In this document: piece by piece, positions 1 to 24,850 of the stretch
How the letters are laid out: every line of letters begins with the position of its first letter
Numbering within the stretch: the first letter of the stretch is position 1
From: Gemmatimonadales bacterium
GTDB lineage: Bacteria > Gemmatimonadota > Gemmatimonadetes > Gemmatimonadales > GWC2-71-9
Reading direction: 5' to 3'
DNA: 24,850 nt
Assembly (NCBI GenBank): GCA_030597435.1
Contig: JAUVRV010000001.1
Coordinates: 1-24,850, forward strand
Notes under the pieces: generated by a model
What the model saw: the letters and a program-made list of their open reading frames with translations, nothing else
Database searches by the model: none
What the model was told of the DNA's origin: nothing
Program-made: the position numbers and the translations under genes

Positions 1-1281
1 ATCCTGGCATGCTACACCGCCGGAATGTTTGCGCTGGTTGGCTGGATGATGCGCAAAGCCAAGATCTCGATCCTGATCACGTTTCCCGTTTTGTGGACGG
101 CGATGCAGTGGGCCATTGCACACCAAGGTGATATCCGATTTCCCTGGATGGGGCTCGGCTCTTCCCTGACTCACTACACCACGGTGGTGCAGATCGCCGA
201 CGTGATCGGTGCTCGGGGGCTGACCTTCCTGCTGGTGCTGGCCAACACGGCGTTGGCGTTGGCAATACGCGAGCGGGCCGACCGACCGAGAACGTTGAAG
301 CTGGTGGGTGGTGTGGTTGCCGGATTGATGATGGCTTTGGCGTACGGGGTTGTACGCGAGCGCATGATAGACGCGCGGCCGTTGGGCCGCGTGACAGTTA
401 TCCAGCCCAACGTGCAGTGGTCGGAGAAGAACGACGCGGCTCTGCAGGACTCGATCATGCAGGCGACGCTCGAGTTGTCGCGCGAGGCCGTGCAGCGAAC
501 CGATCCCGAGCTGTTGGTATGGCCGGAATCGGCGGTGCCCAGCTACTTCCACATGTATCCGCACTGGGAGGAGCTGGTCAAAGGCCATGCGATGGAGAGC
601 GGTGTTCCACTCGTAACCGGCGGGGTACACGTGGTGTGGGGAGACACTCCGGACGACTATGAGTATTACAATTCGGCGTTTCTGTTCGACACGACCGGTA
701 CTGGTAGGTATGGATACCGATACCAACCCGACGTAGTGCAGGAATACCCGTACCCCGTCTACCACAAGAGATACCTAGTTCCCATAGTGGAGCGGGTGCC
801 GTTCCTCAATCCACGCTGGTTCAAGCTGCAGTGGTTTGGTGGCTTCGGGATCGGAGATCCTGGGGCGATCTATGAGGTGGACATCGGCAAGTTCGGGATC
901 CTGATCTGCTATGAATCGATCTTCGAGGATCTCTCGCGACGGTTTAGACGTGAGGGAGTGGACTTCATCATCAACATCACCAACGATGCATGGTATGGAG
1001 AGACGGCAGCGCCGCACCAACATGCTGCCCACCTGGTGATGCGTGCGATCGAGAACCGGATCGGGATCGCTCGTGCAGCGAACAGCGGCATATCGGAGTT
1101 CGTGGATCCGTTTGGCAGGGAACACAAGCGAACTGGACTTTCGGTCCGGGCGTACGAGTCGGACATAGTGATGACGACGGACGTCGTCCCGCTCTACACC
1201 CGGCTGGGTGACTGGGTGGGTCTGCTTTCAGTGTTGATGACCTTAGGGCTCGTGGGGTACACGTGGCGACTCAAGACTTGA
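1..1281 (+). CDS. lnt: Apolipoprotein N-acyltransferase, 5'-truncated by the window edge
   Basis: The frame is open from base 1 (ILACYTAG precedes the ORF-track Met at 25). CN-hydrolase catalytic triad contexts are WPESA (E), YHKRYLVP (K) and ICYESIF (C). Also NITNDAWYG, RAIENR and RAANSGIS motifs, with N- and C-terminal TM segments. Confidence 0.95.
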   Translation: MLACYTAGMFALVGWMMRKAKISILITFPVLWTAMQWAIAHQGDIRFPWMGLGSSLTHYTTVVQIADVIGARGLTFLLVLANTALALAIRERADRPRTLKLVGGVVAGLMMALAYGVVRERMIDARPLGRVTVIQPNVQWSEKNDAALQDSIMQATLELSREAVQRTDPELLVWPESAVPSYFHMYPHWEELVKGHAMESGVPLVTGGVHVVWGDTPDDYEYYNSAFLFDTTGTGRYGYRYQPDVVQEYPYPVYHKRYLVPIVERVPFLNPRWFKLQWFGGFGIGDPGAIYEVDIGKFGILICYESIFEDLSRRFRREGVDFIINITNDAWYGETAAPHQHAAHLVMRAIENRIGIARAANSGISEFVDPFGREHKRTGLSVRAYESDIVMTTDVVPLYTRLGDWVGLLSVLMTLGLVGYTWRLKT

Positions 1282-3221
1282 TGCGCTTGGGTGTCGATGT
1301 CGGTGGCACGTTCACCGACATCGTTGCGTTGGGAATAGATGGTACCGTGTCCGTGGGGAAGGTGCGCTCGGCGCCGGGCTCGGTACCACCCGACCTGTGG
1401 ACCGAAGTAGCACAGACATGTACTTCGGGCGGTCGGCAAGACGCACGGCGGCTGCTGGTGCACGGGACCACAGTTGCGACGAATGCTCTGCTGGAGCGTA
1501 CCGGCGGGCGCGTGGTGCTTGCAACCACCGCTGGTTTCGAAGACCTGTTGTGGCTCAGACGCCAGGACCGCGCCGATCTGTACGACCTTTCGGTACATCA
1601 TCCTCCGCCAGTAGTAGACCGCAAAGACGTAATTGGGGTTGCCGAGCGGGCAACACCGAGCGGAGTTGAGCAAGCGCTCACGCCGGAAGAAATCAACCGG
1701 GTGGTCGGGTTGGTGAGGGAGCACGATCCCGATGCGATCGTGGTCTCCTTCCTGTTCAGCTTCCGCTTCCCCGAACACGAACTGCAATTGGCTGCCGCAC
1801 TGCGTGACGCGTATCCCGATATTTCGGTTGTCTCGAGTTACGAAGTGCTGCCGGTGTTCCGCGAATACGAGCGCACTAGCACCGCGGTGGCCGAAGCCTA
1901 CCTGCGTCCCCAAGTGAGCGGGTACATCGAGCGACTCGGCAACGAAGCGACACGAGAAGGGATAGAGGAACTCCGGGTCATGGCTTCCAACGGCGGCACC
2001 ATGAGCGTGGCCCAGGCTCAGGTGCGAGCGGCCGCGCTGGCACTCTCGGGTCCGGCAGGCGGAGTCGAAGGCGCGCGACTCGTCGGCAAAGCCGTCGGAA
2101 TGGACGACCTGTTGACGCTAGACATGGGTGGAACCAGTGCCGACGCGAGCGTGATCCTGGGTGGTGAGCCCCTGGTGCAGACGGCCGCCTCTGTCGGTGG
2201 TCTGGCGTTGTCGTTACCGCAGGTGTTGATCGAAACTGTGGGCGCCGGTGGTGGCAGCATCGCGTGGGTCGACCGCGGTGGCGCTTTACGAGTCGGGCCG
2301 CGTAGCGCGGGTGCGGTGCCGGGGCCAGCCGCGTACGGGCAGGGTGGCACGGAGCCAACGGTAACTGACGCGGCGGTCGTGCTGGGATGGCTGGGACCGG
2401 AACACGCGCTGGCCGGTAAGTTGACACTCGATACAGAGCTGGCCCACAAGGCGGTGGTTAAAATCGCTGTGGCTGCGAACTTGTCCGCCGAACGCTGCGC
2501 GGAGGGCATCATCGAGATCGCAACAGCGGCGATGGTGCGCGCCCTGCGCACGGTGAGTGTCGAACGTGGTGTCGATCCCCGCAGCATGACACTGGTAGCA
2601 TTCGGTGGTGCGGGACCGATGTTCGTGTGCCGCATGGCCGAGAGCCTCGGCATGCGTCGCGCTTTGGTACCACCGCATGCGGGGGTTCTGTCGGCACTCG
2701 GGTTGGCGGCCGCTCCCGAGAAACTGGAGTTCGTCTCGTCGTTGCATCGCCCGGCGCTCGAGTTGGATCAGTCCGACCTCGACCGACTGTTCGGCGATCT
2801 GGAGCGAGACGCTCGAGACGAATTGCCCAACGCCACATTGACACGATTTGCCGACTGCCGTTACGAAGGGCAGGGCTACGAGCTCACGGTGCCGGTCACG
2901 GGAGCCGGATCTGCTATTGCGCAGGCGTTTCACCAGGTGCATGCCGAGCGTTTCGGGCATTCCGACCCAGAACGTACGGTAGAGGTGGTGAACCTGCGGC
3001 TCGTTGCCGCGCGCGGCGGCATCGCGGTTCGGCTGAGCGCGAGCAAGACAGGGAAGAGAACCGAGGTCGCCGGATCCCGTGCCCACTGGGACGCACTAGC
3101 ACCGGGAACGAAACTCGAGGGACCGTTCATGTTGGACAGTCTCGATGCAACGGCCCGCATAGAGGAGGGATGGAGTGGTGAGATACATGCGAGCGGTGCT
3201 GTGATCCTGGAGCGCGTATGA
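1281..3221 (+). CDS. Hydantoinase/oxoprolinase family, A (ATP-binding) subunit
   Basis: Motifs MRLGVDVGGTFTD, HGTTVATNALLER, EYERTST, SGPAGGV, DMGGTSAD, GAGGGSIA, GPRSAGAVPGP..YG.GGTEPTVTDA and FGGAG. The ATG at 1281 overlaps the lnt stop (TGATG) and is preferred over the GTG at 1263. Confidence 0.93.
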   Translation: MRLGVDVGGTFTDIVALGIDGTVSVGKVRSAPGSVPPDLWTEVAQTCTSGGRQDARRLLVHGTTVATNALLERTGGRVVLATTAGFEDLLWLRRQDRADLYDLSVHHPPPVVDRKDVIGVAERATPSGVEQALTPEEINRVVGLVREHDPDAIVVSFLFSFRFPEHELQLAAALRDAYPDISVVSSYEVLPVFREYERTSTAVAEAYLRPQVSGYIERLGNEATREGIEELRVMASNGGTMSVAQAQVRAAALALSGPAGGVEGARLVGKAVGMDDLLTLDMGGTSADASVILGGEPLVQTAASVGGLALSLPQVLIETVGAGGGSIAWVDRGGALRVGPRSAGAVPGPAAYGQGGTEPTVTDAAVVLGWLGPEHALAGKLTLDTELAHKAVVKIAVAANLSAERCAEGIIEIATAAMVRALRTVSVERGVDPRSMTLVAFGGAGPMFVCRMAESLGMRRALVPPHAGVLSALGLAAAPEKLEFVSSLHRPALELDQSDLDRLFGDLERDARDELPNATLTRFADCRYEGQGYELTVPVTGAGSAIAQAFHQVHAERFGHSDPERTVEVVNLRLVAARGGIAVRLSASKTGKRTEVAGSRAHWDALAPGTKLEGPFMLDSLDATARIEEGWSGEIHASGAVILERV

Positions 3222-4744
3222 CACTCGATGCAATCGGCCTGGAGGTGATGGCCCACGCGTTTGCCGGTATAGCCGAGGAGATGGGTGCCCTGTTGGTGGC
3301 GAGTTCGTTCTCGCCCAACGTGAAGGAGCGCCGCGACTCGTCGGCCGCGATCTTCGATGCCAACGGCGAGATGATCGCTCAGGCCGCGCACATTCCGGTG
3401 CATCTGGGAGCTATGCCCGAGGCGGTGGCCGCGGTGATGGCGCTCGATCCCAATCCCAACGACACGTTCATCCTGAACGATCCCTACACCGGCGGCACTC
3501 ACCTACCCGACATCACCATGGTGCACGCCATGGACTTGGCAGGCGATGTGTCGGGATACACGGTTGTAAGGGCACACCATTCCGACGTGGGCGGCTCGCG
3601 CCCGGGCAGCATGCCGCCTCACTCTACTGAGATCTTCCAAGAGGGTTTGATCATCCCCCCGATACGCTGGACCGCTGCCGGCAAGATCCAGGAAGATGTC
3701 GAGCGCTTGCTTTTGGCCAACGTGCGCACGCCTGTCATGCGGCGGGGCGATCTCGCCGCGCAGTTGGCTGCGTGCGAGCGTGGCGCACTGCGCTACCGTG
3801 AGTTGGTGGAGCGGAAGGGCAGGGCATATGTGGAAGCTGCCGTGCGTGATCTGCTCGACTATGCAGAACGTCGCACCGTCGCGTCTGTGAAAGAGCGAGT
3901 CAAGGAGGGACGTTACACTGCTCGAGACTGGATGGAGAGCAACGGAGTCGAGCAGGAAGACGTCACGATCTGCGTAACGGTGGGCGTTGCGGATGGAAGA
4001 TTGCAGTTCGACTTCAGCGAATCCGACCCCGTCGCCCGCGGCAACATCAACTGTCCCCTGTCGGTGACACGCTCGGCCGTGCTGTTCGTGTTGCGCTGTA
4101 TCGTCGATCGGGACATCCCCACCAATGGTGGCGTGCACCGCGTGGTAGACGTAATCGCCCCGGAAGGCCTGGTCGTTAACGCCGGTTGGCCTGCTGCCGT
4201 GGCGTCGGGGAACGTCGAAACCTCACAGCGCATCGCCGATGTGATCACACTCGCACTCGGCAAAGCCACCGATGTGCCGGCGCAAGGGCAGGGCACCATG
4301 AACAACGTGGTAATCGGCAGTGAAGGGTGGACGTACTACGAGACGTTGGGCGGCGGGCAAGGAGCTACGGGCGTTGGTGACGCGCCCTCGGGCGTCCACG
4401 TCGGCATGTCGAACACGCGGAATACCCCGGTAGAGGTCTTCGAGCTGGAACATCCGGTAAGACTGCGTACCTACGCACTGAGAGACGGCAGCGGTGGTAG
4501 CGGCCGTCACCGTGGCGGCGACGGTGTAATACGCGAGTATCAGGCGCTGGAGCCGATGGAGGCGAGCCTCTTGTGCGAGCGCCGTGTGCACGCACCTGTC
4601 GGCGCCGAGGGTGGCGGTGATGGCAAGCCAGGCGTGAATACCGTCAACGGCAAATCAGTCGGCGGGCGGGCCGCGGTGCACCTCGAGCCGGGCGACGTGC
4701 TGCGGGTGGAGACGCCCGGCGGTGGAGGGTGGGGAGAGCCGTAG
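3218..4744 (+). CDS. Hydantoinase B/oxoprolinase family subunit
   Basis: Motifs AHIPVHLGAM, NDPYTGGTHLPD, RAHHSDVGG, GQGTMNN, YYETLGGGQGA and the terminal TPGGGGWG. ATGA overlap with the A subunit. Confidence 0.93.
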   Translation: MTLDAIGLEVMAHAFAGIAEEMGALLVASSFSPNVKERRDSSAAIFDANGEMIAQAAHIPVHLGAMPEAVAAVMALDPNPNDTFILNDPYTGGTHLPDITMVHAMDLAGDVSGYTVVRAHHSDVGGSRPGSMPPHSTEIFQEGLIIPPIRWTAAGKIQEDVERLLLANVRTPVMRRGDLAAQLAACERGALRYRELVERKGRAYVEAAVRDLLDYAERRTVASVKERVKEGRYTARDWMESNGVEQEDVTICVTVGVADGRLQFDFSESDPVARGNINCPLSVTRSAVLFVLRCIVDRDIPTNGGVHRVVDVIAPEGLVVNAGWPAAVASGNVETSQRIADVITLALGKATDVPAQGQGTMNNVVIGSEGWTYYETLGGGQGATGVGDAPSGVHVGMSNTRNTPVEVFELEHPVRLRTYALRDGSGGSGRHRGGDGVIREYQALEPMEASLLCERRVHAPVGAEGGGDGKPGVNTVNGKSVGGRAAVHLEPGDVLRVETPGGGGWGEP

Positions 4745-4792
4745 GATTTGAGATTGATGATTTACAATTTGCGATAGACGATTGCGATTGTC
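4745..4792. repeat. Degenerate 7-bp tandem repeat (GATT-led units)
   Basis: Units GATTTGA GATTGAT GATTTAC AATTTGC GATAGAC GATTGC GATTGTC begin immediately after the hydantoinase B stop codon. Confidence 0.7.
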
Positions 4793-4812
4793 ATGTTCCA
4801 CGACCATGCTAA

Positions 4813-4832
4813 CCCCGGGCGGGAGCCCGGGG
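4813..4832. other. GC-rich hairpin with a GNRA tetraloop (REP-like palindrome or RNA stem-loop)
   Basis: CCCCGGGC-GGGA-GCCCGGGG is a perfect 8-bp stem. No U-tract follows, so it is not called a terminator. Confidence 0.6.
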
Positions 4833-4963
4833 AACCGACAGCCCGCCACGACCCGCTTCCTGGCCGGGCCATGCCGGACGCCACGGTTTGTCACAACACT
4901 TGCGCTTGGCCGCTGCAAAGGTAACCTTTATCGGCTTGTGGTTCCTTCTACAGAGGAGTTCCC

Positions 4964-6541
4964 CTGCGCCATCTTCGCGTTGGAGTTATCGATCTCGTAA
5001 CCAAAGGTCCGAATAAGTCTCTGTACGCACGGGTGATGCACGCCAATCTGGCGAGCATCATGCCACAAATCGTTGCGACCTGGTGCGAGCAGGACGGACA
5101 CGACGTCACATTCATCTGTTACACTGGTCGCGAATCGATCACAGACGAAATCCCCGATGATTGGGATTTGGTGTTCATCAGTGCGTTCACTCAGGCGGCG
5201 CAGCTTTCGTACGCGATCAGTGCACTGTGCCGGGACAGAGGTGCGGTCACCGTCCTCGGCGGCCCCCACGCACGTTGCTACCCGGAGGATTCGGCGAAAT
5301 ACTTCGATTACGTGGTCGGATTTGCCGACGACGGAATCATCAAGGATATCCTGAGCGATTGCTGCGAACATCGGCCGGTCGGGATGCAGCTATCGGCCTC
5401 TTCGCAGCCACAGTTCTTGCCCGGTGTGGAGGAACGGTGGAAGTACGTGGAGCAGACGCTCGAAAAAGCCCCGCTCATCAAGCTCGTGCCGATGATCGGA
5501 AGTCTCGGGTGCCCGTACACATGCAGCTTCTGCATCGATTCTGAAGTGCCATACCAGACGATGGACTTCGAGGTGCTCAGCAACGACCTGCGGTTCCTGC
5601 GGACGAAATACAAGCGCCCGCGAGTCGGATGGCATGATCCCAACTTCGGGGTTCGCTTTAACGACTACATGGACGCGATCGAAGATGCCGTACCGGCTGG
5701 GTCCGTCGACTTCGCTGCCGAGAGCACCCTGTCACTGCTCAAGGAAGACCACCTGAAGCGGCTCCAGCGCAATGGATTCAAGGCGATCCTCCCCGGCATC
5801 GAGTCATGGTACGACCTCGGCCAAAAATCCAAGACCGGAAAATGCCAGGGGCTGGACAAGGTCAAGCAGGTATCGGAGCACATCGCATTGATCCAGGAGT
5901 ACATCCCATACCTTCAGGCCAACTTCGTGCTCGGGTTAGACAGCGACGCCGGACCCGAGCCGTTCGAATTGACAAAGCGGTTCCTTGATCTCTCTCCGGG
6001 CGCGTTCCCCGGATACTCCTTGTTGTCCGCGTTTGGTCGAGCTGCACCGCTCAACCTCGAATACCAGCGGAACGATCGCGTGCTACCGTTCCCCTTCCAC
6101 TTCTTGAACAACAACCACGCGATGAACGTGAAGCCGGCCAACTATGCATGGCCGGAGTTCTACGACCATGTCATCGATTTGACCCGGCATACATTCTCGT
6201 GGCGCGCGATCGGGCGACGCTTCCGCGCCGTTCGAACGGCGATTCCGCGTTGGATGAACGTCGTCCGCGCTGTGTCGTCGGAAGGGTTCGGGCGCCTAAA
6301 ATACTATCGAGAGATCCGTCGCCGGTTGGATGAAGACCTTCCGTTTCGGCGCTATTTTGAGGGTGAGACCACCGATTTGCCTGAGTTCTTCCGCGAGCGA
6401 GTGAAACATGATCTTGGGCCCCTCTGGCATTGGTTGCCAAAGGGAGCATTGTTCCACGATCCCAACGCGTACTTGAACGCCGAGGCGATTCCGGCGGTCA
6501 CACCGCTCACCCTCAAAGCGAGCGCGCCAACGGCGAACTGA
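4964..6541 (+). CDS. Cobalamin (B12)-binding domain radical SAM protein; probable CTG start at 4964 (ORF track start 5033)
   Basis: CxxxCxxC motif (GCPYTCSFC) preceded by a B12-binding-like N-terminal domain with GGPHA. There is an in-frame extension LRHLRVGVIDLVTKGPNKSLYAR, with AGAGGAG at 4952-4958. Confidence 0.85.
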   Translation: MRHLRVGVIDLVTKGPNKSLYARVMHANLASIMPQIVATWCEQDGHDVTFICYTGRESITDEIPDDWDLVFISAFTQAAQLSYAISALCRDRGAVTVLGGPHARCYPEDSAKYFDYVVGFADDGIIKDILSDCCEHRPVGMQLSASSQPQFLPGVEERWKYVEQTLEKAPLIKLVPMIGSLGCPYTCSFCIDSEVPYQTMDFEVLSNDLRFLRTKYKRPRVGWHDPNFGVRFNDYMDAIEDAVPAGSVDFAAESTLSLLKEDHLKRLQRNGFKAILPGIESWYDLGQKSKTGKCQGLDKVKQVSEHIALIQEYIPYLQANFVLGLDSDAGPEPFELTKRFLDLSPGAFPGYSLLSAFGRAAPLNLEYQRNDRVLPFPFHFLNNNHAMNVKPANYAWPEFYDHVIDLTRHTFSWRAIGRRFRAVRTAIPRWMNVVRAVSSEGFGRLKYYREIRRRLDEDLPFRRYFEGETTDLPEFFRERVKHDLGPLWHWLPKGALFHDPNAYLNAEAIPAVTPLTLKASAPTAN

Positions 6542-6558
6542 GGACGCCTGGGTTTCCG

Positions 6559-6687
6559 TCAGGATGCCGTCGCGAATCCGCCCAGCGGCGGATTCGGAGC
6601 CCTCTTGTTAGGCAATGGCGGGTCCACCGCCCCTTTAAGCTCCAGAAGCTCTCCGGAAACCGGGGAATTGATGAGTAGTAGTCGCAT
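6559..6687 (-). CDS. Putative 42-aa small ORF or gene remnant (MRLLLINSPVSGELLELKGAVDPPLPNKRAPNPPLGGFATAS)
   Basis: ATG at 6687 with AGAAGGA 6 nt upstream. It lies in otherwise non-coding space and is below the ORF-track length cut-off. Confidence 0.3.
   Translation of the reverse strand: MRLLLINSPVSGELLELKGAVDPPLPNKRAPNPPLGGFATAS
6573..6596. repeat. Perfect 10-bp inverted repeat (REP-like palindrome or possible terminator stem)
   Basis: CGAATCCGCC-CAGC-GGCGGATTCG lies 32 nt after the radical SAM stop and has no clear U-tract. Confidence 0.55.
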
Positions 6688-6856
6688 TCGCGGTCCTTCT
6701 GAAGGCAACGGTTACTGCAAACACTGCTGATGCCGGAGCAGGGCACTATCGGCGTTGCGGCAGGCGAAGAACCCTAGGTCTGGTACTGTCTCCCGACGTG
6801 GTCCATATTGGCCCCATGTCCCTGCCAACCGACCCATCAAACGGCCCATGGTACCA

Positions 6857-8098
6857 ATGAACTGTTCCGCGACGGCCTCAAGCATCGTCTTAGCACTGCC
6901 CCTACTCGCGGCTACCGCACTATCCTGCGCCGACGGTACGCCCCAGGGATCGGAAGCGACATCACGCGACAGCGCAGGAGTAGTGATCGTTGAGAATACC
7001 GGTTCGATACCCCCGGATGGGGGTACCTGGAGTGTTGCGCCCGAGCCGGACTTGATCATCGGTGCGATTGAAGGCGATTCCAATTACCAGCTGTTCGGCG
7101 TGGCCGGTGCGCACCGGCTTACCGATGGACGGATCGCTGTTGTCAACGCCGGGAGTTGGGAGGTGCGGGTTTACGATCCTCAGGGAACGTTCCTCCGTTC
7201 CTTCGGGCGCCGCGGTGGAGGACCCGAGGAGTTCGGAATGCCGGTCCTGGGAGGAGTGATTAACGACACCCTGGTGGTTGTGGACCGAGGCCAGCATCGC
7301 ATCGCCATGGTTCATCCCGACATGGGCTTTGTCCGGCTCGCCACGGTCGAAGCCGAGGTCGGAGGATACCTCAATCCATCGGGTACCTTCCGCAACGGAC
7401 AGGTAGTCTTCGGTGGTGCGTTCGACATGCGACGCATTGGCGAGTTGCAGGAAGGAATGAACCGGGCTCACACCTTCTACCGCTCCTGCAACCCTGACGG
7501 ATCCTTGGCCACCGACTTCGGAGACAAAGTGGGGGCGGAGTTCTTCATTAGAGACTTGGATGGTGATGGACCGGAGTCGCGGCCTGCGCTCATACCGTTT
7601 GGGAAACGGCCTATGGCTACCGTATCTCCAAGTCAGTTCTATTACGCCACTGGGGATGAGTTCGAGCTCGAGGCATACGATCCCTCCGGGCGACTCGCCC
7701 GCCTGATCCGGCTGGATCGAGATCCAGTCCCTGTCACGGCGCAAGACGGCAGCCGGTACATTGAGGAGATGGCGGCCGCGGCCGCAACAGAGGCCCAGGC
7801 GCGCATGATTCGCCAACGACTGTCCCAGCTGCCGCTCCCAGAGACCTTCCCCGCGTTTGCCAACCTGATGGCAGATGAGCTGGGGTATCTATGGGTTCAG
7901 CAACAGGCTCGTCCCGGCCAGGATGATTCGATCTGGGAGATCTTCAATCCCGCAGGCGTGCTGATGGGAAGAGTGAGTCTACCTCCCCGGGTCGACCCAC
8001 TCGAGATTGGAGCCGACTACCTGCTCGGGCTCCATTGGGACGAGCTGGAGGTGGAGTATCTCCACCTGTACCTACTGGAGCGGCCGTCTGGAGATTAG
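6857..8098 (+). CDS. 6-bladed beta-propeller (TolB-like/NHL-type) protein, probable lipoprotein; start uncertain (6848/6857)
   Basis: A hydrophobic signal ends in ..AATALSC (lipobox-like Cys). It is followed by RDSAGVVIVEN, IG..EG...YQLFGV, RLTDGRI.V.N and YDPQGTFLRSFGRRGGGPEEF propeller blade motifs. Confidence 0.75.
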   Translation: MNCSATASSIVLALPLLAATALSCADGTPQGSEATSRDSAGVVIVENTGSIPPDGGTWSVAPEPDLIIGAIEGDSNYQLFGVAGAHRLTDGRIAVVNAGSWEVRVYDPQGTFLRSFGRRGGGPEEFGMPVLGGVINDTLVVVDRGQHRIAMVHPDMGFVRLATVEAEVGGYLNPSGTFRNGQVVFGGAFDMRRIGELQEGMNRAHTFYRSCNPDGSLATDFGDKVGAEFFIRDLDGDGPESRPALIPFGKRPMATVSPSQFYYATGDEFELEAYDPSGRLARLIRLDRDPVPVTAQDGSRYIEEMAAAAATEAQARMIRQRLSQLPLPETFPAFANLMADELGYLWVQQQARPGQDDSIWEIFNPAGVLMGRVSLPPRVDPLEIGADYLLGLHWDELEVEYLHLYLLERPSGD

Positions 8099-8196
8099 CG
8101 CCAGTCGTTTATGGCTTCGCTATAGGCGGCCTTGTCTTTTCCGTATCTTGCGGTGCGAACCCTCCTGACGCGCCGGCACCGATGTGGGATTCTGTG

Positions 8197-8215
8197 AGCT
8201 GATCTAGCTGATCTA
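8197..8215. repeat. 9-bp perfect tandem duplication overlapping the LysR stop codon
   Basis: AGCTGATCT AGCTGATCT A; the CTA at 8213-8215 is the minus-strand TAG. Confidence 0.7.
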
Positions 8216-9112
8216 TACGAACAGGTGAGCGCGCGCGGCGTGACAGATTGCTACCACCGCCGGATGTTGGACCTTCCGTTCCACCGAAATCGCGTACCAG
8301 CGTTCCACGATCTCAGCCGGCTCACCGAGCTTGCGAACCTTGTATTGCTGTCGAGCGTCTTCGGCCACTATTGAAGGGACTGCGAAGACGCCCGCACCAG
8401 CTTGGCCAAACACCTTGAGGAGCGCACTGTCCTCAAACTCCCCCACCACGACGGGCCGAATACCCACGCTGTCGAACCAGTACTCCAGTGAATGACGCAA
8501 TGTGGTCCCCTCCGCCGGCAACAGAAAGGGAGCGCCGTCGAGCGAGCGCGGAAAACCCTTACGAAAGGCCGTAACGAGAGGGGGGGCGGCCATGAATGTC
8601 ACACCGCACTCGCCGAGCAGGTGATTGAATGCGCGAACACTGAGGTTCGGAGGGACCGGTGCGTCTGACAAGACGACGTCGAGTTCATGGACCGCAAGCC
8701 TCGCCAACAGGTTCTCGCTCGTGTTCTCGACACACAAGATGCGCAAGTCTTCGCCCCCCCGGAGCGCAGGTTCGATCAGCCGGTAGGCCACGAGCTTCGG
8801 CAACACGTCGGCCACGCCAACGAGTAGTGTGAGCGAACGACCTGCCGGTCGTCCTTGCAACGTGTCGGTCAACTCTCGCCCCAGCATGAAGATCTCGTGT
8901 GCGTAGCGGTACACCAGGTGACCCACCTCAGTGAGGACCAACTGCCTTCCCGTCCGGTCGAACAACTCCTCGCCGAGTGCCTCTTCGAGTGTGCGAAGTT
9001 GGGTGCTGCCGGTTTGGGGCGTCAGATGGAGCTTCCTGCTCCCCTCCGTGAGGCTGCCTTCTTGGGCCACAGTCCAGAAGTAGAGCAGGTGGTGATAGTT
9101 GAGCCAATCCAT
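8213..9112 (-). CDS. nhaR: LysR-family transcriptional regulator, NhaR-like
   Basis: The N-terminus MDWLNYHHLLYFWTVAQEGS and motifs VGVADVLPK, LAVHELDVVLSD, EFEDSALLKVFGQ.G.G and YAISVERKVQHPAV are characteristic of NhaR. The start is placed at ATG 9112 rather than the TTG at 9154. No nhaA is in the window, so the function is not proven. Confidence 0.88.
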   Translation of the reverse strand: MDWLNYHHLLYFWTVAQEGSLTEGSRKLHLTPQTGSTQLRTLEEALGEELFDRTGRQLVLTEVGHLVYRYAHEIFMLGRELTDTLQGRPAGRSLTLLVGVADVLPKLVAYRLIEPALRGGEDLRILCVENTSENLLARLAVHELDVVLSDAPVPPNLSVRAFNHLLGECGVTFMAAPPLVTAFRKGFPRSLDGAPFLLPAEGTTLRHSLEYWFDSVGIRPVVVGEFEDSALLKVFGQAGAGVFAVPSIVAEDARQQYKVRKLGEPAEIVERWYAISVERKVQHPAVVAICHAARAHLFV

Positions 9113-9134
9113 TGTGACACCGCCGTTCCAAAGA

Positions 9135-9200
9135 TTCGAATATCCCGAAGCCAATATCGTATAAATTCGATTTGTCCGAAAGTGGATCGAGGATTAGAGT
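9135..9200 (+). promoter_or_regulatory. Two LysR-type dyad boxes plus a sigma70 promoter for the HPF gene
   Basis: TTCG-N7-CGAA at 9135-9149 and at 9166-9180, 31 bp apart. TTGTCC (9172-9177)-N17-TAGAGT (9195-9200). The second box overlaps the -35. Confidence 0.75.
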
Positions 9201-9240
9201 ACAGGACACAGGGTACTCACTGGTGTGTATAGAGGGTCCT

Positions 9241-9585
9241 ATGCGGATTGAAGTTTCGGCTAGGGGAGTCAGGGTAACGCGCCGGCTACGGGAATATGTC
9301 GCTCATCGCTTGCACTTTAAGCTTGGTAGGTTCTCGGACCGGATCAACCTTGTGAAAGTCAGAATAGTAGACGTAAACGGCCCGCGTGGTGGGATCGACC
9401 TACAGTGCCGGATCCAGGTGCGGGGTACTGACGTCGATGGTTTGGTGGCGTCGGCCCTGGCGGCGAACCCTACATCAGCGATCGACGAGGCTGCGGACCG
9501 TATCCACCGCGTGGTTGGTCGCGAATTTGCCCGGGCGTTGGAACTGCGTCGCGGACGGAGACCCCGTTACTCGGGGCTACCCTGA
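9241..9585 (+). CDS. Short HPF/RaiA (S30AE/sigma54-modulation) family ribosome-associated protein
   Basis: MRIEVSARG....LREYV..RL.F.LGRFSDRI..V.V.I.DVNGPRGG.D..CRI.V pattern and a C-terminal AIDEAADRI helix. The ATG at 9241 follows AGAGGG. Confidence 0.8.
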   Translation: MRIEVSARGVRVTRRLREYVAHRLHFKLGRFSDRINLVKVRIVDVNGPRGGIDLQCRIQVRGTDVDGLVASALAANPTSAIDEAADRIHRVVGREFARALELRRGRRPRYSGLP

Positions 9586-9715
9586 AACCGCGGCCACGGT
9601 GGCCGGAACGGTAGTGGACCCCGTTCTTCTACTCCGTTGAGGAACGCGTGCCCTATCAGGTCGACATGAGTGAGCTGAAGTGATGATTGGCTGACTTTGC
9701 AGGAGGGGTGAAGCA

Positions 9716-10081
9716 ATGAACGTCACCAGAAGATCCATGACTGCGCCGGATGGTGACCTGACCACGGCAAGAATCGACAAGATTCGTGAAGAGCTGCATG
9801 GCGAATTGGCTCGGCTGAAGCGCAGTTTGGCGGAGGTTTGGCCGCGCGAGGTCCTTGCGGCACGCGAGGGCCGATACGCGTGCGTGAACCACACACACAC
9901 CGAGTTACTTGCCTCTGACCTTTACGACAGGCTGCAAGAGCGCCGCGCAGAGATCCTCGGCGCACTGGATCGCATCCAACAGGGATCCTACGGCCGCTGT
10001 GCGATATGTGGAGAACCCATACCCTACGAGCGACTGGAGGTAATGCCCGAAACGTACACCTGCATAAGATGCTGTGGTTGA
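9716..10081 (+). CDS. TraR/DksA C4-type zinc-finger protein
   Basis: A coiled-coil N-terminus is followed by ALDRIQQGSYGRCAICGEPIPYERLEVMPETYTCIRC. GGAGG lies upstream of the ATG. Confidence 0.85.
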   Translation: MNVTRRSMTAPDGDLTTARIDKIREELHGELARLKRSLAEVWPREVLAAREGRYACVNHTHTELLASDLYDRLQERRAEILGALDRIQQGSYGRCAICGEPIPYERLEVMPETYTCIRCCG

Positions 10082-10619
10082 GAACTTCGGCGACCAGGAG
10101 TGTTCGGTAGCTCACGGATAGTGTTCGTGTTGCTGTTCCTGCAGGACGGGATACCTGCCGGAGTACCAAGCCTGATCAACGCAGCCTCACGGCGGACAGC
10201 GATCCGCCGCTTGGCCGGCCAGTAGGGCATTGCCGATCCTAGACCTTAATAGCATATTCTCATGTGATTAGCATGAATTGCTCGTCGATGCCCACGTGTG
10301 GGGGGATCCGACGATGCACCGCCCCCAGGTAGGCTCCTTCGGTTTCTACTGGGATGCCGAGCGGTGAGTTCTGTTCCGGGGAGCGCCCGCCCCCCCGGGA
10401 CGTGAAGGCAAGACCTCTGCAAGAATCGCCAGATATCTGGCGCGACGGTGCCGTTGCGATCGGTCAAGTGGCACTCGATATACCTCACAAGAGCCCGACG
10501 TGCGCCATTCTTCGGGCAGGCATCAACCGCGTGAGTTCGCGAGAACTTCCGTTGCCGGGCGTGTCGAAGGGGCTATGGCAGTACCCACTCTTTGGAGTGA
10601 TCCATAACGGAGTGATTCC

Positions 10620-11477
10620 ATGAGACAGTCGTGTAGCGACGTGATTCTTGTCACTGCCGTGTTCGTTCTCGGTAGTGTGTCAGGGCTCGCCGCCCAGGAT
10701 CAGACAGAGCGGGTGGCCGGCTCGGGTCAAGAGCTGTTCCAGACCAGGTGTGCAGTATGCCACACGATCGGCGGTGGTCGCCTCGTGGGGCCCGACCTTG
10801 AGGGGGTCGACGAGCGCCGCAGCGAGGAATGGATCATCGCGTTCGTGCAGCACTCCCAGCAAATGGTCGCGGCGGGCGATCCCGACGCAGTGGCGATCTT
10901 CGAGCAGTACAGCCAAATCATGATGCCCGACCAGGCGCTCTACGACGAGGAGATTCGGGGGATCATCGAGTACATACGGACGGCTGAGCCCACTGCTCCG
11001 GTGCAGCCGGTCGCTTTGGGAGAACCCACAGAGGAACAGATCCTCCTGGGGCAGCAACTCTTCCAGGGGCGCGCACGGTTCGCCAATGGCGGGCCAACCT
11101 GCAACTCATGCCACGAGGTCACGCACGAAGCAGTCCTCGGCGGTGGGTTGCTAGCTCGGGATCTCACCGCCGTGCACTCACGCTTGGGTGCACCGGGAGT
11201 CAAGGCCATCCTGGGAAGTCCACCATTCCCCTTAATGCAGCGGGCTTACCAGGACAAACCGTTGACCGACGAGGAAGTCATAGCTCTGGCCGGTTTTCTA
11301 CAACAGGCCGACGCGGAGCAGGCACTCCACCAACCACGGGACTACGGCCGCAACTTGCTGTTTGCCGGAGTCGTAGGAACGGTGATCCTCCTGGGCCTCT
11401 ACGCGTCGTTCTGGAGCGGGCGTCTGAAAGGCTCAGTGAACCAGTCGATCTACGACCGGCAGGTCAAGTCCACCTGA
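10620..11477 (+). CDS. Membrane-anchored dihaem cytochrome c (NarC-like)
   Basis: Sec-type signal peptide (..SGLAA|QD), CAVCH (residue 44) and CNSCH (residue 161) haem motifs with downstream Met candidates (MMP, PLM), and a C-terminal TM helix. It is the first gene of the nar operon. Confidence 0.85.
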   Translation: MRQSCSDVILVTAVFVLGSVSGLAAQDQTERVAGSGQELFQTRCAVCHTIGGGRLVGPDLEGVDERRSEEWIIAFVQHSQQMVAAGDPDAVAIFEQYSQIMMPDQALYDEEIRGIIEYIRTAEPTAPVQPVALGEPTEEQILLGQQLFQGRARFANGGPTCNSCHEVTHEAVLGGGLLARDLTAVHSRLGAPGVKAILGSPPFPLMQRAYQDKPLTDEEVIALAGFLQQADAEQALHQPRDYGRNLLFAGVVGTVILLGLYASFWSGRLKGSVNQSIYDRQVKST

Positions 11478-11498
11478 AATCACGACCACAAGGAGCGG

Positions 11499-14400
11499 GT
11501 GACGAAAATGGGTTGGATCAAAGACATCATCTCGCCGCAGACCAGGAAGTGGGAGGAGTTCTACCGCAACCGCTTCCAGCATGATCGCGTCGTACGAAGC
11601 ACGCATGGCGCGAACTGCACGGGAGGTTGTTCCTGGCAGATCCATGTCAAGGACGGGATCGTGACTTGGGAGACTCAGCAGCTCGACTACCCGTTGCTGG
11701 AAGACTCTCTGCCTCCCTATGAGCCACGCGGTTGCCAGCGGGGGATCTCCTACTCGTGGTACCTGTACAGCCCTTTGCGAATCAAGTACCCGCTGATCCG
11801 CAGCGCCCTACTCGACGCCTACCGAGCGAAGAAGCAGGAAACGGGCGACTCCATGCAGGCATGGAAGGCTCTGCAAGCCGACGAGGGCGCGCGCAGGAAA
11901 TACCAACAAGCGCGCGGCAAGGGCGGATTCCGACGGGCGAGCTGGGACGAGGTCCTGGAAATCATGTCCGTTGCCAACATCCACACCGCCCAAGAGTATG
12001 GCCCCGACAGGGTCATAGGGTTCAGTCCCATTCCGGCGATGTCGATGATGAGCTACGCAGCGGGAGGACGTTTCCTCCAGCTGTTTGGAGGAGTCAACCT
12101 CAGCTTCTACGACTGGTACTGCGATCTTCCCACCGCATTTCCCGAAATCTGGGGCGAGCAGACCGATGTGTGCGAGAGCGCTGACTGGTACAACGCCAAG
12201 ATGATCGCGGACATGGGTGCGTGTCTCAACATGACGCGCACGCCTGACTGCCACTTCTTTGCCGAGTCACGTCACAACGGGACGAAGGCAGTCGTCTTCT
12301 CTCCGGATTTCAGCCAGGTCTGCAAGTACGCCGACCAATGGGTACCACTCCACGCGGGAAGCGACGGTGCGTTCTGGATGGCGACGACGCACGTGATTCT
12401 CAAGGAGTTCCACCACGAGAAGCAGACACCCTACTTCATCGACTACGTCAAGCAATACACAGACAGCCCGTACCTCGTGAAGCTTGAGCGGGACGGCGAG
12501 CATTACAAGCCGGGACGGTTGTTGCGGGCGTCGGAGATCCCCGAGTACAAGGACGTGTCGAACGGGGAGTGGAAATTCGTCAACATCGATACCACAACCG
12601 GCAAGTTCGTGGTTCCCAAGGGGAGTTCCGGATCCCGCTGGGACGAGCAGCAAGGCAACTGGAACATGAAGCCCGAGAACGCTGTGGACGACCAGTCCTA
12701 CGATCCGGTGCTCACGCTACTCGGAAGATCCGACGATGTCGTGCAGACGAGCTTCATCGAGTTCGGACTCGACAACACGGTGCACCGCGGTGTACCGGTG
12801 ATGCACGTCGAGACGACCGAGGGTCAAGTGACGGTGACAACGGTATACGATCTCATCATGGCCCAATACGGCGTCGACCGTGGTTTGCCCGGTGACTACC
12901 CGACAGACTATAACGACAAGAACGCGGCCTACACACCGACGTGGCAGGAGCTGTTCACCGGCGTGTCGGCAGACACCGTGCTCCAGTTTGCTCGTGAGTG
13001 GGCGAGTACGGCCGAGGCCACCGGCGGAAAGTGCATGATCATCATCGGGGCGGGGATCAACCATTGGTATCACTCCAACTTGATGTACCGGGCCGGAGCG
13101 ATGGCCCTGATGCTCACCGGTTGTGTGGGCAAGAACGGTGGCGGCCTCAACCACTATGTGGGGCAGGAGAAGTTGGCACCGATGGACTCCTGGGGGACAA
13201 TTGCTTTTGGCAAGGACTGGCAATCCGCGATCCGGCTCCAGCAGGCGCCGCTGTGGCACTACATCAACACGTGCCAGTATCGCTACGACGGTCAGTTCTC
13301 GAGATACAACACGGTTCCCGATAACGAGCTGACGCGGCAACACACCGCCGACCAGATCTACAAAGCCGTTCGCATGGGCTGGATGCCCTTCTACCCACAG
13401 TTCGACCAGAACACGCTCGACCTCAGCAGAGAGGCCGTCGACAATGGAGCCACTGATGACGAGGGCATCCGGCAGTACGTCCTGAACAAGCTCAAGAACA
13501 AGGAGTTGCAGTACTCGGTGAGCGACCCGGAGGCCGAACACAACTTCCCTCGCGTGTGGTACATCTGGCGTGGCAACGCAATCATGGGAAGCATGAAGGG
13601 ACACGAGTACTGCCTGAAGCACTACTTGGGCACGCACTCGAACGCGATAGCCGAGGACTCTGAGGACCATACCCGCGAAGTGAAGTGGCACGATGTCGCA
13701 CCAGTTGGGAAGATGGACCTCATCGTCGACCTGAATTTCCGAATGGACTCGTCGGCTCTGTACTCCGACATCGTGCTGCCTGCGGCCTCGTGGTACGAGA
13801 AAGCCGACTTGAACAGCACGGACCTCCACTCGTTCATCCACCCACTCTCGGCGGCCATCGCACCGGTGTGGGAGTCGAAGACCGACTGGGACATTTTCCG
13901 CGAACTTGCCAAGGCGACTAGCGAGGCGGCGGCCAAGTACTTCCCCGAGCCACAGAAAGACGTCGTTGCCTCTCCCATCGCGCACGACACTGCCGGAGAG
14001 ATCGCTCAACCGGTCATCAAGGACTGGTACCACGGAGAGTGTGAGGCCGTGCCCGGCAAGACCACGCACAACCTGGCGGTGGTGGACCGCGACTACACGA
14101 AGATCTATGACAAGTTCATCAGCCTGGGCGATCGCATCCGGACTGCCGGTCTGGGAGCCCACGGAAACCATTACCAGTGCGAAGACGCGTACGACGAGAT
14201 GGTCGCGTCCAACCACTTCCCGGTGGAGCGCCACAATGGCAAAGTCTTGCCGTCATTGAAGGAAGGTGAGTGGGCGGCCAACGCGGTGCTGCACCTCTCG
14301 ACGTTGACCAACGGCAAGCTCAACGTGCGCGCCTACCGCAATGCCGAGCAGCGAACGGGTGTGGATCTAGTCGACCTGGGTGCTGGCAGCGAAGATGTAC

Positions 14401-15122
14401 TGATTCACTACGCGGACCTGCAGGCACAGCCACGGCGCTACAACACGTCGCCGCTGTGGTCGGGCGTCATGAACGGTGGGAGGGCCTATGCTGCCTATAC
14501 CTACAACGTGGAGAAGCTGATTCCCTGGCGCACGCTGACGGGTCGCCAGCACTTCTACCTCGACCATGAAATGTATCTCGCCTACGGTGAGAACCTCCCC
14601 ACCTACAAGCCGTCTCCCAAACCAGAAGCCTACGGCGATCTCAAGCAGACTCTGAAAGATGGCGATGCTCGGATCTTGAACTGCCTCACCCCGCACGGGA
14701 AGTGGCACATCCACTCCACTTATATGGAGAACCACCGGATGCTGACCCTCTCCAGGGGCTGCGAGCCTGGCTGGATGAGCGAGGTGGACGCGGCAGAGTT
14801 GGGCATCCAGGACAATGATTGGGTCGAGGTCTATAACGACCACGGAGTTTACTGTGCACGCGCCAGCGTCAGCGCCCGAATCCCCAAGGGTGTGTGCATC
14901 GTGTACCACGTACCGGAGCGCACGGTTGGAATCCCCAAGTCACAGGTGCGCGGCGGCAAGCGGGCCGGGGGTCACAACAGTTTCACGCGCATCCACCTCA
15001 AGCCGAACTTCCTCGCCGGGGGTTACGGGCAGTTCAGTTACCACTTCAACTACTGGGGACCGATTGCACCAAACCGGGATACCCATGTCGTTGTCAAGCG
15101 AATGGACAAGGTAGTGTTTTGA
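11499..15122 (+). CDS. narG: Respiratory nitrate reductase alpha subunit (start 11499 GTG or 11508 ATG)
   Basis: FS0 motif [14 protein letters not shown]...EPRGC, the Mo-ligand Asp in [44 protein letters not shown] and [12 protein letters not shown]. No twin-arginine signal. Confidence 0.97.
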
Positions 15123-15158
15123 TGACTTACGGATCGCGTCAAGAACGGGAGAACTGAG

Positions 15159-16712
<1,554 letters not shown>

Positions 16713-16714
16713 AC

Positions 16715-17428
16715 ATGGACTTGCATCACTATCAAGAGCTTGCCCCTCTCTTCGAGTACCCGGAGCAAGACTACCCGGCACGGGTCAAAGCGGTCTGTGA
16801 GCTTCTGGAGAGCCGCTATCCGCTGGCGGCAGTGGAATTGAACGCGTTCGCAAAAGCGCTGCCGTCTCGGAACTTGGTCTTCTCAGCGCCGGCGCTGGAC
16901 GAAATGCAGGAGATCTTCACGCGGTCGTTCGATGTCCAATCAATCACGACCCTCAGCGTGGGCTACGTCGTGTTTGGGGATGACTACAAGCGGGGTGAGC
17001 TGCTGGTCAACCTGAACCGCGAGCACCGCGAGGCAGGGGTCGATTGTGGCAGTGAACTGTCAGACCATCTGCCCAACGTTCTGCGCCTGATTGCCCGGTG
17101 GCGTGACGAAGAGATGGTGGTCGAATTCGTCGAGGAGATCCTGCATCCGGCCCTCGACAGGATAATTGGTGAGTTCGATACAGCACGCATGGAACAGCGC
17201 AACAGGCTGTACCAGAAACACTTCAAGACCTTGATCGCCTCTTCCGCCGAGCGCGGCACGATCTTTCGCATGCCGTTGGCGGCTCTCTTGGCGGTGCTCA
17301 CTGAGGATTTCGGTCTCTCTGAACGAAAACGCCAGGAGCAAGAGAGCGATTTCCTACGTTCCATCGGCCGCGAACTGGACATCGAAACCAGTGAGGGGCG
17401 TCCGGCTCAGTCGAGGAGTCTGCCATGA
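16715..17428 (+). CDS. narJ: Nitrate reductase molybdenum cofactor assembly chaperone (delta)
   Basis: LFEYP, FTRSFD and ELSDHLPNVLRL (the E-x-x-D-H-L motif of the NarJ/TorD family). It sits between narH and narI. ATG 16715 is preferred over TTG 16709. Confidence 0.9.
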   Translation: MDLHHYQELAPLFEYPEQDYPARVKAVCELLESRYPLAAVELNAFAKALPSRNLVFSAPALDEMQEIFTRSFDVQSITTLSVGYVVFGDDYKRGELLVNLNREHREAGVDCGSELSDHLPNVLRLIARWRDEEMVVEFVEEILHPALDRIIGEFDTARMEQRNRLYQKHFKTLIASSAERGTIFRMPLAALLAVLTEDFGLSERKRQEQESDFLRSIGRELDIETSEGRPAQSRSLP

Positions 17429-18153
17429 ACGCGCTCAACACCTTCCTCTTTGTCGCCTTTCCCTATGTGGCGGTCATTGTCTTCGTGGTCGGTGTCATCT
17501 ACCGGTACAGGCAGAAAGGCTTCACGGTCTCGTCGCTCTCGTCGCAGTTCCTCGAGGGAAGACAGCTCTTCTGGGGTACCGTCCCGTTTCATATCGGGTT
17601 GCTGGTGGTGTTCTGCGGGCACTTCATCGCGTTTGTGCTGCCACAGGCCAATCTCACCTGGAACACGATACCCATTCGCTTGCTGATTCTCGAGGTGACC
17701 GCACTAGTGTTCGGCCTCACCGTGCTCGTCGGCCTCGTATCCCTCATGTACCGACGGCTAACCAACGCACGCATCCGCGCGGTAACTACCAAGATGGACA
17801 TAGCCGTCGAACTGCTTCTGCTCGCCCAGGTAGTGCTGGGATGCTGGATCGCCCTGGGCTTCCGTTGGGGAGCATCATGGTTCCCGGCCAGTCTCTCACC
17901 GTACCTGTGGTCGCTGGTCAAGCTGACCCCGGAGACCGGTGCGGTCTTCGCCCTTCCGTGGGTCATCAAGCTCCACATTGTCGGCGCATTTTCGATCGTC
18001 TTCATGGTTCCGTTCACGCGCCTGGTGCACTTCGTCGTAGCACCGCTCAACTACCTGGTACGGCCGTATCAGCAGGTCATGTGGAACTGGGACCGTACGG
18101 CTATCCGGGACCCGAGCGCTCCGTGGAGCAAGGCACGGCCGAAAAACAACTGA
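17425..18153 (+). CDS. narI: Respiratory nitrate reductase gamma subunit (dihaem cytochrome b)
   Basis: Five TM segments and SSQFLE. The haem-b His pairs FHIG....GH and LHI...PFTRLVH are spaced as in NarI. ATGA overlap with narJ. Confidence 0.96.
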   Translation: MNALNTFLFVAFPYVAVIVFVVGVIYRYRQKGFTVSSLSSQFLEGRQLFWGTVPFHIGLLVVFCGHFIAFVLPQANLTWNTIPIRLLILEVTALVFGLTVLVGLVSLMYRRLTNARIRAVTTKMDIAVELLLLAQVVLGCWIALGFRWGASWFPASLSPYLWSLVKLTPETGAVFALPWVIKLHIVGAFSIVFMVPFTRLVHFVVAPLNYLVRPYQQVMWNWDRTAIRDPSAPWSKARPKNN

Positions 18154-18196
18154 GCTTTGAGCCGGCCAAGCGGAACAGCGGCCAAGGAGAATACCG

Positions 18197-19834
18197 ATGA
18201 CGGGTGAGCACCAGAAAAAGACCTGGCCCAGCTACTGGAATCCCGAAGACGAGACGTTCTGGAACCGTGAAGGCAAACGAGTAGCCAAGCGGAATCTCTG
18301 GGTCTCCATCCCCAACCTATTGCTGGCCTTCGCCGTCTGGATCTATTGGGGTATGGTCGCCACGTACATCCAGAGGCTCCACTTTGCCTCCGGGGGAGAA
18401 CTCTTCAACTTCACCTTCATGCATGGCGGGGAGGCGTACGACGACCCCGGATATAGAGCGCTCCTTTTCATGCTTCCCGCTGTAGCGGGTTTGGCGGGAG
18501 CGACCTTGCGGATCCCCAACTCGTTCATGATCGCGATCTGTGGGGGGCGGAACGTGAAGTTCATGACGAGCCTGCTTCTCATCCTGCCAGCTATCGGTAC
18601 GGGGATCGCCCTCCAGGACCATACGACGCCGTTCTATCTCTTCATCATACTTGCAGCGCTGTCGGGTGTCGGGGGAGGAGCGTTCGCTTCGTCCATGTCA
18701 AACATCAGCTTCTTTTTTCCGAAGAAGGAGCAGGGGCTGGCGTTGGGACTGAACGCGGGATTGGGAAACCTGGGCGTCAGCGTGATGCAGTTCCTGATCC
18801 CCTGGGTTATCACCTTTCGTTTGTTCGGCCCCCTGAGTGGAGACCCGTACGTGTATTCAGCGGATGGGGCGACCTCGGACATTTGGATCCAAAACGCGGG
18901 CCTGGTCTGGGTGCCGATTCTGCTCTTGTTCGTGATCCTGGCCTTCTTGTACATGAACAATCTGCCCTTCCACAGGATCGGCTCCACGCCCGTCGCGGTC
19001 GCGAAGTATCTGTGGCTCACTCTGCTGGGCCTGATCGGTACAGCCGCTGGGGTCATCCTGTTGATCGTACCATGGGGCGGATTTCCAGACCTATTGAAGA
19101 CCTTCATCATCGTGGTAGTGGCGGTAGTCGTCACGCTCGCAGCTATGCGATTCCTGACGCCTAAGGAGACCAAAGAAAGCCTCAACCAACAGTTCGGAAT
19201 CTTCAGGTTGAAGCACAACTGGATCATGACGTACCTCTATGTCATGACCTTCGGCTCCTTCATTGGATACGCCAACGCCTTTCCGAAGCTGATCGACGAC
19301 GTCTTTGGCGTCATCAGGGTGGGAGAGCAGGCAGGTCAGGCGACGGGTCTGAGTTCAGCTGGGTTCATCTGGATCGGCGCCGGCGTTGGCGCGTTGATAA
19401 GGCCTCTGGGAGGGTGGCTGTCAGATAAAATGGGAGGTGCACGGGTAACCCACTGGGACACCATCCTCATGATCGCGTCAACCATCGGGGCGGGGTACGT
19501 AGTCTCCCTCGCCATGGGTTCGCCGGATCCCACACAATATTTCGTCGTCTTTCTGCTTCTGTTCGTAGTGCTTTTCGCGACAACGGGCATCGGAAACGGC
19601 TCAACCTTCCGGATGATCGGCGTGATCTTCTCGAAAGACCTCCGCGGGCCCGTGCTTGGCTGGACCTCAGCAATCGCAGCATATGGAGCGTACCTCATTC
19701 CCAAGATCTTCGCGGGCCAGATCCAAGCAGGTACGCCGCAGTACGCGCTGTATGGTTTTGCCGGCTACTACGCGACATGCCTGGCCCTCAACTGGTGGTT
19801 CTACGCAAGGAAGCATGCGGAGATCGACTGCTAG
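18197..19834 (+). CDS. narK: Nitrate/nitrite MFS transporter, NarK2-type (antiporter clade)
   Basis: W.PEDETFW...GKRVAKRNLWVS, the two conserved Arg (ATLRIP, ALIRPLGGWLSD), GIGNGSTFRMI and GWTSAIAAYGA. AAGGAG upstream. Confidence 0.92.
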   Translation: MTGEHQKKTWPSYWNPEDETFWNREGKRVAKRNLWVSIPNLLLAFAVWIYWGMVATYIQRLHFASGGELFNFTFMHGGEAYDDPGYRALLFMLPAVAGLAGATLRIPNSFMIAICGGRNVKFMTSLLLILPAIGTGIALQDHTTPFYLFIILAALSGVGGGAFASSMSNISFFFPKKEQGLALGLNAGLGNLGVSVMQFLIPWVITFRLFGPLSGDPYVYSADGATSDIWIQNAGLVWVPILLLFVILAFLYMNNLPFHRIGSTPVAVAKYLWLTLLGLIGTAAGVILLIVPWGGFPDLLKTFIIVVVAVVVTLAAMRFLTPKETKESLNQQFGIFRLKHNWIMTYLYVMTFGSFIGYANAFPKLIDDVFGVIRVGEQAGQATGLSSAGFIWIGAGVGALIRPLGGWLSDKMGGARVTHWDTILMIASTIGAGYVVSLAMGSPDPTQYFVVFLLLFVVLFATTGIGNGSTFRMIGVIFSKDLRGPVLGWTSAIAAYGAYLIPKIFAGQIQAGTPQYALYGFAGYYATCLALNWWFYARKHAEIDC

Positions 19835-19912
19835 TGCGGGTGACCGAGTCATCTCAACGTACCGGGCCCGCACTCTGACCGGTCGCAACTAAACGAGAGC
19901 CAAGACGAGGTT

Positions 19913-21406
19913 ATGCAAGAACAATCAGTAGCTTGGCGGGTTCTAGCCCTCAACACGATTGCCTTCACCGTCTGTTTCGCATGCTGGATGCTGAACGGGG
20001 TGCTCGTGACCTTCCTGGTCGAGGCCGGGCTATTCGAGTGGGACGCCGCCCAGATGGGTACACTGATCGGCATCCCGGTTCTCACCGGCTCACTCATGAG
20101 ATTGCCCCTCGGCATGCTCACTGATAAGTTTGGCGGTCGCCCCGTGTACGCCATACTGATGCTCCTGTGCGCGGTGCCGATGTTCCTCCTGAGTCGCGTC
20201 GACTCCTACACCGGGTACCTTCTCGCAAGCTTGGGCTTCGGCCTGACAGGCACTTCGTTTGCTGTGGGCATCGCGTTCTCCTCGGTTTGGTTCAGGAGAG
20301 AGCACCAGGGAACCGCTCTGGGGATTTTCGGGGCGGGAAACGCCGGTGCGGCTTTGACGGCCATGCTCGCACCGGGCGTTCTACGCGCGCTCACGCATGG
20401 TGGAGAAGACCTGGAGCGCTGGCGACTCCTGCCTCAGTACTACGCCGCGCTACTTGTCGCGATGGCTGTCGTTTTCTTCGTGTTTACCAAGAACAAGAAG
20501 CCCGAAGTTGCCTCACGATCTACCGTGCTGCAGATGCTCCAGCCGCTGAGGAACGTGCGCGTCTGGCGGTTTGGCTTGTACTATTTTCTGGTGTTCGGCG
20601 GATTCGTTGCTCTGTCTCAGTGGCTGGTGCCGTACTACGTCAACGTCTACGCAATGACCATCGTTACTGCGGGACTGCTGACCTCCATTTTCTCGCTTCC
20701 GTCCGGCGTCATCCGCGCGTTGGGTGGGTATCTCTCAGATAAGCTCGGTGCTCGTAGCGTGATGTACTGGGTTCTGAGCGTTGTAGCTCTCTGCTGCTTC
20801 GCACTGTTCTTTCCCAAGATGGAGGTCGAATCCCCGGGTAGCGGGGTCATGGCGAGGAAGAGCGGCACCGTAACACTCGTAGCGGACGGCGAGATCCGAG
20901 TCGACGACGACATCTACCCACTGCAGTCGAGGTCGCAAGACGAGTTCGATGACGCCGGAACCCACTTGCTGCCAGTCATCCGCTCATGGCACGTGCCGCA
21001 AGTGGAAGTCGGTCAGCAAGTCGGCAGGCGACACCTCCTGGCAGGCGGTGTCACACACGTTTTCTTTCAGGCAAACGTCTGGATCTTCACTATATTTGTC
21101 TTCATCATCGGTATCGCGATGGGGATCGGGAAAGCAGCAGTCTACAAGTACATTCCCGAGTACTTCCCATCCCAAGTCGGTGTCGTGGGAGGTATGGTCG
21201 GCGTCATAGGTGGCCTCGGAGGGTTCGTTTGCCCGATCATCTTTGGGTACCTGCTGCGGGGCATCGGACTCTGGACGACCACCTGGGTATTCTTCTTCTT
21301 AGTGGCAATGGTATGCCTCATCTGGCTCCATCTGGTGGTGCGGCGGAGTTCCACGAAGGAGACCCATATCGAAGGTCCAGGGCCGCACGCAGCTAGCACC
21401 GGGTAG
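19913..21406 (+). CDS. narK: Nitrate/nitrite MFS transporter, NarK1-type, with an extra soluble insertion
   Basis: VL.LNTIAFTVCFACW, GIPVLTGSLMRLPLG.LTD.FGGR, GTALGIFGAGNAG, GVIRALGGYLSD, GIGKAAVYKYIP.YFP and GG..G.IGGLGGF. Confidence 0.92.
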   Translation: MQEQSVAWRVLALNTIAFTVCFACWMLNGVLVTFLVEAGLFEWDAAQMGTLIGIPVLTGSLMRLPLGMLTDKFGGRPVYAILMLLCAVPMFLLSRVDSYTGYLLASLGFGLTGTSFAVGIAFSSVWFRREHQGTALGIFGAGNAGAALTAMLAPGVLRALTHGGEDLERWRLLPQYYAALLVAMAVVFFVFTKNKKPEVASRSTVLQMLQPLRNVRVWRFGLYYFLVFGGFVALSQWLVPYYVNVYAMTIVTAGLLTSIFSLPSGVIRALGGYLSDKLGARSVMYWVLSVVALCCFALFFPKMEVESPGSGVMARKSGTVTLVADGEIRVDDDIYPLQSRSQDEFDDAGTHLLPVIRSWHVPQVEVGQQVGRRHLLAGGVTHVFFQANVWIFTIFVFIIGIAMGIGKAAVYKYIPEYFPSQVGVVGGMVGVIGGLGGFVCPIIFGYLLRGIGLWTTTWVFFFLVAMVCLIWLHLVVRRSSTKETHIEGPGPHAASTG

Positions 21407-21520
21407 CCGTGCCCCAGTCTTGTTCCATCACCAAGAAGCTGACATGGACGAGCCCCGCCAACCTGGGATCCGCATAGAGGACGCGACCGACTGCTGCGAT
21501 AGCCACAGGAGGCTCGCATC

Positions 21521-21976
21521 ATGAGTGTTGCAACACACATCCTGCTCACTACCGATTTTTCGGAGGCGTCCGAAGAAGCAGTTGCCAAGGCTGGTGAGCT
21601 GGCACGGGACGCTGGTGTCAAGCTGACCGTGCTACACGTCCACAGCCACCCGCCAAGCGCTCCAGAAGCATACGTTCCAGCGGACAAGGTGCTTACGTCC
21701 GCCGAACTCGATACCGAAGCGCACCAGGCTCTTGAAGAGCTGAAGAATTCCCAGCTCGCCAATGTCGAGTCCGTTACCCTCGTCGCCGTAGAGCATGTCA
21801 GTGCTCCACTCGCGATCTGCGATTACGCAGACAAACACGGAGTCGACCTCATTGTCATCGGTACTCACGGACGCACCGGCCTAACCCGTCTCCTAATCGG
21901 CAGCGTCGCCGAAAAAGTCGTGCGCCACGCGAACTGCGCCGTACTGGTGGTCCCCCACAGTAAGCATCGGCGGTAG
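21521..21976 (+). CDS. Universal stress protein (UspA family)
   Basis: HILLTTDFSEAS and DLIVIGTHGRTGLTRLLIGSVAEKVVRHA (G-2x-G-9x-GS nucleotide-binding motif). AGGAGG lies 8 nt upstream. Confidence 0.95.
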   Translation: MSVATHILLTTDFSEASEEAVAKAGELARDAGVKLTVLHVHSHPPSAPEAYVPADKVLTSAELDTEAHQALEELKNSQLANVESVTLVAVEHVSAPLAICDYADKHGVDLIVIGTHGRTGLTRLLIGSVAEKVVRHANCAVLVVPHSKHRR

Positions 21977-23824
21977 TGTGGTGTGATGGCCACTGAGAAC
22001 TTTCTGGGCTTCCAGGACCGCCCGGGGCAGGATTACGATCTCCCTCAAGGACATGGCGGTGACTTCGCCGGACGGATCCGTGCTGAAGGTGATACGCTTG
22101 GGTTGCCGCTCATCTGTCTCCCATACTTCCGGCGTACCGGTCGCCGCCAGTGAAGCCACCCTGCCGCCGGGGTATCTCAGCGTAAGAGTCCCGTCTTCCC
22201 AGGTGAGGGTCAGAACCCCCTGGCCGCCGGGTAGCTGGTAGTCGCCCAGAATGGATTGTAGGGAATCGGGGGCGGGGGAGTCCATACCCGGTGAAGAACG
22301 CTGCTTCGGGAAGACCGAGGTCTGGGCCAGCCGCATGGCCTCCACCTCTCCGGAAGCGCCTTGCCGGAAGGAGACCGCGACGAGGTCGGTGAGGGTGAAG
22401 CTTCTCCACCCCTTTTCATCGGGCTCGTTGAGGGTGAAGACCATCTGGCCGGGGATATCCACGGCTAAAGCGTTTCCCTGGACCAGGACGGTGAACTCTG
22501 TCCCCTGGTGGGGACCGAAGTTGGCACTGTAGCGCCCCACATAGGGCCGGAAGGCCTCGGGGATGGGAGCCGCGTGGGTTCCTCCGTGGGCGTCCGGTGC
22601 CATGAACAGGTCATACAGCAATCTTTCCAACTCCATGTGCACGTCCTGGCCCCTGGACTGCGTGAAGCAGAGGACCATGAGATCCTCCCCGGGCCAGGCC
22701 CAGGCGAAGGTGCCATCGGATCCGGCGTATCCAATGACCTGGTTGCTCCCCTCCCCGCTTCCGTCGGTGTCCCGGAAGAGGAGGGCCATCTGGCCATGCC
22801 AGACTTCCAGGCCAGGGAAGGCCGTGGGGTAGGGTGCGGTAGACCCGATCTGGGTCATGGGAGACACCGGGTTGAGGGTCCGCCGGACCGATTCCTCGGC
22901 CAGGAGCCTAGTGCCCAGGTAGCTGCCGCCGTCGAGCCAGAGGGTAAGGAAGCGAGCGTAGTCCAGTGGAGTGGCGTACACGCTCTGGGATCCCAGGGGG
23001 AAGGCGTAGAAGGGGTCCTCCGACGGCTCCCAGAACCGCTGCCAGGCCCTGGTCGTGCCCCCGCCCCCGTAGAGGGCCGCGATACGGTCCGTGGGAAGGT
23101 CGCTTCCGGAGGCCTGGGTGAGGAAACCGGTATCCCTCATCCCCACGGGTCCGAAGAGCCGGGACTCCAGAAAGAGGTCCAAAGGCTGGCCCGATACGGC
23201 TTCGACTAGGGCGCCCAGGACATCGGCGCCGGCGTCGCTGTACCAGAACCGGGTGCCTGGTTCGAAGATCGGGCCCGCAGTACCAATGGCAGTGGTCAGC
23301 TCCCCGAGGGTCTGGCTTGGATGTTCCGGGTCCAACGCCAGGCTGACCGGAAGCCCGCTACGGTGTGTCAGAAGCTGCTCCACCGTGATCATCCCCGCGT
23401 CTCCGTCTCGCAAGGCCGGGAGGAACTTGGCTACCCGGCCGTCGAGGGTGAGGGCGCCTTCCTGAATGAGGATCTGGACGGCCGTGCCCACCAGGGGCTT
23501 GGTCATGGAGCGAATGTTGAAGATAGTGTTGACCCCCATCTCCTCTCCCCGCTCCCGATTCTTCCAGCCGAACGCCCTGTTCATCACCGTCCGGCGATTC
23601 TTGATGACCAGAAGCTCTGCCCCAACGACCCGGTCCTCCTCCACCCACCCCTGGATTCGGTGGTGAAGTGACTCAAGGGCTTCCGGGGCGATTCCCTGGC
23701 TCTCCGGAGACGCCGGTGGGAAGGGTGGCTCCTGGGCAGCGAGCGACCCGGCCCAGAAGAGAACTGGAAGAGCGAGAAAGGGCGGGAAGCAGAGCAACTG
23801 TCTGATTGCGCGATTGGCGTTCAT
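21893..23824 (-). CDS. Secreted serine hydrolase, beta-lactamase class C/PBP fold, with two C-terminal DUF3471-like modules
   Basis: Signal peptide (..SLAA|QE), F.IRSMTKP (SxxK), LLTHRSG, F.PGTRFWYSD (YxN variant) and G..MRDTGF. The last 84 nt overlap the usp gene antisense. Confidence 0.85.
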   Translation of the reverse strand: MNANRAIRQLLCFPPFLALPVLFWAGSLAAQEPPFPPASPESQGIAPEALESLHHRIQGWVEEDRVVGAELLVIKNRRTVMNRAFGWKNRERGEEMGVNTIFNIRSMTKPLVGTAVQILIQEGALTLDGRVAKFLPALRDGDAGMITVEQLLTHRSGLPVSLALDPEHPSQTLGELTTAIGTAGPIFEPGTRFWYSDAGADVLGALVEAVSGQPLDLFLESRLFGPVGMRDTGFLTQASGSDLPTDRIAALYGGGGTTRAWQRFWEPSEDPFYAFPLGSQSVYATPLDYARFLTLWLDGGSYLGTRLLAEESVRRTLNPVSPMTQIGSTAPYPTAFPGLEVWHGQMALLFRDTDGSGEGSNQVIGYAGSDGTFAWAWPGEDLMVLCFTQSRGQDVHMELERLLYDLFMAPDAHGGTHAAPIPEAFRPYVGRYSANFGPHQGTEFTVLVQGNALAVDIPGQMVFTLNEPDEKGWRSFTLTDLVAVSFRQGASGEVEAMRLAQTSVFPKQRSSPGMDSPAPDSLQSILGDYQLPGGQGVLTLTWEDGTLTLRYPGGRVASLAATGTPEVWETDERQPKRITFSTDPSGEVTAMSLREIVILPRAVLEAQKVLSGHHTTLPPMLTVGDHQYGAVRVAHDFFGDAAD

Positions 23825-23850
23825 TTTTGGTGGATCCCCCTTTCTGTGAA

Positions 23851-23914
23851 AGAGTAAAGGTGGTTTGCCATTATGTCAAGGTAGCTTGACATAGCGTAAA
23901 GTGGATCTTACATT
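23851..23914. promoter_or_regulatory. Bidirectional sigma70 promoter built on a palindrome, probably also the XRE operator
   Basis: TATGTCAAG-GTAG-CTTGACATA at 23872-23893. Plus strand: TTGACA (23886-23891)-N17-TACATT (23909-23914). Minus strand: TTGACA (23879-23874)-N17-TACTCT (23856-23851). Confidence 0.78.
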
Positions 23915-23961
23915 CAATTCGTAAGTTGGTCCGAATGACATGTGACAACAAAGGAGGAATC

Positions 23962-24423
23962 ATGGGTTTGGGGGAGATGAGCCAGACGCGGCTCAGGGCG
24001 TGGCTTGCCTGCATGATCTGGACGCTGGCGGGGGTGGGTTTCATGCTGACGTCTTTCTCCGGAGGAGGTCCGAGTGAGCTGGACACCGACTCCATGCGGC
24101 ACGTGACGGGCGCCGCGGCCTTGGGGTTCGGGTTCGTAGGCTACTGGTTGGCCCTCTGGTTCACCCGGCAGAGGAAGGGCGGCCCCCCGGTCTCGGACGA
24201 GCGGGATCTGCAGATCGTGGCCCGGGCGAATCAGGCGACTCTCGTAGTGGTCCTGGTGGGAATCTTCGTTCTTACCATCGGCCTCTGGACCGTCTATGAG
24301 CCCGAGGGGCAGGTGCCTGTGGGATGGATGTGGTTCCTGGCATACGGCAGCGCGATCTTGGCCTATGTAACCTCGTCGGTGACGATATTGATCCTGGATT
24401 GGAGGATGGGCGGACATGGGTGA
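23962..24423 (+). CDS. Four-TM membrane protein, DUF2178-like
   Basis: AAGGAGG precedes the ATG at 23962. Four hydrophobic segments with a central SDERDLQI..RA motif, typical of membrane proteins paired with XRE regulators. Confidence 0.7.
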   Translation: MGLGEMSQTRLRAWLACMIWTLAGVGFMLTSFSGGGPSELDTDSMRHVTGAAALGFGFVGYWLALWFTRQRKGGPPVSDERDLQIVARANQATLVVVLVGIFVLTIGLWTVYEPEGQVPVGWMWFLAYGSAILAYVTSSVTILILDWRMGGHG

Positions 24424-24640
24424 GGGAGTGATCAAGAACCAGATTCGGCGCCTTCGCTTCGAGCACGGGGAGATGACCCAGCAGGAGCTTGCTGAGCGGG
24501 CGGGATGCACCCGGCAGACAATCGGGGCCCTGGAGCAGGGGGGGTATGTGCCTTCCCTGGCCCTGGCATTCCGCATCGCAAGAGTGTTCGGGGTGGGGGT
24601 GGGGGTGGGGGTGGAGGACGTGTTCGAGTTCGAGCCCTGA
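24416..24640 (+). CDS. XRE/Cro-C1 family HTH transcriptional regulator
   Basis: IKNQIRRLRFEHGEMTQQELAERAGCTRQTI.ALEQG.Y.PSL.LAFRIARVF...VEDVF. It overlaps the upstream gene by 8 nt. Confidence 0.93.
   Translation: MGEGVIKNQIRRLRFEHGEMTQQELAERAGCTRQTIGALEQGGYVPSLALAFRIARVFGVGVGVGVEDVFEFEP
24590..24613 (+). repeat. (GGGGTG)x4 hexamer repeat, G-quadruplex-type motif, encoding GVGVGVGV
   Basis: Read directly as G4-T-G5-T-G5-T-G5-T-G. Confidence 0.85.
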
Positions 24641-24650
24641 CCGGAGGCTG

Positions 24651-24662
24651 CCCCCCCCCCCC
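24651..24662. repeat. C12 homopolymer
   Basis: Twelve consecutive C, starting 11 nt after the XRE stop codon. Confidence 0.85.
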
Positions 24663-24850
24663 GCCCGCGGCCTGGAGCCGATGCTAAGTCTGCTCCGGAG
24701 GCCCGTCTGAGGTCACGCCGGGGACGCCAGCGGCTCCGTCAATGATCCGGTCGGCCTGCCCGCCTATGGGCTCCAGGACCCGTCCGGGGCCGAGTTCTGG
24801 CTTGTGGTTCACGACCACGGGCCGATGATTCCGACGCTCCTGCCCGACAT

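Follow-up and report, generated by a model that had tools for sequence, protein, structure and literature searches.

The textbook respiratory nitrate reductase (Nar) consists of three subunits, and the locus described here raises the question of whether a cytochrome c gene at the head of a nar operon provides such an enzyme with a fourth. The locus is part of a stretch of 24,850 nucleotides (the window) from a Gemmatimonadota MAG that is 63% complete. Between positions 10620 and 21406, the plus strand of the window carries the cytochrome c gene, followed by narG, narH, narJ, narI and two genes for NarK-family transporters. The original prediction read this arrangement as a Thermus-like narC-GHJI-K-K operon, and the features that it named, being the gene order, a signal-like segment, two CxxCH motifs, a C-terminal anchor and a gap of 21 nt before narG, were all found where it had placed them. 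Judged by its sequence, the region forms a complete operon for a respiratory nitrate reductase, with the order narC-narG-narH-narJ-narI-narK-narK, the first gene being a NarC homologue. A Gemmatimonadota origin had likewise been guessed, and this was supported: the nearest related locus (NarC 88% and NarG 95% identical) and most of the close relatives belong to MAGs of this phylum, obtained in several independent studies.

As judged from family matches and alignments, the window encodes a membrane-bound, cytoplasm-facing respiratory nitrate reductase, NarGHI. The narG gene (11499..15122) specifies the catalytic Mo-bisMGD subunit and scores 1434 bits against TIGR01580, where the cut-off is 1084. 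NarG is 57% identical to its Thermus counterpart and 45% to that of E. coli; in an alignment with these two proteins the FS0 motif H36-x3-C40-x3-C44...C79 and the YDWYCDLP stretch were conserved, the N-terminus was short and no Tat signal was present. By these sequence criteria, NarG is of the cytoplasm-facing type. The iron-sulfur subunit is encoded by narH (15159..16712; TIGR01660, 649 bits versus a cut-off of 524; PF13247 and PF14711) and shows 58% identity to its Thermus and 53% to its E. coli counterpart. The first 4 nt of narJ (16709..17428) coincide with the end of narH. Its product is a divergent NarG-specific chaperone that matches TIGR00684 with 40 bits, below the cut-off; over 69 aa it shares 52% identity with NarJ of Thermus, while a pairwise comparison with E. 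coli NarJ gave no match; the position of narJ is conserved across related loci. Finally, narI (17425..18153; PF02665, 211 bits; TIGR00351, 128 bits versus a cut-off of 106) encodes the dihaem b, quinol-oxidising membrane subunit. In alignments all four haem-ligand histidines of NarI (His 56, 66, 184 and 202) were conserved, and the protein was of ordinary size with no fused Rieske or cytochrome c domain. Each of NarG, NarH, NarI and NarJ is nearer to its Thermus than to its E. coli counterpart, and the periplasmic loop of NarI carries a YRWG...PYLWS motif common to NarC-linked NarIs.

The nar systems of E. coli (narK-narGHJI) and Paracoccus share with the window the catalytic core, including the ligands of FS0, the Mo-site and the haems b, the cytoplasmic active site, the NarJ chaperone and NarK-family transport. 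They differ in having no cytochrome c gene, a transporter gene lying directly upstream of narG in both, and their NarGs are just 45-47% identical to the window NarG and belong to a separate clade.

The narC gene (10620..11477) starts with an ATG that is preceded at 7 nt by GGAG and ends with a TGA stop at 11477. It encodes a putative membrane-anchored periplasmic dihaem cytochrome c of 285 aa (PF00034, PF13442). A hydrophobic signal-like segment, predicted from the sequence, comprises residues 1-25 and ends in GLA-AQ. The first haem motif is CAVCH (residues 44-48; nt 10749-10763) and the second is CNSCH (residues 161-165; nt 11100-11114), with Met102 and Met206 as the predicted axial ligands. 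A C-terminal hydrophobic stretch at about residues 246-265 coincides with a helix at residues 242-269 (about nt 11343-11426) in the AlphaFold2 model, which has a pLDDT of 80. NarC is thus predicted to be exported and to be bound to the membrane via this C-terminal transmembrane helix. Both CxxCH motifs, M102/P103, M206, a GG-x2-L-x3-LT motif and R268 of the anchor were invariant in an alignment of 32 NarC homologues, from which the row of locus L080, containing a stop codon, was left out; W265 was nearly invariant in the same alignment. The cytoplasmic tail that follows the anchor, SVNQxIYDRQVKS, was highly conserved among the aligned close relatives.

Is this cytochrome a true NarC? Both directions of a reciprocal search paired the window gene with Thermus NarC as the best match. 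In a tblastn search of a plasmid collection, the sole matches covering both haem domains were Thermus NarC (34% identity over residues 36-233), and in plasmids pTHTHE1601 and pTTJL1801 the matching narC is located directly before narG. Pairwise BLASTP of the two proteins gave an E value of 1e-24. Conversely, Thermus NarC searched against the whole MAG matched at 10725-11318 alone (E 4e-15). The Thermus protein has the same architecture, with a signal peptide, two class I domains with CxxCH motifs and a C-terminal anchor; the two anchors align, with W265 and R268 conserved, but Thermus NarC has no counterpart to the conserved cytoplasmic tail. By sequence homology, the window cytochrome is therefore a true NarC homologue. 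The four-subunit, cytochrome-c-bearing Nar has been studied only in Thermus, within the literature that uses the term narCGHJI. There, narC mutants contain soluble and immature NarG, two-hybrid assays show an interaction between NarC and NarI, and growth of a denitrifying strain on nitrite or NO requires NarC (PMC7694296). The gene order also corresponds: in narCGHJIKT of Thermus thermophilus, which is part of the NCE element, narC comes first and directly before narG, followed by narH, narJ, narI and MFS genes, and Thermus strains SG0.5JP17-16 and JL-18 have narCGHJI-narO.

Within the window, narC and narG are separated by a 21-nt spacer (11478..11498) that carries AGGAG. Two starts are conceivable for narG: the GTG at 11499, which keeps the gap at 21 nt and has AGGAG 5 nt ahead of it, and the ATG at 11508. 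Such a spacer is too short to leave room for a terminator or promoter, and scans of positions 8100-22200 for sigma-70 promoters and intrinsic terminators detected no such site between the two genes; the numbers of sites in the scanned range were not above those in shuffled sequence. The genes from narC to the second narK are probably expressed from one shared transcript. An FNR/Dnr-like box, TTGCGATCGGTCAA, is found at 10454-10467, upstream of narC. We rejected it as a conserved regulator site, as TTG-N8-CAA was present upstream of narC in 1 of 39 related loci; this pattern was found six times in the window, where 3.8 occurrences were expected, and is not enriched.

Across homologous loci, the linkage of the two genes proved to be nearly strict. 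A narG gene lay directly downstream of narC in 76 of 80 loci, representing more than ten phyla, with a median spacer of 23 nt and many overlaps. Three of the remaining four are broken off by a contig end, which brings the linkage to 76 of 77 among the loci that reach past narC. The last one (L058) has a NarC fragment at a contig end, and the 6 kb downstream lack narG, the next genes being on the opposite strand; we treated it as an assembly edge or relic. In a Gemmatimonadota sample picked by NarG instead of NarC, a full-length narC immediately preceded each of the nine testable narG genes (at least 58% identity). These two surveys indicate that selection keeps the pair together. They also identify, at the level of gene content, the NarC-bearing enzyme as the standard Nar of Gemmatimonadota, and narC-linked nar genes were likewise found in Acidobacteriota, Myxococcota, Chloroflexota, Eremiobacterota, Nitrospirota, Thermodesulfobacteriota and several proteobacterial classes. 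The original prediction had thus set the interest of this layout as an unusual one too high, since narC-first is the rule for narG in Gemmatimonadota and is widespread beyond. The window itself presents no new architecture or mechanism and is an ordinary further example of a known operon type.

Conceivably, the cytochrome could be a membrane cytochrome c of general use, donating electrons for instance to oxidases or NosZ, that neighbours narG but is not a Nar subunit. A fold search of the PDB with the NarC model returned single class I cytochrome c domains and weak QcrC-like matches, and no solved NarC-bearing Nar complex. The N-terminal domain has an ordinary class I cytochrome c fold, near Rhodothermus cytochrome c and SCO-fused domains, which would suit a general-purpose protein, as would the paralogous monohaem cytochrome c gene that lies beside nosZ in this MAG. 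The second domain and anchor matched QcrC (NF050122) with an E value of 8e-8, below the family cut-off, and PDB entries 8hcr_C, 7e1v_O and 6hwh_M with E values of about 1e-7. Indeed, QcrC of the actinobacterial bcc complex III resembles NarC in having two class I cytochrome c domains and a C-terminal membrane helix, but its partner is a Rieske/cytochrome b complex and its context is qcr, whereas NarC stands in a nar context and has NarI as its predicted partner. Against a role unrelated to Nar stand the narG linkage, which more than ten phyla retain with overlaps or spacers of about 23 nt and which was recovered also when the sample was chosen by NarG, and the Thermus two-hybrid and mutant data, which show a subunit role (PMC7694296). 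We therefore regard it as very improbable that the cytochrome is merely a neighbour of narG.

Phylogenetic analysis of NarG pointed in the same direction. The NarC-linked NarGs, including those of Thermus and the window, formed one clade with a support of 100, separate from E. coli, Paracoccus and Nocardia. Together with the reciprocal NarC homology and the conserved narC-narG linkage, this grouping bore out the reading of the locus as a Thermus-like operon. There are differences as well: the Thermus nar genes reside on a megaplasmid of a thermophile and the window belongs to a mesophile-like Gemmatimonadota MAG, and the Thermus regulator and accessory genes dnrST, drpAB and nrc are absent from the window.

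A further possibility is that the enzyme works in the opposite direction and oxidises nitrite, like the nitrite oxidoreductase of the Nitrobacter type, with NarC passing electrons from NarI on to a terminal oxidase. In Nitrobacter, a very similar cluster includes a periplasmic homologue of NarC (PMC7694296). Our NarG tree made the comparison with narC-linked loci of Xanthobacteraceae and Bradyrhizobium-like MAGs, which fall into the same large NarG clade as the window, and one A-type oxidase is present in the MAG. However, the window NarG, on a long stem, belongs to another subclade than the Xanthobacteraceae-like loci. An additional gap of about 650 nt separates narG from narH in those loci, and the window operon has no extra gene at this position. 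Moreover, the window NarG scores far above the narG equivalog cut-off, and the operon includes two nitrate/nitrite transporters and is situated among stress and hibernation genes. Gemmatimonadota are also not known to oxidise nitrite. Reverse operation is, on this evidence, highly unlikely.

Instead, it is likely that the operon encodes a Thermus-type NarCGHI in which NarC is both a fourth subunit and a periplasmic haem-c outlet. It is reasonable to carry over from Thermus the picture of an enzyme of four subunits that has a c-type branch on the periplasmic side (PMC7694296). In such an enzyme, NarGH would reduce nitrate on the cytoplasmic side, NarI with its two haems b would oxidise menaquinol, NarJ would assist NarG maturation, and the two MFS proteins would bring nitrate in and nitrite out. 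NarC, with two His/Met-ligated c-type haems, would be exported and anchored by its C-terminal helix to the outer face of the membrane, where, by homology with Thermus NarC, it would most likely bind NarI as a structural subunit. It would be needed for the assembly and membrane attachment of active NarGH, and would provide haem bP of NarI with a periplasmic haem-c outlet. When nitrate is scarce, quinol electrons could then pass from NarI to periplasmic acceptors, which would constitute a complex III bypass. The NarC-NarI contact, the role in maturation and the direction of electron flow are inferred here by analogy.

The same geometry would allow NarC to act as an inlet, through which periplasmic c-type cytochromes or other donors than quinol, among them a bc complex and the chains of Fe(II) and sulfur oxidation, would deliver electrons to haem bP of NarI and on to NarGH. 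Electron transfer from cytochrome c to nitrate is downhill in redox potential. The MAG holds three cytochrome b genes, whose products could reduce c-type cytochromes, and a complex III bypass would not be needed to reach these cytochromes. In addition, Streptomyces Nar1 depends on the bcc-aa3 supercomplex (PMC7931247). Nevertheless, we consider an inlet function unlikely: NarI is of ordinary size and has retained every quinol-side haem ligand, the operon has no bc or ACIII genes linked to it in the window, and the Thermus data point to electrons exiting via NarC towards Nir and Nor (PMC7694296).

The window proved, in line with the original prediction, to be devoid of nir, nor and nos genes. 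A genome-wide search of the 63%-complete MAG revealed a clade II NosZ (878 bits) on contig C411, and the clade II N2O reductase with its own adjoining monohaem cytochrome c would be the one candidate acceptor found. The searches of this partial genome gave for NirK (TIGR02376) nothing beyond the cupredoxin part of NosZ at 19 bits, for NirS (PF02239) a 23-bit match inside a 967-aa frame that we did not accept as NirS, for NrfA (PF02335) an unconvincing 20 bits, and for NorB, sought via COX1, one A-type-like oxidase match alone. Few periplasmic acceptors for the NarC branch are thus known, and with 63% completeness the absence of NirK, NirS, NrfA and NorB cannot be claimed.

Gemmatimonadota are known mainly as non-denitrifying N2O reducers. 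We can envisage, as a possible but doubtful extension, that NarC-type Nar is an under-recognised class spanning many phyla instead of a peculiarity of Thermus, that NarI-NarC of Gemmatimonadota might feed clade II NosZ as a quinol:cytochrome c oxidoreductase, and that the NarC tail and the YRWG...PYLWS loop of NarI are the contacts between the two proteins. If true, this would tie nitrate respiration directly to N2O consumption in this phylum. Irrespective of this, the window adds a Gemmatimonadota example of a NarC-bearing Nar, which can help to annotate nitrogen-cycle genes in MAGs and to select a mesophilic model for work on NarC function.

The two transporters were typed with E. coli NarK and the Paracoccus NarK fusion, the Thermus plasmids compared carrying NarO and not NarK or NarT. 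The first transporter (18197..19834) reached 266 bits with TIGR00886 and 280 bits with NarU, both below the cut-offs, and is 34% identical to E. coli NarK and 37% to the C-terminal half of the Paracoccus fusion. It is probably a nitrate/nitrite antiporter of the NarK2 or E. coli NarK type. The second (19913..21406; TIGR00886, 190 bits; PF07690) shares 44-47% identity with the N-terminal half of the fusion and probably represents a nitrate importer of the NarK1 type. Relative to Paracoccus it contains an insert of about 80 aa, seen as a gap at residues 304-386, which also sets it apart from the Thermus system. The order of a NarK2-type followed by a NarK1-type transporter is opposite to the narK-narT order reported for Thermus.

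Among the neighbours of the nar operon in the window are LysR, HPF, DksA-like and universal stress protein (Usp) genes. A weak terminator-like hairpin is located at 21401-21414. The Usp gene (21521..21976; PF00582, 122 bits) is co-oriented on the plus strand, 114 nt past the second narK, and may be the last gene of the nar unit.

The MAG from which the window derives (2.85 Mb in 419 contigs, 63% complete) contributes it as one entire contig, C395, in which seven genes, all on the forward strand, occupy positions 10620-21406. The first (10620-11477) encodes a 285-aa cytochrome c (PF00034 and PF13442) and is followed by narG (11499-15122; TIGR01580, 1434 bits against a cut-off of 1084), narH (15159-16712; TIGR01660, 649 bits, cut-off 524), narJ (16709-17428; TIGR00684, 40 bits, below the cut-off, with 52% identity to Thermus NarJ over 69 aa), narI (17425-18153; TIGR00351, 128 bits, cut-off 106) and two NarK-family MFS transporter genes (18197-19834 and 19913-21406; TIGR00886, 266 and 190 bits, both below the cut-off). 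The stop codon of the cytochrome gene, narC, is separated from the GTG start of narG by 21 nt holding an AGGAG sequence, and a search of this spacer for terminator-like or promoter-like sites found none. The cytochrome has a hydrophobic N-terminus, the haem motifs CAVCH (residues 44-48) and CNSCH (residues 161-165), and a C-terminal hydrophobic stretch that forms a helix at residues 242-269 in an AlphaFold2 model (mean pLDDT 80). The gene families, the motifs and anchor of the cytochrome and the coordinates of the site-free spacer thus bear out every particular of the original prediction, which had described this gene set, these cytochrome features and the 21-nt gap. An FNR-like box upstream of narC was rejected as a conserved site, as it is not kept in relatives.

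When the cytochrome protein was compared by tblastn with 72,556 plasmids, 27 records were retrieved, and both haem domains (residues 36-233) were matched only by 14 Thermus megaplasmids (34% identity, E ~1e-16). The matched gene in pTHTHE1601 and pTTJL1801 encodes a 262-aa c-type cytochrome immediately upstream of narG, i.e. NarC. Pairwise BLASTP with Thermus NarC gave an E value of 1e-24, and with Thermus NarC as the query the sole match in the entire MAG was at 10725-11318, so that each protein was the best match of the other. Furthermore, Thermus NarC aligns with the cytochrome end to end, including the anchor. Judged by its sequence, the window cytochrome is a NarC. In an alignment of 32 homologues, both CxxCH motifs, M102/P103, M206, a GG-x2-L-x3-LT motif and R268 of the anchor were invariant, and W265 was nearly so; M102 and M206 are likely to be the distal haem ligands. 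Residues ~270-285 (window 11427-11474) form a post-anchor cytoplasmic tail, SVNQxIYDRQVKS, which is highly conserved among close aligned relatives (at least 58% identity), whereas Thermus NarC, like distant homologues, lacks it. This tail may provide a cytoplasmic contact with NarG, NarH or NarI. A PDB search with the NarC model retrieved no NarC-bearing Nar complex.

At E ≤ 1e-10 the cytochrome has more than 1000 relatives in the database, of which the best 120 share at least 57% identity with it, and the few named ones are from Gemmatimonadota. A locus scan with one genome per species gave 80 loci, hosted by Gemmatimonadota, Thermoanaerobaculia, Myxococcota, Gamma-, Alpha- and Betaproteobacteria, Eremiobacterota, Chloroflexota, Nitrospirota, Thermodesulfobacteriota and others. 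Of these 80 loci, 76 have narG directly downstream of the narC homologue, usually with narH and narJ; among the remaining four, three stop at a contig edge and L058 consists of a NarC fragment at the end of its contig. Between narC and narG the median spacer is 23 nt, and the genes frequently overlap in the more distant group. Since these loci had been retrieved via NarC, a second sample was picked via NarG: among 201 genomes of the phylum, narG was present in 13, i.e. 12 besides that of the window. A full-length narC immediately precedes all nine testable narG genes of at least 58% identity among these 12; one further gene is truncated by the contig start, and the other two, which are divergent and NarG-like (45-46% identity), have no narC upstream, one of them being preceded by a monohaem cytochrome c gene. 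The linkage of narC homologues to nar genes was upheld in both samples.

The latter NarG-like gene, from Gemmatimonadota (L108, G119:C5:39817-43940; 45% identity, 1467-aa open frame), groups with the second divergent gene (from genome G166), and the pair falls in neither the NarC clade nor that of E. coli. In one NarC-linked subclade, an extra 500-770 nt separates narG from narH, leaving room for a small extra gene (L062, L067, L073, L074, L079-L081, L088, L090, L091 and L093; Alphaproteobacteria/Xanthobacteraceae, Burkholderiales, and one locus each from Thermodesulfobacteriota, Ardenticatenaceae of the Chloroflexota, and Gemmatimonadaceae). This gap recalls the position of nxrX, which in Nitrobacter sits between nxrA and nxrB.

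The window proteins are closer to those of Thermus than to those of E. coli, with identities of 57% versus 45% for NarG, 58% versus 53% for NarH and 42% versus 33% for NarI; NarG identity to the Paracoccus, Burkholderia, Ralstonia and Nocardia enzymes was 44-47%. In E. coli and Paracoccus, the gene immediately upstream of narG encodes a transporter rather than a cytochrome. In a FastTree phylogeny of 45 NarGs, all 40 NarC-linked sequences, Thermus included, formed one clade with a support of 100, apart from the two divergent Gemmatimonadota genes and from E. coli, Paracoccus and Nocardia; as a caveat, the tree contained no more than these three NarC-less references. The window NarG groups with that of Thermus; it adjoins a Gemmatimonadota MAG NarG (95% identity) within a tight, long-stemmed subclade. 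Because this subclade mixes Gemmatimonadota, Thermoanaerobaculia, Myxococcota and Gammaproteobacteria, its sequences suggest that the whole operon spread laterally. The window is a plain instance of the known narC-nar architecture, its operon having no Rieske/cytochrome b fusion, no ACIII fusion and no split NarC. In the literature searched, narCGHJI is discussed for Thermus only, and the taxonomic breadth of narC-nar operons is therefore under-described in print.

Thermus NarC, a membrane-bound dihaem cytochrome of the periplasm, interacts strongly with NarI in two-hybrid assays; in narC mutants NarG is soluble and immature, and growth of a denitrifying strain on nitrite or NO, with complex III repressed, requires NarC (PMC7694296). 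By homology, the window enzyme is most likely a NarCGHI heterotetramer, which NarC would stabilise and assemble and in which it would also link NarI to the periplasm through haem c. As the second NarC domain with its anchor is similar to QcrC of the actinobacterial bcc complexes, a role like that of the c subunit of complex III would fit. Rival explanations are that electrons enter the enzyme through NarC rather than leave by it, or that the enzyme operates in reverse, like NXR. In the proposed heterotetramer, NarG lacks a Tat leader and has conserved FS0 His/Cys ligands and a conserved YDWYCDLP stretch, and NarI, fused to nothing, keeps its four haem-ligand histidines; on these residues, the Nar core chemistry is canonical. 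The periplasmic loop between helices 4 and 5 of NarI carries a motif, YRWG..W....PYLWS, that is common to five NarC-linked operons (window 17425-18153, L001, L109, L110 and L111), whereas E. coli NarI lacks it. As a lead only, this loop could be a candidate NarC docking site, or could merely reflect shared ancestry.

Genome-wide family searches for nir, nor, nos and nrf genes in the 63% complete MAG detected a clade II (Sec-type) nosZ on another contig (G000 C411:3290-5872; locus L097:1495-4083, reverse strand; TIGR04246, 878 bits), and gave no convincing match to NirK, NirS, NrfA or NorB. A cytochrome c gene directly precedes nosZ, and its 183-aa monohaem product, which shares 39% identity with the first haem domain of NarC, might serve as its periplasmic partner. 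The MAG also contains three cytochrome b genes and one haem-copper oxidase.

The region upstream of narC (window 8213-10081) contains a LysR-family regulator gene on the reverse strand, a ribosome hibernation factor-like gene (9172-9585; PF02482) and a DksA/TraR zinc-finger gene (9716-10081), and a Usp gene lies downstream of the operon. Whereas Thermus has the dnr/drp regulators, the window nar genes thus stand in a stress and dormancy setting. Lastly, the NarK1-type transporter (19913-21406) carries an insert of ~80 aa (residues ~304-386) that has no counterpart in the NarK1 half of the Paracoccus NarK fusion, and the BLASTP alignment breaks there into two segments.
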